DNA of 64,000 nt, taken from positions 1,440,001-1,504,000 of the forward strand of contig CAXXMV010000008.1 of assembly GCA_963662285.2 (NCBI GenBank), given 5' to 3'. The position numbers were made by a program, and so were the translations under genes. Positions 1 through 64,000 of this stretch are shown here, one piece after another; position 1 is the stretch's first letter, and each line of letters starts with the position of its first letter. Source of the stretch: a bacterium. GTDB taxonomy: Bacteria > Hinthialibacterota > Hinthialibacteria > Hinthialibacterales > Hinthialibacteraceae. Below the pieces are notes generated by a model. The model did no database searches, was not told the origin of the DNA, and was given only the letters and a program-made list of their open reading frames with translations.

Positions 1-676
1 GGCGGTCTCGATATTCAGTTTCAACTAGTTCGTGTATGACTCCAGAATCACACAACACCAATTGAGGCGCTTCGGTGGAAAGCGCAATACTCTGATGTTC
101 CAACGATTGGCAATCCAGACAGAGGAAAGAATCCTTTTTACCGAAGAAAGAAGAGAATTGATCCAAAAGACCGCAAGGCATTCCAACAAATTCATTTTCA
201 GCCGCACGACATAATTTGGCCATTTCCATGGTTTCCATCTGGTAGGGATAGAGCGCCTTAACTATTAACGCCGTAGCAGCTTCTAGAGCAGCGGAGCTGC
301 TAATTCCACCGCCAATCGGTAAATCGCCTCCGATCACAACCCTAAAACCACCAAATTTAACGCCTTTATTTTTCAGCTGAACCAAGACGCCTTTAAGGTA
401 ATTCGACCAGATATGAGCAGGGTCTTGTTGAATATCATTTAGCGAAAAAGTTGTTTCATCATCCATCGCTATTGAATAAAGCGTAACCATAGAATCATCA
501 CGCGGTTCAGCCTGGATGATAACCGTTTTATCGATGGCGACAGAGAAAACGTATCCTCCATTATAATCAGTATGATTCCCCAGAACCTCAACACGCCCCG
601 GCGCCTGGCTGACAGCTTTTGGTTCGCTTTTATATCGCTCTTTATAGACAGACTCGCAGATGGCTTGAGCGGTCAT
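1..676 (-). CDS. galK: Galactokinase (3' end runs off window; absent from the ORF track)
   Basis: Manual translation from ATG 676: MTAQAICESVYKERYKSEPKAVSQAPGRVEVLGNHTDYNGGYVFSVAIDK (galactokinase signature), plus GHMP motif LPIGGGISSSAA; lies directly downstream of galE. Confidence 0.92.
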   Translation of the reverse strand, partial: MTAQAICESVYKERYKSEPKAVSQAPGRVEVLGNHTDYNGGYVFSVAIDKTVIIQAEPRDDSMVTLYSIAMDDETTFSLNDIQQDPAHIWSNYLKGVLVQLKNKGVKFGGFRVVIGGDLPIGGGISSSAALEAATALIVKALYPYQMETMEMAKLCRAAENEFVGMPCGLLDQFSSFFGKKDSFLCLDCQSLEHQSIALSTEAPQLVLCDSGVIHELVETEYRDR

Positions 677-707
677 TTATATCTCTCCCTTATTATGAAA
701 CTTAAAA

Positions 708-1655
708 TTATTCTTCTGAATTGATCTTGTCTTTAAAAAATTCTACCGTACGACGAAGCCCTTCATCAGCATTAAATTCCGGCGACCAATTTAGATGCTT
801 TTTGATTTTCTGGTTGGACAAACAAGAGTGCAGAACATCTCCTGGCCGCGGATCTGCATATATTGGTTTTTGAGTCGAACCAGCATGTTTTGCGATTAAA
901 TCGAAGATAGTATTTATATTGGTTTGAATCTGAGTGCTGACATTGAAGGCCGGGAAAATTGCAGCATCAATGTCCGCATCCATCGCAGCTATATTGGCGC
1001 TGGCCACATCTTCAACAAAAACGAAATCACGAGTTTGTTGGCCGTCTCCATAAATTAAGGCCTCTTTTCCTTTGAGCAGATGTTCGCAGAATATCGACGC
1101 AACACCCGCTTCTCCATGGGGGTCCTGGCGTGGACCATAAACATTGGCATATCGAAGCGCAACGAAATCAATGCCGAATTGATAGCGGTAATAGTACAAG
1201 TAACGCTCAACTACGTATTTACTTATTCCATAAGGCGAGACGCCATAAGTTGAACCTTCTTCGACCAGCGGCAGAGATTCCGGTTCGCCGTACGATGCCC
1301 CGGATGAAGCGTACACTACCCGTTCAACATTATATTTACGGCAATACTCCAACAGATTAATCGAACCTAAAATATTGAGTTGAGCATCCATCTCCGGTTC
1401 ACGAACCGAGACTGAAACGCTCACTTGAGCTGCATGATGAAATACAATCTGGGGATGTTCCTTTTCGAATATTGACTCCAGATCATAACAAATATCCGCT
1501 TCGTACAGAGTGACTTCGTCAGGTAGATACTCCCGTTTTCCCGAACTGAGATCATCGACCACGGCAACGCTATGCCCTTGCGCCACTAAAAGACCAACAA
1601 TATGAGAACCGATAAATCCCGCTCCTCCAGTAACCAAACAGCGCTTTTTACCCAT
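708..1655 (-). CDS. galE: UDP-glucose 4-epimerase / NAD-dependent epimerase
   Basis: VTGGAGFIG, YGISK (YxxxK), RYANVYGPRQDPHGEAGV, RDFVFV; start placed at ATG 1655 after GGGGAG. Confidence 0.88.
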   Translation of the reverse strand: MGKKRCLVTGGAGFIGSHIVGLLVAQGHSVAVVDDLSSGKREYLPDEVTLYEADICYDLESIFEKEHPQIVFHHAAQVSVSVSVREPEMDAQLNILGSINLLEYCRKYNVERVVYASSGASYGEPESLPLVEEGSTYGVSPYGISKYVVERYLYYYRYQFGIDFVALRYANVYGPRQDPHGEAGVASIFCEHLLKGKEALIYGDGQQTRDFVFVEDVASANIAAMDADIDAAIFPAFNVSTQIQTNINTIFDLIAKHAGSTQKPIYADPRPGDVLHSCLSNQKIKKHLNWSPEFNADEGLRRTVEFFKDKINSEE

Positions 1656-1693
1656 TATACGCTCCCCAAAAAAACTATATATAACCAAAAACG

Positions 1694-1876
1694 TAACAGG
1701 TCAGCCATATGAATTAGTAACATTATAACTATGCTTTATACAAGGCTTTTTATTAAAATTCTCCCCCCAAGTTTGGGGGGAGTTAGGAGGGGGGTTGCGT
1801 TTCAACGAATCAACCCCCACCTAACCTCCCCCAGGCTTGGGGGAGGGATAACGCACTTCAATTGGCTGACCTGTTA
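1694..1876. mobile_element. MITE-like element with 14-bp terminal inverted repeats enclosing REP-like hairpins
   Basis: TAACAGGTCAGCCA (1694-1707) pairs with TGGCTGACCTGTTA (1863-1876); internal G/C hairpins at 1761-1782 and 1825-1847; no ORF. Confidence 0.65.
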
Positions 1877-1918
1877 ACAAAAAACCTTATATGTTATCAC
1901 AATACTACCGAGTAAATA

Positions 1919-3925
1919 CTATTTTTCAGGAAAAATGCATGATAGCCGATAGAACATCGTCCCGTGAACCCCTGCGCGAAAGGAGAGTTTCCCGTCTTCG
2001 TATTGGTAAGGAATTGTTTTGATGATTTCTCCATTTCCATCTATGGCCTGGACTATCCAATTGGAGTATTGCGTCGTAATAAACAGGCGCACTGGAGTTT
2101 CACGGAGTAAGATAGGCGCCTTGCCGACATTGGTTACGCCCAGCATCCCTCCACCGGCAGGTTCACTTTGAAAATCTAGATTTTTAGCTTGCGAGACAAC
2201 CGTAATCCATATTTCCTTTGAATCAGGCAGCGCTTTATCATCCAGACTGCTGGCGCTGACTACAGCGAAATCTTCTTCGCTTAGCACATCTAAATGCGCT
2301 AATTCGCCAAAACCAAGTTTACTTAAACGACCAATAACCGCCTGGGTTTGAGAAGCATCAATCAACACCAGACCACGTTTCACATCACGCCGCAGCATTG
2401 ACTTGGGATTGGCTTCCAATAAATACGCGCCAATATCCTCCGGTTGAGTCGGGCTAAAAATTGAAGCCCTTGAGGAACGAATGCCTAACTTGACCGAAAC
2501 TCCAACCGTTTCCACTAACCGGGTAGTCATGCAAGATGAGGGAGTTACAGGTTTATCGGCAAATATTATCGATTCGGGTACAGCCATAAAAACCTGCTTC
2601 GTGGCTGGTTTCAATCCCCCGCGGTGAAACAACAAGGCGGCGGAGGGCATCAGACCAAAGACGCATGGATCATTAAACGATTCGAAAGGCGCCGTCATGA
2701 AATCCACGTCTGGATCATGAAAAGAACGATAGGTCGAGGAGATGCATCCCCGCCATCCCTGAAAACAAGCCATGGCCGCCATCCACAACGGCAATTCCGC
2801 CCGGTAATCACCAGGCCAAGGATTGCCCCATTTGGAGACTACGAAAGGTTTTTGCGATATGCGGGAAAAAGCCAATTCAGAGAACAGATTCCCTTCCCTG
2901 ACTGGATCAGTATCAGCCATCCGCCGGTTGCCATAAGCCTGAACCGGTATATATGGAGGATTCCAAATAGCTTCAGCATGAACGAAATCGAGCGATGCGG
3001 CTGGATTCAAATCGACGGTTGAGATGACGGAATTGGTGGATGTTATGGGCGCTTTAATGCTGAATTGCCGCAAAAAATTGAAGAAACCAGTGACGCTTTC
3101 CTCCATCACGATGGACAGAAAGCGCCGCATATTCGGGGTTGGCGATTTCCAGGTAAATTCCGGCGGTTCGTCTAGTTTTTCTTTTTGAAGCCATTTTCCC
3201 CAATGTTCATTAAACTGATCGCTATAAGGTTGAATCCGTGGTCGATCAAGGTTCAGATTATTATCATTAAACAACTCGGTTAACACAATGGAGGGATTGT
3301 CGCGGTATTGACTATCGATATAACGGCTGCGATGCGACCAAAATGCTTCAAGAAAATCCTGATGCAACAACTGCATTTCCGGAACAAAATAGATATAGCC
3401 TTTCAATCCGGGCGGCAGAAATTTCCAGGAGAGAATGTCATCTTCCTTTTTCAATTGCCGGGAAGTCAAACCGTCAAACCATGCATATATCCCACGGTTT
3501 TCCAATTGATACAAGAAAAAATCCAGACGATCCAGGGCTTCCTGATTTAATAATTGGTTTTTTGACGGATCAAGTTCAAACAGGTTCGGTTCAGCCCAAC
3601 CAGCGTCAATCTGATGGAAACGAACCAGGTTAATGCCAAAACGGGATAATCGGTCTGCAATCACAGGCGCCTGTTCTGGCGTTGGAAAACAACCTGAGCC
3701 TGAAACAGTTGTTCCCCATATCCTGAATTCCACGCCATCCTGGAAAACGAATTTGCCGTTTTTAATATCTAAAAAGCCATGCTTCCCTGCGGGAGGATCA
3801 AGAAGAAATGAGAGATTGACCGGAGCGGCGTCCCATTGCATGGAGAATGGCCGCCAAGAATCTGCATAAGAAGTGCTTTGACAGAGAAAAACCACAACAA
3901 TAAAACGCCATGCAATACTATTCAT
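1919..3925 (-). CDS. Secreted GH5/clan-A-like TIM-barrel protein, catalytic residues apparently substituted
   Basis: Signal peptide; PAGKHGFL...GINLVRFH...LDRLDFFLYQL..RGIY pattern; ELFND and VVSKW where NE and SE are expected. Confidence 0.7.
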   Translation of the reverse strand: MNSIAWRFIVVVFLCQSTSYADSWRPFSMQWDAAPVNLSFLLDPPAGKHGFLDIKNGKFVFQDGVEFRIWGTTVSGSGCFPTPEQAPVIADRLSRFGINLVRFHQIDAGWAEPNLFELDPSKNQLLNQEALDRLDFFLYQLENRGIYAWFDGLTSRQLKKEDDILSWKFLPPGLKGYIYFVPEMQLLHQDFLEAFWSHRSRYIDSQYRDNPSIVLTELFNDNNLNLDRPRIQPYSDQFNEHWGKWLQKEKLDEPPEFTWKSPTPNMRRFLSIVMEESVTGFFNFLRQFSIKAPITSTNSVISTVDLNPAASLDFVHAEAIWNPPYIPVQAYGNRRMADTDPVREGNLFSELAFSRISQKPFVVSKWGNPWPGDYRAELPLWMAAMACFQGWRGCISSTYRSFHDPDVDFMTAPFESFNDPCVFGLMPSAALLFHRGGLKPATKQVFMAVPESIIFADKPVTPSSCMTTRLVETVGVSVKLGIRSSRASIFSPTQPEDIGAYLLEANPKSMLRRDVKRGLVLIDASQTQAVIGRLSKLGFGELAHLDVLSEEDFAVVSASSLDDKALPDSKEIWITVVSQAKNLDFQSEPAGGGMLGVTNVGKAPILLRETPVRLFITTQYSNWIVQAIDGNGEIIKTIPYQYEDGKLSFRAGVHGTMFYRLSCIFPEK

Positions 3926-4124
3926 TAATAAATCCTGAAAAAATGAAATTACGATAATCTTATACAATTATTTATTCATCGTAATCAGCAATGACCTTAC
4001 CAATATAACGAATTATCAACAGTTATTGAAAAGTTTTTTGAAGTCCTAATACCAGAGAAAGTTTTCTAGAACTGAATTATAAAGTTTATCCAGTTAGCCA
4101 TAATCATTGAATTCACATTACTGA

Positions 4125-4713
4125 TTATAAACAATAACTAGAATTAGAAGATTTAGTATCGAGATCAACACAGAAAACATAAGTCTCTCCGTTGTTTATA
4201 AAAGAAAAAGTGATGGTTATACATAAATTGCCAGACGCTAATGAGATATAGGGTTCACTGACATATTTTTTCATTCCGATCATAACAAAAAAGAAATACT
4301 GCTTTATAGAGTGATCAGTTCCTTTGGGCGCAGGTGAAAAGAGGGTTTGATTACGGGAGAAATAGGTCTCCTGTTTGTTCAATACAGTGTCAGTGATTTG
4401 CACTCCTTTATCGTTAAGAATATATATGCACTCAAATGATGGATGATTATTGATCCACTCAATCAACCTGGTTTCAAATTGATCGTAGTTGATCCTGGAG
4501 AATTCATAGATAAGGTGGGATATAACCGTATCGTAGTGTTGAAATTGAGCCATTCTATTTCCAAATTTATTCAGGGTGAATTTTTTAAAATTGATGGCTG
4601 TTTCGTCAATGACCGGTTGAATACTGGCGTTTTGTTCGGTTTCCGCCGGATTGGCGGGATATGCGAAAAAATACCCCTGAAGAATATCTGCTCCCAATTC
4701 CAAACAGTAAATA
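4125..4713 (-). pseudogene. 3' fragment of EAL-domain gene (end of EAL plus YkuI-like C-terminal sensor domain), split by IS5
   Basis: LGADILQGYFFAYP ends the EAL domain; IYILNDKGVQIT...GTDHS...VSEPYISLASG is YkuI C-terminal-like; joins 6480-7135 in frame once the IS is removed. Confidence 0.88.
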
Positions 4714-6473
4714 GGGCTTGCTGAAAAACGTTTTCAACTACCGAAGATTATAATCTTCGGTAGTGACTCAGGGCGATGTACGAACGGGATCACTGCCGAA
4801 TGAACTTTGATTGCTGAAAAAATTGATCCAGCGTCTCCATTTTGATTTGATAAGCGTTTGAAGCGCCTCTTGTATTACCTCAATCCACAAATCGATAAAC
4901 AAAAAGAACCGATTTAAATTACCCAGTCGTGAAATCTTATGCAGATTCATTACGAACAGGTTCAATCCGATAACCGTCAGTGAGGTTTCTGCCAGTTTAG
5001 CCATGATTCTCGCCAAGCCGAAGCGACGTTTTCCCTCTCCAAATTTTCCTTCAATGGCAACACGATCTATTTCATCTTGCCGGGCGAGTTGCTTTTGTTC
5101 CCGGCGAATGATTTTATCTTTGACGGGACGTCCCATCGCTGGGCCGGATATTCTAATACCATATTTTTTGCAATAATCCCTATTACTTTTGTTCCGGTAA
5201 ATTTGATCTACATGAACCGATTCAGGAAAGAAACCAAAATGGTGGCGAAAGTTTTTTATCGTTTGAATCAAATCTGTTGACTCGTTGAAATTGTTCCAAT
5301 CAATTCTTTCCATAAACGCGAATCCATTGACCAGACTGAGATTTAGTTTTGCGCCAAACTCCGTCTCGGCATTGGCTTTGCCGCGTTTAATGGGACGCAC
5401 ATACGGAAACCAAATACTGACAATCCTGTCAGCAATACGCTTTTGTTTCGAGTCATACATGATTTTTTGTTGTCGATATAATTCGCTGATCACCAACAGC
5501 GCCCGATAGAGGTTCCGTTTCAAAACACCTAGGGAAACAGTCTGCGAGAGAGTTTTTATATGCGCCAGATTTCTATTCACATAACCCAATTGTTTACGAA
5601 TGGCTCGACGAATTACTTTGTATGGATTTCTTTTTTTCTTGGAGATAGCAAGATATTCTTTACGTGCATTTTCACGATAGGTACGTGGTTTCTTGCTGCC
5701 GTCCGGGCGTTCCTGATGGAGCCGATCAATTATCGCTTCCGTTTTTTCACGCGCTTCGTTGAGTAAATTCAAATCGGTGGGGTAACGAATATCGGCTGGA
5801 GTGCAAGTCGCATCGATCAATAACTTGCCCCGGTTCTCAACCTCGAAAGTTTCATTGCCATCCTTATTGGACGTCGATTCATCTGATAACTTCATGGAAT
5901 CTTTTGGAACGTCATCATCTTCATCTGATGATTTATCATCTTTGGGTTTCGCCGCCGCCAAGGTCATCGCTTCGTTAATTTTATTCATCGATTCGACGGG
6001 AAAACGTTTGCGGAAATGAACCATCATGGAAGCATCAAAAGGTTCTCCGGTTTGAAAACCGTCCAATCCGATAAAAAACTGGAGATAAGGATTTTCACGG
6101 ATCTGTTCGACAGTTTCACGATCTGATGCTTTGAGTTCTTCTTTGATAACCAAAGAGCCAAATGCCATTCGGGCGGTCAGAGCCGGACAACCAGTCGTCG
6201 AGCCGCTTAACTTATTTTTGTATTCACGCTCAACCACCTCCCAGGGAATCATGGCCGCTTTTTTCACCCAGCGATTATCGGGATCAAGATAACCGCCAAA
6301 GGGCAAACCAAATTCGGGAAACATCGGAGTAAAAGAGTCGTTTTTATACATCTTTATCCACTCTCAAGTGCAAAGGTTTTAAGGGTTTTATGTAATTCCC
6401 CTTGCAGGATTCATAGAATGAGTGTAGCATAAACTATTCATTTGTCAAGACTTCCATCTAAAACAGCAAGCCC
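4714..6473 (-). mobile_element. IS5-family insertion sequence, 1760 bp
   Basis: Terminal inverted repeats GGGCTTGCTG / CAGCAAGCCC; flanking direct repeat TAAATA at 4708-4713 and 6474-6479; encloses a transposase. Confidence 0.92.
4768..6351 (-). CDS. IS5-family DDE transposase
   Basis: PFGG.L..NRWV...IPW, ENPYLQFFIG, LLIDAT, RPIKRGK, EFGAK, DQIY, IEGKFGEGKRRFGL. Confidence 0.93.
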   Translation of the reverse strand: MYKNDSFTPMFPEFGLPFGGYLDPDNRWVKKAAMIPWEVVEREYKNKLSGSTTGCPALTARMAFGSLVIKEELKASDRETVEQIRENPYLQFFIGLDGFQTGEPFDASMMVHFRKRFPVESMNKINEAMTLAAAKPKDDKSSDEDDDVPKDSMKLSDESTSNKDGNETFEVENRGKLLIDATCTPADIRYPTDLNLLNEAREKTEAIIDRLHQERPDGSKKPRTYRENARKEYLAISKKKRNPYKVIRRAIRKQLGYVNRNLAHIKTLSQTVSLGVLKRNLYRALLVISELYRQQKIMYDSKQKRIADRIVSIWFPYVRPIKRGKANAETEFGAKLNLSLVNGFAFMERIDWNNFNESTDLIQTIKNFRHHFGFFPESVHVDQIYRNKSNRDYCKKYGIRISGPAMGRPVKDKIIRREQKQLARQDEIDRVAIEGKFGEGKRRFGLARIMAKLAETSLTVIGLNLFVMNLHKISRLGNLNRFFLFIDLWIEVIQEALQTLIKSKWRRWINFFSNQSSFGSDPVRTSP

Positions 6474-7135
6474 TAAATAGATTCTTCTATACATTCTATT
6501 CCTTCCGCTATAACCAACGCTCCGAACTTGTGAGATAAATTAATTAGTGATTTGACCATTTGCTGTTTATGGTAATGCTGGTGAATATCCTGAATGAGGG
6601 ATCGATCAAGTTTTAGAATATCAGGCTTGATAAGCGTAATCCGGTCAAGATTGGAATGACCTTTGCCAAAATCGTCCAGCGCTATGAGCACTCCATGTTT
6701 TCTGGCTTGGTTGATGAAATTGAGTACAGCATCAGTGTTGCTAATTTTGCTTTCCAGAATTTCAATAACTATGGAACAATGATCCAAATTAAATTTATCG
6801 ATGCAGTCCAAAATGTATTGCAGGTTATTGGATTCTTCGCTAATCAATGTTGTTTCGTAATTGATTGTTAGAAAAGTCTTGGATTTTTTATGATTTGAAA
6901 AAGTTTCCAACGCTTTTTCAATGCAAAGTTGATTAAATTCACCAAGAAGATTGTGCTTGTTTGCCTCAGAGAATAATTGATAAGGCTGAATAATTTGATC
7001 GTCAACAAATCCACGGACCAATGCTTCAAATCCTACGATTTTTTTCTTCTGGACCGAAACAAGCGGTTGAAAAAAGGGAATAATTCTCTTTTCATCTACA
7101 ATTTTACGAATATCGATGAGATTCTGAGGCGCCAT
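6474..7135 (-). pseudogene. 5' fragment of EAL-domain c-di-GMP phosphodiesterase, truncated by IS5
   Basis: FQP, GFEALVR, EILE, ALDDFGKG, KLDRS and AEGIE motifs; stop codon created at the IS junction. Confidence 0.9.
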
Positions 7136-7571
7136 AAACTTTATGATTCACTTATCGTTAGAATATATTATAAGTCGCATTCATATAAAATAATTATACA
7201 AATTGTATTTGTATATGATAAATAATGAAGACATAAAACATATTAATTGTTTATTTTTAATGAAACAAGATAGTAGCAACTGTATAAAGAAGAGATTAAC
7301 CTCAAAAAGTTCGATTTCATTGAAAATAACATACTCACACAACTCAATTCATGCGATATTTTGGGGGAGTTTTTTTGAATGAATTTGTGTAAAAAAACTA
7401 TAACCTTGGAATATTTAAGTAAAAAAAACTATGAAAATTATACAATATTTATAAAAAAGTATTTGATTTTCCAATTATATGGACTATAATTATTCAAGTT
7501 TGATCTATAGTCTTAAGAAGTATTTGGGTTTAAAAGTAATTTTGCTGGATTGTTTTGGTAATTTATGTTAA

Positions 7572-7597
7572 AATAGAACAGTTAAAAAAGTTCTATT
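7572..7597. promoter_or_regulatory. Operator-like inverted repeat in divergent AT-rich intergenic region
   Basis: AATAGAAC-N10-GTTCTATT. Confidence 0.35.
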
Positions 7598-7720
7598 GGT
7601 TATGTAATTTAAAGATAAGTTTATTTTTAAATCCGGATAGTGTTTTATCATATTTTTTATTGGGCAATATTTTTTTCTTTTCCTCCAGGGTTGATGCAGG
7701 ACTAGGTTGTGGTTTTTAGT

Positions 7721-7742
7721 AAACGCTTATGGATGAGCGTTT
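7721..7742 (+). promoter_or_regulatory. Putative CsrA/RsmA-binding hairpin in 5' UTR
   Basis: AAACGCTT-ATGGAT-GAGCGTTT stem with ANGGAN hexaloop, just upstream of the AGGAGG SD of 7769. Confidence 0.5.
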
Positions 7743-7768
7743 GTAAATAACCAGTCCAGGAGGAAAAA

Positions 7769-8206
7769 ATGGTTCAAAAGACTACTTTGAATCAAGGGGC
7801 TTTATGGCTCCCTCGATTTCAATCGGAGATCCCTGTCAGTTTGTATATAAACGGCAAACAGGTTCCTCCAATTGAAGCGCGGGGAGAGATAATCAGTTTC
7901 AGCAGCGCATGCCTACAGATACGATGTGATAGTGAGATTCCCATACCATCGCGTGGAATTGTACGTTTTTCGGTGGATGGATCGAACGAAGAATTATCAA
8001 TGAATGTTGATTTCGTTCAACGGGTCAAAGTATCACAGCGCATGTGGCCTTGGAGTTCAAAGACCAAATACGAGATGCAAGCCGCACTTCTGAATACTTC
8101 AGGAGAGGTATTAGAAAAGTTCAAATGTTTCATCAATACTCTCGTGTTTGGACGCCGCAACTCTAAAATGATAAGTGAAGAAGAAGCAACCAGCAAAGTT
8201 GCTTGA
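7769..8206 (+). CDS. Degenerate PilZ-like domain protein
   Basis: Strong SD; PRF..EIPV...GEIISFSSACLQI beta-barrel pattern and C-terminal helix; RxxxR and DxSxxG motifs degenerate. Confidence 0.55.
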   Translation: MVQKTTLNQGALWLPRFQSEIPVSLYINGKQVPPIEARGEIISFSSACLQIRCDSEIPIPSRGIVRFSVDGSNEELSMNVDFVQRVKVSQRMWPWSSKTKYEMQAALLNTSGEVLEKFKCFINTLVFGRRNSKMISEEEATSKVA

Positions 8207-8280
8207 TAATTGCATAGCCGATATGCATGCTTGACGCTTGTTGTTAGCGCCGGATTTGTCATGCCTTGCGCTTAAATTCC

Positions 8281-9105
8281 CTAATCACTTTCCAATTGAC
8301 ATTGTGGACAGAAGTGAGAGCTGCGTCCATTAATAACCGTTCGTTGGATCTCTGCGTTACATGTTTTACATGGTTGACCGGTTAACCGGTATACGCGGTG
8401 TTTATGTTGAAACTGGCCAAAGGTTCCATCCAGTTTCTGATAGTCGCTGGTTGATGATCCGCCTGCCGCAATAGACTCTTTCAAAACTTGCTTAATATTA
8501 CGCAATAGTTGTTTAGCTTCATCATGACCAATATCTTCCGCCTTGCGCGCAGGATGAATGTTGGTTCGAAAAAGTGATTCATCCGCATAGATGTTTCCTA
8601 TTCCCGCGATTCTACGTTGATCAAGCAGGAAGGTTTTAATGGCCTGCTTGCGGTTTTGCAGCATTTCAATAAATTGAGCAGAACGCAAATCAAAGGGATC
8701 AATTCCCAGATTCTTCCATGAAGGGAAATCGGGTAAATCATCTTTGGCCAAAAGAGCGAAATACCCGAATCGCCGGGGATCCCACTGGCGCAATTCATAT
8801 TCTCCGTCATCAAAAAATATGCGTATATGAGTGTGCCTGGCCAATTCGCTTTTTGATGGCATCAACAATAACCGACCAGTCATTCCCAGGTGATGCAGCA
8901 TGACGATACCGCTTGAAAGATGAATCGCCATGATTTTGCCTTTGCGTTCTACAGATTGAATTGTCGAGCCGGATACTTTTGACCGCAGCGCATAACCGGT
9001 ATGCACATAACCTTTTCGTAGAACTTTGAGATTCTTTATCCGTCGTCCAAGAGTTAATTTTTCTAAAGATCGTTTAACTGTTTCAACTTCAGGCAGTTCA
9101 GGCAT
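8281..9105 (-). CDS. mutM: Formamidopyrimidine-DNA glycosylase
   Basis: MPELPEVE start, HLGMTG, DPRRFG, GIGNIYADE, C-terminal zinc finger CKTC...FCPQCQ. Confidence 0.97.
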   Translation of the reverse strand: MPELPEVETVKRSLEKLTLGRRIKNLKVLRKGYVHTGYALRSKVSGSTIQSVERKGKIMAIHLSSGIVMLHHLGMTGRLLLMPSKSELARHTHIRIFFDDGEYELRQWDPRRFGYFALLAKDDLPDFPSWKNLGIDPFDLRSAQFIEMLQNRKQAIKTFLLDQRRIAGIGNIYADESLFRTNIHPARKAEDIGHDEAKQLLRNIKQVLKESIAAGGSSTSDYQKLDGTFGQFQHKHRVYRLTGQPCKTCNAEIQRTVINGRSSHFCPQCQLESD

Positions 9106-9576
9106 TTGATTATCTTTCAATATCTATATATATTTTCGATAGAACCACAAAGACCGCAATTAGAGAGGATTTCATCATAAAGTTCTGATTCGCTCTATAT
9201 AAGATGAATTCAACATCATCATGGTTATTCATCTATAATACCCGCATGAAGAAAAATAACCACTATATCATGGATATTGTATATGGATGAATGCATGCCC
9301 GATCCTTGTTTTCAATAGGAGAATCCTGCCGTCTAACGTTTAACATAGGCGTTTTCATTGAATTTTCAATATTTATTCGGCTCGATTGGTATTAAATTGA
9401 TAGTGAAAAGTACATGAATAAATGAGCATGGATGCTCGACTCTGCTTGACTCTTGTAGGAAAGGGTGGAAAATATTGGTTCTTCTCAGTTCAAAGATTTA
9501 AAGTTACGATAGTATTATAAATAAGCCTCTCTGATCTTTCAGATAGGGTAATGTAATAAATTGATTCGAGTATTAA

Positions 9577-10668
9577 ATGAAACCTACGTCTTGCGCTCCG
9601 GTTGATGAATTTACCCCTACAGCCGAAATCCGGCTTGATGACCTGTATAAACCAATTGAGGAACAATTAAGCCTAACGCAATCTTTATATAACGATACAG
9701 TTCTTCAATCAGCTGAGCGTAATTATATCCATCAATTACTTAGTGAAGAAGAATCCATTGTTCAAAAAGAGTATCGTGTGGATATCGCCGATAAAATCGC
9801 CGAACACCTTCTTCAGAGTCGCGGCAAGTGGATTCGCGCTTCAATGGTATTGCTCTGCGCCAAAGCTTGCGGTGTGGAAAGCATTGATGTGCGGCAGTTA
9901 GCGGTTGCGGTCGAACTGGTTCATCTGGCCACTTTGATACATGACGATATTATAGATCAAGCGGACATTCGCAGAGGAATAGCATCCGTACAATGCGGAT
10001 GGGGCAATTCCATCGCGGTGCTAATGGGTGATTTCCTATACTCCAAAGCCTTTAAACTTCTGCTATCCAGTGATTCCATTAAAGCGCAGACATTGCTTGC
10101 CAAAGCCACCGGTCAAATGTGCCTGGGCGAAATCAAACAACTTCGTTTCAATGGCAATGGCGCGATGACCGAACCTGATTACCTGGAAATGATTGAAAAC
10201 AAGACCGCTTCGCTCATGTCAGCCGCCACTGCATCCGGAGGAGTTATTGGCGGCCTGTCTGATGAGATGGTTGAACGCTTACACGAATACGGTCATGCAG
10301 TGGGCATGGCCTTCCAGATTGCGGACGATATTCTTGATTATACCTCTTCAACCAGCGAATTAGGTAAAGAACAGGGTGGAGACCTCCGTAATGGGAAAAC
10401 AACCCTGCCATTAATTCATCTTTTCCAGAAAGATGGAGAAAACGCCCATTCTATCCTCAATAGCAACGGTTCCATCGAACATAAAACTGAACAAATCCTT
10501 TCTTTGATGGAAGAATTCGGTTCTATCAAATATGCTTATGAAGTCGGTCAAAAATATGGTTCTCTAGCCAAAAAGAATCTTCAGGCCATCAAATCCGTGG
10601 CTGGAGAATCGGAAGCGCTGACATCATTAACCAACCTGGTCGATTTCGTGCTGAACCGCAAACGATAG
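9577..10668 (+). CDS. Long-chain polyprenyl diphosphate synthase (IspB/HepT-like)
   Basis: GKWIR, HDDIID..DIRRG, GDFL, KTASL, FQIADDILD, GKTTLP. Confidence 0.93.
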   Translation: MKPTSCAPVDEFTPTAEIRLDDLYKPIEEQLSLTQSLYNDTVLQSAERNYIHQLLSEEESIVQKEYRVDIADKIAEHLLQSRGKWIRASMVLLCAKACGVESIDVRQLAVAVELVHLATLIHDDIIDQADIRRGIASVQCGWGNSIAVLMGDFLYSKAFKLLLSSDSIKAQTLLAKATGQMCLGEIKQLRFNGNGAMTEPDYLEMIENKTASLMSAATASGGVIGGLSDEMVERLHEYGHAVGMAFQIADDILDYTSSTSELGKEQGGDLRNGKTTLPLIHLFQKDGENAHSILNSNGSIEHKTEQILSLMEEFGSIKYAYEVGQKYGSLAKKNLQAIKSVAGESEALTSLTNLVDFVLNRKR

Positions 10669-10807
10669 ATCATTATTCTCTTTACCCTCCACCATTCAAG
10701 AAACCAGAACAGACATATTTACAATATACCCATTGATTTCTGATGCAGTAAAGCAAATGATATCCTATGAACGCCCTGCTTATATTGCAGGAAAATTAAT
10801 TTAAAAA

Positions 10808-11659
10808 ATGGAGATATATTTCATGACAAGAAAAGCCATTGCGTTTTTAGGTAATGTCCTGATTTTACTATTTGCTTGCGCCAACATTCATGCGGCGGAT
10901 AAGACCGTTTGCTCATTAGAAAAAGCCGGTAAGCATATCTATTCTCACGCCCATAATGACTACGAACACGAAAGACCTCTGCTGGATGCGCTGGAAAACA
11001 AGTTCTATAGCGTGGAAGCAGATTTTTGGTTGGTGGACGGAACCATCATGGTTGCACATGACAAACATGATAATAAGAACGAGTATACGGGAACGTTAAA
11101 GGAACTATATCTTGATCCACTGCAAAAACTGGTTGATCAAAAAGGCTCGGTGCATGGCGATGGAGTTCCATTTTATCTTTGGCTGGATATCAAGGATGGC
11201 GGCGACGAGGTGCGCCCTATTTTGCATAACTTATTAAAACAATACTCCATGCTCAGCGCCTTCGCCGATGATAAAGTTGAAGGCCGCCCGGTTACCGCCA
11301 TATTAACCGGCGACGCCAAATCAAAACGCGCCTATGTAAGCGAATACGAAAAACGTTGGGCCTGCCGTGACAGCAACTATTATGATGAGAAAGACCCAAA
11401 AGCAGACCGGAAATGGCGCTGGTATGCATTAAAATGGTCTAATTACATCAAATGGTATGGCAAAGAACCAATCCAACCGGAAGAGTATCAAAAATGGAAA
11501 ACCATTGTTGACGACATCCACGCCAAAGGACGCAAGGTTCGATTCTGGTCTGCTCCCGACAATGAAATGTATTGGCAAAAAGCGCTTGAGGTTGGCGTTG
11601 ATCAAATAAATACAGATAAACTGGATGAACTGAACGCCTATCTGGAAACGGTAAAATAA
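10808..11659 (+). CDS. Secreted PLC-like/GDPD-fold phosphodiesterase (AIM6-like)
   Basis: Signal peptide; HAHNDYEH.RPL, SVEAD, VAHD, VRFWSAPD, GVDQINTD. Confidence 0.8.
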   Translation: MEIYFMTRKAIAFLGNVLILLFACANIHAADKTVCSLEKAGKHIYSHAHNDYEHERPLLDALENKFYSVEADFWLVDGTIMVAHDKHDNKNEYTGTLKELYLDPLQKLVDQKGSVHGDGVPFYLWLDIKDGGDEVRPILHNLLKQYSMLSAFADDKVEGRPVTAILTGDAKSKRAYVSEYEKRWACRDSNYYDEKDPKADRKWRWYALKWSNYIKWYGKEPIQPEEYQKWKTIVDDIHAKGRKVRFWSAPDNEMYWQKALEVGVDQINTDKLDELNAYLETVK

Positions 11660-11701
11660 TATCATTGGGATATTTTATAACGTCTTTGGGAAGACCAGGT
11701 C

Positions 11702-11899
11702 GGGTGGCAAGGGCAGTGTATTTTCTGCCCTTGATTCAGATCACCTTATTTGTTTCTATTGTTTTTATCAACAATCCACGTTGAAGGTAGAATTAAATTT
11801 AATTTTTAGTGCTTGTAATTGGATTATAGAGAATCAATGTTCTTTTTGTTTTTCAAAGGTTTTCAGTCAAGGGCAGAAAGGACACTGCCCTTGGCACCC
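11702..11899. repeat. REPIN/MITE-like element with 33-bp imperfect terminal inverted repeats
   Basis: GGGTGGCAAGGGCAGTGTATTTTCTGCCCTTGA (11702-11734) is inverted at 11867-11899 with 3 mismatches; each arm is itself a hairpin. Confidence 0.75.
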
Positions 11900-11943
11900 A
11901 GCGCCCCTACAATTGCATATTATTTATTATGGAGAACAAAATC

Positions 11944-12867
11944 ATGAATTGGTTTTTAGTTCTATTCACTCTGTTGTCAGTGACTACTTACTCAGAGGAT
12001 ATTGCATTTCAACCTAAGGAAAACGGCGTCTATGCGTTTAACACGCCTTCGGTAAATGGTGTGTTAAATGCGGGCAAGATGCCGCAAGGCGTTGTTTCCC
12101 TGATTGATGCGAAGTCTGGAAAGCAGGTAGTGCTCCCTCCGGGCATCATGGGATACTACCGCTTGATGACCACCAACGACCGCTGGGGAACATCGTTCCG
12201 CCAATGGCCCAGCCAAGATATTTTGCTGCCGGACGGATCAGTGCAAATCACCTGGCCTCCGGCTGAGGATCACCCCATTGAACTGGTTGCGAACTATAAA
12301 TGGGTCGGGTCAAATACGTTAGAACTGAAAACGGCGGTCACCAGCAAACGTAATTTACGCCGGGCTGAAGTGTTTATTGGTTCATATTTCAGCAATGACA
12401 TGAATGCCTTGGTCTATGCAAAACCTACACAGCATTCACCCGAAAAACCGTCCTTCATTCCAGCACGGGTCAATGCTCTGCTGGATGGCTGCTATCTGGC
12501 GTTTCCGCGCGACTCCATGTCAGCCCAGTTATTCTTCGATGGCCGATGGGATAAAGGAGATAATCCCGCTCATTTCTCAGTGACCCGGTTTTATGCTTTA
12601 CCTATGGCCATGAGAGTTGATCCCGCAACAAAGTTGGGAGTCCTGCTCATGGGACGCCCCGACACCTGTTTTGGAGTTGCGATGTCTTATGATAAAGACC
12701 CGCCTGACGGAGTGGCCAACCATAGTTCGCTTTATTTCTCTGAATTTGGCGTTGATTTAGCGCCCGGACAGACAGTACATTCCGTACACCGTATGGTGAT
12801 TGATTACGACATAACCGAAGCGATGGCTTTGTCGTTTTATGATAAGTTTATTACGGAAACGGAGTGA
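11944..12867 (+). CDS. Secreted hypothetical protein (beta-rich)
   Basis: Long ORF with signal peptide and GGAG SD; no recognised motif. Confidence 0.7.
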   Translation: MNWFLVLFTLLSVTTYSEDIAFQPKENGVYAFNTPSVNGVLNAGKMPQGVVSLIDAKSGKQVVLPPGIMGYYRLMTTNDRWGTSFRQWPSQDILLPDGSVQITWPPAEDHPIELVANYKWVGSNTLELKTAVTSKRNLRRAEVFIGSYFSNDMNALVYAKPTQHSPEKPSFIPARVNALLDGCYLAFPRDSMSAQLFFDGRWDKGDNPAHFSVTRFYALPMAMRVDPATKLGVLLMGRPDTCFGVAMSYDKDPPDGVANHSSLYFSEFGVDLAPGQTVHSVHRMVIDYDITEAMALSFYDKFITETE

Positions 12868-12915
12868 ATTGTATTTTAGGATTACGGTGATTCGGTAAAG
12901 CATGACCCACGCAAA

Positions 12916-13746
12916 TCACCAGCCGCCGCTGGCGCCTCCGCCGCCGGACATGCCGCCGCCGAAGCCTCCGAAACTGCCTCCACCGCCGCCCATGCCGCCG
13001 CCGAAATGAGAACCGCCGCCCCAGTGGCTGCGTCTACCTCCGCCGCCCATCAGCATGTAGAGCAGAAAGAGTTTGGGGTTGCGCACGAAAAAGATAAACA
13101 TGACTATGCCCATAATCATGGGCAGAAATCCACCAAGGGGCGAACCACGCTTGGAACCCTGTTGGCTCTTGCGGCTAGGGGCGGGACTAACCGCGCCGCT
13201 TATTTGAAACTCGCTCAACGGAATATTGCGGTCCTTGGCGATTTCAGCAATTAACGCGGCTGACAGGTTTAATAATCCTTCACCATATTTCCCCTGTCGA
13301 AAATAATCGGGCAGAAGAGTGCGACCCAGTTGTGATGCTTTTACATCCGGGATGACGCCTTCAAGGCCGTAGCCGACTTCGATGCGCCATTTCCGGTCTT
13401 TTACTGCTACCAAAATCAGCAGACCGTCATTCTCTCCCTTACGGCCTATGCCCCATTGTTCAAAAAGAGCCACAGCGGCTTCTTCAACCGTGCCATAACC
13501 GTGTTCTTTCAAATTATTTATGGTCACTACAGCAAGTTCAGCTTTGGTTTTCTGTTGCAGGGCTAAGGCGAGTTGATTTATTCCCTGCTCGGATCGCTCT
13601 GATATGACATTGCCAAAATCAGAGACGTAATTGCGCGGTTCAGGCCAAGGCTTCTGAGCGGCGACAGTATAACTTGCCGTAATAAAAACCAATAGCAAAA
13701 TCAGCCCGAGGCGGACTTGAAGATTTCTGTAATATTTACTTGTCAT
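12916..13746 (-). CDS. TPM-domain (YgcG family) membrane protein
   Basis: YVSDFGNVIS, LFEQWGIG.K..NDGLLILVA..DRKWRIEVGYGLEG; Gly-rich tail ending GGGGASGGW. Confidence 0.93.
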   Translation of the reverse strand: MTSKYYRNLQVRLGLILLLVFITASYTVAAQKPWPEPRNYVSDFGNVISERSEQGINQLALALQQKTKAELAVVTINNLKEHGYGTVEEAAVALFEQWGIGRKGENDGLLILVAVKDRKWRIEVGYGLEGVIPDVKASQLGRTLLPDYFRQGKYGEGLLNLSAALIAEIAKDRNIPLSEFQISGAVSPAPSRKSQQGSKRGSPLGGFLPMIMGIVMFIFFVRNPKLFLLYMLMGGGGRRSHWGGGSHFGGGMGGGGGSFGGFGGGMSGGGGASGGW

Positions 13747-13763
13747 GAAAGCATCCTCTCGCT

Positions 13764-14513
13764 TTATTTCGATTCCATACGGTCGATAACCTGGGCCAGT
13801 TTAAGCAGGACGTCAATATATTCGTTATAAACCGATAACGAGTTTCTTCCAATTGAAGACTTGCCGCTGATATGCTGCCAGACTTTTTGACAAGGCATTA
13901 CGGTAAAATTATTACGCTCTTCCAATTCATGAAGAATATCGTTCTTGGTCGCTGGAGGATTTTCCATTCCTAAAAAGCGTAGAAGATTACGGAACACGGG
14001 AAACAACTGACGCTGGACTTCAATCAGAATATCCACCAATATTTTATCGGCGCCCTGATGTTCCAAGAGGAGTTCCCGCATACGGATCAATTTGCCTTTG
14101 ATCTGTTCTTCTATCTTGATGCGCAAGTGTTCGCGGCGAATTTCTAAACACTCAACCTGATTCTTATCGCCATACAACATAAGATGCTTGTCTTGGATTT
14201 CTATGAATTCCAATGGGAAGACGTCACCGGAACGCTCGAATGTTTCTACGGCCAGACATAACGGCGCAGTTATCCTCTTTTTTAAGCTATCACGAATAAT
14301 GGGGCGTAGAATATTGATTTCAGCTGATCCAAACGAATCGAACAGTACTAATGAGTTAATGTCAGATTGTTCGGGGATAAAATCATCTGTCACCACGCTG
14401 CCATATAGATAGATCGAGTCAATTTTTCGGGGAAATGCGGTTAGCGCCCGGTCGAATAATGATTCGACCGTCTCCCTGACGCCGCTTGGAATTTTATCGA
14501 GGTTCTTCAACAT
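13764..14513 (-). CDS. Nucleotidyltransferase-fold protein (TPM/LemA-associated type)
   Basis: LYGS......SDIN, DVFPLEF; probably co-transcribed with the TPM gene. Confidence 0.8.
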   Translation of the reverse strand: MLKNLDKIPSGVRETVESLFDRALTAFPRKIDSIYLYGSVVTDDFIPEQSDINSLVLFDSFGSAEINILRPIIRDSLKKRITAPLCLAVETFERSGDVFPLEFIEIQDKHLMLYGDKNQVECLEIRREHLRIKIEEQIKGKLIRMRELLLEHQGADKILVDILIEVQRQLFPVFRNLLRFLGMENPPATKNDILHELEERNNFTVMPCQKVWQHISGKSSIGRNSLSVYNEYIDVLLKLAQVIDRMESK

Positions 14514-14661
14514 AATATTATAAATCTCCTTTTTTACTCTTGATCAAAAAGTTGTACAATTCATAAAATCTGACATTAAACAAATCCAGCGCTTTCAAAA
14601 CGCATAAATTACTAGTAACCGATCTGGAGTAATTTTCATAATAACGTTCTTATTCAAGATA

Positions 14662-14691
14662 AGAAAAAGCCAGAAAAGGTTGGCTTTTTCT
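14662..14691. terminator. Terminator-like hairpin in divergent intergenic region
   Basis: AGAAAAAGCCA-N8-TGGCTTTTTCT. Confidence 0.4.
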
Positions 14692-15007
14692 AAGTCCAAA
14701 AGTGGTAATCAACCAACAAATTTTTGAGAATCGATCAAAATGCAAGAAAATATCATTAATAATACGCGAAATGCTTCCATTTATCGCCTGGTGAAATAAA
14801 ATAATCTGTTGTTAGACGACGATATATCTCCCAAAATGCCTATCAAGAAGTTAAAATATTGCAACATTGAAATTTGATCAGCCTCAAATATTGCGTTGCT
14901 TCCTTGGATGTAAGAGATATTTAATCCAGTCCTTATAGATACCCTAACAAAACAAACTATGGCTTTATCGATAGATTTAGGCCTAATTTAATAAAAGGAT
15001 TTTGAAC

Positions 15008-16420
15008 ATGAAAAAAAATACTGTTGCATTACTCTTGATTGGAATACTGAGTTTTATCGCTATAAACAGTTCTCCAGCCTATTCTCAAGATGATCCCGCC
15101 GTCGAAAAGCGAATCAAAAAAATAGAAAAGGAAAATGAAACGCTTAAAGAATTAGTTAAACAATTACAAGACCGTCTGGATAAAATCGAAGGCCAAGAAC
15201 CTAAGAAAACCAAAAAGAAAGATAGCGATAAACCAGAAGACGAATCATCCAATAAGAAAGAAAAGAAGATTGATGATAAGGAAAAAGAGAGCGACAAGCA
15301 AGAACTGGCGCCTAAACATAAAACCAGCGTCGCCGATATCAATGGTTATGATGAAGGAAAAGATGACGAAAGTTGGCTGCCATCGCGACTGGGCGAAAAA
15401 TTCCGTTTTGGCGGACGGGTGCAGGTGGAATATTTCAATTCAGAAAATGAATCTCTGCTGCAATCGGCTATTCCCGACAGTCCGGGAGGCAGTTTCCACC
15501 TCGACGAACTGAGCCTTTATCTGGATGCGGACTTAAAAAACGACATTCGACTTTTCAGCAAGATAGATATTCATGGCGAAGATTATGGCTTGCTTGACGC
15601 ATACGCTGATTTCGAAGATCTGCCTCTATCATCCGCATTGCGCGTTGGTCTTCATAAACGTTTCTATCGTCCCAACCGCTATACCGAAACATATCCAATA
15701 ACAGGAATCGCATTCTGGCGCAGTAGAATCCTCGGCTTAACCTGGACCGGCAAATACGATCCAGTATACGCGCATCTCTCTATCGCCAATGGCCCGCAAC
15801 TCGACAAACGCCAACTGATGGAAGACGAATCCTCCGAAATGATCAGTGATGATAACATTGATTTCGACCTCAATGGCGACAAGGAATTAAGCGCAGGAAT
15901 TGGACTTAAACTTGATTTTGATAATTACGGTGAACTGGATATTATGGGTTTTGGCATGATCGGAGAACTTTCCGATGACGATATCGATTACCTTCAGGGT
16001 GACGTCCCCGGATACGGATTGTTTTTTGATGATAAAAAAGAACTGGTGGGCGCCAACTTGTCTTATGATATTAACAAATGGAATTTCTTTAGTCAGGCTA
16101 TAGCGGGAACCGATGGAGAGATGGATCGATTCTCGTGGTACTCAGAGTTATCCTATCTCTTTGAAATTGATGGGATGAGATACCTCAACTCAATCCGTCC
16201 ACTGGTGCGTTATGGAGAATTGGACAACAACCTGACTCCACAACCTTACGCCAAACGTGGATCTATGACATGGGATAGACAGCAATGGTTATTCGCCGTA
16301 ATCGCAGAACTGGTTCGGAATGTTAATTTCAGAGCGGAATATGCACTAAACGACGAAGAGACTGGCGCGCAGGATGCCAATAACAACGAATTTCTGTTTC
16401 AACTCGAAGTTCGTTTTTAA
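15008..16420 (+). CDS. Outer-membrane beta-barrel porin-like protein with N-terminal coiled coil
   Basis: Signal peptide, coiled coil, charged linker, alternating beta strands, DAY motif, C-terminal FLFQLEVRF. Confidence 0.8.
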   Translation: MKKNTVALLLIGILSFIAINSSPAYSQDDPAVEKRIKKIEKENETLKELVKQLQDRLDKIEGQEPKKTKKKDSDKPEDESSNKKEKKIDDKEKESDKQELAPKHKTSVADINGYDEGKDDESWLPSRLGEKFRFGGRVQVEYFNSENESLLQSAIPDSPGGSFHLDELSLYLDADLKNDIRLFSKIDIHGEDYGLLDAYADFEDLPLSSALRVGLHKRFYRPNRYTETYPITGIAFWRSRILGLTWTGKYDPVYAHLSIANGPQLDKRQLMEDESSEMISDDNIDFDLNGDKELSAGIGLKLDFDNYGELDIMGFGMIGELSDDDIDYLQGDVPGYGLFFDDKKELVGANLSYDINKWNFFSQAIAGTDGEMDRFSWYSELSYLFEIDGMRYLNSIRPLVRYGELDNNLTPQPYAKRGSMTWDRQQWLFAVIAELVRNVNFRAEYALNDEETGAQDANNNEFLFQLEVRF

Positions 16421-16547
16421 TGAAGTTCGTTTTGTCATCTGATCAAACGATGTAATTAAATATGCTTTTTTATCAAGTCATCTGAAACATTTTTTGATAT
16501 AGTACGTATATATAAAGAAGACTTTGATTATTAATGGCATCTCTACG

Positions 16548-16561
16548 TTTTTGCGCAAAAA
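16548..16561. promoter_or_regulatory. Perfect palindrome, candidate enhancer-binding-protein site
   Basis: TTTTTGCGCAAAAA, with a second TGCGCAAA near 16596; about 80 bp upstream of the sigma-54 motif. Confidence 0.4.
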
Positions 16562-16639
16562 TTGCTCGTTCGTTAATCTGGATTTGAGAAATATATGCGC
16601 AAACAATAGCGAAATCCTTCAAAATAAAGGATTTCGGAT

Positions 16640-16655
16640 TGGCACGTTACCTGCT
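16640..16655 (+). promoter_or_regulatory. Putative sigma-54 promoter
   Basis: TGGCACG-TTAC-CTGCT versus consensus TGGCACG-N4-TTGCW; GG/GC spacing correct. Confidence 0.6.
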
Positions 16656-16895
16656 TTATACACTACCAGGTTTTACAGGTAGTAATTTAATTTCAGGCGT
16701 TCCCAATAAGGATGAATTTGAAGAAAAATTTAAGCAACATCAAAAAAAAAGTTGTTTTCATCCACCATTTATGATAATACGGCGTCATTAATGAACTAAA
16801 TCTTTCATAAAACAGACTAATTAAATATCGCAAAGGTTGCATGTAAATACTGGACAAATATCACATATTATATGTAGATATTAGATGGGAATGGA

Positions 16896-17663
16896 ATGAA
16901 CGGACAAACAGTAAAAGAAGCAACAAGTTCCATAATGAGTTCTATAGGTAACACTGTTACCGATGTTTTCACATCAGCGGCCAATGACGCAATGAACGGT
17001 GCTTTTCAGCATGAAATTTCGTACATTCAAATACTGATTTCACTGACAGCCGCAGCGATTCTGGGAACCCTGATCGCATATCACCCCCGACGTCATGTAG
17101 AAGGAACCGGACCGGTTACCGACCGTGAACTACGCAACTCGCAAATCCTGATCTGCGTAGCGGGGGCCATTATGGTGATCCTTATCCAGGATAGTTTGGC
17201 CCGCGCATTTGGTTTGGTTGGTTTAGGCAGTTTCGTGCGCTACCGCACAGCGCTGCGAAATCCATTCGACCTGGCCATCATATTCATCCTCATCGGATTG
17301 GGGATGTCGTGCGGATTAGGCATGAACGATATATCAATGTATGAATTGGCGATCACAGTCACCAGTTTCGTCTATATCCTGCTCTATATAATGTCGTTCA
17401 ATAAAAGCGCCTATCATCATACATGGCAATTGAGAATCGATAGCACCGATCCGCTCATAATCGAAAAAGCCTTTCGCAAAGTTGCAGAAAAACAAGGTTT
17501 TTTAGTTATGAAACTGCGGCGCAGCAGAGAAGCCGGTCATTTCCGCTGCCTCTTCATCGCCAAGCGTTCTTTCAACACTGATGAAGTGACGCAAGACATA
17601 AAGGATTTATGCGGGGAAAAAATAATCTTCAGCCGTTTCGACTGGCAACTGGAGAGAAAATAG
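16896..17663 (+). CDS. DUF4956/MgtC-SapB-like membrane protein
   Basis: SLARAFGLVGLGSFVRYRT, GLGMSCG; several TM helices and an ACT-like C-terminal domain. Confidence 0.8.
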   Translation: MNGQTVKEATSSIMSSIGNTVTDVFTSAANDAMNGAFQHEISYIQILISLTAAAILGTLIAYHPRRHVEGTGPVTDRELRNSQILICVAGAIMVILIQDSLARAFGLVGLGSFVRYRTALRNPFDLAIIFILIGLGMSCGLGMNDISMYELAITVTSFVYILLYIMSFNKSAYHHTWQLRIDSTDPLIIEKAFRKVAEKQGFLVMKLRRSREAGHFRCLFIAKRSFNTDEVTQDIKDLCGEKIIFSRFDWQLERK

Positions 17664-17675
17664 TATTAACCGCCA

Positions 17676-18632
17676 TTAACTATTCCGACAGATAATCAGC
17701 GAGTGATCGTGTGGAAGACTTCCGCTTTCGAGCAGGAGGTCTTCGCACGCCGCCGCCATCTGCACCATGATGGCATGATCGCGGGAACCTTCTTCATCGA
17801 AATTCCCCATAATGGCCTCAAATAACAGATGTAAAACAGTTCCGCCATAATCCCGTTGTTCGATAATTTCAAACCGCTCGCGTAAAGCAGGGATAATCCG
17901 TTCTGAACAAACCGCCTCAAACGCCATGTGTTGTTTCATAAATTCTAAAGAAGGACGTACAATTCGATCATTGGTTTGTTCTGGATTACGCAAATTAACA
18001 GTCAACTCAGAGGGGAAGCACTTAAGCAGCCGATTGGCGGCATTCAACTGCGCATCGCTCCATTGAAACCGGTCTGGTCCTATAAACTCGTTGGCGATGA
18101 ATAAGCCCCCTGGTTCAAGCCGTTTTTTTAATCCATCCAGACATCTCTCCAGATGAACGAAATGATGCAAGGCCATCGAAACGAATACCGCATTATATTG
18201 CTTATCCAAATCGGCTTGATCGAGAAAATTGGCGTCGGCCACGGTATATCGTACTTTGGGGCTAAAACCTTCCTCTTCAGCCAGTTTTCTGGCTATCTCA
18301 ACTGCTCCCGGACTGATATCAAAGCCATCCATCCGCCCGGTAATATCCCGATCAAGAATTAAACGTTCCAACTCGCCATGTCCACACCCGACATTCAAGG
18401 CGGATTTGACGGGTTTCTTAAAAAACTTATGTTTGATATAGTCCAACCAATCAAGGTCAGGAGAACCGGAGATTCGACGGTTAATGTAACGCGCCAGCAT
18501 AGGCGAATCAAACCAGGAGAGACGCGTTGCGCTCTTTGCCTGACCCCAGAGTTCTTCTTCTCTCAAAGCCATATTGTCATAGTCGGATTCATACGAGGGA
18601 ATGGAAGATTTCCGTTTAGGCATCAGTCTCAT
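17676..18632 (-). CDS. Class I SAM-dependent methyltransferase
   Basis: LNVGCGHG, GFDISPGAV, ALHHF, LEPGG, EFIGPDRFQW. Confidence 0.9.
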   Translation of the reverse strand: MRLMPKRKSSIPSYESDYDNMALREEELWGQAKSATRLSWFDSPMLARYINRRISGSPDLDWLDYIKHKFFKKPVKSALNVGCGHGELERLILDRDITGRMDGFDISPGAVEIARKLAEEEGFSPKVRYTVADANFLDQADLDKQYNAVFVSMALHHFVHLERCLDGLKKRLEPGGLFIANEFIGPDRFQWSDAQLNAANRLLKCFPSELTVNLRNPEQTNDRIVRPSLEFMKQHMAFEAVCSERIIPALRERFEIIEQRDYGGTVLHLLFEAIMGNFDEEGSRDHAIMVQMAAACEDLLLESGSLPHDHSLIICRNS

Positions 18633-18924
18633 CTTTATATTCTTTCAGCATCTGTTCATAGCGGTAACAGCGTGCTTCCAGTTCTTTTAACTTAGTTTTA
18701 TGCTGAGTTAAATCGCTGTCTTTCTGACTGAGTAGATTTTCCAGATTTCCAAGATGTTTAAGAAAATCAGCAATATTCTCTTCTTTGTCGGTCAGCATCT
18801 TTTCGAGATTATGGGCGTGTTCGAGCAAACCCTTGCGATGCTCTTCCGCATCGTACAAACGGGATTTCAGCTCTTCCAACTCCCGCTCTGATATATTGAT
18901 GTTATCTTCTATATTATTTGACAT
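18616..18924 (-). CDS. Small coiled-coil protein
   Basis: Heptad pattern throughout; internal repeat LEHAHNLEKML / LKHLGNLENLL; overlaps the methyltransferase start. Confidence 0.7.
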   Translation of the reverse strand: MSNNIEDNINISERELEELKSRLYDAEEHRKGLLEHAHNLEKMLTDKEENIADFLKHLGNLENLLSQKDSDLTQHKTKLKELEARCYRYEQMLKEYKDETDA

Positions 18925-19120
18925 GATCTTTGGCTAATATCCATTATTTCCGGTCTAAGTTCAATAAGTTTGCATCATTAGAGCGATGGTTAAAATAACG
19001 AGCATCAATGCGTTTGTTAACCGGTCTAGTATTTCTGTATTTTATCATAGTTTTAAGACTAAGCCTCCATCTGAAAGAGAGGTTTGCATAAAAACGTTAA
19101 TATTTGTGTTTAAAAAAGGC

Positions 19121-19157
19121 AAAAAAGCAGGTGAGGTATTTCCAACCTCACCTGCTT
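19121..19157 (-). terminator. Intrinsic terminator
   Basis: 13-bp stem AAGCAGGTGAGGT/ACCTCACCTGCTT followed by T-runs on the minus strand. Confidence 0.8.
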
Positions 19158-19573
19158 ATTAGATATAAACCGTTGTTTCGCTTTGTTTTAACCTACTCAC
19201 AACGGATGTTTTTAGTGTGGCCGGTTAGGGTACACAGGGATCGGCCATAGATTTTGCTACTGCCGTCTACCCATAAGAACAGCAAAACTGCAATCCTTCA
19301 CAATAAACGGTTGATAAATGGCCGCAATAAATCCCGAATCTATATTTACCTGGGAACCATATAATGGTGTAATTCTTTCGCCAAAAGTCAATCAGACTAA
19401 AAAGAGAGTTTCTTGCACTCGCCCACTGAGAGACTGCGAATTGTTGCTCAAAAAAATAACAGTTGTTGAAACAAAAGCAATTCCGGGAAAAACTAAAAGA
19501 CAGACCCATTGCGATGAACCCCTAACCGGCGTGATCCATCCATGGATCTAACTTGCCTTCCCTGGCATGACAT
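19121..19573 (-). ncRNA. Candidate large structured non-coding RNA (~450 nt) of unrecognised class
   Basis: Bounded by a sigma-28 promoter and a terminator; 11-bp long-range helix 19220-19230/19520-19530; nested helices; two ANGGAN hairpins at the 5' end; no credible ORF. Confidence 0.6.
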
Positions 19574-19580
19574 AATTAAA

Positions 19581-19606
19581 TATCGGCTAAAAATGAAAAA
19601 TCTTGA
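19581..19606 (-). promoter_or_regulatory. Sigma-28 (FliA/SigD) promoter
   Basis: Minus strand reads TCAAG-N14-GCCGATA. Confidence 0.72.
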
Positions 19607-19760
19607 TACATAAAAAGTCTAAATCATAAAGCAATTAGAACTTTCCGGTCTTTCGATTGTATTATTATGACTAAGTAGATTATGTATCAATCTGGATATC
19701 CAGTATTTAAAGGATGATCAGGATTTATCATTGGGCAACCTCGGTGGAAGGATCGTTATC

Positions 19761-19788
19761 GGGAAACCACAAGGGAATTGCACCCTAC
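19761..19788 (-). repeat. GTAG-type REP-like sequence (degenerate)
   Basis: Minus strand GTAGGGTGCAATTCCCTTGTGGTTTCCC. Confidence 0.45.
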
Positions 19789-19869
19789 TATTGGTTTGTA
19801 TATTTTTTTGCTAGTATTTATCAATGGATTTTATTTGAGAGTCGAAATAATTAAAAAGGTGAAATTAAA

Positions 19870-21153
19870 ATGAGAAAATGGATTGTTGCGATTGTTTATA
19901 TCTCGATTCTTCTTGGCTTCACGCCCGGCGTGTTCTGCGATGGCATCAAAGCCGGTTTTGCAAAGACAGAGATCACACCTCCTATAGGAGGCAATACGAC
20001 TGGATACTCCTCTGCAAAACCTACAGATGGGGTTCATGATCCTCTCTTCGCCAAAGTTTTGATTCTTCAATCAAGCGGAACAGTTATGGCGATTGTTTCT
20101 TGGGATTCATGCATCTTCAATTCGCCTTGGCTGCATGATCAAATGGCTGATTTGGGCATTGATCACTTGCTGCTTCTTAACACCCATACTCACGCAGGCG
20201 CCAACCTGAATCAAATGGATTTCCCATCAACCGAAAATCCCTGGCGCAAAACCGTGGAGCAACGCACTTTGGAAGCCATCAAAGAAGCCCAGTCTAATAT
20301 GTTTTCCGCTTTTTTCTCGGCTGAAAACGGTGCTATTCAACTGGGATATAACAGGCTGGTACGTCAACCGGAAGGACATTCTCTCACGCAGTTCGAGAAT
20401 CCAGACCGGATTCCTGTTGGTCCGGTTGATCCAACGGTTGGAGTGATCCGCATTACCGATGACGCAGGCAAGAATAAAGTTGTACTGGTTTGCTATGCAT
20501 GTCACCCGGTTGTTTTGGGTCCTAAAAACCGCAAAATCTCTGCTGATTATCCAGGCGTTATGTGCCGGGAAGTTGAAAAAGAATTGGGCGACGGCGTTCA
20601 ATGCATCTTCATCCAAGGCGGCGCGGGAGATATTAATCCGCTGATCTTAGCCCGAACCGGCGATGCTGAATTGGATTTTCCACTGGTGGAACGGATGGGA
20701 ACGCTACTCAGTGAAGAAGTTATAAAAACTTTCAAAAGAATGGAAGATGTTGAAGGAAAATCGGAATGTTTCTCTTATAAATCTAAAACACTTGAAACAA
20801 CCAATCGCTGGGAGCCTGAAAGCAAAATGCCTATCAGCGTAACCTCTGTGTTAATTAATCAGGAAATTGGAATAGTGACAATGCCCGGAGAACCGTTTCA
20901 TAAGTTCCAGGTTGATCTGCGCAATAAGTCAACCCTACCTCATACCTATTTCTTCGGGTATTGCTGCGACTCACCTCATGATTGGGCGCGTTACATTCCC
21001 GATCTTGAATCGGCGGCGCGCAGCGGGTATGGCGCAAGCGATACTACAATAGTTGAAGTTGGAACGGGAGAACGTCTGATAAATCAAGGTTTGGTCATGC
21101 TCTATGAAATGCGGGGTAAATTGATTGATAAACCGCAAAGGGTTGTTAAATAA
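19870..21153 (+). CDS. Neutral/alkaline ceramidase-like hydrolase
   Basis: AGFAKTEITP, HDPLFAK, THTHAG, YACHP, ISADYPG, QGGAGDINP, PGEPF; signal peptide. Confidence 0.85.
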   Translation: MRKWIVAIVYISILLGFTPGVFCDGIKAGFAKTEITPPIGGNTTGYSSAKPTDGVHDPLFAKVLILQSSGTVMAIVSWDSCIFNSPWLHDQMADLGIDHLLLLNTHTHAGANLNQMDFPSTENPWRKTVEQRTLEAIKEAQSNMFSAFFSAENGAIQLGYNRLVRQPEGHSLTQFENPDRIPVGPVDPTVGVIRITDDAGKNKVVLVCYACHPVVLGPKNRKISADYPGVMCREVEKELGDGVQCIFIQGGAGDINPLILARTGDAELDFPLVERMGTLLSEEVIKTFKRMEDVEGKSECFSYKSKTLETTNRWEPESKMPISVTSVLINQEIGIVTMPGEPFHKFQVDLRNKSTLPHTYFFGYCCDSPHDWARYIPDLESAARSGYGASDTTIVEVGTGERLINQGLVMLYEMRGKLIDKPQRVVK

Positions 21154-21201
21154 AAACAAAGCACCATCAGTGAAGTGATTGGTGTGTTTGGGGTGGATTT
21201 T

Positions 21202-21231
21202 TGGTGGGTCGATGAAGCTGACCCACCCTAC
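21202..21231 (-). repeat. GTAG-type REP
   Basis: Minus strand GTAGGGTGGGTCAGCTTCATCGACCCACCA; related to 50658-50692. Confidence 0.65.
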
Positions 21232-21281
21232 GCGAAAGTGGATTTTCATCGGCAAGCCGCAAAGGCTATTCAATAACATAC

Positions 21282-21319
21282 AAAATCCCCATTGTTTCAG
21301 GTGAAACAATGGGGGTTTT
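21282..21319. terminator. Bidirectional terminator between convergent genes
   Basis: AAAATCCCCATTGTTTCA-GG-TGAAACAATGGGGGTTTT. Confidence 0.75.
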
Positions 21320-21380
21320 AGCGTCATAATTTATTAATATGTAATACATATTTAATCTGTATTACATATATTAAACTGTA

Positions 21381-23234
21381 TTACTCCTGTGTTTTATCAA
21401 TCAGTAATATATTAATGGGCGCCATGGGATCCGATGGTGGATTGGTGTGGCAGGTTTTGCATTGATCCAGATCAGCATGATGGCCGTTGGTTTTATGTTC
21501 GGTGTGGCAAGGGATGCACAAAGCATGCATGGCTTCGAAATAACTACGGGCGGCATAGTTGTTCTCTTTGGAATTTTCAATATTTTTGAATAATTCTTGA
21601 TGGCATGTGGTGCATCTTTTTACCGTTACTTTTGATTTTGATTGATCAGCCGGATGACATTGAACGCAGGATTTATTGCCCTTCATCTTTTCTACATGAG
21701 ATTCATGATTAAAAATAGAAGTAGTATTATACATGTCGCTATGACATGACGAGCATGAACTGACGCCATCTTTAGGAAGGTTGGCGTGATGACACTTGAT
21801 GCAGCCTTCTTTGGCGCCAAGCATATCAGATAATCTTTTGGCATGATCCTTATGATCAAACCTGACGAATTCGTTGGAGCGGTTGCCATCAATGGTGAGG
21901 ATATCCAATCCGCGAGCTTCTTGTACGGGAGCATCCAAAGCGCGATAACCGGAGAACGCCGTTCCCGGTAATAGAGCAGCAGTTATGCCTACCACGAGTA
22001 TGCTGATGGTAGAAAATACCAGGACATTCTTTCTGAAACTATCTCCCAGATATACATTGGATACAGCATCAAAGACTGGCGCAGAGTATTTGATTTTATC
22101 CTGAGCCGCTTCTGCATGATCTTCATCAATAAACAGCTTGAAATTTTCTGCGCAGAAGATGTAAACCAAAGCGGCGCCGCTTACCAGTGAGGCGCTGATC
22201 ATGATCTCTATCCACGTCGGAAAATAAACTGATCCAGGTAATTTTTGTATAGCAATAAGACCTACGTCGAAGCGGTATAACACCATACCGAAAACAACCA
22301 TGATGGAACATGCCAGCAGAACATCCGACCTGGCCCGCAGTGAAGCGAATGAAAGCAGGATTGCGGGAATCAAGGCGCTGACCATGATTTCAAAGGTAAA
22401 GAGCATGCTTTGCCAGGAAGGATCGAAAAGCAATCCTATTTGACCGCGGACAGTGAGATCAATCAAACGCAAAGCAACGTAAAGGAATAAGACAATAGAC
22501 GCTGCTTTACCTAATCCAGCCAGTAGGTGTTGTTTGGGTTTATGATTAAAGAGCCATGTGGAGAAGAATGATTCCAAGGTCACCATCATCAAACCAAGGC
22601 CAATGGCGGTTACAAAGAACAATAACGGCAGCAAAGGCGAATACCAGAGCGCATGTAACCGATGAGGCATAATAAGGAATAATGAACCGAGAGAAGATTG
22701 ATGCAGAGTCGAGAGAACGATACCCGCGATAACCAGGGGTATGGTAGCCCATTTGAGCATACGGTGGATGGTTTGCAGCAAGGGATGTTGCAGCCATTTA
22801 TGCTCGAAAACCACTGGAGCGAACTCCAGCGCCAGTACGGTTAAGTAAAGCATCACGCACCAGGCCACTTCAAACAACACGGAATGGTGCTGCCAGTAAA
22901 TCATGGCATGCCAGATGCGCCAGGGGATGCCCAGATCGAACATCAGCCCGATGCCTACAGCGTTATAACCCAAAAACGCCGTTAATACCGCAGGTCGCAC
23001 AATGGGCTTGTATTTATCCAGGTGGAAGATATAAACCGTGGCGGCGATGACAAATCCACCGGCGGCCAGAGCAACGCCTCCCATTACATCGAAGACAATC
23101 CATAAGCCCCAGGGAACGTCATCGCTTAAATCGGTCACTACTCCCAATCCCGAAATAAAACGGGTGATAGCGAGGACGATGCCAACCGAAACCAATGCCC
23201 AAAGAATGGATTTAACTGTATTGAGTCTATTCAT
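21381..23234 (-). CDS. NrfD/PsrC-family (HybB/HmcC-like) membrane subunit fused to a class III multiheme cytochrome c
   Basis: PWGLWI.FDV.GGVALAAGGF, SVLFEVAWC, LSTLHQSSLGSL; C-terminus has 6 CxxCH motifs plus FDHKDH and FNHESH. Confidence 0.9.
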   Translation of the reverse strand: MNRLNTVKSILWALVSVGIVLAITRFISGLGVVTDLSDDVPWGLWIVFDVMGGVALAAGGFVIAATVYIFHLDKYKPIVRPAVLTAFLGYNAVGIGLMFDLGIPWRIWHAMIYWQHHSVLFEVAWCVMLYLTVLALEFAPVVFEHKWLQHPLLQTIHRMLKWATIPLVIAGIVLSTLHQSSLGSLFLIMPHRLHALWYSPLLPLLFFVTAIGLGLMMVTLESFFSTWLFNHKPKQHLLAGLGKAASIVLFLYVALRLIDLTVRGQIGLLFDPSWQSMLFTFEIMVSALIPAILLSFASLRARSDVLLACSIMVVFGMVLYRFDVGLIAIQKLPGSVYFPTWIEIMISASLVSGAALVYIFCAENFKLFIDEDHAEAAQDKIKYSAPVFDAVSNVYLGDSFRKNVLVFSTISILVVGITAALLPGTAFSGYRALDAPVQEARGLDILTIDGNRSNEFVRFDHKDHAKRLSDMLGAKEGCIKCHHANLPKDGVSSCSSCHSDMYNTTSIFNHESHVEKMKGNKSCVQCHPADQSKSKVTVKRCTTCHQELFKNIENSKENNYAARSYFEAMHALCIPCHTEHKTNGHHADLDQCKTCHTNPPSDPMAPINILLIDKTQE

Positions 23235-24021
23235 TATCAGTCTCTTTTAACTCAGTCTCTTTCAACTCAGACTCTTCACCATTGGCGAGTTTCATCCGCC
23301 GTTCAATTATCCAATAAGTTCCGGCCATAACGCCAGCCATGCCAAGAGCGACGGGAGGAACTTTACTCAATGCCGCCCAGGTCAGATCAGGCAACGGTTT
23401 GTCGCCTATGTCCGGCTTCCAGGCCAGGAATTCCAAAGGAACATTGGAGATGTAGAGAACAGATGTTCCTCCAACCTCTTTTTCACCGAAAACTTTATTG
23501 ATATAGCCATCAGGATTATCAGCAATCCGTTGTTTGGCGATTTTAAGCAATTCATCGCGGTCGCCAAAGATAGTCGCCTGCTGTCTACATTCACTGGTAC
23601 AGGCAGGCGAGCCGTCATCTTTGATTTGTTCATAACATAAAGTGCATTTTTGGATATAGGGAACGGGAGATTTCCACTCATAGCGTGGGATGCCGAAGGG
23701 ACAGGCCATCATGCAATAGCGGCATCCGATGCATTTTTTCTTATCATAAATCACAGCGCCTTCGGGCGTTGTTTGCAGCGCTCCAACGATGCAGGCCGAA
23801 GCGCAGGCCGGTTTAAGGCAATGACGGCATTGCTTGCGGACAAAACTGGTCTGGTCATCTTTTTTAATATGCAAGACGCTGGTATATCGCTCGCCGGAAA
23901 GACCATCGCGGGAACGGTAATCTTTTTGGGGGATCGCCGGTAAGCCATTCCGTTTAGAGCATGCTTTAACGCAGTCGCCGCACCCGATACATTTTGTAAC
24001 GTCGGTCAGGATGCCTTTCAT
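23227..24021 (-). CDS. 4Fe-4S dicluster electron-transfer protein (HybA/HmcB-like)
   Basis: CIGCGDCVKAC, CRHCLKPACASAC, CIGCRYCMMACP, KCTLC; C-terminal TM; ATGA overlap with upstream stop at 24018-24021. Confidence 0.92.
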   Translation of the reverse strand: MKGILTDVTKCIGCGDCVKACSKRNGLPAIPQKDYRSRDGLSGERYTSVLHIKKDDQTSFVRKQCRHCLKPACASACIVGALQTTPEGAVIYDKKKCIGCRYCMMACPFGIPRYEWKSPVPYIQKCTLCYEQIKDDGSPACTSECRQQATIFGDRDELLKIAKQRIADNPDGYINKVFGEKEVGGTSVLYISNVPLEFLAWKPDIGDKPLPDLTWAALSKVPPVALGMAGVMAGTYWIIERRMKLANGEESELKETELKETDNE

Positions 24022-24719
24022 ATCGGTTTCACCTCGCCGTGAACCTGGATTTCCACATCGCGTCCTGCTTCCGGCGGGAATTTCCATGCCAGTTCAGAGG
24101 TAACGCGAATAAAGGGATAGAGGATGCAATGAGTTATTTTGCTGAAGGGCGCCAGAATCATTAGAATATTACCCGCCATTGAATGAAAGAACATAGTGGT
24201 TGCATAAGGGACGGGATTATATGGCCTGGACGCGATATAGCCTGTTGTGAAAATCATTAATAAAAGAATTAACAAGAAGTAATCCATGAAACCGCTGATC
24301 TGGCGGGTAGTGCGGGTGAAGATGCGCAATACCAGCAGAATCGCTCCCGATGCTAAAGCGGCTAATGTTATAATATCAGCGATGGATTTCGGTAACGCGG
24401 GCCACCCGAATCCAATTCCCGACCTCCAGAGATTTATATGGTCCATAAGAAATAATGGAACAATAATCAATCCGACATGGAAGATAAATGACGAATAACT
24501 GGTTAATGGCAGGTTACGGTGCAGTCGATGTATGGGAAACATCCATGATATAACTCTTAAAATCATTTTTCCATAAGCATTATCACGATCCCGCGCACGG
24601 TAGATCATCTGGATAATGCCCCAGACGGCAAAGACGATATGCTGTAAAAATCCCAGAACCATAATTATGAAACAGAGCCTGAAGATCGGTCCTTGTGCGT
24701 ATGCCAATATTTCCTGCAT
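24018..24719 (-). CDS. NarI-family membrane cytochrome b (HmcE/TmcC-like)
   Basis: About 5 TM helices; FHVGLIIVPLF..DH, FFHS and PFSKITH histidines. Confidence 0.85.
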   Translation of the reverse strand: MQEILAYAQGPIFRLCFIIMVLGFLQHIVFAVWGIIQMIYRARDRDNAYGKMILRVISWMFPIHRLHRNLPLTSYSSFIFHVGLIIVPLFLMDHINLWRSGIGFGWPALPKSIADIITLAALASGAILLVLRIFTRTTRQISGFMDYFLLILLLMIFTTGYIASRPYNPVPYATTMFFHSMAGNILMILAPFSKITHCILYPFIRVTSELAWKFPPEAGRDVEIQVHGEVKPI

Positions 24720-24788
24720 ATTGCATGCTCCTTTTTGTCAGAAAAAACGTACAGAATTGCGTTGCTTAGGGGTATAACGAATTATATA

Positions 24789-26201
24789 TTAATCAGTTTT
24801 TTCATTTTCAGGAAAACGTATAGCGCGAAGAATGAGGTCGTGCAATCCAACGACTTTTGCGGGGATTTTGTAGTATTCGATGATTTCCTTAAGTTGTTTT
24901 TTACAATTGGCGCAAGGGGCAATTACCAGTTCGGCGCCTGTAGCTATTATTTGATCCGCTTTAATTTTGCCGGTGACTTTCATACGGTAATCGTATACCT
25001 CATCAACCGAAACGGTCCCGCCGCCGCCGCCGCAGCAGTAATTTTCAGCGCCATGCGGAGTCATTTCGACGAAATTTTTAATAAATGAATTAATAATCTC
25101 TCTGGGTTGATCGACGATCCAGCCGGAACGGGCCATGTTGCATGGATCATGATATGTAACGGTCTCGGTAATAGCATCGGGATCAAGTTTAATCTTGCCA
25201 TCATGGATAGCGTTCATGGTGTATTCCATAATGCTGATAACCGGGATTTCTTCGCCTGTGTTAAAGGTGTTAACGAAGGCTTTGGAGGAGCGTGAAGCAT
25301 GGCCGCATTCACCCGTCAGAATCTTTTTACCTTTTAAGCGCCGCACTTCTGATATTTCTTTGTCGATGATGCGCCCCAGGATTGAATCGTTATAAAACAA
25401 ACCGTAATTGATGCCATCGAAATACTTGGTTCCGATGGTCCAGTTATCCTGGTCGCCGGCGGCGTAAAGCACCGCCGCATTTCCCATGAGCGTGTCCGGC
25501 TCAAGCAGGTAATCGCTGACTGCCGGGAAGAAGACATATTCGCGGTCTTCCTGATCAATGGGGAATTTGATTGTTTTGCCGGTTAATTCTTCCAATTCCT
25601 CTTCGAGGAATTCACAAGTATCAATCATGGCTGGAGCGGGTATAGCTGAGGTATTAGCTGATTTGCCCTCCAGTTGTTCACGGACGCTGACCAGAAGCGC
25701 TTTGGGAACGATGCCCATCTCGCTGAGAATATTACGCGCCAAGCGCATAATCAAAGCATGATCGACTCCCATGGGACATTCGAGGCTGCAACGACGACAG
25801 CCTGTGCAGTCATAAAAAGTGTCCAACATTTGATCAATAGTATCATCCTGCAAACCGGGGTCGCCCAGCATCCTACCGCGCAGCCAGCCACCGAGAGTGA
25901 AGTGTCTACGGTAAATATCGAGTAATATACGGGAACGTGCGCAGGGGACATCTTCGGGATCACCGGAAGCCTGATATATCTGACAGGTTCCAGCGCACCG
26001 GGCGCATTTGGTGGTAGCTTTGGAATAAATATCAATTAATGGCCCATAGTTGCTATGCCGTAAGATGGCTGCGAAAATTTCCAGGAATCGTTTTACCCGG
26101 CCATCCTCTAGAGGCGATTCAATATAATAGGGATATTTCTTGGGTTCTTTTTCAGGCGCCGCTTGCTTTTCTTGATCAAGTGATTCGACTTTAGAAGCCA
26201 T
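24789..26201 (-). CDS. Fe-S oxidoreductase with CCG domain (HmcF/TmcB/DsrK/HdrD family)
   Basis: CARCAGTC, CTGCRRCSLECP, GECGH, TYHDPC, CCGGGGG, APCANC. Confidence 0.9.
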   Translation of the reverse strand: MASKVESLDQEKQAAPEKEPKKYPYYIESPLEDGRVKRFLEIFAAILRHSNYGPLIDIYSKATTKCARCAGTCQIYQASGDPEDVPCARSRILLDIYRRHFTLGGWLRGRMLGDPGLQDDTIDQMLDTFYDCTGCRRCSLECPMGVDHALIMRLARNILSEMGIVPKALLVSVREQLEGKSANTSAIPAPAMIDTCEFLEEELEELTGKTIKFPIDQEDREYVFFPAVSDYLLEPDTLMGNAAVLYAAGDQDNWTIGTKYFDGINYGLFYNDSILGRIIDKEISEVRRLKGKKILTGECGHASRSSKAFVNTFNTGEEIPVISIMEYTMNAIHDGKIKLDPDAITETVTYHDPCNMARSGWIVDQPREIINSFIKNFVEMTPHGAENYCCGGGGGTVSVDEVYDYRMKVTGKIKADQIIATGAELVIAPCANCKKQLKEIIEYYKIPAKVVGLHDLILRAIRFPENEKTD

Positions 26202-26783
26202 GGATCACTCCTTCATATTGACTAGGTTCACTGAAAACAGGACAATAGTCCTATTCGTTTAAGTGGGTTATTAGCGTACTGTAATTGGAGTTTAGCCCCC
26301 AACCTGGATTTATTAAGGTATTGCAGAATACAATACTACGAATATTGGAAGATAATACAAGTATAGGCTCAGCTTGTGTTGATCATCCATAAGACTCTGT
26401 TTATACCTCTGTGAGACGTTCTCCAGAGTTGCGCAATTCCACTTCACCAGATTGAATAATTTCCCATAGTTAATCGATTCTGTCAAGTATACGTGAAACT
26501 TTACAATGATTGCAGGCGTTTGATTACACGCTGATTATTACTTTCGGTTTAAAGAAGATTACTAGCGTATCACCTGAATTTAGAATGGTTTGCATAATGA
26601 AGTTCATATTGGCAATTTGAAAAACTTGCATTGATTTATGATAATACGAAAATAATTTTGACTACTACTTTAATTGTTGTCATGGAAGTAACTGGATAAA
26701 ATCGGTATTATTGATTTCTTGAATTGCGTAATGACGATATTCTGACGACAAAGAAGAAAACAAAATTAAAAGTGAGAGAAAAA

Positions 26784-29105
26784 ATGGGTAAACAAAATAA
26801 TAGGTTTTTAGTTCAATACTTGTTAAGCGCTTTATGCATCATTGCATTTTGCATGACTCCGACATTGGCTTTTTCGGATCAATCAGAAAATGGTAAGAAA
26901 CCGATTGATCTGGAATTCATTTATAAAAAGGACGATCTGGGATTAAAACAAGTTGATCCCAATTTTCCCCACTCGTTACAGTGGTCAAAACAGGGGCATT
27001 GGTTGGCTTATTTAGTCTCTTCTACTACGGAAGCGCCGCATCTGGTTGTCTATGATCCAGCCCAGGACGCAACCAAATACTGCGTGACTCCATATACTAT
27101 GAATGACGCTTTGATCAAGTTGGCGTCACAACCTGAAGGCATTGCTATTGATTCGGCTGAGCAAGTCGCCTATATACCTGAAGACGCGACTGAGGGCATC
27201 AAGAAGATAAATAGTTTTAGTTGGATGCAGGAAGAACCCACAATCCAGTTGGATGTTGAGGGCGATAAATATGAATGGAATATTGAAGAGAATTGCTTGA
27301 AGAAAGCTGACGAAAAGAAGGAACTGCCATCCGGAGTAAAGAATGATCTGGAATACTCACCCAATGAGCGATACGCGGCTTACACGCGGGACAATAATAT
27401 ATTTGTATACGATACCGAGCAGCGCAAAGAGTTTCAATTGACTGATGATGGAAGCGTATCGATTCTGAATGGGAAAATGACATGGGTGTATTGGGAAGAG
27501 TTGCATTACCGGCGTAGTTATAGGGCGTTTTATTGGGCGCCGGATAGCCAGTCAATCGCTTATCTTCAATTCAATGAAAAAGGGGTTTCGACCTATCCGG
27601 TTACTGATTTTTCTGATGCAGTTCCCAAAACCCGCAATATGTTTTACCCCAAAGTTGGAACCCAAAATCCTTTGATCCGTCTTGGCGTAGTCTCTCTCTC
27701 TACCCGTCAAACAAAGTGGATCGACTTGGGCGAGCCTTATGAATATATCGCCCGCGTTACCTGGCATCCCAACGGAGAGACATTAGCTGTTCAGACTTTG
27801 AACCGCGCCCAGACCAAATTGACGCTGTTATATTCCGATCCGGTCACCTGCACCAGTAAAATCATCCTGGAAGAAACCGACAAGGTCTGGGTTAATGCGC
27901 ATGGCGGACCTTATTTTCTTGAGAAGAAGGATGAATTCTTATGGTTATCTGAACGTAGCGGCTACCGCCACATATATAAATATTCCAACGATGGGAAAAA
28001 GTGCAAGCAGCTCACCAAAGGCGATTGGGAAGCCAATCCAACTTTATGGACTATTTCGATTCCCATTGATGAAGAAAAAGGCCTGCTTTATTTCACTGCG
28101 TCAATGTTAAATCCTATCGAGCGTCATCTATATTCCGTGCCATTACGTGGAGGCAAAATCAAACAGTTGACCAAAGAAGCAGGCGTACACCGGGTCACCT
28201 TTTCAGAAGATAAAAAATACGCCTTCAAATATTTCTCTGATGTGAATACGCCCAACCGGGTGCAGGTAATCAACAACAAAGGCAAAGTTATCCATACGCT
28301 GGGCGAAACATTGCGGTCGGATTACGACCCTTACATCACCCAGATTCCTGAGATAATCGAGATGGAAGGACCGGAAGGCCGGACATTTTATGGCTCAATT
28401 TTGAAACCATACAATTTCGATCATAGTAAAAAATACCCCGTGATTCTTCATATGTACGCCGGACCGGCGGCTCAGGTTGTGATGAATCAGTTTGTCAGCC
28501 AGACTGACCTGGCCATGTGCAACCGCGGCTTCATCGTTTTCAGATTTGACACCAGAGGCACAACCGGAAGAGGCCGTGAATGGATCAACGCTATTCATTT
28601 GAATGGCTGCGATCTACCTTTGGAGGATTTAAAATTCGCGGCTGAGTACATCAAAAAACTGCCATACGTCAATCCTGAAAAATTAGGCATCTGGGGTTGG
28701 AGCAATGGAGGTTACATGACCTGTTGCGCCATGTTGAAGATTCCCGGTACATTCCAGGCAGGCGCAGCAGTAGCGCCGCTTACCGATCATAAACTGTATG
28801 ACACGGTATATACTGAAAGGTTTATGGGTATGCCGGAAGATAATCCTGATGGTTACAAAGAGAGCGCTCCAACCAATTTCGCAGACGGGCTGGAAGGCAG
28901 TTTATTGCTGGCTCATGGCGTGAGCGATGATAATGTTCATATTCAGAACATCTATCATCTAGTCAATGCACTACTGGAAGCCGAGAAGGATTATGAGTTA
29001 TACCTCTATCCAGAGCGCGATCATGGCATCGGCGGCGACGACCGCCGCTATCATTTGTTCAGCAGGATATTGGATTTCTTTGAGAGAAAATTGATGGATG
29101 AATAA
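26784..29105 (+). CDS. Dipeptidyl peptidase IV (S9B)
   Basis: WVYWEE, YPKVG, GWSNGG nucleophile, YDTVYTERFMG, DDNVH, HGI; signal peptide. Confidence 0.93.
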   Translation: MGKQNNRFLVQYLLSALCIIAFCMTPTLAFSDQSENGKKPIDLEFIYKKDDLGLKQVDPNFPHSLQWSKQGHWLAYLVSSTTEAPHLVVYDPAQDATKYCVTPYTMNDALIKLASQPEGIAIDSAEQVAYIPEDATEGIKKINSFSWMQEEPTIQLDVEGDKYEWNIEENCLKKADEKKELPSGVKNDLEYSPNERYAAYTRDNNIFVYDTEQRKEFQLTDDGSVSILNGKMTWVYWEELHYRRSYRAFYWAPDSQSIAYLQFNEKGVSTYPVTDFSDAVPKTRNMFYPKVGTQNPLIRLGVVSLSTRQTKWIDLGEPYEYIARVTWHPNGETLAVQTLNRAQTKLTLLYSDPVTCTSKIILEETDKVWVNAHGGPYFLEKKDEFLWLSERSGYRHIYKYSNDGKKCKQLTKGDWEANPTLWTISIPIDEEKGLLYFTASMLNPIERHLYSVPLRGGKIKQLTKEAGVHRVTFSEDKKYAFKYFSDVNTPNRVQVINNKGKVIHTLGETLRSDYDPYITQIPEIIEMEGPEGRTFYGSILKPYNFDHSKKYPVILHMYAGPAAQVVMNQFVSQTDLAMCNRGFIVFRFDTRGTTGRGREWINAIHLNGCDLPLEDLKFAAEYIKKLPYVNPEKLGIWGWSNGGYMTCCAMLKIPGTFQAGAAVAPLTDHKLYDTVYTERFMGMPEDNPDGYKESAPTNFADGLEGSLLLAHGVSDDNVHIQNIYHLVNALLEAEKDYELYLYPERDHGIGGDDRRYHLFSRILDFFERKLMDE

Positions 29106-29132
29106 GTGATGCCATTAACTATTATTCTTCTT

Positions 29133-29163
29133 AAAAGGGCGCGCGATTGTGCGCCCTTTTTTT
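29133..29163 (+). terminator. Intrinsic terminator
   Basis: AAAAGGGCGC...GCGCCCTTTTTTT. Confidence 0.8.
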
Positions 29164-29290
29164 GGTTTAAAAAGATTATAACGATAGACTTTTTTCTGGC
29201 AAAGAGTGATTATAGACAGACGTAATTATTAAAATCGTTTTAATAATTGAAGCAAAGAGTTATTACTCGAATGTCAAAGGAAGAGTTCTC

Positions 29291-32200
29291 GTGCGTGTTT
29301 CGTCCATTAAAAAATATCAATATCTTCTCTCAATAATAATTCTATTAATAAGCGTCAGCCCGGTATGGTCAGATGCGAATCAAATACCTGAATTGGAAGA
29401 GGGTTTTGTCTCTCCTCCAGATGCTTGCCGTCCCTGGGTTTATTGGTTCATCATGGATGGCAACCTCAACCGCGAGGGTATCACCGCCGACTTTGAGGCG
29501 ATGAAGCAGGCAGGAATCGGCGGCATGGTGCTGATGGAAGTCAGCGTCGGCATCCCACGCGGCCCGGTGGAATTCATGAGCGATGCGTGGCGCGCTCTGT
29601 TCAAACATGCCGTAGAGGAAGCGGAACGTCTGGGCCTGGAGATTACGCTTAACGCCGGACCCGGCTGGACCGGCAGCGGTGGACCCTGGGTGAAACCGGA
29701 GCAGTCCATGCAGCACCTGGTTGCATGCGAAGTTAATGTTGCTGGACCATCAAGATTCCAATCTGTGCTGCCGCTGCCCAAACCACGCAAACCATATTTT
29801 GGAGAAGCAGGTTTACCGCCGGAAATGCTGCAAGCGCGGGATGCCTTTTACGCTGATGAAGTGGTGTTGGCGATTCCACAAACCAGTTCCGACTATCGTA
29901 TTGAGGAGATAGACGAAAAAGCGCTTTATGTACGTGAACCATTCACATCAAAGCCTAATGTTAAGCCCTATCTGCCCGCGCTGGCTTCCTACCAGACAAT
30001 TCCGCACAATGCGGTTATAGATCCAAAAGATATTATTGATCTTACTGATCGCTTGCAATCAGATGGCAGTCTGACCTGGGATGCGCCAGCGGGCAATTGG
30101 ACAATTCTACGCTTCGGACGCCGAAACACCGGCGCCAACACCCGCCCCGCTCCCCAACCGGGACTCGGATTAGAAAGCGATAAGTTTGATCCTATCGCGC
30201 TTGACGCTCATTTCAACGAATTCATTGGAGCGTTGCTGGATACGGTTGGTCCACGTCCAATCGATAGAACAAGCGGCTGGACTATGCTGCACATAGACAG
30301 TTGGGAGATGGGTTCTCAAAACTGGACTGCTGGCTTCCGACAGGAGTTTATTGATCGACGCGGCTACAATCCATTGCTTTATTTACCTGTCTTTACAGGA
30401 CGTGTTATTGAAAGCCTTGAGATTTCCGAGCGCTTTCTTTGGGACCTACGCCTGACTGCCCAAGAACTTGTTTTAGAAAACCATGCTCAGCATCTGAAGG
30501 AACTGGGACATGCCAACGGCTTCGGTTTATCCATTGAACCATACGACATGAATCCAACATCCGACATGGCTCTAGGTGGGATCGCAGATACGCCAATGTG
30601 TGAATTCTGGTCTCATGGTTATGATTTTGATTCAACTTTCAGCTGTTTTGAAGCCGTATCTGTTGCTCATACCATGAATCGCAAAATCGTTGCGGCAGAG
30701 TCTTTTACCGCTGGTTCAAAAGAGGCGTGGAAACTATTCCCGGCAGTGATGAAAAATCAGGGCGACTGGGCTTTGTGCACTGGAATCAACCGGATAGTAT
30801 TTCACCGCTTCGCTCATCAGCCCTGGCTCAACCGTCGACCGGGGATGACGATGGGTCCATATGGCGTTCATTGGGATCGGACGCAAACCTGGTGGCCAAT
30901 GGCTTCAGCCTATCATGGCTATCTGGCGAGATGTCAATTTGTTCTCAGGCAAGGCTCCCCCGTAGCGGATATCTGTTATTTGATACCAGAAGGCGCCCCC
31001 CATGTATTTAGTCCGCCTTCTTCTGCGGTAGAAGGTGAACTACAGGATCGGCGAGGTTACAATTTCGACGGCTGCGAGCCGATGGCTTTGATAAACAATG
31101 CAACGGTTAGAGATGGTAGAATCTTTTTCCCCGGCGGCGCTGCTTATCGCATGCTGGTTCTGCCTGCATTTGATACCATGACTCCGGCTTTATTGACGAA
31201 GATAAAATGCCTGGTTGAAGCAGGGGCAACGGTTGTCGGCTCTCCACCATGTAAATCACCAAGTCTATCGAATTATCCACAGTGCGATCAGGATATACAA
31301 CTTACAGCAAATGAGTTGTGGGGAGCGAATAAGCAAACTACTAAAATTACTAAACGCCAGGTCGGCGCCGGGGTCATCTATTGCGGCGGAAAATTGGATG
31401 ACAGTTCACCAGATAAACAGGATACATCCCAGATTAATCAAGCCCGCTGGATATGGAGCAATGAAGGAAACCCTGATATAAGCGTTCCCCCGTCTACTCG
31501 GTATTTCCGCCGTGTTTTTTCAATCGATGCAAATAAGCGAATTGAATCAGCCCGGATTGAGATCACAGCTGATAACGAATTTCAATTATGGATTAACGGC
31601 GCAACAGCCATCAGAGGTGATAATTTCAATCATGTTTACAGGTTAGATGTGGAAACTCTTTTACAACCGGGAAACAATATACTGGCAGTTGAAGCGGCCA
31701 ATGGCGGCGATAATTCAAATCCAGCCGGCTTGATCGCTGCTTTGCATATTCAGTGTCGCGAAGGTGATGAAACCACTCTGGTAACCAACAAACAATGGCA
31801 GACCTGTCTCAAAGCCCAAGACGACTGGCATACACTGCAATCAGATAATAATCAGTGGACTAACGCCAAGGAACTCGGTCCGGCGGATATGAATCCCTGG
31901 CGCTTAAATGCATCTCAGGATGAATTACCTGAACTTTATCCGGAATACGAAGTCACAGCGAGTTTATTAAGCAAGATGGAGCTGCCGCCTGATTTTGAAG
32001 CGGACGCTCCTATCCGTTATACTCACCGGCGCGCCGGTAGTAAAGATATTTATTTCGTTGCCAATCGAACGGCAAACCAGGTTAAGGCGACATGCCGTTT
32101 CCGCGTGACAGATAAACAACCTGAGTTATGGAATCCACTTAATGGTGATATTCGATCATTACCCGAGTTCACACAAGACAATGGCCGCATAACAATACCG

Positions 32201-32791
32201 CTTATTTTTGAAGCGCATCAAAGTTTCTTCATTATTTTTGATAATAATAAATCAAATCTAATTAATGATAAAACAAAGAGTAATAACTTTCCAACCATCA
32301 CGCAAATCGCCCGAATTGACGGTCCCTGGGATATGTCATTTGCTGAAGAATCGGGAGGTCCCGGGAATGTAATTTTTCAGACGCTTGATAATTGGAGCAA
32401 GCGACCGGAAAAAGGCATTAAATACTATTCCGGTATTGCAGTCTACAAGACGTCCTTTGACCTTCCGCAGAAATTAGTACTCGGCCAAAACCGACTTTCA
32501 TTAGACCTGGGAATTGTCCACAATCTGGCGCAAATATATCTCAACGGAAAGGATATGGGTATATTATGGTGTAATCCCTGGCAGGTTGATATTACAAATA
32601 ATGTTCAAGACAAAGATAACAGACTGGAGATTCACATCAGCAATCTATGGCCGAACCGCTTGATTGGTGATATGAATATTCCAGTTGATCAAAGGATTGC
32701 ATGGACGACCTGGAATCCATACAAGAAGGATGACGCCTTGCTGCCCTCCGGATTATTAGGGCCAGTAACACTTAATTTTATAAGCGAATAG
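29291..32791 (+). CDS. GH106 alpha-L-rhamnosidase-like glycoside hydrolase with inserted CBM-like domain
   Basis: RPWVYWF.MDGN, GWTGSGGPW, DSWE, PMCEFW, AAESFT, GIKYYSG, NLWPNRLIGD, PSGLLGPV. Confidence 0.88.
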   Translation: MRVSSIKKYQYLLSIIILLISVSPVWSDANQIPELEEGFVSPPDACRPWVYWFIMDGNLNREGITADFEAMKQAGIGGMVLMEVSVGIPRGPVEFMSDAWRALFKHAVEEAERLGLEITLNAGPGWTGSGGPWVKPEQSMQHLVACEVNVAGPSRFQSVLPLPKPRKPYFGEAGLPPEMLQARDAFYADEVVLAIPQTSSDYRIEEIDEKALYVREPFTSKPNVKPYLPALASYQTIPHNAVIDPKDIIDLTDRLQSDGSLTWDAPAGNWTILRFGRRNTGANTRPAPQPGLGLESDKFDPIALDAHFNEFIGALLDTVGPRPIDRTSGWTMLHIDSWEMGSQNWTAGFRQEFIDRRGYNPLLYLPVFTGRVIESLEISERFLWDLRLTAQELVLENHAQHLKELGHANGFGLSIEPYDMNPTSDMALGGIADTPMCEFWSHGYDFDSTFSCFEAVSVAHTMNRKIVAAESFTAGSKEAWKLFPAVMKNQGDWALCTGINRIVFHRFAHQPWLNRRPGMTMGPYGVHWDRTQTWWPMASAYHGYLARCQFVLRQGSPVADICYLIPEGAPHVFSPPSSAVEGELQDRRGYNFDGCEPMALINNATVRDGRIFFPGGAAYRMLVLPAFDTMTPALLTKIKCLVEAGATVVGSPPCKSPSLSNYPQCDQDIQLTANELWGANKQTTKITKRQVGAGVIYCGGKLDDSSPDKQDTSQINQARWIWSNEGNPDISVPPSTRYFRRVFSIDANKRIESARIEITADNEFQLWINGATAIRGDNFNHVYRLDVETLLQPGNNILAVEAANGGDNSNPAGLIAALHIQCREGDETTLVTNKQWQTCLKAQDDWHTLQSDNNQWTNAKELGPADMNPWRLNASQDELPELYPEYEVTASLLSKMELPPDFEADAPIRYTHRRAGSKDIYFVANRTANQVKATCRFRVTDKQPELWNPLNGDIRSLPEFTQDNGRITIPLIFEAHQSFFIIFDNNKSNLINDKTKSNNFPTITQIARIDGPWDMSFAEESGGPGNVIFQTLDNWSKRPEKGIKYYSGIAVYKTSFDLPQKLVLGQNRLSLDLGIVHNLAQIYLNGKDMGILWCNPWQVDITNNVQDKDNRLEIHISNLWPNRLIGDMNIPVDQRIAWTTWNPYKKDDALLPSGLLGPVTLNFISE

Positions 32792-32848
32792 CCGCCCAGG
32801 TTTTGAAATTTAACCAGTTTTCTTGATATAGAGTCTTAACCGTTCTTG

Positions 32849-35467
32849 TCAGTCTTGTTCCAGATAACAGAATGCCTCTTGTTTAATAGTATCGGCATGA
32901 AGTTTAAGAGTATTATGGTTAGCTTGATTAGCAACATCTACAACTCTGATGGCATTAGACCATTTTGCTTCACCGGGAAGAAGTTCAGATAAAACATTAG
33001 TCGATTCTTCAAAAAAATGTTCATTGATCATATTACTTTCTCTATCAGGAAAAAGAGCAAGATAAAGCATGTCCATTTCAACCATCTCACTAAAAAAATG
33101 AGTTCCAAGAGATACGTCGGGAACCAAATTATCTCTCATAGTTACAATTTCACAAATAATCGATACATTGTTAATATCGACAAAAGATACGGGAACGCCC
33201 AATGATGGAGTCGATGTTCCCCAACGTCCGGGTCCGATAAGCATGATGGTCGCTGGATTTTCTTTTTTTTGTAGATGAGTAAGTCTACCAATCAATCTGG
33301 CAATATGGTATCGCTCAGTCATTGTAAGTTGACCGTAAACAGAGGGAACCACATAAATTATTCGATCAATATTCGCCAAACGGCTGCGCCCGATGACGGG
33401 GCCTTTTATGCGAAGGATCAAGTTGTTTTTATCAATACTAGCCGGAGGTTCAACAATTGTGCTGCCTCCCTTGATTTCCAAAGGTCGACACTGAACCAGA
33501 TTTATTTTATATTCATCACAACCAATAAAATTAACAGTATATTCAATGTCAACCGGATATTGGTAAGCATCACTAAGAATGAGCATTATTTCGTGCATGT
33601 CATCTGCAAATGAAGTTATTGATAGTAATTTATCAAATGTCAGCATCTTATAATATTTACTGGTCGATTGATTCCTGTTACTTGAATGATAGGGATTATC
33701 AATTTCAGAAGCGCATAAACTAATCGAAATATCCGTGCTATATTCTGCAATCTCATTAAAATCTTTCGATATTACCTGATTGGCTTCCAAGTCGAGCACA
33801 TCAATTTTTTTCTGAGTAAATTTATAAGAATCACTTTTTTCGGTTTCAGGTCGTTTATCAGGAGCGCTTAGCGCAATTAATCTGGTATAATCATCATCGC
33901 TTCGATCCACTGCGCGAGTGCCCAATCCATATACCAGACGCAATAATCCTGCCTCTGATTTAATTGCTTCATCCCAGACGAATGGATTGAAAGAATAACC
34001 CACCCCCGCCGCATGGGGATAAAACATATTACCATTTATAGAACCGGAAACCCGCTGCACCAAAAGCGCCATCTGTTCGTCTTGTTCGAGAATGCCTCGA
34101 TTAGCGCGATATTTGAGCGCTTTCTCGCTCATGCTGCTGGCATAGATTATTCGCACGGCATCCAAAAAGCGTTTCAGTCGTTCTTCGGGAGAACCCTGAT
34201 TGGTGCAAAAAACGCTTTCATATTTCCCGGCAAACATATTCCCGAAACCATCCTCTAAAAGACTGCTGGATCGCACAATAATGGGCGACAATCCATAATA
34301 TTCCAGCATTGCCTTGAAGCGTTCTATCATATAGTCAGGGAATTTTCCGGCCAAAATTCGCTTCTTGGCTTCCTCGATATCATCCATGAAAGTAACAGTA
34401 TTTTTCTGTTTCTTTCTTACCCACCAGCAATCATTCAAAACAATATAAGAATAAAAAACTTCCGAGCCGATATAGAATGAGTCATGCGATTCGATGACGT
34501 CTTCATATTTAGAAAAGTTCTGTTTAAGAATCGTGCGAGCCAGTATCATACCGACCGTTTTTCCACCGATAAATCCTGTGCCGATCATTCGTTCTCTAAT
34601 GCGCATTAAATCCTGTAAAGTTAAATATTTTTCCGCCAGTTTTGATAATCGCACATCCCTGCTTATAATCATTCCCATAAGCAGTTTAAACATTTCATCA
34701 ACTCTGCGTTTTGAACCTTCACCCCGGTTGAAGGCCTTTAGGACTTCATCGGCTTCGACAAAAACCCGATTCCAGACGCCGATTTGATACAATGCCGATT
34801 CCAATCCAGACTTTGTTACAGAAGTTAAGATATCGGCCAATTCGATGCTGCGGGTAATAGGAATAAATTGATCGCCTTGCCAGGCATGTAAGCGGTAAAT
34901 AGTTTTTGATATACGATTGTTAACTTTCAGAGGGTAAACATACAATTTTCCTTTATGACGGTATACATCAAGAAACATTTGGGTGCTTTTTGATATGGGA
35001 TCAGCAGCATGAAATGAGTGGTAATTGCGTAGTACTGCAAAGTATGCAATCGCTTTCATTTTTATGAGATAGGGACAGGTAAGCAGAAAGAAATTGCCTA
35101 GCATCCGGTCACTGTAGCAATCATGGGCCAGTTCCGAAAGCGTATCGAATATATAATAACCGCCTTCCCCATTTTTCTCTATCACATCATGAATCTTGCT
35201 GATAAACACCTCAAATCCTTTTTGGGGACTAAGGCTATAGATATCGATGTTATCATCATCAATAACAAGAGGTTCATGGGCGGCAAAACGGAAATAGGTT
35301 ACCCGTTCTTTTTTGGATATGGCGCCGCGACTGAAGGGTTCAACAAAAGCGCGATAATCGTTTATACTGTCTACCTGCCATAAAATATTGCCTCCCGGAT
35401 TCACATCCTGCAGAACATCATCCAATGCCGGTAATCCTGTACTATGCCTTGCGCAATCGTCCAACAT
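32849..35467 (-). CDS. PEP/pyruvate-binding (ATP-grasp) domain protein with N-terminal KaiC/RecA-like domain, paralog B
   Basis: STGLPALD, IGGK, VRSSSLLED...FAGKYES, GLGTRAV, PVDIEY, QCRPL, GPGRWG. Confidence 0.85.
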   Translation of the reverse strand: MLDDCARHSTGLPALDDVLQDVNPGGNILWQVDSINDYRAFVEPFSRGAISKKERVTYFRFAAHEPLVIDDDNIDIYSLSPQKGFEVFISKIHDVIEKNGEGGYYIFDTLSELAHDCYSDRMLGNFFLLTCPYLIKMKAIAYFAVLRNYHSFHAADPISKSTQMFLDVYRHKGKLYVYPLKVNNRISKTIYRLHAWQGDQFIPITRSIELADILTSVTKSGLESALYQIGVWNRVFVEADEVLKAFNRGEGSKRRVDEMFKLLMGMIISRDVRLSKLAEKYLTLQDLMRIRERMIGTGFIGGKTVGMILARTILKQNFSKYEDVIESHDSFYIGSEVFYSYIVLNDCWWVRKKQKNTVTFMDDIEEAKKRILAGKFPDYMIERFKAMLEYYGLSPIIVRSSSLLEDGFGNMFAGKYESVFCTNQGSPEERLKRFLDAVRIIYASSMSEKALKYRANRGILEQDEQMALLVQRVSGSINGNMFYPHAAGVGYSFNPFVWDEAIKSEAGLLRLVYGLGTRAVDRSDDDYTRLIALSAPDKRPETEKSDSYKFTQKKIDVLDLEANQVISKDFNEIAEYSTDISISLCASEIDNPYHSSNRNQSTSKYYKMLTFDKLLSITSFADDMHEIMLILSDAYQYPVDIEYTVNFIGCDEYKINLVQCRPLEIKGGSTIVEPPASIDKNNLILRIKGPVIGRSRLANIDRIIYVVPSVYGQLTMTERYHIARLIGRLTHLQKKENPATIMLIGPGRWGTSTPSLGVPVSFVDINNVSIICEIVTMRDNLVPDVSLGTHFFSEMVEMDMLYLALFPDRESNMINEHFFEESTNVLSELLPGEAKWSNAIRVVDVANQANHNTLKLHADTIKQEAFCYLEQD

Positions 35468-35613
35468 GGCAATTTCTCCGTTGCATACTTTTTAACATAA
35501 CTGTATAAATAAAGAGTAGAGTAATTCCCCGTAACTTTTCAAAAATTATTCAAGTATTTTTTGTAATAAGAAACCAACATCATAAAATCAAGTCAAACAA
35601 GGTTTGTATTCCA

Positions 35614-38235
35614 TCACGCATCCATTTTCTCAAGATAGCAAAAGACTTCCTGTTTAATAGTATTGGCATTAAGTTTAAGCGCGTTATTGTTTTGCTGTTT
35701 ATCAATATCGATAACTTTAATTACATCAGACCATTTTGATTCACCGGGAAGCAGTTGCGAAAAAAGATTGGTTGATTCATTGAAAAACCGTTCATTTAAG
35801 ATATTTCCTTTTTGATCAGGAAATAAAGCGAGATAAAGCATATCCATTTCAACAATCTCGCTGAAAAAATGAGTTCCAAGAGACACATCAGGGACTAAAT
35901 GGTCTCTCATAGTAACGATTTCACAAATCATTGAAACGTTATTGATTTCAACGAAAGAGACCGGCACTCCAAGCGAAGGCGTCGACGTTCCCCACCGTCC
36001 AGGACCGATAAGCATGATGGTCTTGGGATTATCTTTATTTTGCAGATGATTAATTATTCCGATCAATCTTGCGACATGATATCGTTCAGTAAGAGTAAGT
36101 TGGCCGTAAACCGATGGCGCCACATAGATCAATCGATCAATGTTTTCCAAGCGGCTGTTGCCGATCACAGGTCCTTTGATATGAAAGATTAAATCCTGGT
36201 CATCAATAGCAGAGGGAGATTCAGGCATTGCGCCGCCGCCATTGATTTGCAGCGGCCGACACTGAACCAGATTGATTTTGTATTGATCACTACTGATAAA
36301 GTTAACTGTAAATTCTATATCAACCGGATGATCATAAGCATCACGAATGGTCTTCAGCAACTCGCGCATATCAGCGGCAAAGGATGTGTTGGACAAGAGT
36401 ATATCAAAGGTCAGCATTTTATAACTATGCTGCTTCTTATTAGCATTATCGGAGCAATAGGGATTATCAATTTCAGTAGCGCATAACCTTATTGGAATAT
36501 CGGAACAATACTGAGCAATTTCATTGAAATCTCTCGATACTAACCGGTTGGATTCCAAATCAAGCACATCAACTTTTCTTTGCGCGAATCTACAGGCTTC
36601 ATCATCATCAGATTCAGGGCGTTTATGGGGAGCGCTTAATGCGATGACCCGTGTGTAGTCATCATCTGATCGATCTACGGCGCGGGTGCCCAGACCAAAT
36701 ACCAGACGCAATAAACCTGATTCCGGTTTTATAGAATCGTTCCATACAAATGGATTGAAAGAATATCCAACTCCGGCAATATGCGGGTAGAACAGGTTTT
36801 TATAAAGAGAACCGGATACGCGCTGGACTAAAAGCGCCATCTGTTCATCTTGCTCGAGTATACCCCGGTTAAATCTGTAGGCGATGGCTTTTTCACTCAT
36901 GGTACTGGCGTATACGGTTCGCACGGCTGAAAGGAAATCCTCCAAGCGTTTATGCCGGGAACCCTGGTTAGCGCAAAAGACGCTCTCGTATTTACCGGGA
37001 AAGGCATTGCCGAAGTTATCTTCTAAAAGACTGCTGGAACGAACCAGAATGGGAGACTGACCGAAATAATCCAGCATATCGGCGAATTTTTTAATGATAT
37101 GCTCTGGAAAAATCCCCATAAGAATGCGTCGCCTGGTCATAAAAGCATTTGAAACAATACTATCCAGATCACTTTGCTGCCATAGCATGCGCCAGCAGCC
37201 ATTCTCAACCAGAAATGTATAGAAGACGTCAGAACCGACAAAGAAGGAATCGTGCATTTCCAGTTTATCAGCCAGTTTTTGGTTATTTTTCTTCAAAATG
37301 GCGCGCGATAAAAGCATTCCAACTGATTTGCCGCCGATCAGCCCGGTGCCGATCATTCGTTTTCCGATTCCAAGAAGGTCAGAAAGAGTAAAATATTTTG
37401 AAATCAAATTGAAGATTAGCGTATCCCGCGCCAGAATCATCCGCATCAGATGTTGTTCAATTTCGTTGACATCTTTTTCAGTGGTGTTACCGGTTCTCTG
37501 TTTGGCCAATATCTCTTCCGCTTTATTAAAGGTCCGGTTCCAGATATCCAACTGAACGCTGGCTGATTCAATCCCGGACCATGGAGTGGAAGTTAATATC
37601 TCAGAGATAGTCAGACTATCAGTCACTGGCAGAAAATCATCGCCTTCCCAGGCATGAAGCATGAACATCTTGGAGGAATAGCGTTGTTGAACTTTAAGCG
37701 GTCTGACGAACAATTTCTCCTTATGACGATAAATATCCAGAAAAAGTTGCGTGGTCTTCACAATAGATGATGTGGCATGGAACGAATGATGATTTCTCCG
37801 TAATGCGAAATAAGCGATGGTTTCCAAATCATAAAGATAAGGACAAGTCAGCATAAAGAAGTTTCCAAGCATCTGGTCGCTATACCAGTCCACCGTAAGA
37901 TCTGAAAGGCAATCGAAGATATAAAACACGCCATTACCTTTGTCCCGGATAACTTTATGGATTTCTGCGATAAAAGTTTCAAAACTATTAGTCGGATCTA
38001 TATGATAAATATCAGCGCCAGACTTTTCATCAAGAATTGCCTCATGTTTAGCGAAATGAAAATATACCAGTTTTTTTTCCTGTGCTATAGCATTGGCGCA
38101 CAACGGATTCACGAATTTCACATAATCTTTGATAGAACTCACCTGCCACACAACGTTGTCGCCTTGAATAAGACCCTTCAAGATGCGATCCAAGCCAGGC
38201 AAGCCAGTACTAAACTCTACATCACTTCCCATCAT
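35614..38235 (-). CDS. PEP/pyruvate-binding (ATP-grasp) domain protein with N-terminal KaiC/RecA-like domain, paralog A
   Basis: STGLPGLDRIL.GL..GDNVVW; same motif set as 32849-35467. Confidence 0.85.
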   Translation of the reverse strand: MMGSDVEFSTGLPGLDRILKGLIQGDNVVWQVSSIKDYVKFVNPLCANAIAQEKKLVYFHFAKHEAILDEKSGADIYHIDPTNSFETFIAEIHKVIRDKGNGVFYIFDCLSDLTVDWYSDQMLGNFFMLTCPYLYDLETIAYFALRRNHHSFHATSSIVKTTQLFLDIYRHKEKLFVRPLKVQQRYSSKMFMLHAWEGDDFLPVTDSLTISEILTSTPWSGIESASVQLDIWNRTFNKAEEILAKQRTGNTTEKDVNEIEQHLMRMILARDTLIFNLISKYFTLSDLLGIGKRMIGTGLIGGKSVGMLLSRAILKKNNQKLADKLEMHDSFFVGSDVFYTFLVENGCWRMLWQQSDLDSIVSNAFMTRRRILMGIFPEHIIKKFADMLDYFGQSPILVRSSSLLEDNFGNAFPGKYESVFCANQGSRHKRLEDFLSAVRTVYASTMSEKAIAYRFNRGILEQDEQMALLVQRVSGSLYKNLFYPHIAGVGYSFNPFVWNDSIKPESGLLRLVFGLGTRAVDRSDDDYTRVIALSAPHKRPESDDDEACRFAQRKVDVLDLESNRLVSRDFNEIAQYCSDIPIRLCATEIDNPYCSDNANKKQHSYKMLTFDILLSNTSFAADMRELLKTIRDAYDHPVDIEFTVNFISSDQYKINLVQCRPLQINGGGAMPESPSAIDDQDLIFHIKGPVIGNSRLENIDRLIYVAPSVYGQLTLTERYHVARLIGIINHLQNKDNPKTIMLIGPGRWGTSTPSLGVPVSFVEINNVSMICEIVTMRDHLVPDVSLGTHFFSEIVEMDMLYLALFPDQKGNILNERFFNESTNLFSQLLPGESKWSDVIKVIDIDKQQNNNALKLNANTIKQEVFCYLEKMDA

Positions 38236-38452
38236 AACATTTCTCCATCTTGTTGTTATTCAAAATCAATTACAAACAGTTTACTACTCTGATTGCCAAA
38301 AAGTCACTTTTTCAGGTTAATATTTTAATTATGATAATAATAGGGAAACTTAGAACAAATATCTAAAATATCCGGAGAGATGTCAGGTTCTGAATCCAAG
38401 AAAATGCCATACATATTGCTATCTGCAGCGAGATAATATAAGTTACGACAAG

Positions 38453-38767
38453 GTGGAGTGGAAGCAACAGCAGATGACCATGCGGAAATTTCCTAAATTT
38501 CGTCTGGATACTATTCTGATCCCATTTTTAATGGGTATAACCCTCTTTGTAATACTTCTACCCGCAAAATATTCGGGATTGAGTTCCAGCGACTCAACCA
38601 CTATGTTCTATTGCATACTGACTATGGCGCTTATCATCATCGCCGGATCATTCCTACTGGTGCACGAAAACAACCGCCTGCATTTTCTAATCATGCCATA
38701 CTCCATACTGTTAAAAGGCTTTTGGCTGCAGAGAGCCGTTGATTTCATCTATAAACATAAGCAATGA
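38453..38767 (+). CDS. Small membrane hypothetical protein
   Basis: Two to three hydrophobic segments; fills the gap between flanking genes; start uncertain. Confidence 0.45.
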   Translation: MEWKQQQMTMRKFPKFRLDTILIPFLMGITLFVILLPAKYSGLSSSDSTTMFYCILTMALIIIAGSFLLVHENNRLHFLIMPYSILLKGFWLQRAVDFIYKHKQ

Positions 38768-38797
38768 AACATCACAAGTGAGAGAGATTTGGTTTGC

Positions 38798-39682
38798 TTA
38801 TTCACTTACTATTTGTTCTTCCATAGAGGCGACCTCAGGATAGCGCCATAGATTATCCTTCCCGAAGATAAATCCATAATGCATGCGGAACCGGTCGTTA
38901 AAATTCACTTCAAACCAGGGACTGATGCTTCGTTCTTTGGGATTTTTAACTATATGGACATCCATAGCAGGCATCATTCCCTGCACCAGCAAAAAGACTT
39001 TCTTACCCGTTTTTTTGTTCTCCGCCATATCCGCAATCATCACGGCGTGGTAGGCGTAATTAAAAACGTCGCCAATCCGCATATCCTTGAATCCTGAAAC
39101 TTTGTTCATGTCTTTATTCATTGACATAGTCCCGGCGTAAGAGAAAATCATATCCATATATCTTCTGAAAGAATCATACGATTTATTGGCCAGACTCGAT
39201 TTTTCCCAGAAGGACCGATTGTTTTTCACCCCTACCTGGTAACCTTCTCGCCATTTTTTATAATCGATTCGGTCACCGTTGCAGAAGTGAAATCGGATAC
39301 TATCGTACTGACCTTTTGAGTATAGATATTCCGCCCGAAGCCTCATTATGGCATCGGCGCATTGCTGCAAATCACGTTTGCCGACATCTATATCGATAAT
39401 TGCGTGGTGCGCGGTTTGATTCTTCCAGCGTTTTCCATTGAATAATTGAACCGCAGTATCGGGCTTTTTTAGAGGAAGATGTCTGAGCCATTCCGCATAA
39501 CTGCCTTTATCCACCGCCACCCGCTGGAAACCTTGGGGCGGCGCAATGCGCATGTTGATAGACTGCTTTGCATCATAAGACTTTGATTGATTCTTCAACC
39601 AGGGATATTCAATAGATTCTATTTCAGCATAAACGCATTGATTCAGCGCAAATGCCATGATGATAAACCAGACTATTTTCAT
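38798..39682 (-). CDS. DUF4846-family secreted protein
   Basis: WLRHLPLK, DLQQCADA.MRLRAEYL, FSYAGT, QGMMPA. Confidence 0.85.
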   Translation of the reverse strand: MKIVWFIIMAFALNQCVYAEIESIEYPWLKNQSKSYDAKQSINMRIAPPQGFQRVAVDKGSYAEWLRHLPLKKPDTAVQLFNGKRWKNQTAHHAIIDIDVGKRDLQQCADAIMRLRAEYLYSKGQYDSIRFHFCNGDRIDYKKWREGYQVGVKNNRSFWEKSSLANKSYDSFRRYMDMIFSYAGTMSMNKDMNKVSGFKDMRIGDVFNYAYHAVMIADMAENKKTGKKVFLLVQGMMPAMDVHIVKNPKERSISPWFEVNFNDRFRMHYGFIFGKDNLWRYPEVASMEEQIVSE

Positions 39683-39816
39683 AATTCCATCCCGCAATAG
39701 ATAAAATAACGCGTCTTGATGCATGTAAAAATTTGACGAATTATTAATAGAACGTATTGCCTAAATAATTAGTAAAAATTATATTTTAATTGGAATATTG
39801 TTAAATCGAAGCGCAC

Positions 39817-39851
39817 TCCCCCCATCTAACTCCCCCCAGGCTTGGGGGGAG
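39817..39851. repeat. REP-like G/C hairpin, same family as 1815-1847
   Basis: CTAACTCCCCCCAGGCTTGGGGGGAG is nearly identical to CTAACCTCCCCCAGGCTTGGGGGGAG. Confidence 0.7.
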
Positions 39852-39886
39852 AATGCGTTACTAAATGCTTTGCATCTATAATCAAA

Positions 39887-41218
39887 TCATACTTCATCCG
39901 GCACGGTGAAAGGCATACGATAATCCCGGTCCTTATCCCGGATAATGGCGTCTGCCTTTTCATTATTGGTGATGCGCTCTGTTTCAGGATCGAAGCGTAG
40001 AGTTTCCTCAGTACGATAGGCGGCGTTGGCCAGATGGCAATGCGCTGCTGAGATATGGCCTTCGATGATTTCGGCGTTGAGGTCTTCCTGCTTATTGTTG
40101 CGCAGGGCGGTGATAAAGTTTTCGAAATGGTTTTCTCCGCTGCGACGTCCCTTGCCTTTTTCACGCTTTTCACCCAGATAAACCTGATAACCGCGCTCGA
40201 AGCCATGAGTAGTCATAAATCCTTCGCTTCCAAAGAAGATGCAACCGACCACGTTTCGATCATTGCCATCAGCGCCGTTAATTTCACCAAGTTCATTGTT
40301 GGTATGCCAATGCCGGACTTCAAAAGCCATCATTTTATTTTTATCGGGATATTTAAACGTAGCGTGCAGTACATTGGGAGTCTGCTGATCGTCTTGGAAC
40401 ATGAAATGTCCACCCTGAGCCTGGATGGTAGTAGGCATCCCGACATCAAGTCCCCAGCGGGCCAAGTCCATTTCATGAACGCCCTGGTTTCCTATGTCGC
40501 CATTGCCATAAAGCCAGTTCCAATGCCAGTTGTAGTGGAAGCGATTCTTAGAGAAAGGCTGCTCTGGTGCGGGGCCTTGCCACAGATCATACTCTACTCC
40601 TCTGGGCGGTTTGCCGTCCGGCGTATGACCTATAGTATTGCGCCATTTATAGCAGAGACCTTTGGCGTAGTAGACGTCGCCGATCTCTCCATCGCGGATA
40701 AGTTGGATTGCTTCCTGAAGAGCTTCGCAGCTGCGGCTTTGGGTGCCATGCGCCACAATGCGTTTATATTTACGCGCCGCTTCAACCAGTTTACGGCCTT
40801 CATAGACATTATGCGAACAAGGCTTTTCGACGTATACATGTTTGCCCGCCTGACAAGCCCATATCCCCATGATGGAATGCCAGTGATTGGGAGTTGCGAT
40901 GGAAACTGCATCAAGTTCGGGGTTTTTCAACATTTCGCGGTAATCAATATAAGTCTTTATGTCGTGGCCTAAATCTTTTTGATAAATATTTTTTCGTTCT
41001 TTAAGTAAGCCGCCGTCAATATCGCTGATAGCCGCAACTTTGACATTTTTCTGCGCATCGAATCCCCGGATGTGGTCGTTTCCCCGGCCATGTATGCCAA
41101 CTACTCCCATCCGAATTTCGTCGTTAACGCTTCCCACAGAATTGCGAATCAACAGATTAACGCTGGCTGCGGCGCCAGCAGTTGTTTTGAGGAAATTACG
41201 TCGGTCAGTTTGCTTCAT
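39887..41218 (-). CDS. Tat-exported Gfo/Idh/MocA oxidoreductase
   Basis: DRRNFLK Tat motif, IATPNHWH, HVYVEKP, WHWNW, GNQGVH. Confidence 0.93.
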   Translation of the reverse strand: MKQTDRRNFLKTTAGAAASVNLLIRNSVGSVNDEIRMGVVGIHGRGNDHIRGFDAQKNVKVAAISDIDGGLLKERKNIYQKDLGHDIKTYIDYREMLKNPELDAVSIATPNHWHSIMGIWACQAGKHVYVEKPCSHNVYEGRKLVEAARKYKRIVAHGTQSRSCEALQEAIQLIRDGEIGDVYYAKGLCYKWRNTIGHTPDGKPPRGVEYDLWQGPAPEQPFSKNRFHYNWHWNWLYGNGDIGNQGVHEMDLARWGLDVGMPTTIQAQGGHFMFQDDQQTPNVLHATFKYPDKNKMMAFEVRHWHTNNELGEINGADGNDRNVVGCIFFGSEGFMTTHGFERGYQVYLGEKREKGKGRRSGENHFENFITALRNNKQEDLNAEIIEGHISAAHCHLANAAYRTEETLRFDPETERITNNEKADAIIRDKDRDYRMPFTVPDEV

Positions 41219-41335
41219 GGTTCATGCTCCTTTATGAACGGTTTAATTTATAAACTGTTTCAGATCACACGCTACGACAATACCGCATCACATTGATTTT
41301 GAGAAGAAGTAGTGAATCAAAAAAAACCAGGGTAT

Positions 41336-41387
41336 AAAAAAACGCGGAAGTTCAAAGCCCCAACTTTCGGGATTTTGAATTTCCGCA
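41336..41387 (-). terminator. Probable intrinsic terminator downstream of the prepilin-like gene
   Basis: GCGGAAGTTCAAAG...TTTTGAATTTCCGC stem with a T-run on the minus strand. Confidence 0.55.
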
Positions 41388-41461
41388 TTAAAGTCCTTTA
41401 TATTGGTAATCTGCCAAGTAATTGACAATTTTCTGATCAGCCATCAGATCTGAATTTCTGG

Positions 41462-42127
41462 TTAATTCATCATGACAATGTCGCCATTGCTGGACAGACC
41501 GTTGGATGAAGAATAAGGATAGCCCATTCCCAAGGCATTATTATAAGCGCCGCGCTTACCATCTGGACCAGCGCCCAGCAAAACGTAATTGCCCGGCTTT
41601 AAAGAACGTAATCCGACTTGATTCAACAATGCATCGTTTCCAGGTGTGAAAAACGACAGACCGATGTCGCCGCCTGGAATGGCTGGATCCTCATCGGCGT
41701 ACATGTAGGTATATGGAGGAATCAAGTCGGCAGCGATAAGGGCGCTGTTGGAATCCGCTCCCGATGTCGGAGAGAAAAATGGATCAAGAGGAATTGAAGA
41801 TAAATAAGCAACCGGTGACGTAAGTGGCGCGAATAGACCAGCCATGCCCCCACGATCATCATGAGTACCGCCGACCCCATGAAATACTTCAGCCATTCTC
41901 TTCTGACCAGCCTCTGAATCATCATCCCAGAAATCAATCAGAAGACAACCTTTATCAATACGGAGTTGCTCTATGGCGGTCATGACAGATTTCATATCCG
42001 CCTGCGCCCGCGCAATTTTAGCGCGCATTTGGGCATTCAAAAAGTTAGGTACGGCAATGGCCGCGAGAATGCCAATGATGGCGACGACGATCAGCAGTTC
42101 AATAAGCGTAAAACCTTTGTTTTTCAT
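41462..42127 (-). CDS. Type IV prepilin/pseudopilin-like protein (N-methylation domain)
   Basis: KG/FTLIELLIVVAIIGILAAIAVPNF, LTSPVAYL...DPF, GPD, SNGL.SNGDI. Confidence 0.9.
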   Translation of the reverse strand: MKNKGFTLIELLIVVAIIGILAAIAVPNFLNAQMRAKIARAQADMKSVMTAIEQLRIDKGCLLIDFWDDDSEAGQKRMAEVFHGVGGTHDDRGGMAGLFAPLTSPVAYLSSIPLDPFFSPTSGADSNSALIAADLIPPYTYMYADEDPAIPGGDIGLSFFTPGNDALLNQVGLRSLKPGNYVLLGAGPDGKRGAYNNALGMGYPYSSSNGLSSNGDIVMMN

Positions 42128-42431
42128 AAAATATCTCCCCATATAGATTATTTGCATATAGAAGCCAATTTTAGAATTTTAAAAAATAATAACAACGTCA
42201 ATAGTATGGATTTGCAGATATTCTATTAGGTCAATTATATAAAACACAATGTATCTAAAATTGCTGTGATTATCGAGCGCTCAATCATAAAGAGAATCAA
42301 AATGGTTTTTTCTTTCCGCTTGCAATAGAAGATAAATCTGGTTACGCTCTCTTTCAACGCTGGTTATGCTTAAATATTGTAAGCTCGTTTCTTGTGCAGG
42401 ATGATATGTTTCCAATAAAAATTGAACTCTG

Positions 42432-43151
42432 ATGGAGTATAAGATGGTTTTGTTGTCAATTGTAATCCCCGCATATAACGAGAGCAAAGATATCAGTGAT
42501 ACTATCCATAGCATTTTCAATGCAATAGAACAAAGCAACTGGCGCCCCTATGAACTGATAGTTGTTGACGATGCCTCAACCGATGGAACTGCGGAAATCG
42601 CACAGGAACTTGGCGCTCAAGTAGTGGTATCCGGCAAAAGAAATATCGCAGCATCGCGCAATGCCGGGGCTGCCGTTGCGCAGGGAGAATATCTATTATT
42701 CGTAGATGCTGATACCACTATAAACGCTGATTTATTAAATGAGATGGAGAGCGCATTGCAGGATGGCGCTATCGGCGGCGGGGCGCAAGTGGCATGGAGC
42801 GAACCATCCGGCTCGCGGTTGGCTGACAGGGTATTGGCTTTATGGAACTGGATATCACGCACCTTCCATTCTCCCGCCGGTTCGTTCTTCTTTGTAAAAC
42901 GGGAAGCATTTGAAAAGGTGAACGGGTTCGACGAAGAATATTTTGTCACGGAAGAATTGCATCTTGGCAAAAAATTAAAGAAAATAGGACGCCTGGCAAT
43001 TCTATGTGGAGCGGTAGCCACTTCTCCCAGGAAATTGCACCAGTTCAGCATGCGTGAACACATTCATCTATTAGGGCAAGTCATCTTTAAACGTGGAAAA
43101 ACATTTCGCAACCGGAAATATCTTGATATCTGGTATACTCGACGAGATTAA
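42432..43151 (+). CDS. GT2-family glycosyltransferase
   Basis: SIVIPAYNE, VVDDASTDGT, RNAGA, FVDAD, GFDE. Confidence 0.92.
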   Translation: MEYKMVLLSIVIPAYNESKDISDTIHSIFNAIEQSNWRPYELIVVDDASTDGTAEIAQELGAQVVVSGKRNIAASRNAGAAVAQGEYLLFVDADTTINADLLNEMESALQDGAIGGGAQVAWSEPSGSRLADRVLALWNWISRTFHSPAGSFFFVKREAFEKVNGFDEEYFVTEELHLGKKLKKIGRLAILCGAVATSPRKLHQFSMREHIHLLGQVIFKRGKTFRNRKYLDIWYTRRD

Positions 43152-43175
43152 AAAACTGACTATAGAAAGAGATTT

Positions 43176-44132
43176 ATGATGAGATTAAGTATAATTGGTT
43201 GTTTATTGATGGTGATTTTTTGCGTATCAACTCAAGCGGAGACTGTAGCCGAAAAACTGGGATATCCAGCCGACGCGAAATTGGTCATTATCCACGGCGA
43301 CGACGTAGGCATGTGCCATTCCGCCAATACCTCGGCTGCTGATGCGCTCGAAAAAGGGATCGTTACTTCGGGCAGTATCATGGTTCCCTGCCCCTGGTTT
43401 CTGGAAGCTGCCGAATATTGCCGCAAGAATCCCGAAACCGATCTGGGCATCCATCTCACCCTTACCTCTGAGTGGAAACACTACCGCTGGCGCCCGGTCG
43501 CGGCTTTGCCTTTGGTTAAGGGATTGATCGATGCTGAAGGATTCATGCATCATGGAGTACGGTCGGTTTACTCTAACGCATCGGTTAAAGAAGCCGAGGC
43601 TGAAATTCGGGCGCAGATCGAATAAGCCCTGTCCAGCGGCGTCAAACCGACTCATATGGATTCACACATGGGAACGCTTTATTACAATCCTGAATATCTA
43701 CAAATGGCATTGCGTTTGTCGGAAGAATACGACATCCCCCTGATGTTCTTCAAAGCCAATCAGGAATTTCAATCGGCGGTCGGCGAAGACAATAAAGCTG
43801 TTTTCACTCAAGTATCAAAAATGATGGAGCGCCGAGGCATCCCCCTGCTCGATTCCATGCCGGAAATCGGTAAGACCAGCGTCGATGGAATAGAAGCAGC
43901 CTATAAAGAATTATTCCGTAACATCAAGCCGGGATTGTCTCTGGTAATACTACACCTAGCCGATGAGTCAAAAGAATATAAAGCCATCACCGGATCATAT
44001 CCCAAACGTTTGCAGGAATACCGCATCTTCACCGATCCCAAGATGAAAGAGTTTATCGAAGAACAAGGCATTATCCTGATTGGCTGGAAAGAACTGCTGC
44101 CTCTATGGAAACAGCGGGAACCACTGAAATAG
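43176..44132 (+). pseudogene. YdjC/ChbG-family polysaccharide deacetylase interrupted by an in-frame TAA
   Basis: HGDDVG, GIHLTLTSEW, E.RAQIE*ALSSGVKPTHMDSHMG; both ORF pieces are in the same frame; stop at 43623-43625. Confidence 0.85.
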
Positions 44133-44210
44133 GTTGCAATCCAGTAATCGATATGTTATTTTCAGTAATGCGACGAAGTCATTTTTATCAAAGAAAATGA
44201 GGGCAGGGAT

Positions 44211-45644
44211 ATGTCTGATTGTCAACAAATAAACCGCCGGAATTTTATGGGGCTAGCCGGAAGCGTTGCGTTCGGGATGCTGGGAGCAAAATTTGCTAAC
44301 GCATCACAAGAGAATAAAAAACTGAACCTTGTCTTCCTTTTGGTTGATGACCTGGGATGGACGGATCTGGGGTGTTATGGCAGCCAGTATTATGAGACGC
44401 CCAATATCGACCGGCTGGCTTCACAAGGCATGCGCTTCACCAATGCTTATGCTGCGTGCACCGTCTGTTCACCGACACGGGCCAGCATTATCTCCGGCAA
44501 GTATCCGGCGCGGGTTCGCATAACCGATTGGATAGCGGGTCACAACAAGCCTTACGCCAAGTTGCGCGTACCGGAATTCAACTATCAACTGCCGCTGGAA
44601 GAGGTAACTATCGCTGAAGTGATGAAACAAGCGGGCTATACCAGCGCCAGTATGGGTAAATGGCATCTGGGCGGCGATCCGTTCTATCCTGACAAGCAGG
44701 GATTCGACGTAAATGTAGGTGGAGATCATCGCGGACAACCGCCCAGTTATTTCAGTCCGCACCGCATCCCCATTTTGAAAGACGGTCCCGAAGGCGAATA
44801 CATGCCGGACCGGCTGGCTAAAGAAGCGGTCAAGTTTATCGATGAAAACCGCGACAAGCCTTTTCTGCTCTACCTGCCCTTCTATGAAGTGCACACTCCA
44901 TTGCAAGCCAAAAAGGAACTGATTGAGTATTACCAGAAAAAAGAAAAACCGGGCAAACAAAACAACGCCAAGTACGCCGCCATGATCCACAGCACCGATG
45001 AAGCCGTCGGTAAGATAATGGCTAAACTGGATCAGTTGGGCATCACCGATAACACCCTGGTGATGCTGACCGGAGATAATGGCGGCCTGATCCCTGTAAC
45101 CAACAATGAACCACTGCGCGCCGGTAAAGGCTCCGCCTATGAAGGCGGAGTGCGTGAACCATTGCTCGTGCGCTGGCCTGGAGTAGTCAAACCGGGAAGC
45201 GAATGTCATGAGCCTGTCATAAGCGTCGATTATTATCCAACCATGCTGGAAGCAGCTGGCGCTACAGCCGATCCCAAGCAAAAACTGGATGGCGAAAGCA
45301 TTGTTCCACTGCTGCGCGATCCAGACGCCAGACTGAAGCGCAATGAAATCTACTGGCATTATCCCCACTATCACCCCGGCGGCGCCAAACCCTATGGCGC
45401 AGTCCGCCAGCGGGATTATAAACTGCTTGAGTTCTATGAAGACGGTAAACTGGAACTCTACAATCTCAAAGAAGACATCGGCGAAACCAAAGATTTATCC
45501 AAAGAGATGCCCGACAAAACAGCAGAACTACACAACCTATTAAAAGCCTGGCGGTTGGATTGCGACGCTCAAATGCCGCACCCCAACATAGATTACGATC
45601 CTGAACGGGCCGACAATAGAGCAGGACAAAAGACGAAAAAGTAA
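44211..45644 (+). CDS. Tat-exported formylglycine-dependent (S1) sulfatase
   Basis: NRRNFM, DDLG, CSPTRAS, GKWHLG, DNGG, YEGGVREP. Confidence 0.95.
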   Translation: MSDCQQINRRNFMGLAGSVAFGMLGAKFANASQENKKLNLVFLLVDDLGWTDLGCYGSQYYETPNIDRLASQGMRFTNAYAACTVCSPTRASIISGKYPARVRITDWIAGHNKPYAKLRVPEFNYQLPLEEVTIAEVMKQAGYTSASMGKWHLGGDPFYPDKQGFDVNVGGDHRGQPPSYFSPHRIPILKDGPEGEYMPDRLAKEAVKFIDENRDKPFLLYLPFYEVHTPLQAKKELIEYYQKKEKPGKQNNAKYAAMIHSTDEAVGKIMAKLDQLGITDNTLVMLTGDNGGLIPVTNNEPLRAGKGSAYEGGVREPLLVRWPGVVKPGSECHEPVISVDYYPTMLEAAGATADPKQKLDGESIVPLLRDPDARLKRNEIYWHYPHYHPGGAKPYGAVRQRDYKLLEFYEDGKLELYNLKEDIGETKDLSKEMPDKTAELHNLLKAWRLDCDAQMPHPNIDYDPERADNRAGQKTKK

Positions 45645-45671
45645 TTTAACGCTCAATAATGGAGTTCCAAC

Positions 45672-46235
45672 ATGGTTATTACCCGTGAAATAGCTTGGGA
45701 AAAATTGTGCCAGTGGACTGAAGGAGATGCGCTGAGAATCCATGCCCGATTGGTGGAAATCGCCATGCGGGCGGCGGCGCTGCAATACGGCAATGAAGGC
45801 GACGTGGAAGAATGGGGCGTCACCGGATTACTGCATGACGCTGATTACGAAAAATGGCCGGAGGATCACCCAGACCGCATCGTGGCATGGCTCAGGGAAC
45901 GCGGCGAAGAAAAAATAGCTCACGCCATCTCAGCCCACGCCACTTCGTTCAATGTCCCCTATGACACCCAATTAGACAAAGCGCTGCTGGCATGCGATGA
46001 ACTATCGGGCTTCATCGGAGCCTGCTGCTTCGTCCGCCCCGATGGAATCCACACCCTGGCTCCCAAAAGCGTCAAGAAAAAACTGAAAGACAAAAGCTTC
46101 GCCGCCAAAGTAAACCGAGATGAAATCAAAGCCGGCCTGGAAATGATAGGCGCCGATCTGACCGAACATATCCAATTACTGATAGACGCTTTCAAACCCC
46201 ATGCTGATGAACTGGGCATTAATGGGAGTGGGTAA
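45672..46235 (+). CDS. HD-domain (HDIG-type) phosphohydrolase
   Basis: H...GLLHDADYE...H, DELSGF, SVKKKLKDKSFAA. Confidence 0.88.
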   Translation: MVITREIAWEKLCQWTEGDALRIHARLVEIAMRAAALQYGNEGDVEEWGVTGLLHDADYEKWPEDHPDRIVAWLRERGEEKIAHAISAHATSFNVPYDTQLDKALLACDELSGFIGACCFVRPDGIHTLAPKSVKKKLKDKSFAAKVNRDEIKAGLEMIGADLTEHIQLLIDAFKPHADELGINGSG

Positions 46236-46312
46236 ATAGATTAACAGAATATGCGTTGATGATCATACAATTTGTTTACAAAATTCCCCTCTCCTTATAT
46301 TAGGTGGCTTGA

Positions 46313-46351
46313 TCAAGGGCTGACCGCGATGCGGTCTTGCCCTTGCCACCC
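46313..46351. repeat. Solo REP-like arm related to the 11702-11899 element
   Basis: TCAAGGGC...GCCCTTGCCACCC ends shared; different internal hairpin (GACCGC GAT GCGGTC). Confidence 0.6.
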
Positions 46352-46397
46352 ACCTCACCCACCTGATGTCAGGTAGGTTTTGTTGTTTTCAAGTATC

Positions 46398-48371
46398 TCA
46401 TCTTATTTTCGTAATCTTCGCAACCCATCCACCGCCCGGCGCCAGTTTGATTGGCAAGGTTGTTTCAGGCGTGATGCGTTTCAGGCGCATTTGATAATCT
46501 ATAGCGCGTCTGTGTGCATTGGGCCCGTCTTGCATTATCTCCGCTTGATAGTCGCCTTCTTCTAAAAATGAGAAATCTATGTTCTTTTCCCTGGCATCCC
46601 AATCGGTGATTGCGGCGACGTACCAGGTTGCTCCATTACGGCGGGCTATGATGATGTAATCGGAAAACTTGGCGTCCAGGATTTTGGTTTCATCCCATTC
46701 GACGGGGATTTGGGTAAGAAACCTGGTGCATCGATCCTCTTTGTAATAATCCGACGGGCTATCGGGGATCATCTGCAACTGGCTCTCCATAACCACTGCT
46801 AAAGCGAAAGCGTTGGCGCGGGTTCCCTGCCCCATCGGCCTGTCTCCAACGGGTCGATGGTTCTGTTTCTGGGCATTGTTGAGAGTGCCGGGGATATAAT
46901 CTACCGGACCGCAGACCATGCGGATAAAGGGCAGCATGTTGAGGAATTCAGGACTGACATGCTTCGAACCGCCGTTGTATTCAAATTCCATGAAACCTTC
47001 GCGGGTTAAAACGTTGGGATAAGCGCGCCTCAATCCAGCCGGTTTATAGCAGCCGTGAAAATCGATAACCAGTTTGCGCTTAGCCGCTTCACGGGCCACC
47101 CGGTGAAAGAAATTGACCATCTTCTGATCGTCGCGGTCCATGAAGTCAACCTTGATGCCTTTGACGCCCCATGCTTCAAACTGATCCAGGGCCTTTTCCA
47201 GTTGATCATCCAATCCCTTCCAATAGACCCAGAGGACAATATCAACATCTTTCTCTTTGCTGTAAGCCATCACTTCATCTATATCAACATCCGGATTGAC
47301 TTTCAGGATATCCTGCCGGGTCGACCATCCCTCATCAAGCAGGAAATAACGGATGCCGTAATTGGCGCAGAAATCTATAAAGTACTTCATGGTTTCGGTA
47401 TTGACGCCCGCATCAAAATCTACATCAAAAATATTACGCCGCGCCCACCAATCCAGGATAATCCACCCCGGTTTAATCCATGAGACATCATCGATCTGCA
47501 AAGGTTTACCCAGCAGATAAACCAGCTGGTTGGTCAATAAATCCGCGTCCTGTTCAGCGATAGCCAGGATGCGCCACGGGAAGGTCCGGGCGCCATTGGT
47601 CTTGGCGATAAAATCTTCATAAGTTTTCACCCGACCGTTGCTGGTTTCTTGACGGGGATAACCGGGCAAGATACCTGATATACTGGCATCTCCATTGCCG
47701 CGCAGCCACAGACCTGGATAATCATCTAAATCAGATTCAGCAATTAATACATTGAGTCCTTTATCTGTACGAATTAAGGCGGGCAATCCGCCAAAATCGT
47801 CTGAAGACAATTCAGGAATCGCTTTATTAATATATGGTTTTTCGTAGTTGGATTGAAATGTAGTGTCTTTGGTTAAGTAGATTCGGTCTTTATCTGAAAA
47901 AGTAAAATGTACATCCTCACTCTCGACTACAATAGAATCGGGCAATTCGGTTTCCCAACGATATGCAATCCCCTCATCATAAGCGCGGAAGGTAAGCATA
48001 TATTTTTGCTCAAACACCAAACATAGTTGATTATAACAATCCTTGATCTTGTCAAATTTTTCTTTAACTACTGGAGTGATGACCTGATTCACAGATTCAC
48101 GTTTGACTGTTTTAATCCGGGGATTTTTTCCTAGAGTCTGGCCATTTTTAATTTGCATGGAAATCTGAGATGGGGAAATTACCGGCTGCGAATTCTTTTG
48201 AACTGAAAAAAGAACATTGTCATCAATTTGAATTTTTAATTGAATAGTTTTATCCGGGTTATTCAACAAATATTCTTCCGCTTGAATAACCATAGGCATA
48301 ATCAAGAATGTGATTACGAAAAAAATATTTAATCTATTGACTTTCGGTAAATAGCGCATCATAGTCTCCAA
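46398..48371 (-). CDS. GH97 glycoside hydrolase
   Basis: RTFPWR, SWIKPG, LDEGW, GIKVDF, DFHG, YPN..TREG, LAPGGG. Confidence 0.94.
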   Translation of the reverse strand: METMMRYLPKVNRLNIFFVITFLIMPMVIQAEEYLLNNPDKTIQLKIQIDDNVLFSVQKNSQPVISPSQISMQIKNGQTLGKNPRIKTVKRESVNQVITPVVKEKFDKIKDCYNQLCLVFEQKYMLTFRAYDEGIAYRWETELPDSIVVESEDVHFTFSDKDRIYLTKDTTFQSNYEKPYINKAIPELSSDDFGGLPALIRTDKGLNVLIAESDLDDYPGLWLRGNGDASISGILPGYPRQETSNGRVKTYEDFIAKTNGARTFPWRILAIAEQDADLLTNQLVYLLGKPLQIDDVSWIKPGWIILDWWARRNIFDVDFDAGVNTETMKYFIDFCANYGIRYFLLDEGWSTRQDILKVNPDVDIDEVMAYSKEKDVDIVLWVYWKGLDDQLEKALDQFEAWGVKGIKVDFMDRDDQKMVNFFHRVAREAAKRKLVIDFHGCYKPAGLRRAYPNVLTREGFMEFEYNGGSKHVSPEFLNMLPFIRMVCGPVDYIPGTLNNAQKQNHRPVGDRPMGQGTRANAFALAVVMESQLQMIPDSPSDYYKEDRCTRFLTQIPVEWDETKILDAKFSDYIIIARRNGATWYVAAITDWDAREKNIDFSFLEEGDYQAEIMQDGPNAHRRAIDYQMRLKRITPETTLPIKLAPGGGWVAKITKIR

Positions 48372-48564
48372 TTATTGATAACTCAGTAAATAAGAAAATG
48401 TTAACTCTTATAGATATTATAAAAAAACTCATAACAAATCGAGGCGTAGAATAGAAAAGCGCGTCAAATCAACCATTCCCGTTTCTTTCTGTTCACAGCA
48501 TTCTGCATGTTGTTTTCCATCGGTTATGATATATTCATTATTATTTATGGAGGTATAAAGTTTT

Positions 48565-50652
48565 ATGAGCCATTTTTCACAAGTATTTTTGTTTCTTCTG
48601 CTAATTGTATGCATTTTCTTATCTCCGGTTGTTATATGCGCCGCTGATAGTGACGTCATTATCAATGAAATTCACTACCACCCCGATGGTGATTTTGAAA
48701 AAGAAGAATTTATTGAATTATATAATCGAAGCGACAATTCTATTGATTTAACAGGATGGGCATTTTCGCGCGGGATTACCTACCTTTTCCCGGATGGAAC
48801 GCAAATAGCTGCTCATGGATATCTGGTCATCGCCCGAAATATGGTGGAAGCCAGTAAGTTTACCTCCAGATCAACGTTGCTGGGTGATTATGAAGGAACT
48901 CTTTCCAATAATGGTGAGAAACTAACCTTGTATAACGCTAATGGAGAAATTGCAGATTCTGTACAATACAAGGATTCTTCCCCCTGGGTCACAAGCCCCG
49001 ATGGCTCCGGCGCCAGTCTCGAAAGAATATCGCCTTTCGCAGCGTCAGATAATCCCTATAATTGGACGGGAAACAAATCCAGTTTATCCAGAAAAGTTAG
49101 CGCCGCAAAACAGAACAGCGTTTATTCAGAAAATCTACCGCCCGCTATCGAGCAGGTTACCTGGAATCCTAATTGCCCGGCGCCGAATAAACAAGTAACC
49201 GTTCAAGTACATATTACCGACCTGGATGGGATTGCCGATGTTACCCTGTCATACAAAGCAATCAGGCGCACTAACCAGAATGCATCAATCAGAAACCTGC
49301 CCATGCAGCTGGCTGCGGGAACCGCTAAAGATGGAACCTGGACAGTGAATATCCCCGGCCAAGTTGATAGAACTCTGGTTCGATTTACTATTCAAGCTGT
49401 GGATACTGAGGGAATAGAGCGCATTGATCCCGCTCCCACCGAAGCGCGATTAACCCATTCATATTTCCATTACGACAACAGCGAAACATCAACCATCCCC
49501 ATCGTTTTATTATATGACTTCGGCGCTGCTGATAATGAAAATGATTTTCGCAGCGACTCGGCTTTTATAATTCGTTACCCCGAAAAAGATGATTGGGAAG
49601 TTTACGACTTCATCAACATTACGCAACGCAACCGCTTGGGTGAAGGTTATGACGTTCGCTTCGTCAAACACTATGAACTAGAAGATATGAGCGGTTTCAA
49701 CCTTATCTTCGAACCAAAGCCCCGTTATTTACTGGCTGAATGGTTATCATATAAAATTTATGAATCCCTGGGAGTCATTATCGGCAAGACGGATCACTAC
49801 CGCTTCATTCGCAATGACGCCGATAAAGGCTATTTCCTGATGTTTGAGCAGGCCAACCGGCATTACATATCCCGCCACGGTCTCAACAATGACGGCAACC
49901 TTTATAAACTGCATTGGAGTTATGACCGCAACACAAGCGCATCTCATATCTCCGAACTGCATGAAAAACGCACCAATCTCAGTGAAGGCAAAGATGATAT
50001 TATCGAGACTGTGCAAACCATGCATGAACTCAGCGGGAACGCTAAAAGATTGTATATTGAATCTACCTGTGATGTTGATCAATTTATTAATTACTTCGTC
50101 GGCTGCCAGTTGATTTCTGATTGGGATGGATATTTCAACAATCATTTCGTCTATCATGATATCAATGAAACAGGGTTATGGTACATATTCCCCTGGGATA
50201 AAGATAAAACCTGGGGAGACTCAGACTACTACCATAATGTCCTGCCATATTATGACGTCTATGATATGCCCGTGCTGTTCGGAGTATATGGCACGCCAAA
50301 ATCAGGTAAAGGAAGCAATACATGGTGGCGTCCTCCCGGATATTTCAGCGGAGGGATATTAGACGACCCTGATATGCTCAACAGATATTTGCACCGCTTG
50401 GGATATGCGGCGAAACATCTATTTACCGAGGAAAAGTGGTTCCCCATCATCAATGCATTAGAAGAAAAACTGGAACCAGAAGTTCGGTACAGCGCTCAAA
50501 TTAAAGGTGAAAATGTCAATAACATGTTGAAACAGTTCCATGATGAAATTGAATCATTCCGCCTTCAGGTGACCAACCGTAGAGAATTTATACTCGAAGA
50601 AGTTGAACTACTAATCGGTCCGGTTTCTGTCAGCGACTGGCAACTTTACTAG
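48565..50652 (+). CDS. Secreted lamin-tail-domain / CotH kinase family protein
   Basis: VIINEIHYHP..EFIELYN, DGSGASLER, GNLYK, DWDGYFNNH, PWDKDKTWG. Confidence 0.85.
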   Translation: MSHFSQVFLFLLLIVCIFLSPVVICAADSDVIINEIHYHPDGDFEKEEFIELYNRSDNSIDLTGWAFSRGITYLFPDGTQIAAHGYLVIARNMVEASKFTSRSTLLGDYEGTLSNNGEKLTLYNANGEIADSVQYKDSSPWVTSPDGSGASLERISPFAASDNPYNWTGNKSSLSRKVSAAKQNSVYSENLPPAIEQVTWNPNCPAPNKQVTVQVHITDLDGIADVTLSYKAIRRTNQNASIRNLPMQLAAGTAKDGTWTVNIPGQVDRTLVRFTIQAVDTEGIERIDPAPTEARLTHSYFHYDNSETSTIPIVLLYDFGAADNENDFRSDSAFIIRYPEKDDWEVYDFINITQRNRLGEGYDVRFVKHYELEDMSGFNLIFEPKPRYLLAEWLSYKIYESLGVIIGKTDHYRFIRNDADKGYFLMFEQANRHYISRHGLNNDGNLYKLHWSYDRNTSASHISELHEKRTNLSEGKDDIIETVQTMHELSGNAKRLYIESTCDVDQFINYFVGCQLISDWDGYFNNHFVYHDINETGLWYIFPWDKDKTWGDSDYYHNVLPYYDVYDMPVLFGVYGTPKSGKGSNTWWRPPGYFSGGILDDPDMLNRYLHRLGYAAKHLFTEEKWFPIINALEEKLEPEVRYSAQIKGENVNNMLKQFHDEIESFRLQVTNRREFILEEVELLIGPVSVSDWQLY

Positions 50653-50657
50653 GGAAA

Positions 50658-50692
50658 TGGTGGGCTACGCTGGCGCTTTTAGCCCACCCTAC
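50658..50692 (-). repeat. GTAG-type REP
   Basis: Minus strand GTAGGGTGGGCTAAAAGCGCCAGCGTAGCCCACCA. Confidence 0.7.
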
Positions 50693-50718
50693 CAGTGCTG
50701 CTAATCCATATTTCATAA

Positions 50719-50755
50719 GACTGGCTCAACCACTATTTATGTGATTGAGCCAGTT
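50719..50755. terminator. Hairpin between convergent genes
   Basis: ACTGGCTCAA...TTGAGCCAGT. Confidence 0.5.
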
Positions 50756-50760
50756 CTTCA

Positions 50761-53214
50761 TTATTCATAAATAAAAGATGCGCTTACAATAGCATCATCA
50801 GATGATTGCATTCTCACCCAATAAGCATTGAATCCTTCGGGGAAAGTATAAACTTTTTTCTCTTCCGGTTTTACTTTGAGTTCTTTACAGCAAACCCAAT
50901 GCCCTTCGCCGGTGATATCGACCTCGACTTTAATTGATATAGTAGATTTTGATTTATGGCTCAGGATTAACTGTTTATGATCATATCCTGTCATAAGGAA
51001 TGGATCGGAAGGTTCACCGCTTTTCACGCTGGTGTTATACCAGGGGCCGCCTTCCCCACGCGGCTTGCCGAGTTTCCATAGATCATCAATTGTACCAAAC
51101 CACAGCGCGCATTTATCATCATCAGACTTTATGATATGAGGGTTGTCATCAGCATTATCGGCGATTCCTGCAATCACCAACATGCCGCGCCATGAGCAAA
51201 GATCCATGATTAGGTAGTCAGAAGAAGCGACAGGGCGAATCTTGGTAAAACCGCCAGAGTTCTGACGGGGAAATTCATAGATATTTCCCTGGCAATTAAA
51301 AAGGCTTCTTTCCGTGACAATCTCCCGAACTGAGCGGGGCCATCCGGCTTGAGTAGGTTTCTGTAAATCAGTATGTCCTTTGGGCAGTCTATAACGCCGA
51401 CCTGACGAATCGATAACCAACACGGAAGCGTCGTCCGTTGTAAAGACAGGTTGGCCTATAGCATTATTTTCTTTCAACCACTGGTGAGACTTGGGATTAT
51501 CACGATGTTGTAATTTCATATCCGGACCGATTTCATAATACCCGGTCTCTTCTGTCTTTCCGGGCGTAACCTGGCTGGCAGCGAAATGGAGAGTTCCCAA
51601 GTCTTCGCCTCTTGGCCTGATAATTCCTGTAGAGAAAGAATCATTCGATTTGGCCAACCCATCAAATATTGTATCGGATACGGTTGATCTGGTATCATTG
51701 TCGGCGAATTGATAAATCAGGGAAACCTTGCTGCATAGTTGATCGCTTTTTACTCTGATCCACTGCGCATCCAATGATTGATCGAATATATGATATGCAT
51801 AACCTGATGAAGGAACGGATACTTTTGGTAATGGCGTCCACTGATCGGTTCCTGTTTTATCTATTTCAAAAGTAAAATTTACTGTTTTACCGGCATTATG
51901 GCTGATATGAACATTGTGATGATCAAAACCATTGAAAAGAAATGGTTCGCTGTACTCATCGGCTTTAATAGCATCGTCAACCCACGGTCCTCCACGGCCT
52001 ATTACCGGACCAAAACTGGTAATCTCATTGGGATCAACAAACCATAGGTTAGAGTTTGATTGACCATTCATTGTACCTTTGTTATTAAAAATATCATTTG
52101 ACTGAAAAGCGGATAGAGCGGCGTCATCACATCCAAAAACAATTTTTCCATTCCACTCGCAGAAATCACCGACAATTTTCAGGTAACTCGATAAGGGACA
52201 TATACCGGCAAGGTTCTCTGCTGAAAACGTTTTGGGGAAACTCCAAAACATGCCATGCATGGTCATTAATAAATAGTCATCATTGATATCACGAATTCTT
52301 GGCCATTCAGTATGCCAACCATGAGCGCCATCATAGGTATGGCTGGCTTTTGGCAGGCGGAACTTTTTCCATTGACCATCATCCAACAGCATCAGAATAA
52401 CTGAACGGTGATCCCAACCTATCGACCAAATAGGATCATTCACATTATCATTGCCATATATTCCTCCTGGTCCGGTGACTTCGGTGAATTGATTGCGCAA
52501 TACTACATTCCAGTCTTTGCCATCCCATTGCGCCAGACAACCAGATGTAATATCAGGATAAATAAGCGCATCTGCTGAACGCTCGCCATTATTGGCGTAT
52601 ACCAGACGTCCTTGAGAAGAATACAAACCTTTACCGTGATATCCGGGTAGCAATGGTCCGGCTATATCCGCAGGTTTGGCGGCATTGCCATCAGGATTAA
52701 TGGTTTTGACTTCCAGCGAATGAACGTCGACTTCGTAAAAACCCTCTTCCATAGTGGCGAAATATATTTTATTGATGGGATCAAATAAATGCCGCGCATT
52801 GCCTGTGAGACGCCCCGGCATTATTTCAGGTTGAATGACGCGAACCTTGCCATCTTTATCAATGACGTATAATCCGATAAATAGTTGCCGGGATTCACGG
52901 TGAATCATCCGGTTGGCATGGGTGCCGCCTACGCTTTCCGTCCTGATGATTCTATTTAATTGATCATCAATTTCATACAGTTTATCGGATGAACCAAATG
53001 GCTTATGAGGACCATAAGTTATATACCACAGTTTTCCCGCCCAGGGAACAACAGCCCCGACGCCGCATTCGCCTTCCTGATTGTAAGCCGCGAGATGTGG
53101 ATATATCCCACTGAATTCAACATAATCTTCCGCAGTAGAAATTGTTGTATTAAAATGAACAACAATCGTTACTACAATTAATAATTTAAGCGCATGTAAA
53201 CAAAATAGTCTCAT
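50761..53214 (-). CDS. Secreted hypothetical protein (predicted beta-propeller plus two repeated beta-sandwich modules)
   Basis: 817 aa with signal peptide; internal repeat G.GGPW...S.PFL..G.DH...FEID.TG...W occurs twice. Confidence 0.75.
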   Translation of the reverse strand: MRLFCLHALKLLIVVTIVVHFNTTISTAEDYVEFSGIYPHLAAYNQEGECGVGAVVPWAGKLWYITYGPHKPFGSSDKLYEIDDQLNRIIRTESVGGTHANRMIHRESRQLFIGLYVIDKDGKVRVIQPEIMPGRLTGNARHLFDPINKIYFATMEEGFYEVDVHSLEVKTINPDGNAAKPADIAGPLLPGYHGKGLYSSQGRLVYANNGERSADALIYPDITSGCLAQWDGKDWNVVLRNQFTEVTGPGGIYGNDNVNDPIWSIGWDHRSVILMLLDDGQWKKFRLPKASHTYDGAHGWHTEWPRIRDINDDYLLMTMHGMFWSFPKTFSAENLAGICPLSSYLKIVGDFCEWNGKIVFGCDDAALSAFQSNDIFNNKGTMNGQSNSNLWFVDPNEITSFGPVIGRGGPWVDDAIKADEYSEPFLFNGFDHHNVHISHNAGKTVNFTFEIDKTGTDQWTPLPKVSVPSSGYAYHIFDQSLDAQWIRVKSDQLCSKVSLIYQFADNDTRSTVSDTIFDGLAKSNDSFSTGIIRPRGEDLGTLHFAASQVTPGKTEETGYYEIGPDMKLQHRDNPKSHQWLKENNAIGQPVFTTDDASVLVIDSSGRRYRLPKGHTDLQKPTQAGWPRSVREIVTERSLFNCQGNIYEFPRQNSGGFTKIRPVASSDYLIMDLCSWRGMLVIAGIADNADDNPHIIKSDDDKCALWFGTIDDLWKLGKPRGEGGPWYNTSVKSGEPSDPFLMTGYDHKQLILSHKSKSTISIKVEVDITGEGHWVCCKELKVKPEEKKVYTFPEGFNAYWVRMQSSDDAIVSASFIYE

Positions 53215-53468
53215 TATCTTTCCCTTTTTTTAACTTATTTGTTGTATTAATAAATTAAATTTTTTTATGGATTATTGCTAATAACCTACTTTATCATTAT
53301 AATCATAATAGACATGTAACTAATAAAATAAAAATAAATCATAGTTAAATTATTTATTAAAAATATCTATTACACGGTTAGAAAAAAATGTAATTTGCAG
53401 TAGACAATATTAGCTTATCACATATAATCTTAGATTAATAATTAATTTTTTGAAAGGATTTATATAAA

Positions 53469-53960
53469 ATGACTGCTAAACCCCTCGAGACAACAATTCT
53501 CCAAACATACTCTCTTGATGAACTCCTGGATTTGATAAAAAGCAAAACGAAAATGGAGGCGGAGCAGCAGTTACAAGAAGCGCGTTTACTTGTTAATAAA
53601 CTAATTAAAACCATGGGCGGCTCAAGTATATCTCTATCAACAATAGATTCAGCAAAACCTAAAGCTAAAGGACGTAAACGGGGACGCCCCAAAAATTCCG
53701 CACCTCAAATTTCAGACTCAGAAAACATTAAATCAAATAACGCTAAACCTGGGCGAAGAAAACTATCACTGGGTAAATATATACAAAAAGTCATTGGCGC
53801 CACTCCAATGTCAATCAAAGAGATCCAAGCGGCGCTGAAAGCCAAAGGATATAGAAGCAATTCAAAAGACCCCAAACGGATTCTATATTCAGAATTAAAA
53901 AATCAAGTAAATAATAATGTGATTCAAAAAGTTGATCGTGGAATGTATGTCAAGGTATAG
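53469..53960 (+). CDS. Basic DNA-binding protein (oligomerisation helix, AT-hook-like linker, winged helix)
   Basis: YSLDELLDLI N-terminus, KGRKRGRPK, PMSIKEI..AL..KGY...KVDRGMY. Confidence 0.7.
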   Translation: MTAKPLETTILQTYSLDELLDLIKSKTKMEAEQQLQEARLLVNKLIKTMGGSSISLSTIDSAKPKAKGRKRGRPKNSAPQISDSENIKSNNAKPGRRKLSLGKYIQKVIGATPMSIKEIQAALKAKGYRSNSKDPKRILYSELKNQVNNNVIQKVDRGMYVKV

Positions 53961-53989
53961 ACTCGACCTTTGCATATTCGATATTACTG

Positions 53990-54017
53990 AAGGGCGCAAG
54001 TGTTTATTTGCGCCCTT
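53990..54017 (+). terminator. Hairpin after the DNA-binding protein gene
   Basis: AAGGGCGCAA...TTGCGCCCTT. Confidence 0.5.
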
Positions 54018-54134
54018 GCTGATTTTAAACAGTTAATAAAAGTGGCGCCTCACAAGAAAAAAGTATTATAATACTAAAAGCAAGGCCGATAATAATAATG
54101 ATTTTTCACTCAGACTATTGATAAAGGCTAAATA

Positions 54135-54323
54135 ATGAAAGTAGTATGCCAGAAATGCAACCGGATACTTATAGACAATAAATGGATTGTTGATTTGCCT
54201 CCCATCGAAAAGGCTTCTTATACTATATGCCCTGATTGCCAGGGGAAGAAAAATGATGACAAAAAAACAACTCATGGTATGGTTTTTCAGGAATATAAGC
54301 ACCAGAAAGACAAATCCCGATAA
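54135..54323 (+). CDS. Small CxxC...CxxC zinc-ribbon protein
   Basis: MKVVCQKC...SYTICPDC; AAGG SD; followed by a terminator. Confidence 0.6.
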   Translation: MKVVCQKCNRILIDNKWIVDLPPIEKASYTICPDCQGKKNDDKKTTHGMVFQEYKHQKDKSR

Positions 54324-54360
54324 GAGAATTCTTTCATAATCCTATAAGATATCAATAAAA

Positions 54361-54394
54361 GAAACCGCCCGGATAGAATCATGTGGGCGGTTTC
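54361..54394. terminator. Bidirectional terminator-like hairpin
   Basis: GAAACCGCCC...GGGCGGTTTC between convergent genes. Confidence 0.6.
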
Positions 54395-54423
54395 ATAAAC
54401 ATCTACTATATAATATCTTTCGT

Positions 54424-56097
54424 CTATTTTGCTGCTTCAGGAGAAGGCGGCTTTGTTCCGGCGCCGCCTTTGGCGAAGAAAATAATAACTTCGATGATTA
54501 AGCCAACCGCCAACAGCATAATGACCGAACCAACAATAATCAGAGTCGTCTTGCCTGCACTGATAAAACTGGATAGATTCAAGATCAAAGCCCAAAAAGT
54601 GATGCCTAACATGATGACCATGGGGATGGCAGTTACCCATGAAGGCCGACGTTTAGCAACCAGATAAACGGTCGCCGTTAACAAAACCAGACCCGCCAAC
54701 AGTTGATTAGTGGTTCCAAATAGCACCCACAACGACATCCCCAGATTGGATACCACTAGTATCCAAATGGCGAAAATCGCCGCAAAAGATGAAATGAAGC
54801 GATTTTTCAGAAATCCCAAGTGGAAAGCATCTCCCATTTCTTCAACATTATAACGCAGGATACGCGTACCCGAATCGAGCGTGGTCAAAGCAAAAGAGAC
54901 GACTATTAAAGCGATGAATGTCGCCGCTAATTCCAAGGGAATGCCCAGCCAGGAGATAAAATTGGCGGCCCCTTGCACAAAGACGGAGAGTTTCGCGCCC
55001 AATCCTTTTGCGCTATCCCATGATGAATAATGCAGCAACCATGCATCCTGAGTTTTGAATCCCGCAGTACAGGCAATTGCCGCGATAATGCCCAGCGCTC
55101 CTTCAGCCAACATGGCGCCATAGCCTATGACCCGTGCATCGGACTCTTTGGCTATCTGCTTGGCTGTGGTTCCCGAAGCGACTACGCTATGGAACCCGGA
55201 GATGGCGCCGCAAGCAACAACCACGAACAACATAGGAATCATCTTCGGTAATGCAGCATTAGTATTTATTGCCGGCGCAACAATCTCCGGTTGAAATACG
55301 AACACGGCGATATACATCAATATCATTCCTATATAGAGAGCGAATGCGTTAATGAAATCTCTTGGTTGCAACAGCAGCCAAACCGGAAGAACGGATGCAG
55401 CGAAGGCATAAGCCAACAAACTATATAAAAGCGTCGTATAACTTATATGAATGGGCAAAAATGTTCCCACCCAAATGCACACAAATGTCAGAACGGTTCC
55501 GATAATACTGACAGGTAGAAGACCGATCAACTTTTTCCTCAACAAAACGCCGCAGATCATAGCAATGATCATCAACATCCCGGCTGGGAAAACGGCTCCT
55601 GGATAGGTCTGTAATTTCTCTGAACTGGCTTGTAATAATTGCGCAACCACAATTACGAAAACCGCCATAGCAAGCGCCACAGCAAAGAATATTATCAGCA
55701 AAAACAGAATCTTCGCCCGCCGACCAACCAGATTTTCGGCTACTACGCCAACCGATTTTCCCTTATTGCGAATCGACAACACCAAAGCAGACATATCATG
55801 CACGGCGCCCATCAGTATCGATCCAACCACCAACCAGATAACAGTCGGCGCCCAGCCCCAGATAACCGCCAGAGACGGCCCCAGGATAGGTGACAATCCC
55901 GCTATTGATGCAAAATGATGATTAAAAACAATCAATTTCGAAGTGGGCACATAATCCATGCCATCTTCATAGGTATTAGCGGGAGTTGGATTTGAATCAT
56001 CCAGTTGAAAAACTTTACGCGCCAGAAACCGCGAATAAAAGCGGTATCCAATGATCATTAGAATAAATGAGCCAATAATCGGAATCACGGAATTCAT
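54424..56097 (-). CDS. cstA: Carbon starvation protein A family transporter
   Basis: TPA...DG.DYVPT, HHFASIAG, PVWLLLQPRD, ACGAISGFH, WVLFGTTNQLLA. Confidence 0.93.
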   Translation of the reverse strand: MNSVIPIIGSFILMIIGYRFYSRFLARKVFQLDDSNPTPANTYEDGMDYVPTSKLIVFNHHFASIAGLSPILGPSLAVIWGWAPTVIWLVVGSILMGAVHDMSALVLSIRNKGKSVGVVAENLVGRRAKILFLLIIFFAVALAMAVFVIVVAQLLQASSEKLQTYPGAVFPAGMLMIIAMICGVLLRKKLIGLLPVSIIGTVLTFVCIWVGTFLPIHISYTTLLYSLLAYAFAASVLPVWLLLQPRDFINAFALYIGMILMYIAVFVFQPEIVAPAINTNAALPKMIPMLFVVVACGAISGFHSVVASGTTAKQIAKESDARVIGYGAMLAEGALGIIAAIACTAGFKTQDAWLLHYSSWDSAKGLGAKLSVFVQGAANFISWLGIPLELAATFIALIVVSFALTTLDSGTRILRYNVEEMGDAFHLGFLKNRFISSFAAIFAIWILVVSNLGMSLWVLFGTTNQLLAGLVLLTATVYLVAKRRPSWVTAIPMVIMLGITFWALILNLSSFISAGKTTLIIVGSVIMLLAVGLIIEVIIFFAKGGAGTKPPSPEAAK

Positions 56098-56211
56098 TTT
56101 AAAATGCTCCATTTCTATTTGATATGCAATAATAAGGTAAATCACCGATGAAATGCATTTCACCGACTGTACCATAGAGTGGTATACAAAAAAATATCAT
56201 ATTGCCGTAAA

Positions 56212-56241
56212 CCGCTCTGACCATCATAATGTCAGAACGGT
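56212..56241. promoter_or_regulatory. Inverted repeat in the divergent cstA/propeller promoter region
   Basis: CCGCTCTGAC-CATCATAAT-GTCAGAACGG. Confidence 0.3.
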
Positions 56242-56339
56242 ACAAAATCAAATTCAAAGAGGCCTTAGTTTCACAGAAATAGAATGTTAGGATTAAATTT
56301 ACTAAAATTTATCAATCTCTTTCTTGAGGCGTTACAGAA

Positions 56340-59300
56340 ATGAAGAAAACCACCTTTACCCTTACTCTACTATCCTGCATCTTATTAGTTCCCTCACTAT
56401 TCGCCGAAGACTGGCCCACTTACCGCGCCAATCCTGAACGCAGTGGATTCATATCACAAACACTTTCAACAGAAATAAATTTACTGTGGACCTATAATCC
56501 CGCCCATGCGCCACAACCAGCCTGGCGGGGACGCGACACCCGCATGTCATTTGATTACGCCTATCACACTGTAATCGCTGACGGTCGGTTATACTTCGGC
56601 AGTTCAGCGGATTGTAAAATATACGCCTTAAATGCGCTAACCGGAGAAGAAGAGTGGTCGGTCATTACCGACGCCCCGGTGCGATTCGCCCCGGCATTAT
56701 GGAACAACCGGGTATACGCTGTAAGCGACGATGGCTTTCTCTATTGCTTGAACGCCGACGATGGAAAAGAACTATGGAAAAAACGCGGCGCCGCCGATGC
56801 TCGTATGATCCTGGGCAATGACCGCATGGTTTCCAAATGGCCTGCGCGCGGAGGCGCCGTTATCAAAGATGGCGTCGTCTACTTTGCCGCAGGAATCTGG
56901 CCTTCTGAAGGAATCTTCATTTATGCGCTTGACGCCGCAACCGGAGACATCCATTGGCTCAACGATAAATCAGGCGGTATGGAGATGGATCAACCGCATC
57001 CCACCGCACGCGCCAAAAGCGGCGTCTCCGCTCAAGGATACCTGGTCGCTTCCCAGGATAAACTTTTCATCCCGACAGGACGAGCCGTTCCCGCCGCATT
57101 CGACCGCAAAAATGGAGAATTCCAGTATTTTCACCTGCAAGCCAACCGGGCTGAAGGCGGCTCGTACGTTATGACCGACGGTCCTCTGCTTTTTAACAGT
57201 GGAATCGGATTCAACGCCGCATCCGGCCTTCCCCAAATAAAGACATCTAGATTGTTAACCAAAACACCGCATGGCATCGCGCAAGCCTCTAATGACCAGG
57301 TTTCTATCTATCAATGGTGCATCACGGAAAAAAAAGATAGAAAAGGCAATCCCGTCAAATTTGATGACTTAAAAAACATTGCTTCCATAGAGGCGCCCTT
57401 CGCGGGAGTCTCACTGATTTGCGCTGGAAACACAGTTGTCTCTGGAGGAAAAAACGGGGTATGCCTGATTGACCTGAAAACCAATTCCGTCAAAAAAAAG
57501 ATTGCGGTAGATGGAACGCCTTACGGTCTTGCAGCAGCGGATAATCACTTATACGTCAGCACCGAAAAAGGAACTATTTACTGCTTTGGCATTGAGAAAA
57601 CTGACACGCCTAAAATAATTGTCAATCAACCTGATCTTACGCAAAATTCACCTACTAAAATCCAAAAAACCGCAGAGCAGATCATAAACCAGACTGGCGT
57701 TACCGATGGATTCTGTCTTGATCTTCAGTGCGGCGACGGCTCTCTGGCGCTGGAATTGGCCCAACAAAGCAACCTTCAGATATACGCCATAGACTCAAAT
57801 ATTGAAAATGTACTAAAAGCCCGACAAAAACTTGATCAAGCCGGTCTATATGGCGTCCGGGTTACGGTTCATCATGCCAACCCGAACCAAACAAACTATC
57901 CAGACTATTTCGCAAACCTTATAGTATCAGGCCAATCCTTTAATACCGTTAAAAATCCATATATCAAAGAAATGCAGCGCCATCAGCGTCCCTATGGTGG
58001 AATCATTTTTAATGTTAACCCCGATTCGACAGAAATTTTGGTGCGCGGCGCTTTAGAAGGCGCATCGAATTGGAGTCATCAATATTTCAATGCGGCTAAC
58101 ACCAGCTGCTCAACCGATCAACTGGTTAAAGGTCCGTTGGGAATGCTCTGGTTCAGGGATTCCGACCAGATCATGCCGTCGCGTCATGGCCGGGGCCCCG
58201 CTCCTCTGTTTTATAATGGAACTTTGTTTGTCGAAGGCATGAACACGCTAAGAGCCATCGACGCATATAACGGAAGAACTCTATGGGAATATCAATTAGA
58301 GGGAATTCTTAAATCCTACGATCAGGAACACCTGATGGGTACGGCGGGAACCGGCAGTAATTTCTGCGTTACTGAAGACGCCGTATATATACGGCAAGAT
58401 GATCGCTGCTTCTGCATTGACTCTACAACAGGTAAAAAAATCCGGGAATTCTCAGTTGAACAAATCACCCAATCACCACAAGATAAATGGGGATATATCG
58501 CTTATGTAAATGGCATCCTGCTCGGTTCAGTATTAAACCAGAAACATATTGTAAAATGGAGATATCTTGAAGGTGATATGTCCGAACAATTCACCGAATC
58601 GCACACCCTCTTTGCATTGGATGCGAAAACTGGAAAGACAAAATGGATTTATAAAGCCAAAGATTCAATCCGCCATAATTCAATCGCCGCCAGTGAGAAT
58701 CTGGTCTATTTAATCGACCGTCCACTGGCCATAATTGACCGGCTCGATTACGAGCAGACCAAAAGACGGGGAGAAGATAAAACTGAAGAAAAAACTCCAG
58801 AACATAAGCCCGGAGTGTTGCTGGCGCTGGATATTGACAGCGGCGTAGAAACATGGCGCGAAGAGCATAATATCTATGGCACCATGTTGGCGTTAAGCAG
58901 TGAGTACGACGCACTGCTGATGAGTTACCAACCAACCCGGTTTCGCTTGTCTTCAGAAATCGGCGGTAAAATGACTGCCTTTCGCGCCTCCACTGGGGAA
59001 AAATTATGGGATAAACCAGCGGAATACGGTTCACGTCCACTTATAAATGACGCTGTCATCTACGCTCAACCCGGCGCCTGGAATCTGCTTAACGGAGAAA
59101 GGCTGCCATTTGAATTTTCAAGGTCTTATGGATGCGGAACGCTGGCAGGTTCTACCAATATGCTGGTATACCGTTCAGCTACTTTAGGTTACCGCGACCT
59201 ACAAAAAGATCAGGAAACGCAGAATTACGGCGGGATACGCCCGGCTTGTTGGATCAATGCCATTCCCGCTGGAGGATTGCTATTGATGCCCAACGCCACT

Positions 59301-59360
59301 GACAGATGCACCTGCAGCTACCTAAATACTGCTTCTGTTGCGTTACAGGAATTGAAATAG
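56340..59360 (+). CDS. Secreted PQQ-type beta-propeller protein with central methyltransferase-like domain
   Basis: DWPTYR...RSG, repeated ALDA.TG...W blades, central GFCLDLQCGDG.LA.ELA, RSYGC, RPACW, CTC. Confidence 0.85.
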   Translation: MKKTTFTLTLLSCILLVPSLFAEDWPTYRANPERSGFISQTLSTEINLLWTYNPAHAPQPAWRGRDTRMSFDYAYHTVIADGRLYFGSSADCKIYALNALTGEEEWSVITDAPVRFAPALWNNRVYAVSDDGFLYCLNADDGKELWKKRGAADARMILGNDRMVSKWPARGGAVIKDGVVYFAAGIWPSEGIFIYALDAATGDIHWLNDKSGGMEMDQPHPTARAKSGVSAQGYLVASQDKLFIPTGRAVPAAFDRKNGEFQYFHLQANRAEGGSYVMTDGPLLFNSGIGFNAASGLPQIKTSRLLTKTPHGIAQASNDQVSIYQWCITEKKDRKGNPVKFDDLKNIASIEAPFAGVSLICAGNTVVSGGKNGVCLIDLKTNSVKKKIAVDGTPYGLAAADNHLYVSTEKGTIYCFGIEKTDTPKIIVNQPDLTQNSPTKIQKTAEQIINQTGVTDGFCLDLQCGDGSLALELAQQSNLQIYAIDSNIENVLKARQKLDQAGLYGVRVTVHHANPNQTNYPDYFANLIVSGQSFNTVKNPYIKEMQRHQRPYGGIIFNVNPDSTEILVRGALEGASNWSHQYFNAANTSCSTDQLVKGPLGMLWFRDSDQIMPSRHGRGPAPLFYNGTLFVEGMNTLRAIDAYNGRTLWEYQLEGILKSYDQEHLMGTAGTGSNFCVTEDAVYIRQDDRCFCIDSTTGKKIREFSVEQITQSPQDKWGYIAYVNGILLGSVLNQKHIVKWRYLEGDMSEQFTESHTLFALDAKTGKTKWIYKAKDSIRHNSIAASENLVYLIDRPLAIIDRLDYEQTKRRGEDKTEEKTPEHKPGVLLALDIDSGVETWREEHNIYGTMLALSSEYDALLMSYQPTRFRLSSEIGGKMTAFRASTGEKLWDKPAEYGSRPLINDAVIYAQPGAWNLLNGERLPFEFSRSYGCGTLAGSTNMLVYRSATLGYRDLQKDQETQNYGGIRPACWINAIPAGGLLLMPNATDRCTCSYLNTASVALQELK

Positions 59361-59401
59361 GAATAATATTGATAATTGAGAGTGTTGGGCGCATCAAGAT
59401 A

Positions 59402-61210
59402 TCAACGCGACTTGGCGTACATGATAAGTATAAAGGTAAAGAGACTGGAGAATCCCTTCATAAAAGCGCAACGTGTAAAGCCCAGGCCATAGCCCGTAAT
59501 CCAACGGGAAAACTCGCTGTGGATAAAATCTGACATTGCTCCGTTATGGAAACGTTCTAAACGTTCTATTTCGCGGCAGGCATACATAAAATCATCGCGC
59601 TTTTTCCTGTTGCCCGATTTATCATACTGGCCGGATATCCATTGATATTGTTCGCGTAATTCAGAATAGCGCGATAATTTAATCAACTGAGCTTCATTGG
59701 CGACCGAGGGACGTTTTAACCATCCAGAGTATTTCCAAACTGCATTATTGAAATTACAATTGGTCAACTGGGCGCCGTCGAAGATGGCATTACCCAAATC
59801 ACACACAAACCGAATACGGGCGCCTTCATCATGAGTGCGCTTGAGGTTGAATGATTCCCCGAAATTGGTATTCCAAAATGATACTTTACCCGAACCGAAA
59901 TTAACTGATTCCATATTCAACACATCTACGTCAAAATCAGATAATTGGAAAGAAACGCGTCCTGAAAGAAATTTGGTATTCTGAAAAGCAGCTTCTCGGC
60001 CTTTAACCTTCATTCCCTGAAACGAAGTTTGAATATTTTCAAAAAGACAGTTGAAGAAATTGAACGAATCAGTTTTGAATTCTGAACGATTCAATGAAAC
60101 TCTCTTGGAACGAAACTCTGAATCCCTGCAACTGAATAACTGCGCTTCAACATTATTGTTTAAGAACAGAAATCCATCGCCATTCAACTTTGATCGCTCA
60201 AGCAAGACTTTATCACTTTTGAAATCACAATCATTAATAGATAAAAGATGATTGCTCAAAATACCGGATAAATCAACAATTTCATCCGCTTGGAAATGAT
60301 TCTTCTTGAGAAGCAAATCACCGCCATAACATTCCAAACCGGATAAATCCACCCGGCTGCCATTGAAACGGCAATGCTCTATAGAGAGATCGCCATTAAT
60401 AACATTACCGCTGCCAAAGAAGAATTTATCACCGTTCCACCTATTTTTCCTGAATAGTACTTCACCATCCCATTCGCCCTGAGTAAATTCTGCCGTCTTA
60501 CAATCCAACAGCGAACTTTCAAAAGAAAGGCGCCCTTTGGTCTGTTTGACATCCTGGAATGATAGGCAATCAGAAGAGATGTTGGCGCTTCTGAAAGTAA
60601 AATCATTTGAGCCGATGCTTCCGCCGCGGTATATTATCGAAGGGGCTTTCAACTGAGCGGAATTATATGTTGTAATACTGCTTTTAAATGAACAAAAGAC
60701 GTATGTAATTCTTTTTTTAGCGCGCCATTTTACATTGGAGAAATCTATCTGTTCTCCCTCAAATTGACAACGATGAAACGCTAATAGATCACCGTCAAAG
60801 GCAGAATTCGCAAAGGATACATTTGAAGCGTTAAAACCGCATCGGTGAAAATAGAGGATCGAACCTCCAAAAATGCAATCTTCAAACGACAAAACCGGAC
60901 CGTCCACATGGATATTCTCGAAACGGACGCCCTGAAGGAATTTACAACCTCTAAAAGATACAATTTTTGAAGTGGTAATATTGCGTATGGTTAAACTGGA
61001 TGGGAAGACAAATCCATCAAAACTATAATCTTGTGAACGTAATTTGTTTTGGATAAGTTCTAGAAAAACTTCTTTAGGTTTGTTGGGTTCTGGAGAATGA
61101 CCTATGCAAAATCCAGAGCGGGATCCTAGCCACACCTGTTCAGAGCAGTTCCAGCCATCGGCTGGACTTGAATAGGCGCACTTTTCCCGCACTTGAATTA
61201 ATGGATACAT
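59402..61210 (-). CDS. Pentapeptide-repeat-like beta-solenoid protein
   Basis: Many (S/D)F..(C/S).F units of about 12 aa; N-terminal Cys/His cluster; C-terminal WITGYG plus one hydrophobic segment. Confidence 0.75.
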   Translation of the reverse strand: MYPLIQVREKCAYSSPADGWNCSEQVWLGSRSGFCIGHSPEPNKPKEVFLELIQNKLRSQDYSFDGFVFPSSLTIRNITTSKIVSFRGCKFLQGVRFENIHVDGPVLSFEDCIFGGSILYFHRCGFNASNVSFANSAFDGDLLAFHRCQFEGEQIDFSNVKWRAKKRITYVFCSFKSSITTYNSAQLKAPSIIYRGGSIGSNDFTFRSANISSDCLSFQDVKQTKGRLSFESSLLDCKTAEFTQGEWDGEVLFRKNRWNGDKFFFGSGNVINGDLSIEHCRFNGSRVDLSGLECYGGDLLLKKNHFQADEIVDLSGILSNHLLSINDCDFKSDKVLLERSKLNGDGFLFLNNNVEAQLFSCRDSEFRSKRVSLNRSEFKTDSFNFFNCLFENIQTSFQGMKVKGREAAFQNTKFLSGRVSFQLSDFDVDVLNMESVNFGSGKVSFWNTNFGESFNLKRTHDEGARIRFVCDLGNAIFDGAQLTNCNFNNAVWKYSGWLKRPSVANEAQLIKLSRYSELREQYQWISGQYDKSGNRKKRDDFMYACREIERLERFHNGAMSDFIHSEFSRWITGYGLGFTRCAFMKGFSSLFTFILIMYAKSR

Positions 61211-61857
61211 CAACCGTTTACCTGCGGAATAATCCAAGAAGAAAAATTAAATTGTTTAATTAATCCCGCATATTTCCTTCCTCCATTACCCCAGGGTAAT
61301 GGAAGCATCAAAAAAAAATAGGATAACTCAACCAAAATATTATCAGCCATAACTATTAAATCAAGTATATATTGTAAAATCGTATTCCAAAGAATACTAG
61401 TGAAAGAGTACCCGAATACAAATCTACATTTATACTATCGATACAATTTATCACAAAAATACAGATGCCTCCAGATCTAATAGATTTTCATAAATCTAAT
61501 TCATTCAGAAAATTAAATGAATAAATTTGATAATTTAAGAGTTATTTACACTGGTCGATATATAATTCATAAACACATTTATCTAAATTAGAATCAGAGA
61601 GAGAGAAAACTTTAGTCAATATCATAATAAATAGAAAATTATATATCTTTATTAGGATATATTGATACATTATATACATAAAAACATCCTTTAATGGACA
61701 AAATAGGCCTTATATTATCCGTTTTTTTATTTGTCCCTTACAGCCCTGAAGTTCTTATGTAATCACATTTTTTTTTGAATTAAAAATAATATAACATATA
61801 ATACAATTGATTTCGGCAAAAATTTGACAATCTTAATCAATTATCCGAGTTTCTATT

Positions 61858-62691
61858 ATGGAATCGTTCGCTGTTAATAAAAAGCCGTTTGGATCTATCA
61901 TAAAAATCCAAACTTCAATTGGAGCATTAGACATCCAAAGTCTAGATGGATGGTTCTCTAATCCAGAATCAACCAAAATACCTATATATATAGATTTAAG
62001 TAGTATAGATGCTATTGACGATTATCTGTTGGAGTACTTATTATCACAAATCAAGCGATTAAGCCTTTTGGGCGTTCCAACTACATTAGTACGCAACAAT
62101 CCCGATATTCGTAAATTGATAAGAGAATCTGGATTTGAACGGCCAGTAATGATACTCGACTTTTTAGATGAAGCGACTTTTCCGCTTGAAGCTAATGTCA
62201 AATCTAAACTTAAACTGGATTTTGAAGAAAAAACCATATCATCTAATTGCCCCAAGTGCTCAAACATTCTCCGTGAAGGAGCTTACCGATGTTTGAAATG
62301 CGGCCAGATAATCGCGACAAGACGACACGACCGCCATCCGGTAGCAATTCCTTTCTTATATGGCAAAGCAGTAGGAAACGAGTTCCTGAATTCCAACTGG
62401 CTTGGCGGCGTATCGGAAGATTTAGACATGGAATCTTTTTCCGGCATGGGTTTCTTTTCTCCCAGGGATATTCCAAAGGGATCAGAAATTCATTTTATAT
62501 TCCCGACATTGCGATGGAAAAAAAAGCAGAAGATTGATCGTTCATCCTTAACAATCTTCACAGGGCGCGTCAAAAATTCCACCCCAGTTGATAATTGGGT
62601 CAGAATCGGTATTGCTCTATTCAATATGTTTGAATATGCTGGCCGTTTCGATGTTAAAACGGAGGTGCAAGGTGATGCGCGATTGGTTTAA
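61858..62691 (+). CDS. STAS-like + zinc ribbon + PilZ-like domain protein
   Basis: IYIDLSSIDAID (STAS), CPKC...CLKC, RRHDR (RxxxR), DL....SGMG. Confidence 0.65.
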   Translation: MESFAVNKKPFGSIIKIQTSIGALDIQSLDGWFSNPESTKIPIYIDLSSIDAIDDYLLEYLLSQIKRLSLLGVPTTLVRNNPDIRKLIRESGFERPVMILDFLDEATFPLEANVKSKLKLDFEEKTISSNCPKCSNILREGAYRCLKCGQIIATRRHDRHPVAIPFLYGKAVGNEFLNSNWLGGVSEDLDMESFSGMGFFSPRDIPKGSEIHFIFPTLRWKKKQKIDRSSLTIFTGRVKNSTPVDNWVRIGIALFNMFEYAGRFDVKTEVQGDARLV

Positions 62692-63847
62692 TAAAATATA
62701 TTATATTTTTCTATTTATATTATGGATAGTAATCCCATTGTCTATATCCATCGCCGAAGAAAAATTATCGTTGCCTGTCGATCCTATCGTCGGTCCACGG
62801 GATATCCTTGAGATTCAAGTATTTAATGAACCAACCATGTCTATGAACGTGGTTGTTTCCGCATCAAGCCAGTTCTCCTTTCCTCTACTGCGCCGGGTTG
62901 ATGCTACGAATATGACTCTGGACGAACTGGGCCAACACATGGAAAAACGTTTGCTCGAAGGACGCTACCTGATCGATCCATCAGTTACGGTCAGATTCGT
63001 TGAGCAGAATTTTTTTGTCGTAACCTTATCGGGCAATGTAATATCGCCTGGAGTTGTTCCTATTTATCCGGGTATTAGATTGCGGGAATTATTTGCGCAA
63101 CGTGGTGGAATCAATAACCAACTGGCTGGACCATACATTCATATCCACGGTGACAGTAGTCGCGAATTCAAAATCCCACGCAAACAACTCGAAAATGGCG
63201 CCCCCGATGAGATGCGGGAATATAATATCGAACTGATGCCTAAAGATGAGATCATTGTTCCCAGCGCAGATGAATTTTTCGTACTGGGCGCCGTCAATAA
63301 ACCTGGAAGTTATAAACTAACTCGCAAAACTACCATAGGAGAAGCGCTTGGCATGGCGGGAGGCAGAACGGAAAATGGCGGCAACACTCTTTTCTGGCAT
63401 AGTCATCTCGCAAACGGAGATCCAGTGATTACGACATTCACCTACTCTCAATATCAGCAAAACGAAGAAATCCGCGCTTCCATCATAAATGAAAGCGACA
63501 GCATCTATATTGCTCAAGCAGACTTTGTTTTTGTGGGAGGAAAAGTGAATAAACCGGGAATGTATCCCTGGAAACCCAAAATGACCCTGCAAAGCGCCAT
63601 CATTGCAGCCGAAGGAAGACATTTCACCGCCAGCCGCACCATCATTCTAATTAGAGAAGATTCAAACGGTAAACAAGAAAAAACCAGTTATCATTTATCC
63701 GATCTTAAGAAACAGGATGTGCAGGTATACCCAGGAGATATTATCTATTCGACGGCAAACGCTTTGATTAATATCCCGTATACTATAAAACAGATCAATC
63801 CTTTTTCTTTTCCTTTACGAATGCTAGACACGGGATTGCTTGAATGA
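62675..63847 (+). CDS. Polysaccharide export protein (Wza/OPX-like, Poly_export plus 3 SLBB)
   Basis: GPRDILEIQVFNEP, YLIDPSVTV, three G.V..PG SLBB motifs, PGDII. Confidence 0.88.
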   Translation: MRDWFNKIYYIFLFILWIVIPLSISIAEEKLSLPVDPIVGPRDILEIQVFNEPTMSMNVVVSASSQFSFPLLRRVDATNMTLDELGQHMEKRLLEGRYLIDPSVTVRFVEQNFFVVTLSGNVISPGVVPIYPGIRLRELFAQRGGINNQLAGPYIHIHGDSSREFKIPRKQLENGAPDEMREYNIELMPKDEIIVPSADEFFVLGAVNKPGSYKLTRKTTIGEALGMAGGRTENGGNTLFWHSHLANGDPVITTFTYSQYQQNEEIRASIINESDSIYIAQADFVFVGGKVNKPGMYPWKPKMTLQSAIIAAEGRHFTASRTIILIREDSNGKQEKTSYHLSDLKKQDVQVYPGDIIYSTANALINIPYTIKQINPFSFPLRMLDTGLLE

Positions 63848-63965
63848 TGTATCGGCTAAAAGCGAAAGAAGAGTAATAGGGATTGTTTCCTGAAATATGA
63901 TATAATCGCTATAATTACTATAAAATGCTTAATTCTCTTAAATTTGTTATAAAATGGAATTCTTA

Positions 63966-64000
63966 TGGAAAATGAGCCTATAGCATCCGAAAGCATACCT
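63966..64000 (+). CDS. Possible start of next gene (MENEPIASESIP...), runs off window
   Basis: Open frame to the window end; TGaTATAAT near 63898; product unknown. Confidence 0.25.

Follow-up and report, generated by a model that had tools for sequence, protein, structure and literature searches.

Stand-alone non-coding RNAs that titrate CsrA are known from Gammaproteobacteria, where they comprise CsrB and CsrC as well as RsmX, RsmY and RsmZ. The sites bound by CsrA, as set out in a 2020 review of this protein, carry GGA in six-base loops on stems of at most 4 bp, and bridging occurs over distances of 10-63 nt (PMC7652899). The same review describes fliW as anti-correlated with the regulators of Csr sRNAs and poses the joint action of FliW and such sRNAs as a question (PMC7652899). 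In Campylobacter jejuni, CsrA targets the flaA mRNA and is in turn titrated by it (PMC4894983). The sRNA CJnc170 (FlmR) of this species is transcribed together with the late flagellar genes and acts back on the assembly of flagella; when overexpressed, it reduces flagellar length and motility, effects that the abstract of the study reports without mention of CsrA hairpins (PMC11187230). Among the titles and beginnings of abstracts covered by our literature search, no sigma-28-driven CsrA-binding non-coding RNA was found. Sequestering RNAs can also be derived from mRNAs, as is reportedly the case for RsmU of Xanthomonas, which sequesters RsmA/CsrA, and for the CsrA-sequestering fim leader of Salmonella. 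The consensus of sigma-28 (FliA/SigD) promoters joins a TAAA(G)-like -35 element to a GCCGATA(A) -10 element, the two lying about 14-15 nt apart.

Here we describe a candidate non-coding RNA gene within a window of 64,000 nt (GenBank assembly GCA_963662285.2, contig CAXXMV010000008.1, positions 1,440,001 to 1,504,000) from a genome of the Hinthialibacteraceae, a family belonging to a phylum from which, to our knowledge, there is no cultured member. Related loci fall into two classes that share their first segment: class A, which contains the window's own locus and is, as its sequence pattern indicates, a family-restricted non-coding RNA gene, and class B, in which the same segment leads a protein-coding mRNA. 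Class A may be an RNA decoy for CsrA in bacteria where only a protein antagonist has been known.

Anatomy of the Predicted RNA

The candidate gene occupies positions 19121-19606 of the minus strand, within a 945-nt gap that extends from a minus-strand ORF of 102 aa (start 18924) to a plus-strand gene (start 19870). An initial annotation of this DNA had proposed the gene from its letters, and every element listed there was found again when the sequence was read. The sigma-28-type promoter that it described consists of a -35-like element, TCAAG (19602-19606), and, 14 nt later, a -10-like element, GCCGATA (19581-19587), so that the full motif reads TCAAG-N14-GCCGATA, and its use by sigma-28 is predicted. 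Both elements are conserved in class A: the first takes the form T(C/T/A)AAG throughout the ten members of class A and in the majority of class B leaders, and the second is invariant in the nine class A sequences that were aligned; the same kind of motif also precedes flgM. Transcription is predicted from the position of the promoter to start at about 19571-19574.

Two hairpins follow immediately, and both appear in the minimum free energy fold. Hairpin 1 (19554-19567) is UGCC-AGGGAA-GGCA, with a GGA-containing hexaloop closed by a C-G pair, and hairpin 2 (19533-19548) is GAUCC-AUGGAU-GGAUC, its GGA located 20 nt downstream of the GGA in hairpin 1. Both ANGGAN hairpins are thus where the initial annotation had placed them, and they form the most conserved part of the RNA. 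CsrA sites were judged as short hairpins with a six-base GGA loop flanked by C-A and G, two of them lying 10-63 nt apart, as given in the CsrA review (PMC7652899); here the loops AGGGAA and AUGGAU are C-G closed, the stems measure 4-6 bp, and the two GGA motifs are separated by 20 nt. The first ~45 nt thus hold two predicted hexaloop hairpins 20 nt apart, a geometry that suits one bridging CsrA dimer. Under a loose definition, twin ANGGAN hairpins occur 36 times in the whole genome, and for this reason the weight of the argument rests on conservation and not on the motif count.

Downstream of the hairpins, the segment GCCGGUUAGGG (19520-19530), the counterpart of the ribosome-binding region in the paralogous mRNA leader, pairs with CCCUAACCGGC (19220-19230) in a perfect 11-bp helix, here termed P1. 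P1 encloses a variable insert of 289 nt (19231-19519; 183-463 nt in relatives), near the start of which lies a vestigial start-codon segment, AAUGGGUCUG (19501-19510, with the AUG at 19509-19507), kept in relatives as (C)AUGGAUCUG. A 3' hairpin, CCGUUGU...ACAACGG (19170-19205, strands 19205-19199 and 19176-19170), comes after P1 and is followed by an intrinsic terminator (19121-19157), recognised from the sequence and from relatives, with a 13-bp stem (19157-19125), a 7-nt loop and a U run. The long-range helix, the 3' stem and the terminator had all been part of the original proposal, and each was recovered in place. The whole RNA, with both ends predicted, would span 19121-19574, or about 450 nt. 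Folding of a 455-nt RNA gave -138.3 kcal/mol, compared with -117.2 +/- 6.3 for shuffled sequences (z-score -3.33; none of 100 shuffles folded as well).

The surroundings of the RNA gene hold two further arrangements on the minus strand of the window. At 17676-18924, the 102-aa ORF (18616-18924) encodes a coiled-coil protein with a weak PUMA_CC match below the cut-off and overlaps a 318-aa SAM-methyltransferase gene (17676-18632) by 17 nt. At 21381-24087, a 4Fe-4S dicluster protein adjoins a 617-aa protein in which an NrfD-type membrane subunit is fused to multi-haem cytochrome c3/c7 domains.

Relatives Within One Family

Class A comprises ten sequences, namely the window's locus, L042 and L002-L009, which come from nine genomes of eight genera within one family and from one metagenome contig. 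A covariance model of the leader matched 15 of the 20 genomes of the family, the window's own included, and none of 15 genomes from the other five families of the class. When 40 other genomes were searched at the DNA level, ten gave matches with E < 1e-3, all from the window's family, and only the first ~100 nt of the RNA were matched in them, apart from one second piece in L002; the rest went unmatched by BLAST because it is too diverged. Pattern scans added little to this set: the scan of metagenomes returned two stretches, of which one, L042, was new and proved a close relative of the window, and all 11 stretches returned from genome contigs duplicated loci already known.

The initial annotation had noted no RNase P, tmRNA, SRP or intron signatures in this RNA, and in the search of Rfam no family reached its gathering score in the window or in ten related loci. 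Under permissive settings, 13 weak, chance-level matches well short of the threshold were obtained in 18800-19900 (E 0.34-8), mostly at the terminator and none to a Csr/Rsm family.

The promoter, both hairpins and P1 are common to all ten class A sequences. When 25 leaders were aligned, the hairpins GCC-A-N-GGA-N-GGC and UCC-A-N-GGA-N-GGA were invariant or nearly so, with 92% of cells in the alignment paired; the GGA of the loop is invariant in both hairpins, and the adjoining loop bases vary. The covariation score of these nearly invariant stems in the 25 leaders was 0.055, compared with 0.042 for shuffles, and 71 of 500 shuffles scored as high; the stems lack significant covariation because they hardly vary.

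P1 was recognised in class A by a segment GCCGGU(U/C)AGG after both hairpins that pairs with its complement 183-463 nt downstream. Positions 1-10 of the helix are paired in all ten sequences, and its length ranges from 10 to 15 bp. By our own arithmetic, the chance of a 10-base complement arising within 500 nt is about 5 in 10,000 per sequence. One position of the helix is U-A in seven sequences, U.G in L004 and C-G in L005 and L007, so that two sequences carry a both-sided change. In L005, the partner was taken at 183 nt, where it is homologous to the partner in L004; an exact complement 338 nt downstream was set aside, as it lies beyond a terminator-like hairpin and inside a convergent gene. 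Within this small set of ten sequences, the promoter, the hairpins and P1 are conserved and P1 carries one compensatory change; the covariation of the hairpins did not reach significance.

In a subgroup of four sequences, the consensus fold given by RNAalifold contains both hairpins and P1. It also contains a continuation of P1 in which the AUG segment is paired, as well as the 3' hairpin and the terminator, and both-sided changes are present in these last three elements. The 3' hairpin is present in the window, L042, L002 and L003, among which it shows one G.U pair and one both-sided change, and was not seen when looked for in the other class A genera.

The insert within P1 behaves differently from what had been proposed, namely a large folded domain with nested helices. 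Nested complementarities are indeed present in the window (GGCCAU with AUGGCC, UUUUGCU with AGCAAAA, and a weak AGGA-loop stem), but only the closing helix is conserved, and the insert is variable. Its fold z-score is -0.82 in the window, no better than that of shuffled sequences, and averages -1.51 over the ten sequences, with strongly negative values in L004 and L007 only, and a conserved folded insert was rejected on these z-scores. The AGGA-loop stem is absent from L042, the nearest relative, because positions 19286-19306 are missing there. The longest insert, in L007 (genome G010), measures 463 nt, has a fold z-score of -3.95 and contains internal repeats of ~90 nt (GAUCCGUU ... GGGUUGCGAU units), which resemble a lineage-specific expansion.

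Origin From the Leader of a Self-Processing-Module Gene

Class B comprises a copy in the window's own genome (C2:1678496-1678589), L010-L013, L037, L038, L040 and further leaders. These have the same promoter and two GGA hairpins as class A, followed by a ribosome-binding site and an ORF of 370-460 aa, and the closing helix, looked for with up to two mismatches in the four class B loci L010-L013, was found in none of them. Class B leaders have the sigma-28 motif and two GGA hairpins both in the window's family and in a single sister family; those of another family have one GGA hairpin plus a GGA at the start site.

The class B gene of the window's genome (C2:1677403-1678515; L022:3201-4316, minus strand) encodes 371 aa. 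The C-terminal 160 residues of the class B protein match the calcium-dependent self-processing module of FrpC (PDB 6sjw, E 4.4e-25), and a single copy of it is encoded in 28 of the 35 genomes of the class. The product is a putative late-flagellar, self-cleaving protein under CsrA-type control. At the position of the scissile Asp-Pro, Glu-Pro is found in L022 (the window's own genome) and in L064 (G017); of the other 22 motif matches listed, 21 have Asp-Pro, and the remaining one (L078) matches at a later repeat, where the position is not visible.

As judged from the aligned segments, the 5' module of class A clearly derives from a copied class B leader. The promoter and hairpins are shared, P1 takes up the former ribosome-binding region, and the first codons can still be compared, AUG GAU/GGU CUG in class A standing against AUG GAU CCx in class B. 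The proposal that the RNA mimics a flagellin leader therefore has to be revised, since the leader that was copied belongs to a gene for a self-processing-module protein and not to a flagellin gene.

Non-Coding Nature and Presence in RNA Libraries

The frames that start at the AUG kept after the 5' strand of P1 are 9 to ~89 codons long and encode unrelated products, and in L009 a CUG takes the place of this AUG. No conserved ORF was found in class A. The frames of 80 codons in the window and 73 codons in L042 are both open, and the 36 substitutions between them are split 10/12/14 by codon position; the 80-aa ORF has no Pfam match. A small-protein reading was rejected on these grounds, that is, for want of a Pfam match, of conservation and of a codon-position bias.

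The next gene is convergent in L002, L004, L005 and L009, and a lolD-like gene ends just upstream in L004-L007 and L009. Terminator-like hairpins occur in the window, in L002 and L003 at matching places, at a later position in L007 and at an earlier one in L005. The genes that follow in the window and L042 are on the same strand, ~200 nt past the terminator, and the start of the coiled-coil ORF is found downstream of the RNA in L042 also. That the RNA is a stand-alone, non-coding unit, as first suggested, accords with the lack of a conserved ORF, the convergent gene in at least four relatives and the presence of terminators.

Contigs from RNA libraries that fall on 18600-20000 were recovered from four runs of four metatranscriptome studies, one from each, with lengths of 237-309 nt and all inside the predicted RNA (19233-19541, 19247-19552, 19322-19558 and 19304-19557, with 4-8 differences each), and one further RNA-library contig represents a relative's version. 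None lies in the flanks within 18600-20000 or over 19121-19232, the 3' ~110 nt. These contigs carry no strand, ends or expression level, may include DNA carry-over and come from runs picked with this stretch, and they are taken as support for expression, not as proof. Two of them have an end at 19557 or 19558, which leaves ~15 nt to the predicted start, and two end at 19233 and 19247, adjoining the 3' strand of P1, for which processing or low depth may be responsible.

Flagellar and CsrA Genes of the Host

The partners named in the initial annotation are all present in the genome: csrA (region of C1:77521-77679) with fliW directly upstream, fliA (236.8 bits against a cut-off of 189.6) and flagellins, with seven matches to Flagellin_N. 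The csrA gene is found in all 35 genomes of the class. The flgM gene of the same genome (C6:1039671) stands behind TTAAAG-N-GCCGATAA.

Outside the window, three flagellin genes (C2:713689, plus strand; C2:650058, minus strand; C2:709386, plus strand) have leaders in which a GC-stem hairpin with an A(A/C)GGAU hexaloop precedes a GGA-containing ribosome-binding site by ~20 nt. By its layout, this design is of the classic CsrA type, and the comparison with flagellin leaders that had been recommended thus disclosed the same kind of GGA hairpin in three of them.

A strong sigma-28-type motif, TAAAG-N-GCCGATAA, also stands before a 228-aa DUF5610 protein (C2:486474-487157, minus strand) of this genome; the N-terminus of that protein, MIDPINS..., is similar to the MDPI with which class B proteins begin.

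Proposed Function and Alternative Explanations

The reading that we put forward, to which we give an even chance, is that class A is an untranslated copy of a leader, made by sigma-28, which binds one CsrA dimer and acts as a decoy. The wider claim is held more tentatively: it is conceivable, though somewhat short of even, that class A is the first RNA to antagonise CsrA in a FliW-type bacterium, a leader copy transcribed by sigma-28 that acts alongside FliW in the late flagellar checkpoint and was born by leader duplication and locking of the ribosome-binding site. A class B leader would have been duplicated and freed of its gene, and its former ribosome-binding site locked in P1. Polymerase carrying sigma-28 (FliA) would start near 19573 and stop at the terminator at 19125-19157, and, sigma-28 being active late in flagellar assembly, the RNA would then bind CsrA and lower the level of free CsrA. 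As an RNA antagonist, it would add to the protein antagonist FliW and may help to release flagellin and class B mRNAs. From the promoter, the hairpins and the partner genes, we infer sigma-28 dependence, CsrA binding and this direction of the effect.

With two GGA sites only, one RNA would hold one CsrA dimer and must therefore be abundant. This small number of sites is a point against the decoy, as it is unlike CsrB-type sponges, and the insert does not make up for it: GGA occurs 64 times in the inserts of the ten class A sequences, compared with 59.3 +/- 5.4 in dinucleotide shuffles (3 against 3.7 in the window), so that no enrichment was found there, and the former ribosome-binding segment paired in P1 carries no GGA. 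A multi-site sponge was rejected for lack of this enrichment. The insert, moreover, has no explained role under the decoy reading.

A further difficulty for the decoy comes from an alternative helix, in which the 5' half of hairpin 2 is predicted to pair with the AUG segment at 19501-19510, a segment that is also predicted to be able to pair with 19237-19246. This helix, which breaks hairpin 2, was preferred over P1 in three of ten full-length folds, and one of its pairs varies as A-U, G.U and G-C across the sequences. Such mutually exclusive folds would suit an RNA that is itself controlled by CsrA, either in its stability or in the choice between P1 and the alternative helix, and that acts through some other part, for instance by base-pairing with mRNAs as FliA-dependent sRNAs do in Campylobacter. 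The existence of the FliA-dependent CJnc170 (PMC11187230) and a count of GGA sites unlike that of a sponge point the same way. Outside the leader and P1, however, no conserved seed candidate is present, as the insert varies in sequence and length, and the 3' strand of P1 matches the class B ribosome-binding region of its own genome over 5-6 bases only. We consider such an RNA unlikely.

The hairpins could also be bound by a factor other than CsrA, or merely stabilise the 5' end of sigma-28 transcripts, in which case their likeness to CsrA sites would be coincidental. The near-invariance of the stems (GCC/GGC and UCC/GGA) exceeds the known needs of CsrA and would be accounted for in this way. 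The loops speak for CsrA, on the other hand, given that GGA is invariant in both hairpins of 25 leaders and its neighbours vary; the flagellin leaders of this genome, which represent the classic CsrA targets of FliW bacteria, share the loop type; and every one of the 35 genomes of the class has csrA. Another factor, or mere stabilisation of the 5' end, strikes us as a rather improbable explanation.

A functionless, decaying pseudogene of a duplicated class B gene that has retained its old leader would likewise possess a leader, a former ribosome-binding site and first codons derived from class B, and would be expected to diverge as fast as the insert does: between the window and L042, the insert has diverged by 16%, compared with 6% for the leader and 23% for the part that follows the insert. 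Class A has nevertheless been kept in nine genomes of eight genera, and in the four genomes that hold both classes, the stand-alone copies are the more conserved over the hairpin segment, with an identity of 0.88 against 0.67 for the class B leaders. P1, a new long-range helix, has been retained and shows a compensatory change, RNA-library contigs were obtained in four studies, and three class A genomes (G019, G006 and G005) have no class B match. Decay of this kind is thus very improbable.

Least probable of all is a cis-acting leader or attenuator, or a small-protein mRNA, serving the genes at 18616-18924 and 17676-18632, for which one can cite the same-strand genes that the window and L042 have ~200 nt beyond the terminator and the 80-aa ORF that remains open in L042 as 73 aa through an in-frame 21-nt deletion, but which is contradicted by the convergent next gene in L002, L004, L005 and L009, by an ORF that is not conserved beyond the genus and shows no third-position excess (10/12/14), and by the lack of a Pfam match for that ORF.

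Comparison With Known CsrA-Associated RNAs

As a putative CsrA decoy, class A resembles CsrB/CsrC and RsmX/Y/Z of Gammaproteobacteria, with which it shares the form of a stand-alone non-coding RNA, C-A-N-GGA-N-G hairpin loops, an intrinsic terminator and the proposed titration of CsrA. It differs from CsrB and RsmZ in having two GGA hairpins only, the remainder not being rich in GGA, so that the many GGA repeats typical of these RNAs, most of which lie in hairpin loops, are lacking, and in its sigma-28-type promoter, where CsrB and RsmZ are under BarA-UvrY/GacA control. The host of class A has FliW, a long-range helix encloses a variable insert, and Rfam returns no match. Because of the two sites, the absence of an Rfam match, the other promoter class and the FliW-containing host, class A is not considered a member of the CsrB/RsmZ group. 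It provides a concrete candidate for a Csr-type RNA in a genome with a fliW-csrA pair, and its short, well-defined two-site module makes testing in vitro possible without culturing the organism.

The leaders of hag in Bacillus subtilis and flaA in C. jejuni are likewise similar, as they combine a late-flagellar promoter with a GGA hairpin near the 5' end and a second site ~20 nt away. A conserved coding sequence whose ribosome-binding site doubles as a CsrA site, the mark of such leaders, is found in class B copies and not in class A, which is without a coding sequence and in which the second site is a hairpin and not a ribosome-binding site. P1 ties up what was once the ribosome-binding site, and class A was copied from the leader of the self-processing-module gene. 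CJnc170 (FlmR) of C. jejuni, a FliA-dependent and non-coding RNA, can be likened to class A at the level of its description.

Class A finally recalls RsmU and the fim leader in that a CsrA-type RNA, with binding putative in class A, has its origin in a portion of an mRNA. Those two are processing products or segments of a working mRNA, whereas class A is a separate gene that appears to have arisen by duplication of a leader and that has its own promoter and terminator. It thereby illustrates a plausible route from an mRNA leader to a protein-titrating RNA.
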